From the NCBI GenBank assembly GCA_904063045.1, contig CAJFCJ010000019.1, forward strand, positions 3,044,684 through 3,108,683: a stretch of 64,000 nucleotides of DNA, written 5' to 3'. The notes under the pieces were generated by a model. That model searched no databases, was not told the DNA's origin, and was given only the letters and a program-made list of their open reading frames with translations. The position numbers and the translations under genes are program-made. The DNA is from Dimorphilus gyrociliatus (Eukaryota > Animalia > Annelida). Positions within the stretch are counted from its first letter, which is position 1; every line of letters starts with the position of its first letter. Shown piece after piece: positions 1 to 64,000 of this stretch.

Positions 1-451
1 ACTTGATTGAAGAGAACAATAAACAAACAACAAAACACAATATTAACCTCTAAATGTCCAAAAGTTTGAATAAGGGGTATCACTTCTAAATGCAATTTTT
101 TAGCTTCTGCTAAGATTTGTTCAACATTTTCTTTTGTATATGCCTCACTATTTGATAAAAACTTCAAATTATCAAAATAGGGAAATGTATCCTCGTATTC
201 CATTAGTAAACCGGTACAACCCCATTCTTTTAGTAGAGGTAAAATCTTTTAAAAGCGATTTGGAAGTGTTTAATCAACGTATAGATTCTCTATTTTGGAT
301 TACCTGAACTATATAAGAAATCTTTGGAGGAGCACCTTTCAAATCCAAGTGAACAATTCTGAAAAAGATTCCACAAATACCACTTAAAAAGCATGCTTTA
401 ATAAATTAGATTGTAGACGACTAAATGGAACCTGTGACAATTTATAGCCAT
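1..451 (-). CDS. HEXD: Hexosaminidase D (GH20), 5' part; gene continues past the window start
   Basis: Exons 432-451, 304-358 and 48-245 splice (GT-AG) to MAINCHRIVHLDLKGAPPKISY...GLLMEYEDTFPY...LEVIPLIQTFGHLE, matching the HLDLKGAPP, EYED.FPY and PL.QTFGH.E motifs of HEXDC. The start codon is uncertain. Confidence 0.88.
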
Positions 452-1602
452 CCCCTTATTCTACAAAAGAGACTAAAGAGAGTTTTGATGAAAAGCTCTA
501 TCAATCGGAAGGTCTCAATGAATATAATGTATTTTCGCTCATTTATGCTACTGCCACCTGCAGCTTATTATTTTTTTTTAAAACATCTTCTCATCTATTG
601 CCACTAGCTAATTTAATTTAACTTATTTAATCTTTAAAAATGCTTAGTTATCCTAGCAGTGCTGTTGAAAAAAGAAAAACAATCAAATTTTTATAAACAC
701 TTGAACCTTTAAGCAGAATTGATTTTATACCGAAATTGTAAATTCTAGGAATTGTTACCTTCGGAGATTATCATTATTATTTTCTTTTTTATCGAATAAA
801 ACAATATGATTTAATGTTCTTATTTTAGAAAAGGGATAAGGGAGTTTTCAAGTGTGAATTATTTAGTGAGTGTTCATTGAAAATTCACGTATGGTCAAAA
901 GATTGATATTCTATAGGGTAATTACAAACAGAAAGTCGGAAAATAAATTTTTAAGTAGGGGTAAACACGAAAATCTTTGGTATTAATACGCTCGCAAAGT
1001 CAAGTAATATTGACGAATACTTGTGCTACAAAAAAGACCTGATAACTATTGAATACCAGAGCCAAACAATACTTTGTTTGTCAATCAGTTATTGAGCCGT
1101 TTCAAATCGTAATCATTCTGCATCCATTAGCAACCACTTATCGTTCTGCCAGTTGACGAACGGAACGTTCAGTGTTTATGTTAGGATAATAATCATGAAG
1201 TGGTCGTAGACGCTATGTAAACATCGAAATGAGTTTAAGAAAACGTCGGCTTGTTAGTATTATGGATACTAATGGGTAATAAAAGAGCTTCTTTACATTA
1301 AATAAACCTTTAATTTAATTGAGATTGCTGTTAGTAATTGCTATTATAAACAACGTAAGATTAACGATATTGCAGAATAATAAAAACGCCTGATGAAACT
1401 GTTAACTTGCCATATATAACGTGCACCAGTTTAGAAAAACTTAATAAGGTTGGTATTGGTTGTTGAACATTTTAATTTTTATTTGGAGATTAATTCTATA
1501 ATATCACACTAATCCTATTTACGGTTGGATTATATACTCTATTGTAGGTAATATTACGACTCGGTTATTCTATACATTTGTGTCATTTATGGTTTATAGA
1601 AC

Positions 1603-1689
1603 ATGAAGGTTCCAAATTCCGCTCCTAGACCTTTAGGTTATGTTCCTATACCACCCGTAAAGCTTGAATACATATCAAGATCTAAGGAG
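1603..1689 (+). CDS. Candidate alternative first coding exon of DYRK4 (MKVPNSAPRPLGYVPIPPVKLEYISRSKE)
   Basis: ATG, 29 codons, then a phase-0 donor (GAG|gtatgc) compatible with the phase-0 acceptor at 3226. Confidence 0.55.
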
Positions 1690-2768
1690 GTATGCTAGTT
1701 TTTCATGTAATATATACTTGTTATTTTACCATGCCTACCTATCAATTTACGATAATCAATAAAGCCATACATTACGGCTCCGTTTCATATACTATAATTT
1801 AAATAGATGTAAAAGTTACAAAGAAAACCTGTCAGAGCGAGCTTTACGTAATTATGTTATTAGTTTTGGCCTGTTTTTTTCTTTTCACCACTTCCTTACT
1901 GGTTTAATAAGATTGTATATCTTAAAAGAAATACATATCGTCTAACAATATAGTGTTTCAATTAATCAATTCAACGGTAAGTCCATAATATACAGTTAGT
2001 TTGATAAGTGTTAGAATGCCACCGAAATCATGGGTCTCTATTTTATGGTATCAGATGCAAATAAGAAACGAAAATGAATTTCCGGCGGCAACCATAATTA
2101 AAAGACCTAGGGCTGCTAAGTATACATCTAAACAATTGTTTGAGGTTTGTTTGTTTGTTAGTAAATCTTTTAAAATTAACGCCATCTATAATTTGACTTA
2201 ATGAACCGTTATTAAACACATTTTAAGATCTTTTCAAAAAATAATCGGATTGATTTAATACTTTAATCCGAAAGGTTAATCCAAAAATACTGTTCTTATA
2301 ATGTAATATGGTTTGGGAAGAGAAAATTAAAGGGCATTTAGTAGATAATAGCTAAGAAAGTCCAGCTAGAACTAATTTCTCTTTTTTTTCTCCGCCATGA
2401 AATGACAAACACAATAACTTTAAATTTTTAAGTAGGTCATTTGCTGTTCGACTGAATTTAGAGGGACAATTTTATATCGAACAAGTATTCTTTATTAATT
2501 TTTATAAAGCCTTTATATGTTCGCTCAACCGAAACAAAAAAAAAATTAAATTCGTTTTACGTATTACGAGATTATCAAAATGGACCAGATTCTATATCTC
2601 ATTTCGGAAGCAATTGTCCATGCATATGGCTGTTGTGCGATTGCTCCGTTGTTTCCATAGATATACGATATATTATTCGCATTTCATTATTATTATTATT
2701 GATGCCGAGCACGCTTAGTAACTGGAGGTTGTCGTCTCTTAGCTAAAGCATCCTAAAAGTAATCATTA

Positions 2769-2858
2769 ATGTCTTTGGATTGGAGATTTCGAGTGGCCAG
2801 CGGGGATGCGACCTCTCGTAAACTTTCCTTTAAGGTTGCGTTAACAAAATCCAACCAG
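2769..2858 (+). CDS. Candidate alternative first coding exon of DYRK4 (MSLDWRFRVASGDATSRKLSFKVALTKSNQ)
   Basis: ATG, 30 codons, then a consensus phase-0 donor (CAG|gtaagt) compatible with the acceptor at 3226. Confidence 0.65.
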
Positions 2859-3136
2859 GTAAGTTAAAACAACCCTCAGGCGCGATCGCAAAATTATTAT
2901 GTTTACCAGGGATTAAAATAGAATGGATTTAAATCTACTAATCCTTCTTGCTCCCAGTAGTTCGAGTTGCTAGTCATATACAGTTTAGATAGAGAAATAA
3001 AGGTAGTATGAAATAAGTTTGAGGTGCGTTTCGATTGAAATTAAAAGTAAATAATAAATGAAATCACTAGCACGCGACGGCTTGTCGCTTTTATTGCCGC
3101 TAGAGAAGGTTAGAAAACTCTAGTGAATATTTCAAG

Positions 3137-5338
3137 ATGGAGAGGAAGATTCATTTTTCCTATCAATATCAAAAGGTGATTATTTTTAAAGACTATTAAC
3201 GCTAAGATTATCATATTTCTTTCAGAATACTCAGCATAATCCAACTTATAAAACTCACCATCGGATTAACGCCTCAGACACATCTCAACTCTCAGCATTA
3301 CCCTTAAGTAAAAATACCAATAAACTAAGTAAAAGCACATATCATCATGTTCATCCTCCAGAAGTAAGTTTTTTTAATAAAAAAAAAAACTTGCATTTTC
3401 TATTATTTATAATTAAATTCCATCCTTTCAAACAGCAAAAAGCGAATATCGCTAATATGCAACTTCCTCATCTTCATGGTTCTCATCACAGTAAATCCGA
3501 AGGGCTTCCTCATCTGCAAAAACAGAACGCCAGTCAACCGTCATTTAACATTAATAAATCTCATAAAGAATGGAATAAGACTGATCATAATACGTCAAAT
3601 AGTCCCCAACAATCTATGACGCCTGCTGAATGCTTAAAACAGTTCAGACATCGATTGACTGTGTTTGAACAATCAGAAATACTTGATTATCCTGATGTAT
3701 TCTTCCTTGGTTTAGATGCTAAAAAAATCGACGGTGTCCAAGGACAAGGACAAAATAACGGATACGACGACGAAAATGGATCATACTTGAAAGTTATGCA
3801 TGACCACTTAGCCTATAGATATGAAATGTTGGAAGTTCTTGGAAAAGGATCGTTTGGCCAAGTTGTTAAATGTATTGATCATAAAACAGGAGGTATAGTA
3901 GCTGTGAAGATAATCCGTAATAAAAAGCGATTTCATCACCAAGCGCTAGTAGAAGTTAAGATATTAGACGCATTAAGAAGAAAAGACAAAGATAATGGTC
4001 ATAACGTAATACATATGGGAGAATATTTCTATTTTAGGAATCATCTCTGCATAACTTTTGAGCTTATGGGGTAAATTGATTCATTTATCTATACATGATT
4101 TCACCATCAATACTTTTGCAGAATCAACTTATATGAATTAATTAAGAAAAATAATTTTCAAGGGTTTAGCTTGTCTTTAATCCGAAGATTTGCAATTAGT
4201 TTGTTGATATGTATGCGCCATCTACACGCAGAAAAGATTATACATTGCGATTTAAAACCTGTAAGATATATCCCGCATGTAAGACGATATATATGTAATA
4301 GCTCATATTTTCATTTTCAGGAAAATATCCTATTGAGGCAACGAGGTCAAAGTTCAATAAAAGTAATAGATTTTGGTTCATCTTGTTACGAACATCAGCG
4401 AGTGTACACATACATTCAATCTCGATTTTATCGTTCACCAGAAGTTATACTTGGTCTTCCTTATTCTATGCCTATTGATATGTGGTCATTGGGTTGTATT
4501 TTAGCTGAATTATACACAGGTTACCCTTTGTTCCCGGGAGAAAATGAGGTTGAACAGCTGGCCTGTATAATGGAAATATTCGGTCTTCCACCTCAAAATG
4601 TTTTGGATCAAGCCTCAAGACGCAGATTATTTTTCGGTTGGTTCTGTTATATAGTATATAATTTAATAACTAAAAATGGCCTCTAACTTTCTCTCGAACA
4701 GATTCGAAAGGTTGCCCAAGAACAATAACAAACAGTAAGGGTAAAAAGAGGAGACCGTCTACAAAAGACTTGGCTTCTGTTCTTAAAACGAATGATGCAA
4801 ACTTTCTCGATTTTTTAAGGCGATGTCTCGAATGGGATCCTGTGAAAAGAATGACTCCTGATGAAGCTATGGATCACGATTGGATACGAGAAGGAATCCA
4901 AAATAAAATGAGATCTAACAATGCACCGCCTCCAGCTCAGTCGCGTATTCAACAATCTCGTCTTATCAGGAAAGCAGAGCACAAACAACTCGTATTGAGA
5001 GGTAAAGTCAACAAATTTTACACATGAAGAGAGTCATACTTTTAAATTCGACAGATCGAACGAATATTGATGATAAATGGAATAAAGACAAAACGATTAA
5101 AACGAATACGCATACTCAAGAAAGACTTCAGCCTATAGGCGCATCAGCAGAGCATAAATTTGACGAAAGTAGACCCACAAGTAAGATTATATTCATTTTT
5201 TAATAGATATTTACTTTAATCTAATTAACAGCTCAGGGGAAAAAGTCATCTCTAGCAAAGGTTGAAAGAAATTCCCTAAAATCGGGTTCAATGGAGAGTG
5301 AAGAACAAAAATTTTTACCGCCTATAGCGGGAAAATAA
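3137..5338 (+). CDS. DYRK4: Dual-specificity tyrosine-regulated kinase, class 2 (DYRK4-like)
   Basis: Exons 3137-3175, 3226-3363, 3436-4070, 4122-4260, 4321-4636, 4702-5001, 5055-5180, 5232-5338. Contains a DH box (YDDENGSY), [22 protein letters not shown], the YTYIQSRFY activation loop and a C-terminal FLPPI. Confidence 0.92.
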
Positions 5339-5905
5339 AAAGTGCATTTTTGTCTAAAATACTCATTCTGCAGTTTAAAGTTTGGTTTTGATTCACTGTG
5401 TGGACTTTACTGTTTTTTTTTAAGCAATCTAAAGATTTTCTGATTTACTATTTGCGTTTTCAGCAGTATTAAGTTGCTCTTTGTATTGATTTTTTAAAAA
5501 TCAATGCTTTAAGATTTCTTTTCGAGATTTTTCTTAGCCTAAGAAAAACATTACAAACAATTTATTTCGTTTATATTACAAACCTTGTAGTTTATTTGTT
5601 TTTTTCGTGATTTGTTTCGATTTTTCGTAATTTCGTTTTCTTTCGATAAAAAAAGCAATTCTATTTCTACATTTCGATTTCATTTTGTATTAGAAATAGA
5701 AAATTTGTTACTTACCGACTTTTTATACTGTTTTCAATTTGTGTGACTATTTTACGCTTTAATTTCAAATAAAGACTGTTGAAAAACCGTTTTTTATCTT
5801 ACATCAAAGAAAATGTAATTGAAAAATATAGAAGGAGGTTGTTTAAGTAAAAAAGAAAAGAAAAAACAACGAATGAAACATATACAATTGAGAAAAATGA
5901 TAATC

Positions 5906-8790
5906 TCATTTTAAATCATCTTTGAGTTTTTCTAGTTGGTCTAACACACGATAAAATTCATTTCTATTGTCTTCGATAAAGCGTTTCTTCTCCTCGATAA
6001 AATTTGTCAGCTTATGAGCTTGTTCAACAAAGTATGAACTTCTTTTCCGGCCCAATTCTTCTGCCTCCGCTAATTTATCCTATGAAAAAAAAAACAATTT
6101 AGGAAACTCTCTACTTTTATTTGCAAAATTTTTATACAAAAACCTTGGTTAATTGAATAAAAAGCTCCTTCTCCGTTTTAATTTCTGATATTTCCAACAT
6201 ATATTCTTTTTCCAACATATCCTTCACTTTCGTATGCTCTTCCAACTTACATTTCAAAGAGAAATTAAACTCTTTTATATCAGCATTATGGGTAGTTAGT
6301 AATTTTACGATTTGAGTCATATCAGATTTTATAGAATTATTATTCTCCTCCACTTCTCTGAGCTCATTTAAAGCGTCAGAATATTGCTGTCATAATGGAA
6401 GATAATTTTTAGTAAATAACAAAATTTAATGAATTTCTTACCTCTTTTAAACTTTGATCTTTTTTCAGAATGTTTGTTAATTTTCTATCTATGCTTTCAA
6501 GGCCGTTTTTAATTTTCAGATGCTCTAATCCAGTCTAGAAATAAATGTTTTTAGTACCATTTTATACAATACTTGTGCAAAAAGTACACCTACTTTATAT
6601 AAAGCTTGTTCACATTCTCCAATTCTATCTTGAGTTTTCTTAAATCCTCGCTGAATTTCATCTCTTTTTCCCTTTAATTGATTCTGATTACAGATTAAAA
6701 TTAAAATTACAATTATTCTTGATAGGGAACAAGATATATACCCAGATCTTATCGAAAAACTCTCGCATCTCTAATTCATTCTGTTGAACTAGTTTGGCGT
6801 ACAAATTTGTAATAATTAAACTTGTTTTTACATGAGAAGCTATGCCAGGAAAAGCATCGGGCAAGGAAGGATCCAACAGATTTCTATCAGCTATCTTATT
6901 ATTGTAGCGTATTACACTCTTTTTTAATACTTCCAATTTTCGGCTAAACTGCAAAGAGAGAACTTCTTGGGCATCATATCGTTCATTTTCCACAGCTTCA
7001 ACAATAGCTTGAAATTCTTCCCTTACTCTCTCTGTATGCTCTTCCATAGCCTTCCATTTTTGTACAGTTAGATTTTTTTCTTTCAAAATTTGTTTACAAG
7101 CAGCAGCATCAGCTTGTGCGTGAGCCATTTCATTATCTATATTTAGAATGTGTTAAGAAATTGATTTAGATATTTAAACGAAATAAACCTAATTCTTTCT
7201 CGTAATCTAAGGCAGTTTGAAGTAAAGTTTCAAGCGATTCAATCTCTGAACGGATTTCTGAAAGGTCATTCTCTAGCACTTTTACTTCTGCAGCAGATTG
7301 TCGAAGCTCCATTTCAAGTTCTTTTGTGCAATCATTCTCGGCTTCCTCCGTCATTTGTAATATTTCATTTTGCACAGATTCTAAATCACTTATTTCTTCC
7401 GAACAATCATAGTCTGCCACTTATTTTTAAAAAAAGATTTTAATATAATTTAGCCATTCAACCTATTGTTAAATACTTAATGTTTAAAAGCATTAGTTAA
7501 CGAGCAATTGTCCCTATTTACAGTGTTTATTTAATGCTATTTAAACATTATGTAAATATCTTTTTTTTGATACATACATAATTCTTTTTCGAACTTTTCC
7601 CTCTCGTCTGAAAAATCATCTGCTCCTTGCAGATACAAGGCGTAAGTTTTTTGAAAGTAATCTCGAAGAAGCTTAATATAAAATATATTTAAAAAAGATT
7701 GCAGATGAATCTTATAAGTTTAACTAACCCAATTTTGATCGTCAGGAACCATCATTTCATTGGTCGATGTCATATCCATTTCATTTTCATTAACAAGAAT
7801 TCGGCGGAACCAGTCGAAGAAACCAAGCAATTGAGGCCAACTGAATTGATTACCGACAGAATATAACGTTGATTTGGTTATATTCGCTTTGTAACCCAAT
7901 GATTTTATAATTTGGATTACTTCTTCGTCTGATTTCGATCCAAATTTGAAGGCCATATTAAGTTGAGAGTACATAAACTAAAAAAGAATCAATAGAATAA
8001 TTATATTTAACTAATTAAAAAGGTTTTGTATCACTTGAAATAAGTCCAAAAATATTTTCTTTGATGGTGCTCTCAACTGTTGTAATGTATAGCTTTCAAC
8101 AAATCCTACATCTCTTAGATACTGAAAAGTATAGAAAAGATAAATATCACGAAATTATAAACTTTTCATCTTACCCTCATCAAATCTTGCAAAGCTCTAT
8201 CTCGAAAAGCTTTGTCATTAAGCGGTCGTGGATCTTTAATAGTTTCGTATCCTCCTCTTTTGTTTATACTTACGCTGCTTCTTCGGCTTGTACTAAACCT
8301 CTCCATGTTTTTTCCCCTAATTTCATTAAGGTATTTTTAAATAAATAGCAATATCCCAATGTTTTTTAAATTGATGTTTGAATTACAAGTTTAGTTTTGA
8401 ATGTCAAGTGAATAATAATATATTTAGGTTAGACCAGGAAATGAAATGTTGTTTTTCTTACATCTGATTTGTATCAATATTAAGTGTTTCTAAGGCTCTT
8501 GGAGGACGAACCGTACTGTGCCTAAAAGTAGAATCCTTACTTCGTGAGCGTCGGTGATTACTACTTTGCCTCCCATCTGTAGGAAAAAATTCTTAAATAG
8601 TTGTCTTTAAAGGTAACTCAAAGGAAATATTTAATCAATTTATTTAGAATAACGGCTGAAACCGTTTACTAATCTCATTCATTATCGCTCAAAAGTCTTA
8701 TAATTACATAAAAAACAATTCAATATACAAATCGATAATAAAAATTTACTCTTTTACAAAAATATGAAAATACTAACGATATTGAGACAT
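5906..8790 (-). CDS. NDC80: Kinetochore protein NDC80/HEC1
   Basis: KDPRPLNDKAF motif (about 8200-8235), CH-domain segment IIKSLGYKANITKSTLYSVGNQFSWPQLLGFFDW, and long coiled-coil exons. Upstream exons 8778-8790 and 8462-8576 splice in frame to extend the basic N-tail. An in-frame ATG at 8306 is an alternative start. Confidence 0.88.
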
Positions 8791-8834
8791 AGCTTTGAAT
8801 ATTTGACGCCTTCTGCCTTAAGTATATTGTGAAA

Positions 8835-8849
8835 CGCGGCAAATTTGAA
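8835..8849 (+). promoter_or_regulatory. CDE/CHR tandem element (CGCGG-CAAA-TTTGAA) in the NDC80/CENPJ bidirectional promoter
   Basis: Matches the CDE + 4-nt spacer + CHR arrangement known from G2/M gene promoters, and lies between two head-to-head mitotic genes. Confidence 0.6.
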
Positions 8850-9039
8850 TAAATACGAATGTTTTACTGGTTTTCAAAGGTAAAGAAAGAATATAAAATA
8901 AGTGCGGAGCTGGCATTATTTACTACATGCAGCTTACGAACTCACAACATCGCACAAGTTTTTCACTAAATCAAATTCACTAATTCTCAAATACGGGATT
9001 CAGTGTTTTAATATAAATATCATTAAGCTCTTTCTTAAC

Positions 9040-11894
9040 ATGGATGATAATGGCACTAAAATTAATTCCAGTACCCAAAACTTGAAATTGAATAGTTCTC
9101 TTAATTCAGATGCAATACGAGGTTGGTTGTCTATTATCTCTTGCGCATGATCGCTAAATATTAATTTATTCAGGCGATTCTAAGATTTCTCTGGCTCTCA
9201 AAGCGCTGAAATCTTCTCTCAAAGGAACAAGCGGAGCGAGTCCAGATGCAACTATTGCTGCAATGTTATCAAGCGACAATGATTTAACAGATGATGATAA
9301 AGGACCGATCCCTCTTAACTTTTCTGAAACAGATTCGGTTAGGTTTATATCAATTATGAGATATTAGCTATTAAAGAAATATGTGTGTTAGAATTCGATA
9401 TATAAAACAATGAACTTTTAGCCTGATATAGTTATATAATAAATGTAATAATTATAGGAGGACTCATCCACGAGTATTGAAAGTAGAACTGATCAGGAAT
9501 CTCTGAAGGTAGAAAATAAATCTAGTCAACAAAATAATAAAGCTGACTGGGATGAGAAACCAGTTTGTGGAGAGAAAAAAACTTTTGAGGAAATCTTAGA
9601 AGAGAAATTGAAATTACTAGAGGTATTATATAATACAGTTTAAATATTCATTTTAATCACTTTTTATTAATTATTAATACAGAAACAGCCCAAAGCTTTC
9701 AGTATTGGTGATGTGTCTTTTAACCAAAGAATGCAAGATATAGCAGTTGAGGAGGAGGTTGAGTATTTTAAGCTTTAAATAAGAATTAACATATATTTCT
9801 GTATAAATTCAGCATAATGAGAGTGAGTTAAGACGGTTCGAGCAACTGGAAGAGTTTGCAAACGAGAATGGTTCTTTTGTAAGCAATACGGCTGAAACAA
9901 AAGTCTCTGATTTTGGAGATCAAGAAAGTATATGGGAAAACGAAGCTGACATTGAAACTCAAGTCGCTATACTTGATGGTAAATAAGCGTTATTTTTTGT
10001 TTAGTTCTATGAAACTGAATAAGATTATTTCTAGATACAATTGTTGAAGACGAGATAGACGATTTTAATGAGTCTACAGTCAGCGAGAAAGATGTTAAAT
10101 TTGAAACATCTAAAACTGCTGCTATTACAGAAAATTGTCCAGCTGCACCGTCCAATATTGTTAGTTTTAATTATAACTTCTTTTATTTTGAATTCTAAAG
10201 TACAAAAATTTATGTCTTCTAGGTAAATAATCCTGAACCTGATAGCCAAGTAGATCATGCAATGGTTCAAACTTTAGTTGAAAAAATGAAATCTTTAGAC
10301 GCTGAAATCTCTCGCTTTAAGTTACTCAACTCAACCCTAAAAGATAATTTAAAAAATGTTGAGCAGGTAAGATTGTAAGCAAAAATGTTGTAAGATTAAA
10401 ACAGTTTAGATGATATTTATTAGGAGAAAGATTCTCTGGCAAAAGCAAAAAGTCAAATTTTTAAAGAAAAAGAAGAAGAACTAGCAAATTTAAAGAATAA
10501 ATGGGCTGATGAAAATAAAAAAGTAAGGAATTATAATTCTATTAAAGGTCAAAGAAACTGGTATAAATAATTTGTTTATAGTTAATCAATGAAAGACGTC
10601 TCCTCGAACTACAACGGAATTCTCTAGGATCAGCCCAGACCAAACAATTTAGGCAAGAAATCGAAAATTTACGCAAACAACTTAAAGATGTAGAAGAAAA
10701 AAGAGATGCTGAAAAAACTAGAACTCGAAATAAAGAAAAACGGCTTGAAAACCGTATTTTACTCCTTGAAAATGAAAACAAGGAACTCTCAGAAGCTTTG
10801 AAGCAGAGGGAGTCTCAACGATTAGGATCTTGGAAAAATGGAACAAATATAGATCGAAATTCAATCAATTCTGCAAATAATGACATTCCCAATTCTAAAC
10901 CAGATAAAATTTCAAAGCCGACTCTAGAAAGGACTCGGATGAGATCAAGTAGTCCAATTTCATCTGACGTTTTGAAGTCAAATGGGCCTCTTCCGTAAGA
11001 AATTTTTTCTAATGTATTATGTTTAAAATACATTTAGTTACCTTTTGTAGATCGCCTCTAAATAGAGATGTTAAAACTCAGCCAACACCTGGTTCCAGTC
11101 GAAAAACCTATATTAGGTAAATTAAATTAATTATTATATACACTATATATTCTAATTGATTATAAATCTTTCTTTAAAGCACATCAATGGTGTTTCCTAG
11201 TCTAGAAGGAAAATTTGAAGAAGCAAAACATACAGATGGAAAGGTTATAGTTAGAATGCATCTAATCGACTTTCTTAATGATTTTTATCATTTCTTAGCT
11301 TGAACGTATATTTGAAAATGGAGCGAGGGAAATTATTTTTCCTAATGGAAGCAAGAAAACGATATCCTCTGATGGATTTAAAACACTTATATCTTTTTTT
11401 AATGGAGATTGGAAATTGGACGATAAGGATAAATCTGTATATTTTTACAAAGTTGACGAAACTCTTGTCACAACTCATCAAAATGGAGTAAGAGTTTTAG
11501 AGTTTAAAGACGGCCAAGTAGAGAAGCACTACCCCGACGGAACGAAGGAAGTTACCTTTGACGATAGTACATATAAACTGCTTCTACCGAGTGGTATCCA
11601 GGAATGTATTTATCCAAATGGGACAGTTGTACGCGAGGAACCAGAAACAGCTCAAAAATTATTACTTTTGCCGAACGGTCAGAGGGAAGTTCACTCCGCG
11701 GAATATAAAGTATGCTCTTATTAAATACAATATTTTATCCTATTAAGCAAGTGTTCAAACAGCGTCGGGTCTATCCGGACGGAACAATAAAAACGGTCTA
11801 CGCAGATGGTCGGCAAGAAACTCAATATTCTAATGGTCGTTTACGAGTAAAAGATAAAGATGGAAATATAGTTGTCGATAAGTTTATATCATGA
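9040..11894 (+). CDS. CENPJ: Centriole protein CENPJ/CPAP/SAS-4
   Basis: Multi-exon. Contains a PN2-3-like [12 protein letters not shown] segment, a coiled coil and a C-terminal TCP/G-box repeat domain ([10 protein letters not shown]...[38 protein letters not shown]). Confidence 0.9.
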
Positions 11895-12275
11895 CTGGTG
11901 CTTTCTAACTTTCAATTTGTTGTTTTGATTACAATTTCAAATCCAATAAAAAATTCATAACTCTCTGGAAAAAGGAGACTTTAATCTCTTAGCCCGTCTC
12001 AGAAATAAAAATGTGTAGGAATTGATTAAAATCAGAATTAGATAAAATTAAAAATGCTAAGTATTGTAAGAAAAGGTTTGAAAACGAATCTTATTGCATT
12101 GCAAGATTGAAAATGGCGGTAATTTTGAGGAAGCGGAAGTTGTATCAGTGTCAAGGCCATATTATCAGATGATGGCCTTTTCAATGAAAACGTTTATTAT
12201 CATTATACATTTGTAAGGAACTACCTTTATGGATAGATTGTTAAAGCTATGTGTGCTGTGATGCTAACATCTTTT

Positions 12276-14678
12276 ATGAACGGTAAATATTATTTTACCA
12301 CACCAACTTCTTTTATTTAAGTCTTACTCCAAAGGGGCGTACATTCTGTGCGCAATTCATAATAAGCAAGCAGTTAATTATCTCTGACGACTTGACAATA
12401 ATATATTTTCAGATGAGGGTACGAAAACAGTTTTAAATGATGAGAAAAGTAAAGATTCTTTGTTAGAGACCTTATTAACATCTATTAAACAGGTAAGATA
12501 CGTAACTTGTTTACATCAACAACATCTAAGTTCATTTCAACAGTGCCAGACTCGATTTGGGGGCAAAGCAGAATTGGCCACAGAATCAAATAAAGAGTAT
12601 GTCATTTTTTTCTTCATTTATCATATTTCCATAAAAACCATTTCAGAGTAAATCATCTCTGTTGTGTATGGGAAAGTATATTTTTACATGGCTTAAAACG
12701 TAATGCTCAGACGACTAAGTTCTCATCTTTATTGTCACCATCACCTACTCTACCACATTCCGTATTATGGTGTTATATTAAAAAACACCTGCTGAATAAA
12801 CATGAGCATCAAAGATTTACTTTATTGAGAAATATTTCTACTGACTACGGGCGAGTAAAAGCTTGGATTCGAGCTTGTCTAAATGAACATTCCTTAGAAA
12901 AGTATATTCTTTTGTTACTCGAGAATGAACCTTCATTAATTCAGTTATACGAATCATGGGCCCTGATTCGAGATGCAGAAAAATCGGCGATGATGCCAAA
13001 TTGTGCTGCCGGCTTAAAATCAATTCTATTTGCTTTGTCTGTCGACAATAGTATGTGGGATGAAATACCACCCAAACAAATATTAAACGTTGAAGAACAA
13101 CACATTGATCTTTCAAAATCTTCTCAGGTCGTTAAAGTAAAGAAAAAGAAGAAGGTAAACGTCGTTCCTCTCAACGAAGAAATGGACGGTAGTTCTTTCT
13201 CAAGCTCTGGCAGAAGCTCCCCATCATCTACTCTTTCACTTGTTATAAGCAGTCAAGCCTGCAAAAAAAGTAATCATAATCGCTCTTCTAGTCTCGATTT
13301 GAATCGGTTAGCCACGAAAAATACTTCAAACAAACTGAAACATCATGAAAGCTATGAAGAATTTTTTAATTCTTATGGCAATAATTATGATAGTTTGGAG
13401 GGAGAGAATGTTATAACTCCTGTTTCTCAAAATGGAGAGTCACCGTCTCTTGTGCCAGTCATGCAGCAAGTTGAAGAAGCTGCAACGGCTTTATCAAATG
13501 TTTTAAACTATCCCACTTGCTCAAATGAAGAAAGCATAGAAAATCCAGGCAAACTAAACAACCAAGATTTAAGACAAGCTGTAGTTGACATGATGGAAAG
13601 AAAAGATGAAGCAGAACAAAAAGTTAACGGTCTAAAAGAATCCCTAAGTGAGGAACAGGCCAAAGTGTGTTCTTTAAAGGATGAATTGAACACAGTTAAA
13701 GGAAAATTCGAACAGGAAATGAAAGTACTAAAAGAAGAAAATAATTTACTGAAGCGTCAATTAAAAAAGTACGTTAGTGCTGTGCAACTGCTACGAGGGG
13801 GCGCTTCAGTTGATCAACTTCCAGTTCATGTACCTGATGTTACGCCAATACCCCCAACGTTACCACCAATAAACATAGAATCAGAGGAATATGAGAAAAA
13901 GTTGATCGAGGTTGCAGATATGCATGGAGAATTAATGGAATTTAATGAAATTTTACAAAAACAAATTAATTCTAAAGATAATTTCATAAAAACCCTACAA
14001 TCTGAATTGACTGAACTAAGGGGACCTCTACCCTCAACGTTAAGTAACGGTGAAAATATCGATGAGTAAGCATTTGATATTTAGAAGCGAAAAATATTAA
14101 ATACAAAATCTATCTCAGGTACACTAGTGTTGGCGCTCTTGTTAATATTTGGATTCCCTGTGCTTTCTTAAAAAATCCTTCATCTCCCAGTGCTCATCAT
14201 GTCTATCAGGTAAATTTTCAAAATAGTCCCTACCAAATTTACATCTTCTTTTTAGATATACGTCCGAATACAAAGCGATGAATGGAATGTATACAGAAGA
14301 TATACTGAATTTTATCGCCTCAAGCATGATACTAAGAAATCTAATAATGAGATAGCTGATTTGGAATTCCCCCCGAAAAAAACTTTTGGAAATCGGGTAA
14401 GATATACATGTTCAGTATATCTATTATGAAATTTCTGTTGCTCCACAGCAAGTACAATTTGTAGAAGAAAGGCGAAAGTCTTTGCAAAAATGGCTGCGAT
14501 CTACTTTAAATATACTTTTGCGAGATCGACGGACAACTTTAAACAAACACCAGTTGCTTGAAATCATACCCTTTCTCAAGTCAGTTTGAAAAATTACTTA
14601 TGAAACCCTTGAAAGACCAGAAACTATTTTAGTCCAGTGACAGCAAAACGCAATCGAATTGCAAGCAGTTCAAGTTAA
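12276..14678 (+). CDS. SNX29: Sorting nexin 29 (RUN, coiled coil, PX)
   Basis: CQTRFGGKAELATES and YGRVKAWIRACLNEHSLEKY (RUN), ELMEFNEILQKQ coiled coil, and a PX domain (IWIPCAFLK..., EWNVYRRYTEF, FPPKKTFGN). The last exon is ambiguous (stop at 14589 or 14678). Confidence 0.9.
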
Positions 14679-14811
14679 CCTGCGTATGAAGTTCTATGCT
14701 TTCTGCAGACAAGAAACTTACATTACTCCTACTGTTTTGAATCATGTTCAATAACTAAATATTAAAATTATTCAATTAATTCTCAGAAGTTCACAATCGT
14801 GTATTCACGCT

Positions 14812-15684
14812 TTAAGCAGATTTACTCTGTCTAGCCTTCCATTTTGAAAGAGGTCCGTGCTCTGGTAAATATTGGACATTAATTCCATCTGGTTGAAGAA
14901 GACCGTTGGCTCTCATTTCTTCGTATTTTTCTCTTGGCCATTTAGTAAATCCCCACTTTTGCGAAACGAAGATTTTCTGTCTTCCTGGGAACTTGAATTT
15001 AGCTCTTCTCAAAGCTTCGATTACTTCATCGCGATGGTTATCTCTAGCACGTACGCTCATAATAGGTTGACCAATATGTACTCTCGCGACAGTTCCTTGC
15101 GGCTTTCCAAAAGCTCCTCTCATTCCAGTTTGAAGCCTGATGAATAGAGTCGTTAGTACATTTCAAAATAAAAAGTTTAAGTATAAGATTATAGTTTATA
15201 TTCAGTATAAAATTATACATCAAATCGTTCAGTCGAAAGATGGTGAAATGGTTTATCATCATGACATAGCTAGTTTAGAAATACATTTGCAGATATTTAC
15301 CTATCAGCTCCAGCGCACGACAACATCTTGTTGATTCGGATAACATGGAAAGGATGAAGTCTAATTCTTAAATGGAAAGCATCTTTTCCGCAATGTTTCA
15401 CCAAATATTTGTTGGCGCAAATTCTACCAGCTTCCAAGGCCTCAGACGAGAGCTGTTCGTATTCATCAGACACTAAATGTACGCAAAGTGGGAAATCGTC
15501 CACGTGGATTTTCTTTTTTCCCAAATCATAGATTCTTATCTTGGGATCGGGTACACCACGGCAAAACCGCGATTTGGGGTACGGTTTGTTTTTACAGTAA
15601 CGATAACTGTAATACAGGACATTGTCATATACACATCACCATGACATGAAAGAATACATACCACCGAGCTGGCCGGCGTCCCAT
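14812..15684 (-). CDS. RPL10: 60S ribosomal protein L10 (uL16)
   Basis: [37 protein letters not shown]...[16 protein letters not shown]. Coding introns at about 15610-15661 and 15137-15300. Confidence 0.98.
15197..15268 (-). ncRNA. Intronic box C/D snoRNA, U32/U51 (yeast snR39/snR59) type, predicted to guide 28S rRNA 2'-O-methylation
   Basis: Box C ATGATGA (15256-15262), D' CTGA (15229-15232), C'-like TTGATG, D CTGA (15202-15205) and a 5-bp terminal stem TATGT/ATATA. The 14-nt guide TTCACCATCTTTCG is antisense to the conserved LSU sequence CGAAAGAUGGUGAA. It sits in a 164-nt intron, about three times the local norm. Confidence 0.88.
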
Positions 15685-15802
15685 ATTTTTGTAAGTTTAA
15701 CTGCTGTAAAGTAATAAATGATTTTAAGATGTTTAAACGTGTAAAGAGACAGATAAAACACAAGATATTATTGGATTTATAAAATGTATCGGCAGAGCAT
15801 AC

Positions 15803-15834
15803 CTCCTTCCACACAACTTAACCGGAAAAGGAAG
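15803..15834 (-). promoter_or_regulatory. RPL10 non-coding first exon starting with a 5'TOP pyrimidine tract (CTTCCTTTTCC)
   Basis: The minus strand reads CTTCCTTTTCCGG...GGAG|gtatgc, followed by an intron ending tttacag shortly before the ATG. This is the typical ribosomal-protein TOP start. Confidence 0.7.
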
Positions 15835-15856
15835 ATGAAATTTTCAAATCTCGGAG

Positions 15857-15866
15857 TCTCGCGAGA
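15857..15866. promoter_or_regulatory. TCTCGCGAGA palindrome in the RPL10/SMC2 bidirectional promoter
   Basis: Exact 10-bp CGCG-element palindrome about 23 bp upstream of the TOP tract. Confidence 0.6.
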
Positions 15867-16000
15867 AAAAATGATATTAAACGGGGTTCCTATCTCAAAC
15901 TAAAGACTCTTTGTTGAATATAAACGGGAACGAGGAACCAGCCTTAACTGACGGAAATGCATTATATTAAGCGCAAAACTTGAAAAGTTTCGGTCCAAAA

Positions 16001-19000
16001 ATGCATATAAAGCGGGTTGAACTTCGTGGTTTTAAATCCTACGGTGAAATGACCATTTTAGATAACTTTGACAGAAATTTTAATGCTATAACTGGCCTGA
16101 ATGGATCTGGAAAATCAAATATTTTTGATGCCATTTGCTTTTGCTTGGGTTTACATGCGTTGAAATCCGTAAATATTTTTCTCTTTAATAGTTTATATAT
16201 TTCATACGAATTTTTTTTTGTTATCCAGATGAGAGTTACGCATACAAAAGATTTAATTTTCAAGGAGGGAACAGGTAATGTAACTGAAGCTCACGTATCC
16301 ATCATTTTTGATAATACTGACAAAAATAATCGGCCAATTGGATATGAAGACACAAATGAAATTTCAATAACTCGCAGTATCAAAGTGAACAGTACTGCAT
16401 CGAGATACACACTAAATGGAAATGTATCTTCTAAAGAAAAAATTGAGGAAATGTTAGCATCTGTTCGAATCAACATGAAGAATCCAACATTTATAATTCT
16501 TCAAGGAAGAATTAAACAAGTAATCAATATGACTCCTATTGAGACTCTTGGCATGGTTGAAGAAGTAATTGGAACCAAAAACTACGAGAAAAAAAAGGCA
16601 GATGCCGTTAAAACGATTGAAGAAAAAAATCAAAAGCTAATTGAGATAGAGAATTTGATAGATAATACTATACGACCTCATCTTATTGAGTGTGAATCTG
16701 CGAAGGAGGTTTACGACAAATACGAGCAGGCAAAGCGAGAGTATGATTACGTTCATAAAAAGCTCATTGCATATGACTTTTTCAAAAATACAATTAAGAT
16801 AGAAAAGTTGACTAAGGACAAAGAAGAGCAGAAATCAGTGATTGAAAAACAGAAAAAGGAGTTAGAAGAAAATAAAGAAAAACAAGAAGATTTACGTGGA
16901 CGAATCAAAACATGCGAAGACGATCTGAAAAATAACCAAGAAATGATAGAATCCAATAAAAATATTCACGAAAAACAAAAAGAAAAGGCTAAGATTCAAG
17001 CTCAGGTAAACTTGATTGAAAAGGACGTTAAAGATGATGAAAAAAACATAAAAGATCTCCAGAATAAGAAAGTCAAGATGGAAAATAATGCAACCCATCA
17101 AAACAACGAATACATTGAAGGAAAAAACCGATCCGAAAATTTGCTAAAAGTCTATGAAGAATCTACTAAGCAACTTCAAAGGGCGACAGACAGCTATATG
17201 GCAGCTTCAGCTGGAAGACAAATGCAACAAGATGGAAGGACTTTAACAGTTCATGAAAAACTTAATGAGGCTGAGAAAGATTTAATAAGAGCTCAAGGAA
17301 GTATTAAAGAATATAAAATGAACATAAAGCACACAGAGAGAAAATTAAAAGAAAAGTCATCCAAGCTTGCTAAAGAGGGCAATAAGGGCGAAGAAGAAAA
17401 ACTAAAGCTTAAAAAGTTGGAAAATGAAAAATTAAAGATTGAGAAACGTTTGGAAGCATGCAACCATGATCCTGAAATTTTTGAACAAATGCAAGTTGAA
17501 GCCGAAAAGCTACTTCATGAAATACAAAAGTTAGAAAAATCAATAGGAGATATAAGAACAAAACATGGATTACCTGAATTGGACTACACTCCTCCTGTTA
17601 ATTTCCGAAAGGAAGAAGTTCATGGAATGGTGTATGAGTTATTTAAAGTGAAAGAAGAGAAGTATACAACGGCAGTTGAATTTAGCTTTCAGGGAATAAC
17701 AAGCGCGGTTCTTTCAAGTGACAACACTGCCTCTAAAATTGCTAAGTATTTACAACGAACGTACAACCTTCTCTGTATGGATAAATTAATGAAATTGGAA
17801 GTATCCGAGGACAAAATGATTGATGCGAAAAGAATTTGCAAAGACGTTCACAATTTAATGGATTTGCTTGAGTATGATACTAAATATGCTAGAGCAATAC
17901 AACGCAGCTTTCCACCAACAATTGTTTGTCCCGACACAAATACTGCTTTCAAAGTTTGCAAGAGTGTTAAAGTAAATACTGTTAGTTTAGATGGGGACAC
18001 TTATAGCCCTCAGGGGTTAATATCTGGAGGTTCGGCTCAAAAGCAAACTAGAATGCTAGGGACAATGAAGCTATATGATGCTCTGCAGACTCTGAAACCA
18101 AAGAAAGAAAAGTACTTAAATTTGAAGAATGAAATAAGTAAAATGTCCAAGATTCACAACGAGTATGAAAACATCCGCCACCAAATGAACCAAATAACGG
18201 GAGAGGAGGAACTACAAAGAGAAATCGTTTCTAGATCAGCTGACAATGAACTTCGAACTGAATGCGACAATTTAAAACAGGAATTAACAACATATCAATG
18301 TCATTTGGAAGACGCTGAAACTAAGCTAGCGACGGCTTCAAGTCTCGTAAAACAATATAAAAACGAAGCTGAAAATTTTGAGGCCACTAAAGAAAGAATC
18401 TTAAAAGAAGCTTCTGAAGGGCTCGCAAAAGCAAAGAAAAATGAAGCCAAAGCAAAGAAAGAATATGAAAATTTCGTTGAAAAATTTTCTACTGTTCAAA
18501 ATGCTCGGTCAACGTACCAGGACGAAATATCTGAATTAGAAGAAGACATGATTAAACTGAAGGAGTTAAATCAAAAACGTGAAGAAGAAATAAAATGTCT
18601 CTTGGAAAGAATATCATCGATTGATGTAGTTTTGCAAGAATTAGATGAAAAGAGACAAAAGATAGAGGAAACTTTCAGTGAGAAAAATAAGGAAATCAAG
18701 ACATTCAAAGATAGCCTAAGATCTCTAGAAGAAAATTCAGTTTCTAAGAGCATAGATATGAATGGTGCTGAAAACTCTTTGAAAGATACGAAAAGAGAAC
18801 TTGAAAATAGAAAAAATTATTTAAGGAAGTTAAACGAAGAGAATCCCTTCATTAGCGAAGAGCAAAACAAATTTGGTCAGAGTGGTACTAATTATGATTT
18901 TGAATTCTTTGATATCAGAAAGCTAGAAAAAGAAGAAGGTAAATGGAGAAAAAAATTAGACGAATTTAATAAAAATACAAACATACGCGCGGCTGAAGCC

Positions 19001-19570
19001 TATGTTCAAAAGAAAAACAGCTATGATGAATTAATAGAAAAAAAAAGAATAGTTCTTGATGATAAAAAGAATCTCCAAATTTTTATAAACAGTGTTGATG
19101 CGGAAAAAGATGAGGCTATAAAGTATGCCTGTCAGAAAGTAAATGTGGATTTCAATAATATATTTGCTATGCTGTTGCCAAATGCGGGAGCAGAGCTGAA
19201 AGCTTACTTCGATACGAAAAACAATCACAAAATTAATGGCTTACAAATAAGAGTTCATTTTGGTGGAAAATGGAAAGAAAGTTTAGATGAACTAAGCGGA
19301 GGGCAGAAATCTCTCATGTCTCTTAGTTTATTATTGGCATTGCTGCGATGTAAACCTTGTCCATTTTATATTTTGGATGAAATTGATGCCGCATTGGACA
19401 CGTCTCATACTCAAAATGTCGGACAAGTGATACATACATTTTTCAGGGATAGTCAATTTTTGATTATTTCTTTAAAACAAAATTTGTTTGCATCAGCCGA
19501 CGTCCTCTACAAGGTAAGCAACATGAATGGACTATCGAAGGTGGAAAGAATTTTTAACGCCAAACGTTAG
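16001..19570 (+). CDS. SMC2: Condensin SMC2-family ATPase (divergent)
   Basis: Walker A NAITGLNGSGKSN, Q-loop LQGRI, hinge GDTYSPQGLISGG, signature LSGGQKS, Walker B/D-loop YILDEIDAALD. Single 60-nt intron at 16169-16228. Confidence 0.9.
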   Translation: MHIKRVELRGFKSYGEMTILDNFDRNFNAITGLNGSGKSNIFDAICFCLGLHALKSVNIFLFNSLYISYEFFFVIQMRVTHTKDLIFKEGTGNVTEAHVSIIFDNTDKNNRPIGYEDTNEISITRSIKVNSTASRYTLNGNVSSKEKIEEMLASVRINMKNPTFIILQGRIKQVINMTPIETLGMVEEVIGTKNYEKKKADAVKTIEEKNQKLIEIENLIDNTIRPHLIECESAKEVYDKYEQAKREYDYVHKKLIAYDFFKNTIKIEKLTKDKEEQKSVIEKQKKELEENKEKQEDLRGRIKTCEDDLKNNQEMIESNKNIHEKQKEKAKIQAQVNLIEKDVKDDEKNIKDLQNKKVKMENNATHQNNEYIEGKNRSENLLKVYEESTKQLQRATDSYMAASAGRQMQQDGRTLTVHEKLNEAEKDLIRAQGSIKEYKMNIKHTERKLKEKSSKLAKEGNKGEEEKLKLKKLENEKLKIEKRLEACNHDPEIFEQMQVEAEKLLHEIQKLEKSIGDIRTKHGLPELDYTPPVNFRKEEVHGMVYELFKVKEEKYTTAVEFSFQGITSAVLSSDNTASKIAKYLQRTYNLLCMDKLMKLEVSEDKMIDAKRICKDVHNLMDLLEYDTKYARAIQRSFPPTIVCPDTNTAFKVCKSVKVNTVSLDGDTYSPQGLISGGSAQKQTRMLGTMKLYDALQTLKPKKEKYLNLKNEISKMSKIHNEYENIRHQMNQITGEEELQREIVSRSADNELRTECDNLKQELTTYQCHLEDAETKLATASSLVKQYKNEAENFEATKERILKEASEGLAKAKKNEAKAKKEYENFVEKFSTVQNARSTYQDEISELEEDMIKLKELNQKREEEIKCLLERISSIDVVLQELDEKRQKIEETFSEKNKEIKTFKDSLRSLEENSVSKSIDMNGAENSLKDTKRELENRKNYLRKLNEENPFISEEQNKFGQSGTNYDFEFFDIRKLEKEEGKWRKKLDEFNKNTNIRAAEAYVQKKNSYDELIEKKRIVLDDKKNLQIFINSVDAEKDEAIKYACQKVNVDFNNIFAMLLPNAGAELKAYFDTKNNHKINGLQIRVHFGGKWKESLDELSGGQKSLMSLSLLLALLRCKPCPFYILDEIDAALDTSHTQNVGQVIHTFFRDSQFLIISLKQNLFASADVLYKVSNMNGLSKVERIFNAKR

Positions 19571-19609
19571 TTTAAATTGTTGGTTTATATGTAATACACA
19601 AGCTTAAGT

Positions 19610-20340
19610 CTATTGTTTTTTCTTTCTGTTTCGAGCTTTTTCCAAGATTGAAGCCACTTGACTAGCACAAAATCCTGTAAACTTTTGAAGCATTCCATGC
19701 TTTCTCAATCCTGGTACCAAAGCTCCAATAAGAACAATCAGATAAGTGAGAAATAAGTTGTCAATAAGATTTCCAATCCAAGCAACGACACAGCAAATCA
19801 CCAATGTAACACATAAATACTACAAAATAATATTTTAGCCTTATAAAGAAATTTCAATTGAACATATTTACCACTGTAGGGTTTTTCTTTTTCATCTGTT
19901 GTATGCATGTGAAGAAGATTTGCAAATGCCGTTTTGCATTTGCAATCCGCTGGCAAATCTGTTCGTATGATTCATCTTTTTCTGAGGACCATCTTTCATT
20001 TTTGAAAAAAAAAGAAAGAACTATAGGCCCCATGAAATCAATGCATGTAAACAGTATTCCCAAGAGAGCAATCGTTGTAAGGAAAGATGGTTGAGCATAC
20101 CATATGAGAGCAAACACAAAAGTGATGCTTGATACTAGGGAAAGAGAATGATAAGGCTTTTCCCACTCAAGAACCCTACTAAGGGGTAACAATAGCTCCT
20201 TGTAATCTTCCAGGGCATGCTTTATTGTGAGGACGTCAGGATTCTGTTTAATATTGCTTTAATAAATTTCTAGGCAAGTGTCAGCGAATATAACGTCAAA
20301 ATTATATGTTTACCTTTTTTAGTTCTGTATTTTCCGCCAT
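19610..20340 (-). CDS. ARL6IP1: ARL6-interacting protein 1 (ER-shaping, reticulon-like)
   Basis: LLPLSRVLEWEKPYH, hydrophobic hairpins, WIGNLIDNLFLTYLIVLIGALVPGL and a C-terminal KKKQ. Four exons. Confidence 0.88.
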
Positions 20341-20452
20341 TTTGAATGAAAAGTAATACTCTAGTGTCGACATCTCTCGGGTTTGATTTTTAAAAAATAC
20401 ACAAACAAAAAGTCGACTAATAATTTTATTCTTCAAATGGGTTAACAGATTA

Positions 20453-20921
20453 TTACATTATTGAGCAATATCTATTATAAATAAATTTAGGAGCTCTAGA
20501 TATTATTTGCAAAATTAAAGAGTGGTTGGGAGTGTTTGACCAATCTACGACTTCTCTAGCCACTACAAAGTTACCCTTCGGTACTTCAGTTTTCTCTGGA
20601 AGAAGCGCACAGTATAAAGCTGTATCGGCTCCTGGAATAAAATATTTGTAATATGTAAGCTAAAGAATTGGTCTACGATTACCTTCATCTGGTGTAAGGA
20701 AACCTTTATGACTGGACATGTCCGTGTTCACAAAACCAGGACACATCTGGATAAAAAAATACATAGAAAAGAATGAAACTTTAATATAGTTTGCCAACCG
20801 AGTTTATTAATATTCCTTGTCTGTCATCATTATCCATTTCTCTCTGTTGAATACCAGTTAAACAACAAACTCCTAATTTCGAAACTCCATAGGCCATAGC
20901 TAAACAATTGTTAAATCAAAA

Positions 20922-20959
<38 letters not shown>

Positions 20960-21707
20960 ATACATTATATGTATAGATATATTAGAAATATATAGTCGAA
21001 AAACGCTATCAAACCTGGCCATCCCTTCTCAGTATGAGTTCCCTCTTCTGCTGATTTCAAAAAATCATTTATCAAAGTTTTTAGGTCATCAGTTGTTGCA
21101 ACATTTTTAAAACAATTTTTTATCTTATCGGATGTTTTGTTAAACGCCATCACTCCTACCCTACTGGATATATGAACTACCCTGCCAAAGAAATATAAAA
21201 ATTATTCACATAACCATCTCTATTAGTATTTGGTATTTATGCATACCGTGCATTTGGTCTCAAAATGGGAAAAAGAATTTCACAAATACGTAACGTTGCG
21301 GTAAAATTTGTTTCAATAGTATCTTTAGCTTGCGTAGGAAAAGGTACAGTAGAAGCTCTCTGATAAAGAAAATTATAAGCTTTGTTCTAAGCAGCTATCT
21401 TCTAGTCAGTAGTCTTTACCTTATAGGCTATAGCAGCATTATTTATCAATACATCCAAACCACCGTATTTATCCATCAAATGTGCCTTGAGATCCTCAAT
21501 GTGACCCTCATTGCGAATATCCAAACGAAAAAAATTTGCTGTTAAACCTTCCTGCTTCATTTGTTCTACGGCACCCTTGCCCAACTCTTCATTTCGAGCT
21601 GTCAAATATACATCTCCATCGAATTGCTTGCAAAGTCCCCGAACGATAGCAAGCCCGATACCTTTGTTTCCTCCAGTTACGATTGCGACCCTTTTTTTTG
21701 TTGCCAT
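20453..21707 (-). CDS. CBR1: Carbonyl reductase (NADPH), SDR family, CBR1/3-like
   Basis: VAIVTGGNKGIG, VYLTARN, LDVLINNAAIAYK, YGVSK catalytic motif, CPGFVNTDMS and TPDEGADT. Six exons. Confidence 0.9.
20923..20954. repeat. (TA)16 microsatellite in a CBR1 intron
   Basis: Perfect TA repeat read directly. Confidence 0.95.
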
Positions 21708-21786
21708 TTATGCTGTAGGAACAAAGGTCAATTCAGAAAAGCAAGTCATCTTGTTAAGAAGTGACTTTTAAACAAAAGTAAGAGAG

Positions 21787-21804
21787 CTCTCTCTCTCTCT
21801 CTCT
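21787..21804. repeat. (CT)9 microsatellite upstream of CBR1
   Basis: Perfect CT repeat, preceded by AGAGAG. Confidence 0.9.
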
Positions 21805-22286
21805 TTCATTCTTGGTTTTTCTTGAAAATGTTCCTTTAGCGAACACAGATTACATGACAGCAGAAATTATCTTAATTTTACAATTTCTTTAAAGAAACTA
21901 TGAATTTGCAATTATTTAAAAATACTAATAGATACAAGTCATGATCATTTCTCTCAGAAATAACAATGCTAAAAAGACTTTCTAATCAATGTTTAATACA
22001 TTTATTCTTTCTCTTTTTAGCAGATCAATTACCTGAAGTATTGTGAATGAAGTATTTGTTGATGCTATCAATAATATTCTAGTCTTCTCAGAATATTTCT
22101 TTTATATGTGTCGTCTGCTTGAAGTTTCTTCTGTGAAAAATACGCCATTTTATATAAGGGCGGTAAATTCAAAATATACAATTTATTGATTCATTACCAG
22201 CTACACCTGTGTTGTGGCAAGGCAACCAGATAAACGAAGAGAATATATATGACAAATTGAAAATATGCTCTTCTTCTGTGGAAAAT

Positions 22287-22730
22287 ATGGCTAAAACCGA
22301 TAATAAAGTCGGCCCAACTGATTGCTATGCAAAATATCTCGAAACAATAAAGAATTCCTCAATGACAGTCAACGACCAAAGCACATTTTGTTCCCGCAGC
22401 CTATCACTCATTTGCTGTCTTATTGTCATGGGACTTTCTCTTGGAATAACTATCTTAATAATTGGTTCTAGAAAATCTCTGCAGGACTTGATAATAATCG
22501 GAAGTGGAGTTCTTATCTTAACTATAATTATGACTGTGATAGTCTTTGTGATAAAAATTAAAAGTGAATATACCAAGTGGAGAAAGAATGAGCGCGTTAG
22601 AAGACAAGCAATGGCTCCTTTTGTCAAAATTAGTGAAGAGACTATTACTTTAACAAAAAAGGTTAGAAATGTACAAAGTGCCGGTGTCGCCAGCGTATCT
22701 GCAATTACAGGAGAGGTCGTTGGTAACTGA
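22287..22730 (+). CDS. Unrecognised small protein with two predicted TM helices (147 aa from the first ATG)
   Basis: Intronless ORF. Two hydrophobic segments (SLSLICCLIVMGLSLGITILIIG; LIIIGSGVLILTIIMTVIVFVI) followed by a basic tail. No family recognised. Confidence 0.6.
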   Translation: MAKTDNKVGPTDCYAKYLETIKNSSMTVNDQSTFCSRSLSLICCLIVMGLSLGITILIIGSRKSLQDLIIIGSGVLILTIIMTVIVFVIKIKSEYTKWRKNERVRRQAMAPFVKISEETITLTKKVRNVQSAGVASVSAITGEVVGN

Positions 22731-22952
22731 ACTAAATGTATTTATTTTTATGGAAGGCAATGAAATTGATGTATCGATAGTTCCTTTCTAAATATACTGT
22801 ATTTATAAATATATCGAATGAAATGAATTTTCTCAAATATATTATGAAACGAATATTATTATAGAATACATAGAATTGTATATTTACTGAAATTATAAAA
22901 TCAAAGTTTGCATTCGTCAAATAAATGTTCAAATGATTGATAGCGGCCATAT

Positions 22953-23831
22953 TTAAAAGTTAGCAAAATTGAAATGGGAGGGAATAGGAGGATTAGTAAA
23001 TGGAGTGAAGTCCATTGGCCGAGGCTGGGTTAAGTTGAGCGGAGCTGGTGTAGTTGATGACGGCACAAACGGCATTTGTAGTAATTGTAAAGGACCCCAT
23101 CGCTCCTCTGGATCATTTTGAGCGAACCAATTTGGCCGGCGATCATCTCGAATAGTTAAAAGAGCCTCGTCCTCTGACCGAGTAGTTGACGTCGATGATT
23201 CAGTAGTTGGTTCAATTAAGATGATGTCGGAACCAACATCCACATCAGAATGTTTGGCTTTTGGAAGATTTAAGGCAGCGCAAACAGAGCAATATAGTTT
23301 GTCGCACAAAGCACAATAAATATTGTAGTTATCTTTATGATGTTCGCAATCGACTGTTAACATCTGCTTCAGCGCTATCAATCTCGAAGATTTCATGGTT
23401 CCAATATATCTCATTGAATGGCCATTTCCTCGTTTTTCTTTTTTCGCTGGAATTATGTCAACGACCTGAATATCATCTTCTTCGTCATCCACTTTTCGCT
23501 TTTTTTTGCTTATTCTTCGTTCATCTACTTTCTTAACTTCAGCCAGGAGCTCCACAATCAAGCGGTTTCGGGGCAATTTTAATTGCCTACCTTCTGCCCC
23601 TAAAGCAGTAGGAATTTCTCGTTTACATTGTGGACAACAAGCCATACTTCTTCTTTCCACTTCTAACTGGTATCGAACATAATTAGAGACACAAGAGGCA
23701 CAATAGGTATGCTGACAGGGTAAAACCCTTGGATCTGTTAATAGTTCCAAGCAAATACTACATTCCAGATTCAGTTTGTTAACCTTTATTGTTACTCTAT
23801 CTGATTCTTCTCGCGAGTCTGCTAGAGCCAT
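22953..23831 (-). CDS. RING (C3HC4) plus B-box protein, truncated TRIM-like
   Basis: CSICLELLTDPRVLPCQHTYCASC...CPQC RING; CEHH-x7-CALC-x4-CSVC...H B-box2; KKRK NLS-like motif. The CDS is intronless. Confidence 0.85.
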   Translation of the reverse strand: MALADSREESDRVTIKVNKLNLECSICLELLTDPRVLPCQHTYCASCVSNYVRYQLEVERRSMACCPQCKREIPTALGAEGRQLKLPRNRLIVELLAEVKKVDERRISKKKRKVDDEEDDIQVVDIIPAKKEKRGNGHSMRYIGTMKSSRLIALKQMLTVDCEHHKDNYNIYCALCDKLYCSVCAALNLPKAKHSDVDVGSDIILIEPTTESSTSTTRSEDEALLTIRDDRRPNWFAQNDPEERWGPLQLLQMPFVPSSTTPAPLNLTQPRPMDFTPFTNPPIPSHFNFANF

Positions 23832-24170
23832 CTGTAGGTTGTTAAGTTATCTGTGATTAATGAAATTAATTTTATTTATGATTTTTACTAATGAATTGCG
23901 CACACGTCTGAATGAATCTTGAAGGTGAGACTTCAAGATTGAATAATTTCCCAGTTTTACCTCATTTAATTATGATACTATACGACACATTCTATGGCTA
24001 CTATTATAATACAAATATTTCGCTTACCTGTTCAAATAATAAAAGAATTTTCTTCTCAAGAGAATTATGCTGTCTTTAAAAGCTAAAATCTTAATAATCA
24101 TTCGAGAAAGACATAGCCGATCGGCCGTTATGAGGCTTTTCAAGTGTTCTCTCTTGTTCTGTTTTCTAAA

Positions 24171-24180
24171 TCTCGCGAGA
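24171..24180. promoter_or_regulatory. TCTCGCGAGA palindrome upstream of the RING/B-box gene
   Basis: Exact palindrome followed by two GCGAGA half-copies (about 24187-24201), in the intergenic region between the cathepsin F 3' end and the RING gene 5' end. Confidence 0.55.
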
Positions 24181-24395
24181 TCTTAGTGCGAGACTGCGAG
24201 AATTGATCAAGCAGCATCGCGCTTAAAATTCTGAATACATTAAAATCAAAATTTTTTTAAACCACGTTAAGTGTTTATTCACTTAAAAATCATAATTTTA
24301 GAAGACTAAATAATTTTTGTATATATATATACGATATATATAGTATAGTTTTAATTACAAAATTATTCTTATAAACGGAGATATATCAGTATGAT

Positions 24396-26376
24396 TTAAT
24401 AAATAATCGCTGAGCTACACATCTTGTTAAGCCCACAAACGCCGGCTCCACGATAAACCAAATAATATCCATGTTCACCCCAAGTTTTTCCCCAGCTGTT
24501 CTTTACTATCCAATAAGGTTCATCTGATAATATAGTTCTTTTATGGACACCATAGCCGACTATTAGAACACCATGATCCAAGCTGGAGGGATTGCAAAAT
24601 ATTTTCCACGGATGAGCCACGCCGCCCATATAGAACTGCATAGCAAAAGCATTTATGCCAATAGATATTGGCCCTTTAGAAACAAGCCATTGAGCCATCT
24701 CTTTTTCGTTACTCGTTATATTCAATCCGCCACTGACATCTACTTTAGCATCCGATTTTTTAAATTTACATTTCTCTCCAGATCCTTCATAAGGATATTG
24801 CGATTCTGTCTCTAACCCTCCAATACTTTTAATAGCCTCATATGCGTTAGAAGGTAAACCGCCGTTACATCCTTCATCTATTTTATCACAATCAACAAGT
24901 TCTTGTTCGGAGAAGGATAAAAGCTTTCCATGTTTTATGGCATATTGCCCTTCTATGTTACCGGTGGTGCTAAAAGCCCAGCAAGAGCCACACATGCCTT
25001 GATTCTTCACTTCAGTCACAGCATTATGAGTACGCCAGTCAAAAGAGGTTGGTACAGCGACGTTAGGGACAACTGCTTCCTTTAGTCGTGCGTCGAATGA
25101 TGTATTCCATCTAGAAGGAAGCATAAATTTTCCAAATTCTTCCTCTGAGAATAAATGAAAATCAGTATATAGAAAATTGAAAGAAAATTTGTACACACCT
25201 GTTAAATCAGCAAATTTCGTAGGACCATAAATAGCAGAACCCTTATCCATTGCTTGCAATATTTCAATTTTTTTCATATTGTCATAGAATATCTTATGTC
25301 TCATTTCTTCCTCTATTGAAATTTTTATGTCATAAAGAAAATAAAGGAAGAAAATTGAAAATTATATTACCTTTAATGCTGGAATAAGTTTTACCATGTT
25401 CTTTCTTGAAAGTTTCAAACAGATCTGTATTTACCTATTAAAAACCTATTAGATAAATATTGAAAGCATGTTAAAAAATCTTACATCTCTTGCTTTCAAT
25501 TTCCATTTGAGACATTGCACACTTTTCCCTCTTAGAAACGAATATTTTTCTTTAAGCCAAGCTTGATGTAAGATTTCCGCATAACATTCTTTTATAGGGG
25601 AATCAAGTGTGACCTTTAAGCATTCGTCATTAACGTTCTGTCGATTTTTTCTACATTTCGTTGAAATGATATGAAAGCGAATTTTGTACAATACGCCGTT
25701 AACAACTTGTTTCGTTGCCCTATCGATATTAGCCAGAACTTGGGTATAGAGGGAATTTGATTCTAAGTTGTGAATCTTAACAGCAAAAGCTACTGCCTTT
25801 TTAACACTTTCTTCCTCCACATCAGCCTCGTCCTCTCCTCCGATTAAGTGCTGTTGATTATGACTTTGGACGAAGTTTGGGGGAGAGCATATAGTTTCTA
25901 TACTTTGTTCTGGAGCACCTCCAAAAAGCAAATCGCTTACTCTGATATTTGCTGAGCATTTTCGAATCTGAAAATGATATTAAAGATATTAATGCTGTGA
26001 TGGTACTTTGTTTATAAGGACAAACCGATTTGGTTGCACAAAGTGCAGTTGATATCACATCTTTTGAACAACTTGTTTCATGAACTGTAAATTTTACTTT
26101 CCATAGCTCAGCTAAAACACCCTGTATGAAATAATTATGTCTGTTAAGTATTTCACTCATTAACTATCAAAAATATACATGTTTTTTGATGATTGATATA
26201 TTGTCCAACTTTAAAGCATTTTCGATCTTGTGTTCATCTGCCCATTTTGTCAAAGCAGTGCGGGCAAGTCTCTCGGCTAGTAATTTTTTGCCTGCCTCAG
26301 TCAATCCATATGATGATACCGTTAAAAGGGAAAGAACAGCTAAAAATATCCACTGCGCAATCTTTGTGGACGCCAT
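24396..26376 (-). CDS. CTSF: Cathepsin F-like papain protease with N-terminal cystatin-like domains
   Basis: Signal peptide (MASTKIAQWIFLAVLSLLTVSSYG), two cystatin-like repeats (second with QVVNG), I29 prodomain (YGPTKFADLT), QGMCGSCWAFS, LDHGVLIVGYG and WIVKNSWG. Confidence 0.92.
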
Positions 26377-26704
26377 CTTCTCTGCTCTAAAATTTACTGA
26401 TTCAAGAATTTTACAAATGGCCGACGTAATAATCCTTTTACTGCCATTTTGAGTTTCTGATAGAGCAAACAATATAAATAGCTTTCTCAAATTTTGATTA
26501 GAATCAAAACAATTGCGCAAGGATTCAAGATCGTATTGAGTTTTTAGACAGTTTTTATTTCTGTGGAAACGAATAAAATACTGCTAGTAATTTCACTAAG
26601 ACGATGTAAAACAATAAAGATAGCCTATATTTTTAAGTCGCAGGCTAGTATGATTTTGTGTATCTTTCGTGCAAAACAATAGTAACAAATTAAAAACAAA
26701 ATTT

Positions 26705-27239
26705 TTACATATACAGAGACATTTGATTGCGCATATCTTCTATAGAGCCAACGCCAAATCTATCTTGATCCTTTTCCATTAGTTTGAAAATTTCTTCCAA
26801 TTGCTTTCTTTGCATATCCTGCTCTTCTTTTAGCTGTTCTTTAGTTAAGCCTTTCTCGATGGTTTCTTTAGCCAAACGTTGTTGGGTTTTTTTTACTTGA
26901 GCTGGGATGTGTCCGCAAAACTCCACGGGATCTTGTTCTAATTTCTTACTATCTTTGATCTCTGTATAATAAGGAAATTTATTCTTAAAAAGAAATAAGT
27001 CATTATGGAAATTAACCTGCTTTCGTATCTTCACCAATTGGCCATTTTTCCACCTTTCCAATCGGTTTCGAAGTTTGTTCTTTTTTTTCTTTTGTCAGAC
27101 GTTTTATAACGTTTTGAGAAATTTTCCACATAACAATTGTGAACAACAAAGTAAATATTGCAGAGGCACTATATAAAAAGGTTTGTGTTGGGGAAATCTC
27201 AAAAATAGCAGAAAAATTCATGGAGAAAAAATTGGACAT
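26705..27239 (-). CDS. MXRA7: MXRA7-like single-pass membrane protein
   Basis: N-terminal TM and C-terminal LTKEQLKEEQDMQRKQLEEIFKLMEKDQDRFG...NQMSLYM, resembling the MXRA7 helical tail. Two exons. Confidence 0.8.
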
Positions 27240-27485
27240 GATAAATATTTGTGATGGAGATAAAATTAATAAATAAAGTTAGTTTCGTATTATTTTCCAA
27301 TCTTCATAGTTTTAATCAAATATGGATATATTTTTTTAAGTATTGTCAGCATAAAACTTTTTGATGCTTCCTTCGAAATAAAAATAAAAATTTCGAAAAT
27401 AAATGGAATTTATAAGCTCCATCTCTCGCAATAAAAAATACCGGTAGCCAATGCCTGACATTGTTTGAAATATAACATAAATAAG

Positions 27486-29848
27486 ATGATTTTGAGAATT
27501 TTAATTTTTTATACCGTTCTGAATCTTTTACATTCTACTTATGTTGTCAGAGATAAAAACAATGAAGAGCTGTTTATACAACCTCTTCCTACAGGACATG
27601 TCTATAATCACTTTCAGTTTACAACAACACTGGATGCTGAACTGAGCGATAATAGCGCTTGTAAGTAAATTTACGGAGATTTGTATTGGCGATTGACTAA
27701 CCTCTGTTCTCTTGAATTTTAGTTCAACATGTGAGATTATTTCCGAAAGCTTTAGCAGAAATAATAAGTGCCTATAAAATCCAAGAGTTGCATCTGTCTC
27801 TAAGTCACGGTCTGTGGAGACATGAAAAATGGGGTTATCCATTAAGGCCAGCTCCTCCTGGAGCAGAACTAGCTGTATGGTTTGAAGATGGAGTGAAAAA
27901 GTCAGTTTTTCTTTATTTAAATTTTACTGTAAATTTACAGTTTTTGTTAAATTCAGTGTTGATCAACAATGGAAAAGTTTTCGAAACGTTCTTGCAGGAA
28001 TGTTTTGTGCATCTCTTAATTTTATGGATACGAAATCCACTGCTATACCAAAGTTTTCTTTCAGGCCTTATGGCGTTACATCTGCTTTTTACGATAGACA
28101 TATCGTTTCTCAATCAAAAAATTTAAGGTATTCAGCATTACCCAGAGAAACTGTTTGTACAGAAAATTTAACACCTTGGAAAAAGCTGCTTCCATGTGGT
28201 GATAAAGTAATTGATAAATTTCGCATATATTTTTGTTATTAATAAAAAATTCTTCATTCAGTTTGGTTTAGGGACCCTGTTGAATGCTCGAAAACTATAC
28301 GACAGTCATTATCATTCTTTATCGGTTGATTTTAGACCAATATGCAGGGTAAATTTATTACTATTTTTAACTCTTTACAATTATACATATTGTATCTTAC
28401 AATAGAATGAATCGTGTCTATCAACAAGTTTGGAGTTGACATTTAGTTTGGCAGTAGTTTTTAATATAGTCGATCACGGAAACCGACCTGGTAAGGAATC
28501 ATTACAATGTATTTGTAAATTTGACACAAATGATTGTTATCAGATTGGTCGTTGAGGGATATGTTTTCCCATAGCTTGAGATCAACATGTCCTTTATCCT
28601 CGTCCAGTAAATTGATTGTGGACGTATCTCAAAACAAAGTAATACTATTAACCTTAATATTAATAAAGACTGTATAACGTTTATTGACAAACTCTGACAG
28701 ACCTTGGAATATTTTTTCAACCTAAGCCCAGCACCAAGTTCTTATTTTACAAAAAATATTGGTCATGAAACATTCAAGTACGCCGTTTATGACTTAAAGA
28801 ATCATTTACAAAACAACAATATTCTGAATGTTCTTGCCAAGTATAATAGAAAAATATTTCGGAAAAAAACTACCAGTCCAACTTTAGTTGTTCAAACGTA
28901 TCAAACAGGCTAGTAATATAACGGGAAAATATTCAATGTTCAAAGTGCATATATGCTATTTAACAGGATATGGAGAGGAGCGTGGAGGCGTAACTACAGT
29001 TATACATAATAATGGTGACAAAGACAGAATTATTGTTTTTCTACAAATAATCCCTTGGTATTTAAGGGTTTACTTTCATACTCTAACTTATAGAACTTAT
29101 TGGGACTCAAATTTATTGGGAAATAGCTCTCGAATAAGACCTCGTAAGCTTAATATGAGAAATTTTACTAAAGCTATTAAATTTATTAATATTATTTTTT
29201 TGTAGTAAAACAAGTTTTCACACCGGGAAAAGATCGCTCAAAGGTCTGCTCAATAGAAGCTGTTCTACAATTACCTCCAAATACAATAACTAAGATACAC
29301 TTTGAACTTGAAAGAGTTCTACTCAGATGGACAGAGTATCCCCCAGACGCCCATCATGGATTCTACATCAATTCTCCAATTATAACTTCTTACGTTAATA
29401 GCATAGAGTACCCGTTATATTTAAGAAGATCTTCTAATTCTTTATCAGAAACCTTGTAAGTTTTCACTCATAGTACAAGGAATTGGTTTTATTTTTTTTT
29501 CCACTTAGGCTGAAAAATGAATCCGATTTCGAAACTAAAACTTTGTTGCGTATTTACTCAGAGAGTTTGCTTATGATTTTACCAACTCCCGATTTTTCAA
29601 TGCCATATAATGTTATATGCTTAGCTTGTACAGTTGTTGCTATTGGTAAGTCTGGATTTACTTGTTGCATTAAGAACAATGTTAAATAAGATTTTTCAGG
29701 ATTTGGATCAGTGCATAATGTCACAACAAGATTATTGGTCATGGTTGATCCAGATAAACCGCATACTCCCATTGGACACTTTCGACATACAATTACTAAG
29801 AAATTTAAAGAAATTAAGGGAAAATTTCTAGCTGGTAGAACTGGATAA
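27486..29848 (+). CDS. PIGT: GPI transamidase subunit PIG-T
   Basis: [63 protein letters not shown] and [15 protein letters not shown]. About 11 exons. Confidence 0.95.
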
Positions 29849-30602
29849 CTAGCATAAATAATGTGTAATAACTCTTGTGATCATCTTCAATTGCTGAAGT
29901 GACTAATTTATATCAATAACTAAAATTAGACAATTTTCCAAAATGTCCAACTTGTTCTCATCTTTCACTTATTTTTATTTATTTTCACGCTCTCAGTAAA
30001 CCGTTAGGGAGTATTCGAGTTTTTATTTCATTGATTTGAAAATTATTCTTTTATTAAATGTCCTTTCGAGTTAGAAAATTCTATGCACAAAAACATTTTC
30101 ATAAAGACAAGCACAGAAGACTTAGCATTCCGATGAACATGCAAACAACAAATTTACATATGACGAAAAATGTTTATAAAACAATTATAGTTAAGGACAT
30201 GTTCTAATATTAGATTGAGATACCATATCCTTTCAAACTGATCCAACATTTCTCTTATAAATTTGCAATAATTACATAAATATATTTGGATAACGCTCTG
30301 ACTATACATGAGTAAAACACAAAAGAGCTAATGCCTAAGCGCTTCTCAATGAAACTCTCAATTAAATAGACTTCTGCAGAAAATCAATAATTTGGTAGCC
30401 ATAAGTTGATTGGAAGATCGCATGCGCCGAAAATGATAATTAAAGGAATGCGCAAACAACTCTCAAATAAAAGTACTAAATTTTCAAATTATTCAAATTG
30501 AGGCAAGATAACACGACATATCGTCACAAAAACCTGTCGAATGATAATAGAATACAACACAAACCTTCACAACCCTATTATTATTTAAAGCTCAGTAATC
30601 AC

Positions 30603-33600
30603 TCAAACTGACAAACTAACATAGCTATTATACTGTGCTATATTTCTCTTCAGAATATCCGAACAGGGTCCCAGAACTCTTTCGAACCGGGATCTATCTA
30701 AACGAACGCATTTTAACTGCCCTTTAGCAATTACTGTTGCTGCCCTTGGCCTATCAAGTAAAAGCGCAATTTCGCCGAAATAATCGCTAGGACCTAAGAG
30801 GTAAAAGAATTATAAGGATATTTCATGAAAAAAAATTTAAGTAGTAACCTAATCGGCCAACTTCAATTGGCTCTTCATTGTCTGATTTTCGTTGCAATAC
30901 AATTGCTTGACCTTCTGTAATGATGAAAAAGTCTTCACCGGGTTCGCCTTGCCTTACGATTTCTTGGCCATCTTCAAATTGAATCTTTTCCAGCGCGTCT
31001 GCAATCGTCATTCTCTCCCACTTATCCAAACTTTCTAAAATAGACACCTTAGACAGAAATTCGTCGTACATTTTTCGCTTTCTGATAGTCGAGCCCTATT
31101 TAAGTTAGAATTCATTGAAGATATATTTATTATTTTTGAAAATTTTTTTGAATTACCATAAGAATACGTCGATAGGAATCTCTGTCAATTCCCCATAATT
31201 TAACATCATTTTTTGCTTTAACTGTTGCAGCTCTAGGAGTACCGTAAATAAGTGCTAACTCTCCAAAACTTGCACCTTCCCCTATTGTACTGACATATTC
31301 ACCATTAACATAAATCTGTATTAAGTATAAACTGTTGAAAATGTTATTTAAAAATGAGTAGAACAGCTTACATCAACTTCACCCTGATCAATAATGTAGA
31401 AGTTATCTCCATCGTCGCCTGTAATCAAAGTTCACGCTGGTTTCTATTATTCGACGATTATTCAAAAGGCTTACCTTGCTGTATAATAACTTCATCAGAG
31501 TGTCTGTTGACTGGGAACATGGCATCAAATATATCACTGTAAAGAAACCAATCAGTTAGTACATTTCATATAAATATCTTAAGAAAATCAACCTTCTCTC
31601 TGTATCATCCAAATGAGCGAACAATACATTTCTTTGAATGGCTTTAGAAAGAGCAGCCATAGTTTTATAATCTTTGGGAACAACCTGACAAAAAACTTAT
31701 ATAGAATGATATAAAATCTCATTATTAGATAAATTCACCTTTTTTACATATGTAGCTGCATCCTCTTCTGTATACACCTCGGCTGACACAGCACCTCGTC
31801 TTGTTCGTTTCTGATCGTAGATTTAAAGCTAATTAAAATGAGGATTCAAGATTAAAAATGTAAATCGTACAGTTTTCGTTTGCTGCATGTGGGCAACCCG
31901 TTCTTCATCCTCATCGCTGACAGTGTCAGTTTGTTTGGCCTGCGCTGGTGGAGTTTGTGTAACCAAAGTTTCTTTCTTTGCCTCTTCCTATATTTATTAA
32001 TGAAGACAATTATATTAAATGATAATTTAAAGCATAAATGAAACTAGAGAAAGCAAAAAAAAATTTGTTTGAAAATATAAATGCAGCACTAAACCTTTGT
32101 ATTATAACTTCGGATCTCTTACTTTTATGCTACTCGAATTATAACTTGACCTTTCAACGCTAGACAGCAATCAATCTTAAATTATCCTCAAACTTTGCCC
32201 CTTTACTTAAATTATAACAAAACTAATTATAAAAGATAAAAGCAGCAGACGGCGTTTTAAACAGAAATCGTTTTTAAATATTCTAGATGGCGCTCTTAAG
32301 GTGATATCATTTTTCAAAGTTGCTTTTTCAAACAATATATGTAAGATAAGGTTATAGCAAGCATTTTAATGTTCTCATTATAACTATATAATTCTTTAAA
32401 GTTTTCTTATAAACATTGTAAATTTAAAATGGCGCTGGGAAATGCACTCCTACTAGATTGACCTTTCGTCAACGGCTTGCTCATTAAATAGCTTCAGGCT
32501 GAAAATAATTAGTTTCTGAGAGAAAAAAACGAGACAATTTTTTTGGAGAAAACAACTTGACCAGTAAGATCAATCAAATGATCGAGTTGATTTTATTCCA
32601 CATATTTCTCACCAGTTTTAGGTCTACATTCGCGTCTGATATCAATCTTCAAATGGAGTTTCTAATTATCTCGGTTTCGCCTGTTTCCTCTTCAGGCGTT
32701 TAAGAATAATTTCCTCTCCTTGCTCTTTTTCTACAAATTTGCTCTCTGAATGAAGTTTTTAGTTTGATGTATAAGATTTTTTTTCAAATATTCCATCTAA
32801 TTGTCAATTCTTTTATTCTTTTTTTAAAATGGGCTATTTGAGCCATAAAATCACTTATGCTGCTATTGAATAAAGGCTTTTAACTGTTTCTTGTATTACA
32901 ACTGAGGGAAGTCGTTCATTTTCCTTTCCTCAATGCAATAAAAGCGATAGCAGAAAATACAGTTAAATATATCCAGGCTTTAATTATCTAACGTATTATC
33001 AAGTCTGGCAACATTTCTTTTTATCAGCAATTTTACGATCGATCATTATCCAAAATTGCTCAAGAGACAAACAGACAAAACGGTCGGCTACTTATTGATT
33101 TTGCCCAGCTTCACTCCCACCAGAACGTATAAAAATTTACAATATCTAGAGTACGCACCTCGTCTGGCGCTTCGTTTTCTTTTGCTTCCACTTCTTCTCT
33201 CGTTTTTCTCGAAAATTTTAAGTTAATCCTAGATGCTAAATTATTCCCAGCATTTGTTGTATCTGTTTTCAACTTATCCAACCTATTGCCCATATTTTAA
33301 ATGCGGTAAAACCTCAGAATGATCGATACATGCCGTCAATATTCCGGAGATATACTAACAAAACTGCAATAGAGAGCGTTGCTGTCTGTAACAGTCCGGC
33401 AGCAGCAGCAGCCGAGAATTTATCATCGCGTCGCTACGTTACTGCCTTCTAACAAACACCGTTCGATAAAAACGGGATAAGAAACAGAAATTACAATTAC
33501 ACCTGAATGATTTAGAGATGTTATTTAAGATATACGTGCTAAATTAAGTATTTTGTTATAGGTGCTTATGATAGCGTATCACGGCCTATTTTGCTGGAGA

Positions 33601-35284
33601 GTTTGTAAAGAAATCATGGGGAAACGACTTCAATATAATTGAAATCCCTTTTATATAGCTGTTGCTATTAGCAACCATTTCTATCGGCGCCCAATAAGAA
33701 AAAACCTAACTATAGACCAGTTGCGCATAATAATGACACTAGGATGATAAATACTCCGACTTCAGGCCTTTTAATAACGCTAGAGAAAGGCCAAAATAAA
33801 TTATTATGGGTGGTAAAAATGAAAGTAATTATATTATTCACGTATCGTGAATGAGTTTGAACAAATAAAAAAAACCAAGACAAACAGTATTTAAAATCGA
33901 TATCAATTTCGTTCGTTGGACACGGTAGTGAAGCTTAAAAGAAATACCTTGTTTAACATTGATTGGAAATAATCGATCGATTGGTAAGCTAAATCGGTTT
34001 AGATTCAACTGATGGTAAATTAAGAAAGGCACCTGCTCTTTTGTTCTTTTATCTTCTTTACCTCCCTTACTTGAGCGGCTGGTTTGTTGTATAAGTGTCT
34101 TTCCATTGCATAATCCCATCAGCGTTTGTTCAGTCCAGATTATTTGATTAAGCGTATATGTAATGGAATTCTTTCTATTGAGTTCAACTATCCGTTATAT
34201 TCTTAGTTAGATTAGCAGTGTAACTTTTCGATTATCAAATATTTTCAATTTCGGCAACTAATTTATCAACTTATATCATGAACAATATTTAATATGTACA
34301 CAAAGATAACGTTTACTCGTCAAGATCTTCAAACAACATTGTATTCAATCCTAAGAGTTGTTTAATAGCTTTATGTTCTTTAAATCACCATATATTCGTT
34401 TGATTAATATAACCTCACAAGTCTTTTATATTATTATGAATCCAATTTGCTTTGGGAAGTAAATGCTGTCTATATACGCCATCTTTCGTATATTATCAAC
34501 GTACTAAAAACTATTTGTTACAAGCTTACTTAACCAAGAAACGAATCCCTTGAAAGAAAATTTTCGGAAAGTCGTTTTCCAAGAAAACGATTAAGAGATA
34601 TTAAGACATGAAAAAGAGCTTCTGCAGTATTCATTTGGACCCCCAAAATCTCATTAATCTATCAACGCCGGCACTGACGTCATTCCACCGAATTACGCTA
34701 CTATGACGACTGAGAGAATCGTACCTGAGTACGATGCCGTCCTTTTGCGTACAATTTTATCGACATTCTATCTTTTCGACACGATTTATTGCTAGTACGA
34801 GTCAAATGTTAAGTAAATATTACATTTTGCTATCGCAAAATTGTACGAATTTGTTGCCGCAATTGTTGCATTTTGGTCACAAATCTCTAACGACTATATA
34901 AATCAATAAATAAATCTACGTAATGGGTATACCTTGAATACCTAGTGAATATAATGACAACAGAATCTTAAATGAGGCAGATTGTCCTCAAATTTCCTGT
35001 AGAAAATAGTATCTTATCTGGTTCCGAAATATACCTTATAATAACATAGAGCGTTTCTCAGCAAATAAGCGCCATCATACGGATTTAGAATGGTCATAAA
35101 AGAGTAGAGGAACATTTACCTTTTCTAACCTTTCAAAATACTCTTTCAAAAAAGTATACGGCTTCTCTGGGCGACCCAAACACAATTGTATGATACATTC
35201 TTTAAGAACGTTTTGAACTTGATGCTTTTTGACATAAACTTCAACTTCCTTAAGACTGTAGTCTTCTTCACTCTGCCCAGCCAT
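30603..35284 (-). CDS. PRKAR1A: cAMP-dependent protein kinase type I regulatory subunit
   Basis: D/D exon 35120-35284 ([33 protein letters not shown]), pseudosubstrate RRGAVSAE, two CNB domains ([16 protein letters not shown]; [16 protein letters not shown]) and a 3.1-kb first intron. Confidence 0.96.
33159..33293 (-). CDS. Candidate alternative first exon of PKA-RI ([10 protein letters not shown]...EAPDE)
   Basis: ATG, 45 codons, phase-0 donor GAG|gtgcgt, in frame with the shared acceptor at 31987. Confidence 0.7.
33661..33675. promoter_or_regulatory. RFX X-box-like palindrome GTTGCTATTAGCAAC
   Basis: Perfect inverted repeat GTTGCTA-T-TAGCAAC, about 370 bp upstream of the MGNR alternative exon. 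Confidence 0.55.
34033..34119 (-). CDS. Candidate alternative first exon of PKA-RI ([29 protein letters not shown])
   Basis: ATG, 29 codons, phase-0 donor CAG|gtgcct, in frame with the acceptor at 31987. Confidence 0.68.
34725..34766 (-). CDS. Candidate alternative first exon of PKA-RI ([14 protein letters not shown])
   Basis: ATG, 14 codons, phase-0 donor CAG|gtacga. Confidence 0.45.
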
Positions 35285-35568
35285 GACTGAATCTCCACTG
35301 AAAACTGACAAAAATATCACCAGTCTATTCTGAACTGGAAACCAGACTACTAAAGTATTTGGTTTGAAGCTTTCTCGTTGCTAATAAACGGCTTCAGCTT
35401 AATTATAAATCTTTTTGAGAAGTTATTACTTTTTTGAATATTTCTTAAATATATTTAAAATATAGTCTTTTGAAATCAGAAAATCATACAGAAATACTTT
35501 CTTTATTTGAAAGATTAGCCTATTTCCGTTGATAATTTTTATTTCAACTTATTAAAGTTGGAAAGACC

Positions 35569-38500
35569 ATGGCAGTGTATTTCGATCACAAGCTTCAAGA
35601 TGCTCCCATGGGCCATCATACTTTGATGGAATGGCACAAAACTTACCCGATCTTAGCTTTGGCTTCTGATACTCAACAAGCCAAAGGCTGTCTGACATTT
35701 TATAAAGAAGATGGAGAAAAACTAAGTAATGCAAATATTCAGAGAACCATTCCTCTAACAGCAACATCATGGCACCCTATTAAGAAAGTTCTGGCTGTTG
35801 GATGGGAAAATGGCACAGTCACAATTTATAGTTTAGAAGAGCAACCTCAAGTTATTAATGAAAATCCTCCAGTGCATTCTAGTACTATAAATTTTGTACA
35901 ATGGTCATCTAATGGGTCAAAATTAATATCAGCAGACGCCGTAAGTTATTTTATTTTGCCATAAGTTAACTCTACATGTCGAATAATTCAGACTGGAGAA
36001 GTTTGTGTTTGGAAAGCTGACTCCAGAGGCCGATTGCAGCATAATCCTATGCGAAAACAGCAATTGCATGAACCTATTTCACATTGCATTTTGAGACCTT
36101 CTGTATCAGTTGATGCCACCAAGTATGTTCAGCTACTTTACGTACTGTTATAAAAGTTAACTTCTAAAACATTCTTTTATCAGTAACATAGCCGCTCTTG
36201 CTCGGGCTGCTGTAAGCGGGGACGAGAAAGCTTTGGATATGTTCAATTGGAAACCGAAAGGCAAAGCTACCCCAAAAGTAAGCTCAAATATGCTGCCGAC
36301 AGGTGAAGCAACAACATTCTTTTTGGGAGGCGATCAAGGGGGTGTTTATTATGTAAATGAAGAGGCGGAAATTTCACAATCGTTTAGCACTGAAGGAGGA
36401 GTACGGAAGTTGATGTTTTACGAAGATAAAAGCATTCTGGTAACAATAACGACAAATTCTATGCTACTACAGCATAATGTTAATCCTGACGGCGAATGTC
36501 GGGAAGTAATAAAAGTAAAATTAAGTGGCAAATCAGATGACCCAGATTTCACTTGGGCAGGTAGTGGAATTTTAGCTACAGCAACAGGAGAATCTGTTAT
36601 AAGGTGCTTCTTAACTTTTATCTTGTGATATATTTATAAAATTATGTTTAATTAGGATGTGGGACATGGAACATGAGGAAAATTTTGTGCTCTCTTTAGA
36701 TGGAAATACTGCTTTTGAGCCTGGAGAGAAAATATTTTGCGTGGCATTCTGTGAATCAAAACAAATTTTGGCAGCTGGAACCGGTTCAGGCCACATAGCC
36801 TTGTTTAAACATAAACCAGTTCATTCTTCATCACAAATGAATAGAGTAGATCCCGAGACCTGTTGGCATCATCAATCACCCTGCTCTTTATCAGGATATA
36901 TCACAAAAATTCTTTGGGGTTCAAACAAACTCCTCTTAGCTGCCAATTTGCTAGAGTCAGTTTACATAATGAATGAGCAGATCCTTCAGGCTCATTGCAA
37001 TCAGCAGACAGCAGCTGTTCAAAGCGGTCCGATGAAGCTTTCGGTTGAATTTTTCAGTACAAAACGCTATCAAGAGTTAAATACTGATATCCAAATAACT
37101 GGAATATTTACAACAAAAGAGAATATTGCAATTTGGAATGGAAAAAAATTAGTTATTTATGAAATTTCCTCAGATTCAAATATATCAGCTGCAGGAACCT
37201 TTTCAACTGATAGTCCTATTGCTTGTCTCTTTGAACAAAATGTATATACGTTAGAAACGGGAAAAGTACAAGTACGAACTTATCAAGGAACGGTTAAACA
37301 ACTACTAAATTTCACAGAATCAGATGGAGATCCCACTTATATACAAATTTGCAACAATTATTTAGTAGCCGCCTCTGCTGTAGGAACCGTTAAAATTTAT
37401 GACTTATCGAGAAGGTAAGATAATTTTCCAATATGTTTAGCATAATTCTAATATAATTCTTTCCAGAGAAGCAAAACAGATCGCATCCAAGAATATTGCA
37501 GATATGATTGCAAATTTCGGTTGTATTCAGTCGGCAAAATGTAATTCTAATGCAAGCCAAATCAGTATCATAGTAAATAAAGCAACTGGCGCTCTTGTTG
37601 ACTCAAAGCTTTATGTCTATGACGTGGAATTAGACAAATTGACCTATTTTAACTTTGAAACTGGCAGATGTGAATCAGAAGATATACTAGAGGAAAATAA
37701 CGATGAATCAGAGGAGGAGATATCTGCTGTGGAGAGAGGGCGAAAAGAGGCTGCTAGAGATATAAGAGGACGCCTTCCAATTTCACATTACTGGGATAAC
37801 AACGAATCGAGATTATTAGTTTGCGAAGCAAAAATATCAGGGTCAACAGATAAAAAACAAAATGAACATACGCGTACAACAATTTCTCTTACTAAACCAA
37901 CGGTATCAGAAGTTGAAGAGATAATGGTTGTATCTTTGTTTGTTACACAAGATCATGGGGTTATTATTCAAGACAGTTTTCCTCTAGCCGGTGATTGCAG
38001 TTCACTATTTGGTATTGATGTACCTTATTTCTATTTTATAAAAAAGCAAAGCGATGCTAGACCAGCTACTAGGAAGGTAATGAGAGATTTTATTGGTTTA
38101 GAAGATGCCGATAAAGTTGCAAGGGATGCAATGATGAATTTCAGTTTCTATCTGACACTGGGAAATATGGATGAGGCTTTTAAAGCTATAAAACTTATAA
38201 AAAGTGAAACTGTATGGGAAAATATGGCAAAAATGTGTGTTAAAACAAGACGACTGGATGTGGCTGCCGTTTGTCTTGGTAACATGAATCATGCTAGGGC
38301 TGCTAGAATGCTTAGAAAAGCTGGAGGACACGGAGAATTAGATGCTAGAGTCGCTATGTTAGCTAATCAGTTAGGTTTAACTGATGAAGCAGAACGCCTA
38401 TTGCGAAATTGCAAGAGATATGATCTTTTAAATGAGATGTATCAAGCCAATGGTCAATGGCATAAAGCTATTGAAACGGCCGAGACTTGCGATAGAATGC

Positions 38501-40241
38501 ATGCAAGATCAACTTATTTCAACTACGCGAAACATCTAGAGTCAAAAGAGAATATTGATGCAGCCATAGGCAATTACGAACGATCAGACACGCATCGTTT
38601 TCAAGTTCCAAGAATGCTCTTTGATGATCCGAGACAGCTTGAAACCTATATAATGAAGCGCAAAGATCGAACATTACGGAAATGGTGGGCACAGTATATG
38701 GAATCAACAGGGGAGATGCAAACAGCTTTAGAATTTTATGAAGCTGCCGGAGATGTTTTATCTTTAGTAAGAGTTTCATGCTATTGCGGTGATTTAAAGA
38801 AAGCCGCTGAAATATGTCAGCAAACAGGCGATAAGGCTGCGTGTTTTCATCTTGGTAGACAATATGAGATGAATGAGGAAATAAAAGAAGCAATACACTG
38901 GTTTGGCAGAGCAAGAGCTTTTGGTAATGCCATTCGTTTATGTCGTGAAGCAGGTATGGAAGATCAGTTAATGAACTTGGCGCTTATGGCGAAGCCTCAC
39001 GATCAAATAGAAGCAGCTAGATATTATGAACAACAACCTAACGGGGCGGAGAAAGCTGTAATGCTCTATCACAAAGCTGGACACGTAAGCAAGGCACTTG
39101 ATCTGGCCTTCAACACAAAACAATTTGCTGCTCTTCACATGATATCTGAACAGTTAGAAGATTGTAGTGATCCCCATGTTCTTCAGCGATGTGCTGACTT
39201 TTTCCTTGAAAATGAACAGTACGATCGGGCTGTGGACCTCTTGGCGTCAGCTAAAGACTACAAGAAAGCTATTAGGTTGGTTCGTGAACAGCATGTGCCA
39301 GTTAATGAAGAATTAGTTGAAAGACTCACTCCTCCAAAACCGGAGACGGCCGATAGCGAATGGAATAGGTCACTTGAAGATGTAGCCGATATTTGCATGC
39401 AACAGAGACTTTACCATATAGCTACGAAAAAATTTACACAAGCAGGAAATCGTGTTAAAGCTATGAAAGCATTACTTAAATCTGGAGATACATCTAAAAT
39501 TATTTTCTTTGCAAATGTGTCAAAGCAAAAAGAAATTTACATAATGGCCGCAAATTATTTACAGTCTCTGGACTGGAGGCGTGACGCCGAGATTATGAAA
39601 AATATAATAACTTTTTACACAAAGGGCCGTGCACTTGATTCACTTGCCTCTTTTTACGATGCCTGCGCTCAGGTTGAAATGGATGAGTATCAAAATTATG
39701 ACAAAGCTCTTGGAGCATTAGCTGAATCTTATAAATGTCTGGTAAAAGCATCTGAAAAAGGCGAAGGAATGCTTGAAGATCGTTTGTCAGACACTAAGCA
39801 ACGTCTCACTATAGTTAAAAAATTTGTAACCGCAAGAAACTCATACGAAGAAGATGCTGATTCTTCTATTAAAACCTGTCAGAGTATTTTGGAAGAACCT
39901 AGGGTTCAGGAAGCTGTAAGAATCGGAGATGTGTTTGCTTTTATGGTTGAACATTTTGCAAGAAGAGAAAAATGGAAAGCGGTTAGTGACAAATATTTTT
40001 GTAATAATATTAGAATTATCTTTTTCAGGCGTATTCATGCGTTGAGGAATTTCTCTCTCGTGAACGGAAAGCTAAATTAAACTTTTATATTCAACCCAAG
40101 CTACTAGAAGCTGTTTGTAAAGCAGTTGGAAAGCCTGTGCCAAGGACGGAAGCATCCCACGCTCAAGTTTCCAGCGAAGCTGTTGACGATGGCGAAGAAA
40201 TTGCTGACGAAGTGGAAGAAGATGTACCCTCTTTTCTCTAA
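35569..40241 (+). CDS. IFT140: Intraflagellar transport protein 140 (IFT-A)
   Basis: MAVYFDHKL, WD40 repeats, then TPR region FYLTLGNMDEAFKAIKLIKSETVWENMAKMCVKTRRLDVAAVCLGNM...YIMAANYLQSLDWR. Confidence 0.97.
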
Positions 40242-40433
40242 TAGTCAAATAATATTATCAATTCTTATGAAATTATCAATCCGTCCTCACAGAATATAAC
40301 ATTCAAATTTTCCCGCCTTTTAAAAACTGTTAAAGGTTTAATATTTTGCCAATAAAGTTAAATCACCAGAAATCAGTTTACAATTATGAACTGAGCACAT
40401 TTCAGTCTCCATGAGATTACAAGTGAATATAGA

Positions 40434-42620
40434 ATGCTTAACATTCTGACTTTTCTTTTCTTTCTACAAATTAGCTCTAGAGTGATTCAAGGCTCATTAG
40501 GTTCACGAAAGCTAAGTGATGAGTTTGAACATGGTCTGAGCAGGAAGAACGTAAGAAGTCTGTCGTTTGTGGTTAAATTTAAAAAGAACTCTCGATTAGA
40601 TAGGAGAACTAGAGTCAACGATATATTAAGGGATTGTGATTTAAGCGAAGCTGATCCCATAAGAAAAGATATATGGATTCTCAAACACAAACTACATCAT
40701 GAATCTCACAAAAAAAAATTCATCATTGATGAAGAACAGGATGACGAACGTCTGTTGGCTTCAGAACGGGACTATGCTGAACGTGTATTAAAGATCGATA
40801 AGTCACAGCTGAACAGTATGGCGTCTACCATTGTAAGTTGTTTACATAGAAATGAGGACTTGGAATGGTTTCGTCAAGAAATAATACGTAAGAGAACGAA
40901 ACGACAGATTAATTTCCAAGATCCTAAATTTCAAGAACAATGGCATCTGATGAATGAAGAGAATCGGGGCATGGATATCAATGTAACAGGAGTCTGGAAT
41001 AGAAATTTCACAGGACGAGGTGTGACTGTTGCCGTTGTTGATGACGGTTTAGAATGGAGAAATAAGGATTTAATAGATAACTATAATCCATCATCCAGCT
41101 ATGACCTAAATTCAAACGATAATGATCCAACTCCTCGTTTGCGAAAATCTGCTCAGTCAAAAGCAAGATCATCATTTAACCATCATGGTACAAGATGTGC
41201 TGGGGAAATAGCTGCTGTGCCAAATAATTTTTGTGGAGTTGGGGTTGCATTCAATGCAAAGATTGCTGGAATTCGTTTATTAGATGGACCGTTAACTGAC
41301 GCTCTTGAAGCCAAGGCATTTTCATTCGAAACTCGACAAAATGATATTTTCAGTTGCAGTTGGGGACCAGAGGATGACGGGGCAACTGTAGACGGGCCGC
41401 ACAAATTGGCAAGCCTTGCATTAGCAGAAGGGGTGTTGTTGGGGAGGGGAGGTCGTGGATCAATCTATGTTGTTGCATCTGGAAATGGGGGCTTTAAAGG
41501 AGATAATTGTAATTATGATGGATATGCGAATTCTCCTTATACTATAACTATAGGAGCTGTCACGGAATATGGAAAAATGCCATTTTACGCTGAGCAATGC
41601 GCTAGTATGTTAGCTGTAACTTTTAGTAGTGGTTCCATGTCTGATAGAGCTATTGTAACTACTGATTGGACTTTAGGCGATGCAAATGGATGTACAGCAT
41701 CTCATACTGGAACAAGTGCTGCAGCACCTATAGCTGCTGGCATTATAGCTTTAATCTTATCTGCCAATCCTTGTTTGTCATGGAGAGATGTTCAATATTT
41801 AATAGTTCTCACTGCTAAACAAGTTGACCCTGAGAATGCTCAATATAAAAAAAATAAAGCAGGCTTACAGCATAGTTATAAACACGGGTTTGGTTTACTT
41901 GATGCTTGGCGACTAGTAAATGCCGCTAGAATTTGGCAGAGTTTACCATGGCAGGCTGTTTTTGTGTCAAAAGAGATGAAAGTAAACTCAAGAATTCCAG
42001 GGAATGGAAAAGCCTTAAAACTTGAATATCACACACCACCTGATTTTGATGATTATTTGCTCAATGTTCTAGAATATGCCTTAGTTTCAATTACTTTAAC
42101 GCATGAATGTCGAGGTGAAGTAGAAATTATCCTATTGTGTCCAAGCGGGACAAAATCAGTCATTGGAGCTCGACGCAAGTTAGATAATTCAACAGCTGGC
42201 TTAAAAGATTGGCAATTTTCAACAGTAAGATGTTGGGGAGAACCTGGTAGAGGCAAGTGGACTCTTTTGGTAAAAGATCACGGAAAAATATACAGAAAAA
42301 GAAGCAGAGGTAAACTGGTTAGTTGGCAACTAAAATTAACCGGGACATCTTTGAAGTCCTCCGACCTTAAGCACAGGCAGGAATTAATAAAAGGATCATA
42401 TAGTGGAATATATCTAAATTCAACTTTCTTACCTCCGTGTTCTCCCCCAAATTCCAAAATTATTAATAGTAGCACATTTATATCGAAAAAAGTTTTAAAA
42501 ATACTTTTATTGTTTGGTTGTGCTGCATTAATTTCCACTATTTGGGAGTTACTTGAGAATCTCTGCTCTTCCGACACCGAAATTGCCGATGAGGAAAAAA
42601 ATCTATTGAATACGGATTAA
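40434..42620 (+). CDS. PCSK7: Proprotein convertase PC7-like (subtilisin/kexin)
   Basis: KRTKR| prodomain cleavage site, VVDDG (Asp), HGTRCAGE (His), ASGNGG (Asn), HTGTSAAAP (Ser), P domain and C-terminal TM. Intronless. Confidence 0.92.
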   Translation: MLNILTFLFFLQISSRVIQGSLGSRKLSDEFEHGLSRKNVRSLSFVVKFKKNSRLDRRTRVNDILRDCDLSEADPIRKDIWILKHKLHHESHKKKFIIDEEQDDERLLASERDYAERVLKIDKSQLNSMASTIVSCLHRNEDLEWFRQEIIRKRTKRQINFQDPKFQEQWHLMNEENRGMDINVTGVWNRNFTGRGVTVAVVDDGLEWRNKDLIDNYNPSSSYDLNSNDNDPTPRLRKSAQSKARSSFNHHGTRCAGEIAAVPNNFCGVGVAFNAKIAGIRLLDGPLTDALEAKAFSFETRQNDIFSCSWGPEDDGATVDGPHKLASLALAEGVLLGRGGRGSIYVVASGNGGFKGDNCNYDGYANSPYTITIGAVTEYGKMPFYAEQCASMLAVTFSSGSMSDRAIVTTDWTLGDANGCTASHTGTSAAAPIAAGIIALILSANPCLSWRDVQYLIVLTAKQVDPENAQYKKNKAGLQHSYKHGFGLLDAWRLVNAARIWQSLPWQAVFVSKEMKVNSRIPGNGKALKLEYHTPPDFDDYLLNVLEYALVSITLTHECRGEVEIILLCPSGTKSVIGARRKLDNSTAGLKDWQFSTVRCWGEPGRGKWTLLVKDHGKIYRKRSRGKLVSWQLKLTGTSLKSSDLKHRQELIKGSYSGIYLNSTFLPPCSPPNSKIINSSTFISKKVLKILLLFGCAALISTIWELLENLCSSDTEIADEEKNLLNTD

Positions 42621-42702
42621 CCATTTTTAACTTGATATTTTGCGCAACTCGTAAAATCTTTCGTACAATAAGTGCTATATTGAAAACTGGTAATTAGTCA
42701 CA

Positions 42703-44505
42703 ATGTACTTAAAGCGCCTTTTATTAATTTTTGCCTTAATATCTGTGATAATATTGATCTTACAATTTTTATACGTATACATGAATATACGAATTGAAAT
42801 TTCGGTAGGTAATGCTAACATAGAGACTACTCAATTAAATAAATCATTTAGTGATGTGACAACTGCAAAACCGTCGCCTATCCTAAGATCTGTCACGACA
42901 CAGCTTGTGGCATCTTCAATCAATGCATGGGGGCAAACAACCGATGGATTAATTTTACATGCTGACATAGATGAAAACAGTTTATCATCGCTGAAGATAC
43001 ATTCAGACAAGTCCATAGCTATCGGCATGGGAATAACCAGTAAGAAACTACCAACATATTCAATTGACGCAACTCTGAGAGCAATTCCATTCCTAAAATT
43101 ACTGATTCCATCATTCTGCAATACAATGACACCTAAAAAGTTTATCTATCATTTTTATTTAGCATATGATAAAAATGATCCCTTCTTCACAGACGATCAT
43201 AAACGGAAGGCGTTTCGTGCTCGCTTTACACATATGATATTATCAAACTGCCCTCGAGGGCATGATGTTTATCTAAATATGTATCAATGTTCTCATAATG
43301 GAAAACCAGCCTGGGCCCAGAATGACGCCATGATTCAAGCATACTTAGACAATGTATTATACTTTTATAGGATAAATGATGATAGTGTGATGATTACTAG
43401 CGACTGGACAGAAAAATTAATTTCAAGATTAGAAAGTTATGACCCTATAATGGTTGGTGTTACGGCCCCAAGACACACAGGAGGAGCAGAAACCATCCTT
43501 ACCTACGATTTTGTACACAAGACGCATATTGACATTTGGGGAATTTATTACAATCGTATTTTCCCTGATTGGTTTGGGGATGATTGGATTACCAAAATAT
43601 ATCGTCCAGGTAGATCAACTCAAGTAGCTGACGTTAAATTAATCCATAAAACAACTGCATCTGGAACCCGATACAATCCAACTATTTCCTTAAACAAGAT
43701 TCTAGCGACAACGATAAGAAATGACATAGAAATGACCCTTAAAACATACCTAAAAGCAAGAATTAATCCACAATTCGATAAACTATCCAAGGATTCAAAG
43801 CGCACAATTTCCTATTCAATGTGGAAAGACGAACCAGCCATATTGCACGGTATATTAAGAAATATTCAATTGTTACCAGTAATCTATCCTGAATGGTCGA
43901 TATCTGTTTATGTTCCACCAAATGGAATGCAAAGTTCATTAATGAAAAGATTTATTGCGAGAATGGTAATAGAGAATGGAGTAAATATTATTGAAGTATC
44001 CGACAAAGCTAGTAAATCAATTCTTCCTGAACTTTGGAACTTATTGGTTATTGATAATACGAACATTGATTCTTTTTTGATACGCAGCCCATATCACAGG
44101 CTAAGTGAACGCGAACGATCTGCCGTGGAGGCATTTTTTAGCAGTAATAATGATTTTCATTGTTTACGCGACCATCCAAATCATACTATACAAGCATTAA
44201 ATTATGGGCTATTTGGGGGGAGAGTTTTAAAAACTCAAGAAATTATTGGTAAATCAATGTCAAGTTTCCTGGATAATAATTTCAATCTGAATTCAGTTCT
44301 TGATAATCTATGGCAGGCTATAAAAGGTCACAATATACTCTGTCACGATAGTTTTTCATGTAATAAATTCCAAAAATCTATTAACTTTCCTTCTCAAAGG
44401 GTTCACCATGAACACGTTGGACAAAATTACAATATGCATCAGCAAGCTTTACCTCAGGACGCTGCTACTTTGCATTCTATGCCAGAAATTCAGTGTTCAG
44501 AATAA
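42703..44505 (+). CDS. Type II membrane protein with two tandem GT-A-like (putative glycosyltransferase) domains
   Basis: N-terminal signal anchor and Thr/Ser-rich stem. Domain 1: YLAYDKND...YRINDD...TYDFVHKTH...DWFGDDW. Domain 2: TISYSMWK...IYPEW...RLSERE...HCLRDHPNH...GLFGG. Intronless. Confidence 0.75.
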   Translation: MYLKRLLLIFALISVIILILQFLYVYMNIRIEISVGNANIETTQLNKSFSDVTTAKPSPILRSVTTQLVASSINAWGQTTDGLILHADIDENSLSSLKIHSDKSIAIGMGITSKKLPTYSIDATLRAIPFLKLLIPSFCNTMTPKKFIYHFYLAYDKNDPFFTDDHKRKAFRARFTHMILSNCPRGHDVYLNMYQCSHNGKPAWAQNDAMIQAYLDNVLYFYRINDDSVMITSDWTEKLISRLESYDPIMVGVTAPRHTGGAETILTYDFVHKTHIDIWGIYYNRIFPDWFGDDWITKIYRPGRSTQVADVKLIHKTTASGTRYNPTISLNKILATTIRNDIEMTLKTYLKARINPQFDKLSKDSKRTISYSMWKDEPAILHGILRNIQLLPVIYPEWSISVYVPPNGMQSSLMKRFIARMVIENGVNIIEVSDKASKSILPELWNLLVIDNTNIDSFLIRSPYHRLSERERSAVEAFFSSNNDFHCLRDHPNHTIQALNYGLFGGRVLKTQEIIGKSMSSFLDNNFNLNSVLDNLWQAIKGHNILCHDSFSCNKFQKSINFPSQRVHHEHVGQNYNMHQQALPQDAATLHSMPEIQCSE

Positions 44506-44745
44506 ATTGTTTCTATTAGTAAAAGATATTCTGTTCAATAGTCTGCTCAATAGAAAGAAAGTATTTTTATAGGGCACATATCACAATGATGTAATACAAT
44601 TGTTTTTAAATTTAAGCATTTTTTTAAGACTGATTAAAAAATTTTCTCAGTCGGTTTTTATTAAAACAAGTTATGCTATTTAGCAAACTTTCCATAAACA
44701 AGTTTAATTATAATTTGTTGGCTTCTAAATTTATTGTCAATAAAA

Positions 44746-45783
44746 TCATCCCAATAGCACTTTTTTCATTCGGGTAACTGGAGTGTCTTCGTCTGAATCC
44801 GTCTCTGAGCACTTTCTGACTCTTGGTGATTCAGCTGTACATGCAGGTGAACACAAATATTGCATAAGCGGTAATCTGAATTTTCCGCAGAAATCCACAA
44901 ATTTGACGTGTTCAACTCTTGAAGTAAAATATACTCCACGACACTTCGGATTGACACACTGATGAGCTGAGGATAAGTACTCAATAAGACACCTTGGAAG
45001 ATCATACTCGGTATATGTAAGATGATGTCGTTTGGCTACTCTACCAGCAAGCTCTTTGAGAGAAGGGGGTTCCCATATCAAATCTTCCACAAATCGAATA
45101 ACTAAAGGGTTATTACGCAAACTTAATTCTGTAAGTTGTAACCCAACAATCTGGGGAGGTAAAGTTTGCAACTGATTATTATGTAGGCTTAATGATTGCA
45201 AACGACGTAATTTTAAAATACTATCAGGTAAACTTGTTAGCTGGTTATCTGATAAGATCATAGCTGTTAGATACTTTAAATCACCAATTGATTCAGGTAT
45301 TGACTGTAACTTATTACCACCAACATATAATACCTCCAATTGCGTCAATTGACTGATGCTTTCTGGAAGAGTTTTTAAGCGATTAGCACCCATAAATAGT
45401 CGGTTAAGATTTTCAAGTTCAGTAAACTGCGTTGGCAATTCGTTGAATCGATTTCCAGCAAAATTGATAAGCTGTAGGCTTTTCATAGTTCCAAAGTTCT
45501 TGGGCAGAGTATCTTCATCGAGCCTATTGTTTTTCGCTATTAAACTTCGTAAACTACTAAGACGAGTAAGCTCATCGCTTAGATAGGTCATTTTATTATC
45601 AGAAATGTCTAGGGTAACGAGGGATTCATATTTTCCAATCTGCCTTGATAATATGGTGATATTGTTATGATCCAATTTCAATGAGATATATCTCGTAGCG
45701 TGGGAACTTAAAAAATCAGGAAAGGTATCCAAATCATTATAAGATAAATCTACTGCATTTTCTTCATCGAAAAATTCAGCCAT
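44746..45783 (-). CDS. LRRC58: Leucine-rich repeat protein 58
   Basis: LRR array followed by PPSLKELAGR, a BC-box-like motif, and HQCVNPKCRGVYF...VDFCGKFRLPLMQYLCSP. Intronless. Confidence 0.93.
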   Translation of the reverse strand: MAEFFDEENAVDLSYNDLDTFPDFLSSHATRYISLKLDHNNITILSRQIGKYESLVTLDISDNKMTYLSDELTRLSSLRSLIAKNNRLDEDTLPKNFGTMKSLQLINFAGNRFNELPTQFTELENLNRLFMGANRLKTLPESISQLTQLEVLYVGGNKLQSIPESIGDLKYLTAMILSDNQLTSLPDSILKLRRLQSLSLHNNQLQTLPPQIVGLQLTELSLRNNPLVIRFVEDLIWEPPSLKELAGRVAKRHHLTYTEYDLPRCLIEYLSSAHQCVNPKCRGVYFTSRVEHVKFVDFCGKFRLPLMQYLCSPACTAESPRVRKCSETDSDEDTPVTRMKKVLLG

Positions 45784-46444
45784 TCTTAGATATTCCAGTT
45801 TACAGATGTTTTTTCATCACGACCGATATTGTGACCGTAATACTGTGATCAAGCCTTTAGACCTAAAAGAGAAAATATACTTTGGCCTTTAAACAATATT
45901 TATGCAGATCCACATCTTAACAAATATAACACATACACTCAAATTTTTAATGATATAAGTATAATAGTTAATCACTGAAATAAAATCAAAATATAATATT
46001 AAATCCAAATTGCACAGTTTTCGATAATTCAGATTCAGGGCCTAAGTAAAGTTCTTGGCTATTTAAACTCGATGATTTTCTAGCGAGGAGTACTTGTTCA
46101 GGCAACACGTGCTGAGCACGCGCCACCTAGGTCATGAGAAGTTACAATTCGTTTGAAGTTTTGGCCTACATTGTTTATCAAATGTGTTTATTTATATATC
46201 CATCTGTCAAACTTTGAACATGTAAAATAGTTACTTTATCAAATTTTAACACTGAATACAATATAACATTTGTGATAAGAAACAGATCGGTCCTAATTCT
46301 CCCATATACAACTTTCAAAATGAAAATTCATTAATACTTCTAAAGGTAAAACATTTAATATCTATAGAAAATTTAATTTTGAAGAGTATTAATTAAAAAA
46401 AAAATATTTTGAGTAACTTCCAAACAGCTTTTCTAATCAAAATA

Positions 46445-47921
46445 TCAAGTAGAATTAATAATATTTTTTAAAATGGCCATTAACTTTTTAACGGCGTTCA
46501 TTCGTCCATTCACTAGTGACTCTGTAACACACTGAGATAAAAGTTCCTGTAGACTCTTGCTGACATCATCGGTTGATGAATGTAATAAACCTTTTGGTAT
46601 TGTTTCACCCAAAAGTTTATTTCCAAATTTTTTCCGTATATCATTTGAATCGGTTAATATTTGAGCACACACTGTGGCAAACATAGAATGTGCCGCTTGA
46701 TAGGTAAAAGAAGCGCAGTTTTGATTTTCAAGAATTTTGTAGATTGCCTCTTTAGACATGCAATTCTCATTGCATAATCCCAAAGCGGTCCCTAAAAAAA
46801 ATACATGATTTTATAAAGAAAATGTTGTATTCGTTATGAAATATCATTGTAACTCACAATCGTAGTTTATCTTCTGGCTTATTACAAGATTACCACTCTC
46901 TGTAAAAAGAATCGATTTCGATTTTTCATTATATAAGATATTTTCGTAGCTTAAATCCAGATAGGACAGTGACCATCTATCCTGGTCGTTTATTAAGGAT
47001 TTTAAACTTTTCAAAATATGGAAAGCAATCTCTGCCCTTTCTTTAAACGGATTATCTAGAAATGTTTCCAAAGGACTTCCATTACGCTCTATTATTGAAA
47101 CTCGGCCGCAAGAACCATAATTCCTTGGAAAGGGCAAATTGTGGTTCTTGGTAAAAAAATTAAGAAATGCAAACTCAGGATTAATGACCAATGACGTGAA
47201 TAAGAAATTTGTGGCTCTGTTTATCGGATACCTTGAATATCTGTTAAATAGTATTAGGGTAATGAACGTTCAATCAAGTATTTCTACGAGTAAACACTCA
47301 CCCGGCTACAAGCTCGTTTAGTAAATCATTAGACGAGCAATACGAAAAAGGTAAGGGCCTACCATGAATCTTGACTTGTAAATTTCTAATGATGTCGATG
47401 TCGATATTTGATATATTAGATATTGATGAAGTAACATCGCAATCAGGTGTTTGAAATACAGTGTTACATGAATATCGATCAAACATCATGAAACGATCTG
47501 TGCCAGCACCTGTCTTTACAACAATACTTTTTCCTTCCCACTGACCAACGTATGCTCCTTTGGAACTCATAGCGGTTGCTTTATGTGGAATGTCCATAAC
47601 TATGCTACCCTTCATTACATGATTGCAGAAGTTATCTCCATAACAAGCGTCGCATTTATCTTTTCTAACTATTAACATTGGTATAGAAGTCATACCTGAG
47701 CCATAATAAAATTTCATGAGAAAAGAGAAAAGATTAATAAATTAAAACATACCATCTTGTGCAACGACTTTAGCTGAAGACTCAGAATTGCTAAGCGATA
47801 TTAAAACAATAAGAAATAAAAAAAAAGTTATTAAACCAAAAATTGAAATTGTTCTTAAGCCACATCTTCTCAACCAAGTAAAGCTAGTTCGAAACAACCG
47901 GCGATTGATTCTAATTCTCAT
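46445..47921 (-). CDS. Divergent protein kinase domain protein (DIPK2A/C3orf58-like, secretory pathway)
   Basis: N-terminal TM, KCDACYGDNFC, INPE, PFPRNYGSCGR and LDLSYENI, resembling DIPK2A CPACFG..C / NPE / PFAKYLGACGR / LDVSFDNF. Four exons. Confidence 0.78.
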
Positions 47922-48445
47922 TGTTATCTATTATCACTCAGTTTTCAATCATTCTTGACTACATTAACTTGCAAATTGATATCTCTTTTATAGCTAGTAT
48001 TCTCATTTGGTTAGTCGAAGTATAGATGAGAAATGATGATTTGTTACCAAAAATTAGAGGTTAAAGTTAAATTTAACTAAGAATATAAATATTAAGCTAT
48101 GTCGCCTATAAACAAGGTAGCACTAAATAAAGTTTTACGGTAAAGCTATCCATATAGACGATTATAATAGTAAAAAATCGTTCCTATATTTTCCGAAAAC
48201 TCAAAATTTAAAATTTAGGGTGTTCTGACTAATTATCAGCTGGAATGCAATGTAACCAACAAATCCATTATCTAGTGATATCCGTCGACAACTGGTAAAC
48301 TTGAATCGAATGTGACGTTAGACATTTGCCGAGAAGCGAAACTCTCCTCTATATAGAGAAAATATATTATTTTGCTAAATAAATTCCAAGTTAAACTTCA
48401 AGTTGCAATATAATCTAATAAGTATTGCTAGTTAATAAGACGGCC

Positions 48446-49267
48446 ATGTATGATCGAAAATTGAAAGTAGTTATGGGTATACTCCTGATTGTTTCTTATT
48501 GTTTAGCGGACCTTAAAGAAGATAATGAAAATGAAACATTGGAAAAAACTGCTACAGACAAATCTAGAGGTAAATAAAAGTCTCTTTTTATTAAAATGAT
48601 GTATTTGGTCTATTTTATATTTGTCTTTCAATAGGTTTTAATTCAAATATAAAATGGTTGAATGATCTTGATCAGGCAATAACAATGGCTAAAGATAGGT
48701 AAGCTAATAATTATTTTTTATGCATATCTATATCATTTCAACTTTCAGTGACAAGCTGATATTTCTCTTATTGCACAAATCATGGTGTAGAGCTTGCAAA
48801 GGTAATTCCATAATTATATTTTTTAGAGAACATATGGTTTTGAATCGATTTTCTTGAACTTTAATGTAATTTACAAAAATATTCGATACCATAATACTTA
48901 ACAGCTGCCTAAAAGAATTATTTTAAATAATGGAATCATGTATAATAAAAGACATTATTATTCATTTCTTTTAGAATTAAAGCCAAGTTTTTCATCTGAC
49001 AACGAATTGTTAGAACTAAGTAAGAAATTTATTATGGTAAATTTGGAAGATGACGAAGAGCCAAGAGACGATAAATATTCTCCTGATGGTGGATACATAC
49101 CAAGAGCTTTTTTTTTACAGAAGAATGGTGAACCGATCTTAAGTCTATACAACAAAGAAGGAAATGAAAAATATAAATACTATTATAGCTTCTCTTCACA
49201 AGTCGTAAAATCAATGAATGAAGCTTTAAGTTCTGAAACTAATAACAAGCTAAACTCAGAATTATGA
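48446..49267 (+). CDS. TXNDC12: Thioredoxin domain-containing protein 12 (ERp18/AGR1)
   Basis: Signal peptide, GFNSNIKW, HKSWCRACK active site, FIMVNLEDDEEP, YSPDGGYIPR, YKYYY and a C-terminal NSEL. Four exons. Confidence 0.9.
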
Positions 49268-49599
49268 AAATCCAATTATAAGTTAAAATCTAAATATCAA
49301 TGAAATAACATTAAAGATTGAAAGAACGTAACACATCTTAGATTCAATTTATAACGGTAGATTTGTTTTTCATTAATTATTTTATTTTTAATTTGTAAAA
49401 TCTAGATTATCGTTTTTATCTCTTGTAAATAAAATTTTACGAAGTTCAACAAGTCTTTTGTAATGTTTTTTATGAAGAATTCGTGAAACTGAAGACAAGG
49501 TTTTCGTTAGGAAAACAATATATTGTTTGGAGATCTAAAGTTTTCTGTAAAGCAAAATAAAGAAAATTAATTGCCTATTAAGTATTGATCATACCAGCT

Positions 49600-50843
49600 T
49601 CAAAATTTGAAACTTCCAATCGAGGGTAAATCTCCAATTTTTATGTCCTTTATTTTTTGAGGAATGTTCAATTCCTTTACTGCAGACACAGCTTTGGATG
49701 GCGCTGCAGAGAATCCTGCCTGTTGAATCAATCAACATTTTGCAGTAAGTTAGTAAATTTTAGAAAAAAAAACAAGATCAACGACAACCTCGTCCCTTTC
49801 TAATCTACTTTGGTCATTAATGCGTGTCATAATCTCGGCCATGCTAGTTTCCAGGACCATACCTCCCATAACCAATTCACACATAACATATTGCACCTAG
49901 AGGATTGGAACTTGTACAAAAGCAAATAAAATAATCAAAATGGAGATTTAAATTATGCTTTTCCCAGGGACACAATGATGAAGGGATAGGTACTTTTTCC
50001 TAAGTTAAACACTCTTCAACGAAGATATTTCTACGTAAAGATTATCCTAAGTTTTTATAGAATAAAAAAAATACTATTTGATTCATTAAATTAATTATTT
50101 TTTATAATCAGATTGTTGAATATTTCGTAATTGAAAAGTGCTTGAGTTGAAAAAACTTCAGAAAAATCAAGAGAACCTCATCTATACTCAATTTCTCTTG
50201 CATGTTGAAATGAATTCTAGCTTCATAATTGTTAGTTTCCGCAACGAGACCGCCAAGTATCATTTCAGAAAGAATACTGTGTACCTTTACGCATTTCTGA
50301 ATAAACGATTTACTGCCTATTGAGCTTACCTTGTCAACATGAAATATCAAATCTAGTTCACAGACATTTTCGAAGCACTTGTCTAATGTCTCCACAAATA
50401 CCTGAATACATTGGAATGAATCAAGTTATTAAAAAATCTGTTAAATTACCTGAATCAAGTCGAGTATTCCCAACTCGCTTTCTGAAGAATCTACACAGAA
50501 CACAAAATATAAGGTTGCATAATGCCTATACACAATTTTAAAGTCTGAATCGCCAGCCAATCTGTTAGAAAATATTAGAGCAGATTTTCAACAGATGAAA
50601 TTAAGTATATTTATATACGCACGTTCCACCTTCCAGAAAATTGCATACATTGTCATCTCGCTTGGAAACTAGTTGAAACGTTTCACGAATTATTTGTTGT
50701 TGAATATCTTCAGGCTTTTTATCAATAATAAGAGAGCGATAATACAAAAAAAGATAAGTTTAGTTAAAGCTTACATAATGTATAAAAAATTTAGACGCTC
50801 TTGGCTTGCCATGGTTATTGAAAATTAAAATAGCCTTAATCAT
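49600..50843 (-). CDS. AP3S1: AP-3 complex sigma subunit with a duplicated internal exon
   Basis: MIKAILIFNNHGKPR...YRHYATLYFVFCVDSSESELGILDLIQVFVETLDKCFENVCELDLIFHVDK. Two homologous 108-nt exons (50177-50284 and 49789-49896), then a last exon AGFSAAPSKAVSAVK. Confidence 0.95.
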
Positions 50844-51671
50844 CCCTCTATTGGTGTGAAAATATCCTGTTTATTCAAAAAACACACGTTAGACTTACGG
50901 ACGTGTCACTGAATAATTATATTTTGCCAAGAGCGGTTTTCTTTAAGAAGTATAGCATTCGTGAATAAACTTTTTAAAGAATATATTGATTCTATCATTT
51001 TAATAGCGTGTGAACATATTTGTGAAGAAATATTACAAAATTAGTATTATGTCTAGTTTTTAGGTATATACTTTATATTTAGAGCATTAAAAGCTGAATG
51101 GAACCAGGTTTTTCTTTTGATAAAACAAAATGAAATAAAGTATTATCTGATCGTTATCAAAGCTAATAATATTGAAAAGAATAAAATAATAAATGTTATT
51201 ATATTAGATAAATTGTTTAATCTTCTCAAAATGGAATTTTTGGATATAGAACACCTTGTAATAACACAATTACATCTCCAAACCCACTTAAAATTTAAAG
51301 AGATGTCGTCTAAAACGTAAAATATTTAAATTCTCCCGTGATTTCAGACTTTTCAAATATTTTATATAAAAATGTATATTTTATTCCTGTATTTTCGCTC
51401 AAGATACTTATTTAATATTCTGCGTAATACACACGCAACAAAGGTTAAAAGAATATAAGGTATATACAATTACATTATGTGAAACTTAATATCAAATTTA
51501 ATATAAGAATAGTACTTTGAGCATAACTTGTATTCAGTATCTAAATAATAATAAAGGTGTATTTACAAATACATATTCCCCATTGATCCTGCCAGAAGTT
51601 CACATCCGGTTCTCGTTAACTACAATATTTTTCATCAGTAATGCATGGAACTTTCAACGAATCAACAAAAA

Positions 51672-52336
51672 ATGGAAGATAGTGGCTTTGATAGTGACAC
51701 TAAAACGAATTTGAACGCAGTTGTTTTGCCTGTGTCACAGGTCGGTATAGAGGAAATTTCTTATTCCATAATTCTAACCAGTACTTTAAATTCATAATTT
51801 TTTCGATTGATAATATCAACTCTTTAATTATGTTTAGCATCAGCAATGTCCAATTTCTGAGAGACGAACACTTGTGCCTGATAAACAGATCGATCTACAG
51901 AAGCTAATTGGTTCGTATTATTTAAGATTGTCAACTCTTAAATGTTTTTCTGTCACAGATGCCCAACGGGAAACACTTCGGAAAAACAATGCATTATTAT
52001 CTAGGAATAGACTAATCGTTCCAACAAAAAATAAATTTGATAACCAATCTTTTGATGATCAAAAAAAACCATTAGTGACATTGGATAGTGATGAAAGGTA
52101 GTGAAAATTCTCTTCTCTACATCTGCTTATGACTTGTTTTCAGCGATGATGAATTTGATATGCCTCCCCTCTCAAAAGCCATGCAAAAACAAATAACTGA
52201 ACAGCTCATCAAGGATGGTTATAATCTCGATATGGAACCTGATGATGAGGATCTTGACCTAATACCTCCTAGGCCTTTGCAGCAGCGTTCATGGTGTTGT
52301 AGACACCCTGCTTATGGTGGATGTACTTTGCAGTAA
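51672..52336 (+). CDS. FAM219A: FAM219 family protein
   Basis: Four exons give ...RNRLIVPTK...KPLVTLDSDES...QLIKDGYNLDMEPDDEDLDLIPP...CC...CTLQ, matching FAM219A motifs. Not captured as a single ORF in the provided track. Confidence 0.88.
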
Positions 52337-52769
52337 ATTTAAAAAATATTCAGTTTATCTAAAATCACAGTATATATTCTATATAATTTATTTAACACTC
52401 ATACCGTCGTATTTAACTTTCTTCACTTCTCTTAAATACATAACAAAATATGATATACAGTGTACTATAAAATGATTAATCGCATTCAGGTCTTCGCTAT
52501 ATACAGCAAAAGTAATCATTTTTACATGTTTAACTGAAACGAAATCCCTCAACGTACATCAGTCATATTTTCTGCTTGATAACAAAGAATTCTCTTCGAA
52601 AGTCTTTAAAGCCTTCTGTTATTTTTATTAATTGTTTCAACTATATGTAGCACGCAAAATGTAATTGTATGTTCGAATCAAATTATCATAAAAACCATGC
52701 ATCCTCTCCTTTTCTAGCCAAAACTTAAGTCACAGAATGAAAATCTAAACTAAAGAGCACATAAAGAAT

Positions 52770-55147
52770 TTATTGTTTTAAAGTGAGTCTTTTTCGAGGC
52801 TCTGGGCTGGCAATACCAAGTGTCTTCTCAACATATTTCTCAACTGAGGTTTCGAAGATTCTAAAATATAAGAAAGGTAAGATTCATAATCTAAAAGGTG
52901 GCATCTAACACTTACACTCTATTAGTTGGATCTAGCATGAGTTTTGTCGCTTCTAATGATTCTTGCAAGGCAGCAATTTCGACTGCTTGAGCCTTCCGTC
53001 CTGGGAACGCACTCATCTGCATTTGAATAGTGCTTAGTCGTTTAATGAGTTCAACAATTTGCGGATGTTGTGTGATAAGAGTTGGTGCGATTGATTTTCC
53101 CTTTACACGATCAAATATTTTATCAGCTTTATCCATATATCTCTTTTGATGAAAGAGAACTTGAGTTGCTGTTTCTTTAACTTCATCAGGAAGACGTTCA
53201 TATAATAATTTATCGATACTGCAAATTAGTGGACAAATGTTAGAATTTAGCACTTCTAGTTCATACAAGCACTGGCTTCTTCTCCCCATCAGAGTTTCAT
53301 CGAAAGTTGCATATTCTCCCTAGTATATATTTAATTATGTACTTTTCCTGTTAATGCTATACAATGCTAACTTACAGCTTCGATTATCTCCTTCTGGATA
53401 ATTCGATGTCTTGTTAGGACCTTCTGCTTTGTGTCTATCACTTTTGCAAATTCGTTCTAAAATAATGGAATGGCTTGAGTATTTTCTTAAAGGGGTTAAA
53501 ATAAAATTCCAAAAAATGTAACTTATATTTACCAATTTTTCAATAAGCTCAGGTGGTAAAGGTGAATTTTGCATGTCAGGAATAGGCTCTTCAGCCTCTT
53601 TTTTTAATATATCTGCCATTACTGGTTGTCCCATGAAGGGATCATTTTCAGGATTCGCACCAAGGGGAGAATCAACTAAAGTCGAAAATATAACATTTAA
53701 TAAATAATGTTGCGTAATAGGATCTCGAGATACAGACCATCCAAGAAAGAGGTCGGGCTCATCATACTCTTTGCCGCCATCTGAGGAGTGCCCTTTTCCT
53801 TTTGAACTTTCAAAGTGAAAGAACTAATAGATAACGAGTCTTGTGAAGAGTCGTGTAGAATTTCGTAATCTGGAACGGAGAATGTGCCGATGCCTGGACG
53901 GTCAAAAGTAATCCTATATGAATGTGTTATTGTGTCCAAGGCTTCAATAACTCCAGTATATATTCCATCGTAAGGTGTACGAAGACGCGCTGTAACTTTG
54001 GAACCAACAACCAATGGCATAGGGATATTCGGCGGCATATCATTTAAATGATCAATTTCTTTTAATTTTGTGTTTTGAAGCAAACGCACTTTCATTCGTC
54101 TCATGTGCAAAGCTGATCGTTCTTCATCGAAAAAGGCAGGAGAACACCTCCTTGGTTTTCCTAACATTCGTCTCATCATAACCCATTGGGATCTTGTGAG
54201 TTTACTTAAATTGAGGTAAGGGAAACACTCTTGCATACAAATCAAAAAATCGTTTTCGCCCTTGAAGAGTGAACTAAAATGAAGAATAAAATAAACTTCT
54301 TAAACAGTCAATAGATTGAACGACATTGTAAGCAACTTACTGATCTATGGTCGAGTAGAAAAATTCACAATATACCCATCGTGAGGCTTTTGGTAGTTTT
54401 AGAAGATTGCGGAGACGAGATGCGTTTTTGTTAGCAACGGATTTACTACTTCCTGAACTTCTAGTGTGCTAAAATTGTCATGATTGATGAGTTAAGAAAA
54501 TTTTAAATTGATCATACTCACATATCCAATAGAATCTCTCATTGCTAAATTTCTTTCATCTTTCATTTTCGATTTTCTTTTATATGAGGGATACGAAGTA
54601 AACAGAGGATCGTCAGGGTCTCCAAATATCCTAGGGTTAGGCTTCCGTAATCTTGCGGGCTATAGTTAATATAATTAACTTTTTATATCTCACATATTAT
54701 TCGTAACTTACATTTCTTTTGAGGGGTCTCAAGTGAGATCTTCGCCGAGAGGAAGATGGAGTTTCCATAACATCTGTCATAGATTCATTGTTATCATCTT
54801 GCATATCATCTCCTTCGTCTCCCGATTCGTTTGATTCAACTAAAATACGTTAATTTAGCATAAATTTGAAAACAATTTTCTATATAAAATCTAGAATCTC
54901 TTTATTGGAATTAATAATTAAATAAAGTATTTATCAAATATAGAAATTTGAACTGAAACACATCGAATCTTTCAAAATATTACTCGATTGGTAAGGCACC
55001 AAAACTTAGATTAATGCATATTTTATCAACTAAAATTAGTACGGATTAGCAAAGAATAAAATTTTTAATAATAAAAATAATTATAACTCAATAAGACAGT
55101 ATAAAATACATTTACTTACTTTGATCCATAGCTTCATCATCCGCCAT
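52770..55147 (-). CDS. LIN9: LIN9 (MuvB/DREAM subunit)
   Basis: LRNLLKLPKA..WVYCEFFYSTID..LF, DIRP domain LTRSQWVMMRRMLGKPRRCSPAFFDEER, Tudor-like PLVVGSKVTARLR and a C-terminal coiled coil. Confidence 0.93.
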
Positions 55148-55172
55148 TTTTCGTATTTTTTCATTAACGCCA

Positions 55173-55188
55173 CAGTAGATGGCGCTAA
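55173..55188 (+). promoter_or_regulatory. CTCF-like motif (ACAGTAGATGGCGCTA) in the LIN9/TCTE1 divergent promoter
   Basis: Close to the CTCF core CCACYAGRKGGCGCTA. Related cores occur at 32284-32294, 46120-46130 (reverse) and 56865-56875. The motif overlaps the YY1 consensus, so the factor is uncertain. Confidence 0.5.
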
Positions 55189-55298
55189 ATTATTATTAGT
55201 ATGGTACACTTTCCTTGCTATGATACTGTGTATAACTCGAACCAGTCTGGTATCCATAACAAACAGAAGACGCTGAGTTTTTTTTAGAAGATTTTAAA

Positions 55299-56857
55299 AT
55301 GGGTGAAGAAAAGAACGAAACTACCTTATCGGCTAAATCGGCTAAACCTGGCATAGAATCTCGAAAAAATTCCTCAAGAGCGAGTGATGAAAAAACATTG
55401 TCGGCTTTTTCTATTGGAAATCCTGTAGATCAACGGACTAGTCGTCGTATAATAGCCGAAGACCCTGAATGGTCGTTGGCTATAGTTCCACTATTAACAG
55501 ATCTTGTAGTTAATCATATAGTTGAACAGTTTGAACGTTAGTTAATTCACTTATTTGACTTTTTAAGACTTTTGTGTGTGAAAAGTTAAGTATCTTTTTT
55601 AATGTTACAGACAATAGCAGCATTCTACCTAAGCTACTCAGAAAACATCAAATTAAAGTTTTGGAAAAGATATCGACAAATTTACCTATTACCATAACAG
55701 CAAATTTGATAACAGATCAGCGCTATTGGCAGAGATGTTGCATAGCTCGATGGGATTTATGCAACGTAGAATCTTTTGATAATTGTTGGAAACGAATGTA
55801 TTTTGAAAGAAACTTGGAAGAGTTGATTGAACATTACGTGCCGGATAAATCAGACAACGGAAAATTAGAGCAAGTAGTTTCCCTGTCTGCTCCATACATA
55901 AGGCGATTGAATATAAAACAATTACTTCCGCCGGTCAAAGAACCAAAAGTAGATGACGAGATATCAGAAGATGCAAGTGACATTGGTGATGAATTAGAGA
56001 TTGATCATTTAGAATTTAACTCTATACTCCCTAAATTGCTCAATATTGAAGAATTTAGCTTAAGCTACGGAGTGAGGGATTGCGGAATGAATTTTGAATG
56101 GAGTGTTTTTCAATTCACTGCTCGCGACTGTCTTCAATTGGCTAAAAGTGTTGCTGTTACAAAGTTTCTGCAGATATTCAGGCTGAGGAGGTCTAAAGTG
56201 GATGATGATAAAGTACGAGTATTAATAGGGAATATAATAGATCATCCCAACCTAATCGAACTCGATTTATCTCATAACGCAATAGGAGACAGAGGAGCAA
56301 GGGCTATTGGCAAATTATTAAACAATCATAGCAAATTGCTAAAGCTAATAATCCATGATAATAGAATCCGTTCTGCCGGGGCTCAAGCCATTGCCCACGC
56401 ACTAACAAAAAATAACGTTCTAAAGTTTCTCAATTTGAGAATGAATAGATTGGGAGACGAAGGTGGTCAAGCTATAGGCCGATCGCTTTTGAGAAATAAC
56501 ACTTTAATCTACTTAAATATAGCCGCTAACGACCTTAGCGAACCTACAGCAAGCGTGTTCTCTCAAGTTTGTTCGCTAAATGCTACCATCAAATGCCTAG
56601 ATTTAAGTTGTAATAAACTTGGTCTCGTAAGTATTCTTATTGAGTTACGGTGAATTACACATATATATTTGTATTAATTTCTCTAGGAAGGTGGAAAAAC
56701 TCTACAAGAGGGGATGGATGAGAACAAAACAATCCTTGAGCTAGATTTGCGCTTAACAGATGCAGGAGAAGAAAGCGAATATTGTATCAATAATGTGCTT
56801 GAACGAAATAGAGAAAAAGACCGAGAAGAGAAGCTAGAAAACCAAGGACAAAGTAGA
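55299..56857 (+). CDS. TCTE1: TCTE1 / dynein regulatory complex subunit 5
   Basis: RRIIAEDPEWSLAIVPLLTDL, YWQRCC, WKRMYFERNL, YGVRDCGMNFEW and LRR repeats. Exons 55299-about 55537, about 55611-56626 and about 56687-56857. Confidence 0.93.
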
Positions 56858-57048
56858 TAAACTTGAGATGGCGCCTATGTCATAAAAATTTCATTTGTGC
56901 TTAACTTTAAAATATTTAATTTTATAAAATATATTTTAATAAAATTTTGATCATGATACTCTTAAGTAATTAACAAATAATTCACACTTTACCCGCTGTC
57001 AATAGGAAAACCCAATTTCGCTGCATTCTCTATTTTCGTACAACAACT

Positions 57049-57975
57049 ATGGACTTATTAGTGATTAAAATAATAGTGTTATGTACTCTTTTCATTGGAA
57101 CTGTATTGTTCAGTATGACTCCTTTAATATTTATGAAGCTTCTTCAGAGAAGATCGTTATCTGACAGAACAGCTAGAAAAATTCGTTGTGGAGTGAGTTT
57201 AATTTCCTGTTATGCTGCGGGTGTTTTCCTTGGCACCTCAATTTTAGATTTGTTTCCTAATGTCCGGGGAAAATTTACAAAGTTTCTTAGAAGCAAATTG
57301 ATCGATAGTGAATTTCCTCTACCTGAATTCATAATTGTAATTGGTCTATTCCTAATGTTGTTTATAGAACAGACAGTTTTAACATTCAGAGAAGCAAAGA
57401 AGCATGAAGTTAGAGCTCTGCTACCTGAAGTTGCAGAAAGTGATCAGGAAGAATTAGAGTATAGTAGTTCCTCCCATGAACGGATCACGCCTGACACCGC
57501 TATTAAATCTTCAATTCATTCTTTTATGCTACTACTGGCGTTATCTTTACATTCAGTTTTCGAAGGGCTTGCCATTGGATTAGAAACAAATAAATCTGTG
57601 TTATTTCAGATATTTGCCGCAGTTGCTTTACATAAATGTATTTTAGCATTTAGCTTGGGAGTCAATTTTATACAAAGTAAATTATCCACATCTGCAATTT
57701 TTAAATCAAATATTTTATTTTGCATAACATCTCCTGTTGGAATTACAATAGGAGTGCTGGTCAATAGTTTTGTTAGTAAATCAGCGGAAGGTGCTGTTGT
57801 AGATGGAACCCTTCAAGGGCTAGCCGCAGGCACTTTTTTGTACGTTATATTTTTTGAAATAATTCCTTTTGAATTCGGTACCCAAGAGGGCCAGCCAAAT
57901 CGGTTATTAAGAGCTTTGTTTTTGTTTGTTGGTTATGCTACAATATGTGGTATTATTCTAATGCAAAAATTTTGA
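57049..57975 (+). CDS. ZIP zinc transporter, subfamily II (SLC39A1/2/3-like)
   Basis: GVFLGTSILDLFP, LSLHSVFEGLAIG (TM4), AVALHKCILAFSLG (TM5) and GLAAGTFLYVIFFEI. Intronless. Confidence 0.93.
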   Translation: MDLLVIKIIVLCTLFIGTVLFSMTPLIFMKLLQRRSLSDRTARKIRCGVSLISCYAAGVFLGTSILDLFPNVRGKFTKFLRSKLIDSEFPLPEFIIVIGLFLMLFIEQTVLTFREAKKHEVRALLPEVAESDQEELEYSSSSHERITPDTAIKSSIHSFMLLLALSLHSVFEGLAIGLETNKSVLFQIFAAVALHKCILAFSLGVNFIQSKLSTSAIFKSNILFCITSPVGITIGVLVNSFVSKSAEGAVVDGTLQGLAAGTFLYVIFFEIIPFEFGTQEGQPNRLLRALFLFVGYATICGIILMQKF

Positions 57976-58038
57976 AATTGATTTACAATTGTCTGGTTTT
58001 TTATGCAATTACAAGTTTTAACAATATTATTTTTAAAT

Positions 58039-59407
58039 TTACATTTTATCGTCTGTCATTTCGAGAAACTGAGAATAAACTTCCCGTGAAATATCCCCTC
58101 GTGCATTGAAAAGATATTTATAATAGCATCCATTTGCACAAAGAACTGAAATAGAAATTTTATAATAAGTTGAAGCAGTATTTTTTTAAAATATTACCTA
58201 TGACAGACTGATTATCATTAGATTTAGCACCAAAGGCACAAATACTTTGAGTATTTCCCGGTATTTGCATTTTACAAAAGCTCCATTTCGATGAGAAATA
58301 TTTAGGGAGAAATCCTGCTGATGCTAGAGAAGACTGTCTATTCTTTCTTTCTTTTTCTTCCAAAGCGAAAACATGCACCGTGCCATGGTCAGAAGAAACA
58401 CAAATAAGAGTTGACTCAATATTAAAGTTTATACTAAAATAAAACAAATGTTTATTCGTTTAAACTTAAAATATTGATACTGACCAATAAATGTGGGCAG
58501 TCTGTGAACCTCTCCGCAATTCTTGAATTTGGGATCCATTTTGTGTGTCAAATATTCGAATAAGGGTTCCTTTTTCTGAAGCTGTAGCCATTCTAGTTCC
58601 ATCTAAATTCATTGAAATGCATCCCAAAGCAGTTTCATGAGCTGCAATATCCAAAGGTGCTTTTTCAGGATTAGCCAAATCAACAATTTGAACATGGCCA
58701 GAGTTTTTAGAAGGAAATGCCAAATAAGAGTTACTGCTACTAGGGCATAGAACACACAGACCGTTTACATTCGAGCATGTATCAAAAACATGCAATAATT
58801 GAGGATTTTGAGTAAAGGTGTAAACTTTAATCATTGAATCAAGAACGACGACTATTCTGTTTTCGAATAATATACTTATTCCCTATTTAAATAAAACTAG
58901 TCATCAGTCATACCTATCCCTTCTTAGTTTGACCGATCGAACATTTGATGTAAACTCAAGTTCAATAACGTGCTTCTTTTTCAGATCATCCCAAACCATA
59001 ACTTGAAAATGTTATTATTGCAAAATTTAGGAATGACTCTTTTGCAATTCTTACCTTTATTTGGTGGATACTTTGCATTGTGACTTCCACCCACTAATGC
59101 CAGATAATTGCAGCGGAAAAGCATTTCTACGTGGGTTATACCCCCATTAGTAAAGTCTTGACGTTCTTTTTCTTTCAATGGATCAGAGTTATAAACTCGA
59201 AACCCCTGCTCCATTCCACAGGCAAAGCATCCTGTTTTAACAAAAGTATAGTTCACATTTGATTTGGTGGGAGTTTTCAGTTCAGCCTACTGATGTAAAT
59301 ATTTTTCTAAATATGAAGGAAGTAAAAACGAAATTAAAACCTTGATCTTGGTTCCAACCACAATATAGTAGTCCATTGTTAAAAGGATTAGGACATGAAA
59401 TGTTCAT
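58039..59407 (-). CDS. WDR45B: WIPI3/WDR45B PROPPIN
   Basis: [66 protein letters not shown] phosphoinositide motif and C-terminal FLEMTDDK. Confidence 0.95.
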
Positions 59408-59998
59408 GGTTAATGTTCCTTATGGGACGTCACTTTTCATTTACAAATATACCCAGACTTAATTTCACTTCCGTTATTGAATCGAAAATTGTTCTGAATA
59501 CAAAGTCTACGTCACTTCGAAGTTAATAATTTGTTCAAATTGAGAACATTTTCATGAAGTCCTCATTTTAATACTGTTGTATTTATAGTAACTATGAAGG
59601 TAAATCTTATATAAATCTAGTTTATACGAAAATAACATTTGTCTCGTAAAAAAACTGGTACCCTTAATAAGAACTTTCAACCCAAGAATACAGATAAGTG
59701 CCTTGACAAAGAACTGATAAAAGCGAACATTTTGTTTCCATTAAGATTATATTGAGCTTTGAGGTTAAAATCACATTTTTGTAAGTGTCATATTAGAAAA
59801 CAAAGTCAGATATGTCAATATTTCCTCCACTAAATACGTATATTGAATTGCGAGGCATTTTAAAATATAAATTAATTCTGTAATATCTGATCCAACTGAT
59901 ATTATCAAGAAAATTCTATATTTATCATGAGCAAATATTTATGTTGTTTTATATACTTTTGTAAAATTTGTAAATAGAAAAATATTTTTACAGTGAAA

Positions 59999-61129
59999 AT
60001 GAAAGCCGGCTTGTCGAATACAAAGGCTGAAGTTCATGTCGTTACTGGGGGCGCAGGATATCTAGGACAAAAACTTGGACTTAAGTTAGCTGAAGAGGGA
60101 ATTGTAGTACGACTTTTTGACATAAGGCCACCTAAAAATCTTTCAAATTTACCTAAAACTATAAAGTTTTATGAAGGTAATATTTTGGACGAAGCAGCTC
60201 TTTCAGATGTCCTCCGAGAAGCTGACTGTGTTCATCATGTAGCTTCTTATGGAATGTCTGGACGGGAAATGTTAAACAAAGAACTCATTAGGCGTGTTAA
60301 TGTCAATGGAACACGTCTTCTAATAAAAATTTGTAAAAGTCTAAATGTTTCCAGATTAATATATACCAGCACCTACAATGTCATCTTTGGTGGTCAAGAA
60401 ATTAAAAATGGTAATGAAACTTTACCTTATTGGCCTGTAGAAAAGCATACAGATGAGTACTCTCGAACAAAGTGTCTTGCTGAGCAACTTGTCTTGGAGT
60501 CTAATTCACCAAGTTTCAAAACTTGTGCTTTGCGTCTGGCTGCGATATACGGACCTGGAGAAGAGCGTCATTTCCCCCGCATAATTAAGTATATGGAACA
60601 AGGCTTATTTGCTTTTACTTATGGAGATGCAATCGTTGATTTTGTTCATGTAGACAATGTTGTCAACTGTCATATTTTGTCATCATCAAGTTTAAAGAAC
60701 GGAAAAGCCGCTGGGCAATCATATTTCGTTTCAGATGGAGCCCCAATAAAAAATTGGGACTTTATGAAGCCTTTCGTTGAAGGTCTTGGTTATAAGTATC
60801 CAAATCTTAAAATTCCTACTAAATTTATTTTTTACATTGCATTTGTGATCGAGATTCTTTACCTATGTTTTTCATCCATCTATAATTTTCAACCCTTACT
60901 GACCAGGGCTGAGGTGTATAAAACTGGTGTTTCCCATTATTTTAGCATAGAGAAGGCCAAGCGCGATCTCAACTATCAACCCGTTAGACAGAACGATGTC
61001 CAATCTATGGCTGAATGGTTTAAGAGCAGAGGATATTATAGGAAAAAGCAAAAAAGCCATATAGGATATTATATTATGTTGTGCATAATGATTATTTTAT
61101 TTTTGTCTATGATGCCTGTCGCTTATTAA
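59999..61129 (+). CDS. SDR42E1: SDR42E1 (3-beta-HSD-like extended SDR)
   Basis: VVTGGAGYLG, HVASYGMSGRE, YSRTK catalytic motif, LRLAAIYGPGE.RH, FVHVDN, PLLTRAEVYKTGVSHYFS and a C-terminal TM. Intronless CDS. Confidence 0.93.
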   Translation: MKAGLSNTKAEVHVVTGGAGYLGQKLGLKLAEEGIVVRLFDIRPPKNLSNLPKTIKFYEGNILDEAALSDVLREADCVHHVASYGMSGREMLNKELIRRVNVNGTRLLIKICKSLNVSRLIYTSTYNVIFGGQEIKNGNETLPYWPVEKHTDEYSRTKCLAEQLVLESNSPSFKTCALRLAAIYGPGEERHFPRIIKYMEQGLFAFTYGDAIVDFVHVDNVVNCHILSSSSLKNGKAAGQSYFVSDGAPIKNWDFMKPFVEGLGYKYPNLKIPTKFIFYIAFVIEILYLCFSSIYNFQPLLTRAEVYKTGVSHYFSIEKAKRDLNYQPVRQNDVQSMAEWFKSRGYYRKKQKSHIGYYIMLCIMIILFLSMMPVAY

Positions 61130-61377
61130 TTTAAATTTGTATTCGCGCCAAAATAAACCAATGAGAAAAAAGCGGTATTAGTCATAAAATTCATATGACG
61201 TCAACAGCATTCCCATATGAGCTTGAAGATTGCTGAGTTTTGTTAAAGGTTTCGCTCTTTAACAGACGTAGGAAAATTTTATTGTTTTAAACACGTCTAC
61301 TTTTTCGAGACGTATAATTAGTTAACTGTCACTGATTTCTAGAGAGGATATTATCTATATTTACTATAAATGTAAAG

Positions 61378-62331
61378 ATGGAATCTCTAGGTGGGGAAGA
61401 AATTCAGAAAGATGAGTTATTTGGTTTTGCAATAGCAGCAGCATATGGACTAACTTCAGCATCTATGGCCTTTTTAAATAAAAGTTTGTTGACAGTTTTT
61501 TTGTTTGATGCACCTATCGTTATAATGCTGGTACAGATGATTTTCATGTTAATTATTCTCCAGTTTCTTAAAACTTTGAAGAAAATCAACTTAGTAGGAT
61601 ATTCTCTATCTTTAGGACGCCAGATGTTCTTACCGTCAGTGCTTTATGCTTGTCACAGTATTCTTGCACTATGGGCTCTAAAAGGTATGAACATTCCTAT
61701 GTATGGAGCAATCAAACGCTTGGCACCTGTTGTTACTTTGGGGCTTGGAATCATTGTCCTAAATAAACCGAAACCGTCCAAAACAGTGTTTATTTCTGTA
61801 ATTGCAGTTACTGTTGGTTGCCTTTTAGCAGCTTATGGAGACTTGAAATTCGACGCTTTATCATATGCTAGCGGGGGAGCAAGTGTTCTTTTTCAAGCTG
61901 GCTACTTAGTTTGCGTTCAAAGAGAATCTGCTAATATTCCTGCAATTGATGCTGTATATGTAAATGCTCTACATACAGCTCCTCTCTTTGCCATACTATC
62001 ACTTTTTGAGCTATCGCACCTAGCAATACCTACATGGTCTACAATATTTATGTTATGTACAACAACGATATTAGGCTGTGTGCTCAATTATTTACTTTTT
62101 CTTTGTACAATGTATAACTCAGCCTTGACGACCAGTATCACAGGAGTTCTCAAATCTGTGGCTCAAACGGCGATCGGCTGGTTTACATTTGAAGGTATAT
62201 CAGCTAATTTTCCAATAGTTTCAGGCATATGCATAAATATATTTGGAGGTCTGCTCTATACTTATGCAAAACATGTGGAATCTAAAAAGAAGTCGAATTT
62301 TGCCTCGGAAATAGAACAGGGTCGAAACTAG
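61378..62331 (+). CDS. SLC35D-type nucleotide-sugar transporter (SLC35D3-like)
   Basis: About 10 hydrophobic segments; SMAFLNK, MNIPMYGAIKR, CTMYNSALTTSITGVLK and GGLLYTYAK. Intronless. Confidence 0.85.
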   Translation: MESLGGEEIQKDELFGFAIAAAYGLTSASMAFLNKSLLTVFLFDAPIVIMLVQMIFMLIILQFLKTLKKINLVGYSLSLGRQMFLPSVLYACHSILALWALKGMNIPMYGAIKRLAPVVTLGLGIIVLNKPKPSKTVFISVIAVTVGCLLAAYGDLKFDALSYASGGASVLFQAGYLVCVQRESANIPAIDAVYVNALHTAPLFAILSLFELSHLAIPTWSTIFMLCTTTILGCVLNYLLFLCTMYNSALTTSITGVLKSVAQTAIGWFTFEGISANFPIVSGICINIFGGLLYTYAKHVESKKKSNFASEIEQGRN

Positions 62332-63231
62332 GAAATGTATTTAAAAGAGAATAGTTTAATGCATATTTGCAGAAATTATGACAATTTTTTACAAATACAC
62401 GATAAAGCAACTTGAATAAAACGACATCTGTTGTCAATTGAATTGACCTAATTCTCTGACTCATTTTTATATACGCATGCGTAGTATAACTGGCCGGGTT
62501 ACAAGGAACAGTGTACATAGGCTATCGTTGTTTTGACGCGATACAGTCTCGAATGAAATCTACAAAGAAACTACTGCATTTTAGTTATCGTAATTCTGCA
62601 GTTTATCAGCTTGGCTGTTATAGATTTGAGCTCTAACTTCACAACATAATTATTTGATATTCAAGAAAATACAACAATCTAAAGTGAGTTGTTGCAACAT
62701 ATTATTTGCAGGATGAAAAGCTGTATTTGCATGACGAGTTTAATGAACAATTGTATTGTTAAGCGTTCAATAAAAACGAAAATTCGTATGCAGTATATTG
62801 AGTATGTAAATTTTCGCCATATTAACCTTGACCCAAGAACAATTTTTAAAACGGTTTATCTACGATTTTATATATCAATATGAATTTTGGTCATTACACT
62901 TTTAACCCTGCTGAACATTTGTGGTAGCTCGAATCATTTTCTTAAAGTAGTTGAACGAATTTCACAATTAACCTTTGTTAAAACTGTTTATATTGATCAA
63001 TGTGCTGTCAAATAATAAAAAAAACATAGTACTAGACCACAAGGCCGACTATTTGTGGAGTAAGCGTATACCTACCAAAATAAAACAGGTACGTGACGAG
63101 GTCAAATGAAAGTCACTTAGAGTGATCAAAGTAAATATCAACAATTGTTTAAGCATATTCGATATCGAATTAAAATATACTGGCAAAAATATTATAACCT
63201 TCAGAAATAACCCTCTCCTCTCAACAGGAAT

Positions 63232-64000
63232 ATGGAAGACAACGAAGATATACTTATCTTTCCCTTAACTGATCTGGTTAACAACAATGTAGAGGATTCA
63301 GAGGAACGTCAAGATGAGACACCTAAAAAGAAAGTGCAATTGTCTCTTCGTCAACGTCGAAGATCCAGGGCTGTGCCTTTTAAAATGCACTTGAACTTGC
63401 TTGAGCAATCTCATCAACCACTCTCAGCCGTACATGTGGAGAAAACTTCTTCACCGAGATCTCATTGGCTTTCTGCTTTGCGCAAATTAAAGACAATGAA
63501 AGATCCATGGCTTGAATTTCACATTGAAAACCATCCAACAGAAACTTGCAAAAGACATCGTTATAACGCTCTAAAAAAGAAATGGGTTGTTGATGATATT
63601 GAAGTGAAAATGGAATCTGTGGTAAAAAAAAAACAAGCTTATTACCCAAATTGAGTATATCAATTTAGCTTTTCTTTCTAACAGCCATTCAACCACGGAG
63701 CTTTAAGAGAGTGCTTCAGACTGTTAGTATCTTAAATATTTAAACTAAAGCTGTTTGAATTAGAAAAATTTCTCCAATAGCAAAAAGTTGTCATCGTGGA
63801 CAAATCGGCACGATTGGAAGCATGCTCATAACTACGTTTCTAAAAGGTACATGGAAGAAGTGGAGAGAGAAGTTTATTTTGAGGATGTGCAACTACAGAT
63901 GGATGCTAAATTATGGGGTGAAGAATATAACCGTCATAAGCCCCCCAAAAAAGTTGATATAATGCAAATGTGCGTTATAGAATTTACATCTCGACCAGGT
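63232..64000 (+). CDS. EEF2K: Eukaryotic elongation factor 2 kinase (alpha-kinase), 5' part
   Basis: CaM-binding HWLSALRKLKTMKDPW, RHRYNALKKKW, PFNHGALRECF, YVSKRY, FEDVQLQMDAKLWGEEYN and VDIMQMCVIE. Runs off the window end. Confidence 0.95.

What the first reader, a model, noticed from the sequence alone, without database searches (positions are those of the whole stretch)
31987..35284. PKA-RI intron 1 holds alternative first exons that would swap the AKAP-docking domain for lipid-anchor-type N-termini
Seen in sequence: the longest intron in the window (31988-35119) contains three ATG exons with phase-0 donors matching the acceptor at 31987. These are [14 protein letters not shown] (34725-34766), MGLCNGK... 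(34033-34119) and MGNRLDK... (33159-33293). Each would replace the D/D exon (35120-35284) but keep the RRGA inhibitor site and both CNB domains. Established: the D/D domain mediates dimerisation and AKAP binding; Met-Gly starts are N-myristoylation substrates, and MGxC adds palmitoylation (Src/G-alpha-type dual acylation). Inference: monomeric, AKAP-independent, self-membrane-anchoring PKA holoenzymes chosen by promoter. Residue 6 (G, D) is not the optimal Ser, so acylation is a prediction. Alternative RI N-termini are known in some invertebrates, so novelty needs checking.
Basis: partly seen in the sequence, partly recalled or inferred. Interest (0 to 1): 0.75.

Follow-up and report, generated by a model that had tools for sequence, protein, structure and literature searches.

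The report
Alternative first exons in PKA-RI
The first intron of this worm's PKA type-I regulatory subunit gene holds at least one real alternative first exon that swaps the dimerisation/AKAP-docking domain for a short "MGN..." start; the same swap is predicted in molluscs and a fly, so it is old and ordinary in kind, but apparently never studied.

Summary
On the minus strand, three ATG-initiated, phase-0, GT-terminated ORFs lie in the 3,132-nt first intron of a PKA-RI gene, well above chance.

- **Exon C** (33159-33293, MGNRLDK...) is real. Public RNA contigs from two coded organism labels join it to exon 2 at 31987. It is under purifying selection against a diverged relative (dN/dS about 0.13). 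It matches an "MGNKLRKL" alternative N-terminus that replaces the D/D exon at the same junction in 15 mollusc species and a tsetse fly.
- **Exon B** (34033-34119, MGLCNGK...) is probable. In the relative, the start codon with MGLCNGK, the 29-codon length and the donor are conserved, while the middle has drifted. No RNA shows it spliced.
- **Exon A** (34725-34766) is unresolved. It sits in a conserved non-coding block with a perfect CRE, and the only RNA contig across it runs unspliced through its donor.

Loss of the D/D domain, with the RRGA site and both cAMP-binding domains kept, is shown. Monomeric, AKAP-independent behaviour is inferred. Lipid anchoring remains a prediction: B fits the classical myristoylation pattern and has Cys4; C lacks the small residue 6 but has the invariant Gly2-Asn3.

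D/D-less R isoforms are already known in C. elegans, and acylated PKA-R in apicomplexans. This is a new member of a known kind.

The parts
35120..35284 (-). Canonical first coding exon of PKA-RI: the dimerisation/docking (RIIa) domain, 55 codons, phase-0 donor AAG|GTAAAT
   Evidence: Translation. Pfam RIIa, E = 1.6e-8. RNA joint 31987<->35120 in run X4. dN 0.015 / dS 0.74 against L001.
34725..34766 (-). Candidate exon A ([14 protein letters not shown], donor CAG|GTACGA): unresolved, either a rarely used first exon or part of a regulatory block
   Evidence: ORF and donor are kept in L001 (MSIILYAEGRHRTQ; 2 synonymous and 2 non-synonymous changes). The flanks are equally or more conserved. X4 contig 34628-34853 runs unspliced through the donor at depth 2.3, and no joint to 31987 was reported.
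34660..34915 (-). Conserved non-coding block around exon A, with TATATAG at 34894-34900 and a perfect palindromic CRE (TGACGTCA) at 34675-34682
   Evidence: 80-90% identity in 100-nt bins, with only 1 mismatch in the 63 nt downstream of the donor (about 98%), while intron 1 overall is 63% identical to L001 and dS is 0.7-1.3.
34033..34119 (-). Candidate exon B ([29 protein letters not shown], donor CAG|GTGCCT): probable lineage-specific alternative first exon with a Gly2/Cys4 dual-acylation-type start
   Evidence: A 23-nt 100% identical match to L001 covers the ATG and MGLCNG, and Lys7 is kept too. Both species have exactly 29 codons with no indel, followed by GGT and a conserved TTTCTTAATTTA. 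The middle 20 codons are neutral-like, and the ORF beyond the donor is not conserved (stop after 5 more codons in L001). It fits the PS00008-type pattern. There is no RNA joint; only an unspliced 264-nt contig in X1.
33159..33293 (-). Exon C coding part ([45 protein letters not shown], donor GAG|GTGCGT): verified alternative first exon of the MGN class
   Evidence: RNA joint 31987<->33159 with GT..AG ends in X2/X3 (one sample) and X4. dN 0.048 / dS 0.374 against L001. Genomic orthologues P0001 and P0002. N-terminal motif shared with mollusc and Glossina RI isoforms. ATG context aaaatATGG.
33294..33665 (-). 5' UTR and promoter region of exon C, with three upstream ATGs (33617, 33426, 33331), a (GCT)4 repeat at 33401-33412 and TATAAA at 33650-33655. 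The exact TSS is not determined.
   Evidence: The X2/X3 contig is contiguous over 33158-33665 and the X4 contig over 33158-33394. 33251-33550 is 88-96% identical to L001, with 93-96% over 33351-33550. Motif positions.
33075..33158 (-). Conserved intronic stretch just downstream of exon C's donor; possible splicing-control element
   Evidence: Nearly identical to L001 over about 85 nt, after which the alignment collapses. A minor read-through joint 31987<->32925 (depth 30 against 324) shows the donor is sometimes skipped.
31871..31987 (-). Exon 2 (EEAKKETL...QQTKT), the common acceptor for the alternative first exons; a fast-evolving linker
   Evidence: Joints from 35120 and 33159 both land at 31987, and the next intron 31811-31870 (60 nt) is spliced out. 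Translation. dN 0.24 / dS 1.33.
31737..31810 (-). Exon 3 with the pseudosubstrate inhibitor site ([13 protein letters not shown])
30606..31696 (-). Remaining coding exons: both cyclic-nucleotide-binding domains and the C-terminus ..YNSYVSLSV*
   Evidence: Pfam cNMP_binding on three exon pieces. tblastn of full-length RI proteins maps exons at about 31583-31696, 31473-31538, 31369-31419, 31157-31321, 30847-31095 and 30606-30797.

Best explanation
This is the 5' end of a PKA type-I regulatory subunit gene with several promoters and first exons.

The upstream first exon encodes the D/D domain. A second first exon inside intron 1 (exon C, ATG at 33293) is transcribed from its own strongly conserved promoter/5' UTR. 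It is spliced in phase to the shared exon 2. The product is an RI isoform in which 45 residues starting MGNRLDKLK replace the D/D domain, while the linker, the RRGA inhibitor site and both cAMP-binding domains are unchanged.

Exon C is the annelid version of an old protostome alternative N-terminus (consensus MGNKLRKL), found at the same exon junction in mollusc and Glossina RI. A further first exon (B, MGLCNGK...) is probably used in the same way in this worm lineage. Exon A may be a third, or may only be part of a CRE-containing regulatory block.

Inferred, not shown: without the D/D domain these isoforms cannot dimerise or dock to AKAPs, so they should form R:C heterodimers. The invariant Gly2-Asn3 of C, and the Gly2/Cys4 of B, most likely direct N-myristoylation (plus palmitoylation for B). 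That would tether type-I PKA to membranes without an AKAP.
For: Shown:
- Gene identity and exon content.
- RNA joints 31987<->33159 (X2/X3 depth 324, X4 depth 89) and 31987<->35120 (X4 depth 121). Both have GT..AG ends and occur in contigs that also lack the 60-nt intron 2.
- Exon C is conserved in two further lineages with a coding signature: omega about 0.13, and synonymous sites faster than the flanking UTR.
- 22 of 114 retrieved RI proteins start with MGN and lack RIIa. M1, G2 and N3 are invariant across 17 aligned N-termini.
- In five bivalve isoform pairs the MGN N-terminus replaces exactly the 55-56-residue D/D exon at ..LEK|EQK.., the same junction as here. The same holds in Glossina compared with Hermetia.
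- Several MGN isoforms come from cDNA-sized contigs of 1.7-3.3 kb.
- Exon B's start heptapeptide, length and donor are conserved while its middle drifts.
- Orthologues of A, B and C are the only such candidates in the relative's intron.

From the literature:
- Ser6 is not required, and Asn3/Gln3 facilitates myristoylation when Ser6 is absent, as in the PKA C subunit and HK1S (PMC4736023).
- Toxoplasma PKAr1 uses Gly2/Cys5/Cys7 acylation instead of AKAPs (PMC6152992).
- D/D-less kin-2 isoforms exist in C. elegans (PMC9692727).
- In D. gyrociliatus the median intron is 66 bp, and introns with ATAC peaks are much larger (PMC7854359).
Against: - The RNA joints come from runs whose contigs differ 3-10% from the window, so they are a sister strain or species, and those runs are only guessed to be RNA. 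The one near-identical run (X1) shows only unspliced pieces.
- Contig depth cannot rank isoforms.
- No joint was seen for A or B. X2-X4 have no coverage of B at all, and A's donor is read through.
- Exon C fails the PROSITE-type rule at residue 6 (Asp here; Arg, Gln or Lys in molluscs).
- No acylation, localisation or oligomeric-state data exist.
- No MGxC start was seen among the 120 listed RI proteins, so B has no support outside this lineage.
- The annelid-mollusc similarity of C rests on about 9 N-terminal residues plus gene position.
Confidence: 0.8

Rival explanations
1. Only exon C is a real coding first exon. A and B are not translated exons but conserved regulatory DNA (promoter or enhancer pieces, short upstream ORFs) that happens to keep an ATG and a GT.
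For: - No RNA joint was seen for A or B.
- A lies in a block whose non-coding flanks are as conserved or more so, with a perfect CRE and a TATA-like box.
- A's substitutions are 2 synonymous and 2 non-synonymous.
- B's donors are weak (GTGCCT, GTTCAT), and all synonymous sites in its first 7 codons are frozen, which fits a DNA- or RNA-level constraint as well as a protein one.
Against: - B keeps exactly 29 codons, with no indel and no stop, across about 60 nt of neutral-like divergence. It also keeps the GT in the same phase, while the flanking intron is full of gaps.
- Its conserved part coincides exactly with ATG plus an acylation-type heptapeptide.
- Two Met-Gly phase-0 exons in one intron are expected 0.013 times by chance.
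- Short D/D-less first exons of 5-20 residues are common in gastropod and beetle RI models.
Confidence: 0.3
2. The alternative N-termini are real but are not lipid anchors. They simply produce a soluble, monomeric, AKAP-free RI that buffers the C subunit, or they carry a protein-interaction or N-terminal-acetylation/degron signal. The conserved MGN start would serve that purpose.
For: - Residue 6 of the MGN class is Asp, Arg, Gln or Lys, outside the classical small-residue set.
- Many other protostome D/D-less first exons have no Gly2 at all, so loss of the D/D domain by itself seems to be a selected outcome.
- The C. elegans D/D-less isoforms are described as having unknown function (PMC9692727).
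Against: - Gly2 and Asn3 are invariant in 17 of 17 N-termini, while everything after residue 9 is free to vary.
- Asn3 is the reported facilitator for Ser6-less NMT substrates (PMC4736023).
- The Glossina version is a textbook MGNSLS.
- Basic residues at positions 4, 7 and 9 fit a myristoyl-plus-basic membrane motif.
Confidence: 0.35
3. The C-to-exon-2 joint is assembly noise or a rare aberrant splice with no functional isoform.
For: Only de Bruijn contigs, not raw reads, were available, and a minor aberrant joint (31987<->32925) exists in the same runs.
Against: - The same joint occurs in three runs from two samples and three studies. Its contig depths are of the same order as the canonical joint, with GT..AG ends and in frame.
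- There is purifying selection.
- Orthologous isoforms occur in many species.
Confidence: 0.03

Closest known systems
Mollusc PKA regulatory subunit 'isoform X1' models (e.g. Magallana gigas, Octopus bimaculoides, Pecten maximus, Haliotis asinina; RefSeq) and the Glossina fuscipes Pka-R1 isoform
   Same: They start MGN(K/R/N/Q)(L/F/I)x(K/R/Q)(L/F/I), lack RIIa, and replace exactly the D/D exon at the ..LEK|E.. junction. The rest of RI is unchanged.
   Different: The window's exon is shorter (45 aa against 86-154 in bivalves; the unnamed P0223 and P0257 are closest in size). It has Asp rather than Arg, Gln or Lys at residue 6. Beyond residue 9 there is no alignable similarity. The mollusc forms are computed models, and I found no paper on them.
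C. elegans KIN-2 isoforms lacking the D/D domain (Pastok et al. 2013, as cited in PMC9692727)
   Same: A single R gene gives isoforms without the dimerisation/docking domain, which are expected neither to form tetramers nor to bind AKAPs.
   Different: Sequence relatedness of the N-termini was not tested here because the paper is not in the held library. No lipid-anchor claim is known to me for them.
Apicomplexan PKAr1 (Toxoplasma gondii)
   Same: A PKA regulatory subunit is anchored by its own N-terminal Gly2 myristoylation and Cys palmitoylation instead of an AKAP. This was shown with G2A and C5A/C7A mutants (PMC6152992).
   Different: It is constitutive in a protist that lacks the AKAP system. 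It is not an alternative isoform sitting beside a D/D-containing one, and there is no sequence homology of the N-terminus.
Lipid-anchored AKAPs of vertebrates (smAKAP for RI, AKAP18/AKAP7 alpha)
   Same: They give the same predicted outcome: type-I PKA held at membranes by a myristoyl/palmitoyl N-terminus. PMC12083921 places the membrane-tethered smAKAP as a late, vertebrate-era addition.
   Different: In vertebrates the lipid is on a separate adaptor that needs the D/D domain. Here it would be on R itself, with the D/D domain removed. The acylation details for these AKAPs are from my own knowledge and were not checked here.
Mammalian PRKAR1A alternative first exons 1a/1b
   Same: Alternative promoters and first exons upstream of a common exon 2.
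   Different: The mammalian ones are non-coding and do not change the protein (own knowledge, not checked here).
Sperm hexokinase HK1S (MGQICQ)
   Same: An isoform-specific alternative N-terminus without Ser6 that is nevertheless myristoylated, helped by Gln3, and palmitoylated on a nearby Cys (PMC4736023). It is a precedent for both C (Asn3, no Ser6) and B (Gly2 plus Cys4).
   Different: An unrelated protein; an analogy only.

Membership tests
PKA type-I regulatory subunit (RI) | N-terminal RIIa-type dimerisation/docking domain | tested here: met
   Pfam PF02197, E = 1.6e-8, on exon 1.
PKA type-I regulatory subunit (RI) | Pseudosubstrate inhibitor site RRxA (not the RII-type RRxS) | tested here: met
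   [13 protein letters not shown] in exon 3.
PKA type-I regulatory subunit (RI) | Two tandem cyclic-nucleotide-binding domains and close identity to RI orthologues | tested here: met
   PF00027 on three exon pieces. 80-92% identity of the CNB exons to mollusc, nemertean and other RI proteins.
MGN-class alternative N-terminus of protostome RI | Starts Met-Gly-Asn, with Leu/Phe/Ile/Met at 5, Lys/Arg/Gln at 7 and Leu/Phe/Ile at 8 | tested here: met
   Alignment A1: M1, G2 and N3 are invariant in 17 sequences. The window has L5, K7, L8 and K9, as in Haliotis and Patella.
MGN-class alternative N-terminus of protostome RI | Encoded by an alternative first exon that replaces the D/D exon at the same phase-0 junction | tested here: met
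   RNA joint 33159->31987. Common-suffix analysis of five bivalve isoform pairs. Glossina compared with Hermetia.
MGN-class alternative N-terminus of protostome RI | Alignable homology beyond the first ~9 residues | tested here: not met
   Identity to the window is 10-32% over 45 residues, with no conserved column after position 9. Membership therefore rests on the motif plus gene position.
N-myristoyltransferase substrates | Gly at position 2 after the initiator Met | tested here: met
   Met for B and C. Exon A (Met-Ser) does not meet it.
N-myristoyltransferase substrates | Classical pattern G-{EDRKHPFYW}-x(2)-[STAGCN]-{P} (PROSITE PS00008, pattern typed from my own knowledge) | tested here: inconclusive
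   B passes in both species (G-L-C-N-G-K). C fails at residue 6 (Asp) in both species. PMC4736023 states that Ser6/Thr6 is not required and that Asn3/Gln3 compensates; C has Asn3.
N-myristoyltransferase substrates | Myristate actually attached | not testable with these tools
   Needs metabolic labelling or mass spectrometry.
Dual-acylated (myristoyl + palmitoyl) N-termini | Cys within a few residues of Gly2 | tested here: met
   B has Cys4, conserved in L001, which adds Cys15. C and A have no Cys.
D/D-less R isoforms (C. elegans KIN-2 type) | Expressed mRNA that omits the D/D-coding exon but keeps the inhibitor site and CNB domains | tested here: met
   The exon C joint lands on exon 2, whose contig continues into exon 3. 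Shown for C only.

The most novel reading that the evidence does not exclude
Protostome type-I PKA has an ancient, conserved but unstudied second mode of localisation. A promoter-selected RI isoform (MGN class; exon C here) has lost the D/D/AKAP-docking domain and is N-myristoylated through a Gly2-Asn3 signal. It would form monomeric R:C units tethered directly to membranes, the functional counterpart of vertebrate smAKAP-anchored RI. The dinophilid lineage has added a second, dual-acylated (MGLC) version.
Probability: 0.4. Interest if true: 0.65.

Novelty: new member of a known kind. Interest (0 to 1): 0.45.

Why it matters
PKA signalling specificity in animals is usually explained by AKAPs binding the D/D domain of R subunits. 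An evolutionarily old, well-expressed RI isoform that discards that domain and carries its own probable lipid anchor would be an AKAP-independent way to place type-I PKA. So far that has been demonstrated only in apicomplexan parasites.

The compact locus makes this easy to test. Three candidate first exons, their promoters and a CRE sit within 3.1 kb, in a genome whose median intron is 66 bp. The mollusc and fly counterparts mean a result would generalise. As it stands the finding is an annotation-level confirmation plus a conserved motif, not a demonstrated mechanism.

Tried and rejected
1. Rfam scan of 31700-35600 on both strands at E <= 1 gave no hit, so the conserved intron blocks are not a known RNA family.
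2. There is no other gene in the intron. The only ORFs of at least 50 aa on either strand are the read-through extensions of B and C and unconserved ORFs. The 93-codon ORF from B's ATG is not conserved (stop after 34 codons in L001).
3. Pfam on the exon B and C peptides gave nothing.
4. A word search with the D/D exon, meant to fetch more relatives' introns, gave only three ORFs. The two new contigs (L005, 1.1 kb; L006, 1.9 kb) are too short and show no A/B/C-like exon.
5. X1, the coral metatranscriptome that is 99% or more identical to the window, has two contigs on exon 1 and exon B, both unspliced, and no cover of exons 2 and 3. I read this as DNA or pre-mRNA and drew nothing from it.
6. 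The patchy low-depth cover of the intron in X2-X4 coincides with the blocks conserved at 90% or more. It is probably an effect of the 90% likeness cut-off, not evidence of extra exons.
7. Most close near-full-length hits of the big HMMER search were mis-modelled proteins. I used only the good C-terminal half of one of them (P0026) as the query.
8. Literature searches for a myristoylated metazoan R subunit, for Pka-R1 plus myristoyl, and for the MGNKL(RK)/MGNSLS strings found nothing relevant. Pastok 2013 is not held.
9. So the window species' own annotated or assembled isoforms were not retrieved.


Full report
**What is at the locus**

The gene lies on the minus strand. Exon 1 (35120-35284) translates to MAGQSEED...[11 protein letters not shown] and is a Pfam RIIa dimerisation/docking domain. 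Exon 2 is 31871-31987. Exon 3 (31737-31810) carries the pseudosubstrate [13 protein letters not shown]. The remaining exons down to 30606 hold two cNMP-binding domains and end in ..YNSYVSLSV, as RI proteins do. I did not verify that. It fits the 60-nt intron 2 and the published median intron of 66 bp (PMC7854359), against which this 3,132-nt intron is about 47 times the norm.

**Checking the observation**

The three ORF exons are exactly as described: A at 34725-34766, B at 34033-34119 and C at 33159-33293. Each starts with ATG and ends in phase 0 before a GT.

A loose scan finds 15 ATG/GT combinations in the intron, so sequence alone is weak evidence. With a length of at least 14 aa and a donor score of at least 5 of 7, the intron has 4 distinct donors. 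That compares with 0.41 expected in 2,000 first-order Markov shuffles (P = 0.0015). It has two Met-Gly starts against 0.013 expected. These thresholds were chosen after seeing the data.

**RNA evidence (Logan contigs only, one call allowed)**

- Runs X2 and X3 (one sample, organism A) and X4 (organism B) contain a joint 31987<->33159 with GT..AG ends. This is exon C spliced in frame to exon 2.
- X4 also has the canonical joint 31987<->35120.
- The same contigs lack the 60-nt intron 2, so they derive from RNA, even though the run type is only guessed.
- Contig depths of the C joint (324; 89) are of the same order as the canonical joint (121). The tool warns that depth cannot rank isoforms.
- The C contig is contiguous with the genome up to 33665 (X2/X3) or 33394 (X4). 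The exon therefore has a 5' UTR of 100 nt or more, and the TSS is not fixed.
- A minor joint 31987<->32925 (depth 30) reads through C's donor into an in-frame stop.
- For exon A, the only contig that crosses the donor (X4, 34628-34853, depth 2.3) is unspliced.
- For exon B, X2-X4 have no cover. X1, a coral metatranscriptome 99% or more identical to the window, has an unspliced 264-nt contig. X1 also reads unspliced through the exon 1 donor and lacks exons 2 and 3, so it is probably DNA or pre-mRNA and uninformative.
- The X2-X4 contigs differ from the window by 3-10%, so the RNA evidence comes from a sister strain or species.

**Cross-species conservation**

A word search with the exon C peptide found two 68-residue genomic ORFs (P0001 and P0002, 89-91% identical). 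Their contigs gave the orthologous locus of a more diverged relative (L001, 17.4 kb).

Between the window and L001, real coding exons show the following:

| Exon | dS | dN |
|---|---|---|
| Exon 1 | 0.74 | 0.015 |
| Exon 2 | 1.33 | 0.24 |
| Exon C | 0.374 | 0.048 |

Intron 1 overall is 63% identical, so anything well conserved in it is constrained.

- **Exon C** is 90% identical, with dN/dS about 0.13. Its 5' UTR and the 85 nt after its donor are at or above the identity of the D/D coding exon, peaking at 93-96% over 33351-33550. Non-synonymous sites are as constrained as the flanks, while synonymous sites are freer. That is a coding signature.
- **Exon B** has a 23-nt perfect match covering the ATG and MGLCNG, and Lys7 is also kept. 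About 20 codons of neutral-like divergence follow, with no indel. Both species have 29 codons, followed by GGT and a conserved TTTCTTAATTTA. The ORF beyond the donor is not conserved. This is the pattern expected of an exon whose function lies in its first residues and its splice site.
- **Exon A** ([14 protein letters not shown] against MSIILYAEGRHRTQ) keeps its ATG and donor. It lies in a block whose non-coding parts are at least as conserved. That block includes TATATAG (34894-34900) and a perfect CRE, TGACGTCA (34675-34682), inside a 63-nt stretch with a single mismatch just after the donor.
- In L001's intron, the only ATG/phase-0-donor candidates of at least 10 aa are the orthologues of A, B and C, plus an internal-ATG variant of B and an alternative-donor variant of C.

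**Wider comparison**

The exhaustive HMMER search with the 83-residue CNB exon supplied a cuttlefish RI model. Its intact C-terminal half was then used in a word search.

- Of 114 newly retrieved RI proteins, 22 begin with MGN and lack RIIa.
- They come from 15 named mollusc species (cephalopod, gastropods, bivalves), Glossina fuscipes and four unnamed assemblies. Several come from cDNA-sized contigs.
- Their consensus is MGNKLRKL, and the window's exon C is [10 protein letters not shown]1, G2 and N3 are invariant in the 17-sequence alignment, and nothing is conserved after about residue 9.
- In five bivalve isoform pairs, the MGN N-terminus (86-154 aa) replaces exactly the 55-56-residue D/D exon at ..LEK|EQK... 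This is the junction used here (..ERLEK|EEAKK).
- The Glossina MGNSLS... form joins at |EQVKLDA, as the canonical Hermetia protein does.
- Many gastropod and beetle models have other short, D/D-less first exons of 5-20 residues, comparable to A and B. None of the 120 listed proteins starts MGxC.

**Mechanism**

Shown: exon C mRNA omits the D/D exon and keeps the inhibitor site and both CNB domains.

Inferred from established knowledge of RI: without the D/D domain the protein cannot dimerise or bind the AKAP helix, and it should form an R:C heterodimer.

Predicted: lipidation.
- B fits the classical pattern and has a conserved Cys4.
- C fails at residue 6.
- PMC4736023 states that Ser6/Thr6 is not required, and that Asn3/Gln3 facilitates myristoylation in its absence. 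Its examples are the PKA catalytic subunit and the alternative-N-terminus isoform HK1S. The invariant Gly2-Asn3 of the MGN class fits that rule.
- Toxoplasma PKAr1 is a demonstrated case of a self-acylated R subunit replacing AKAP anchoring (PMC6152992).

**Novelty**

D/D-less R isoforms are described for C. elegans kin-2 (PMC9692727, citing Pastok 2013). The MGN isoform already exists as automated models in sequence databases. I found no paper on a myristoylated metazoan R subunit or on these N-terminal strings, and a 2025 review of PKA/AKAP evolution does not mention acylation of R. The open-access library is incomplete, so this absence is weak evidence.

My verdict is a new member of a known kind. 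It carries a useful lead: an old, conserved, uncharacterised MGN-class RI isoform.

**Limits**

- Only assembled contigs could be laid on the window, once.
- No tool for NMT or palmitoylation prediction was available.

Noticed in passing
window 34675-34682 (-): A perfect palindromic cAMP-response element (TGACGTCA) sits inside the PKA-RI gene's first intron. It lies in a 63-nt stretch with a single mismatch to L001, just downstream of candidate exon A's donor. It could give cAMP/CREB feedback on R-subunit isoform expression.
   Followed up: partly
window 33314-33617 (-): Exon C's strongly conserved 5' UTR holds three upstream ATGs (33617, 12 codons; 33426, 23 codons; 33331, 5 codons). All three ATGs are kept in L001. 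This hints at translational control of the MGN isoform.
   Followed up: partly
window 33401-33412 (-): A (GCT)4 microsatellite in exon C's 5' UTR differs by one unit in the X2/X3 contigs and in L001. It probably explains why the X4 contig breaks at 33394.
   Followed up: no
window 32925-33158 (-): A minor RNA joint 31987<->32925 (depth 30 against 324) reads through exon C's donor to a downstream site that is GG, not GT, in the window sequence. There is an in-frame stop 15 codons after the normal donor, so the product would be non-productive.
   Followed up: no
window 32444-32728, 33848-33908, 34286-34392 (-): Further islands in intron 1 are 79-82% identical to L001. They have no ORF/donor candidate and no Rfam match, and are probably regulatory.
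   Followed up: no
L005:364-552 and L003 (same sample SRR23372216): One sequencing sample holds two different RI D/D exons, 96% and 80% identical to the window's protein. This means either two related worm species in one sample or a paralogue. The full-length canonical protein of the second is P0204.
   Followed up: partly
window 24399-25361 (-) and 22956-23846 (-): Long open segments downstream of the RI gene look like a papain-family (cathepsin-L-like, ..CGSCWAFS..) protease and a RING-finger-type protein. In L001 the upstream neighbour of RI, on the other strand, is IFT140.
   Followed up: no
P0158, P0172, P0173, P0175, P0186, P0212-P0216: Gastropod and beetle RI models show up to four different short, D/D-less alternative N-termini per gene. 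Multiple first exons therefore seem to be the rule for protostome RI genes.
   Followed up: partly
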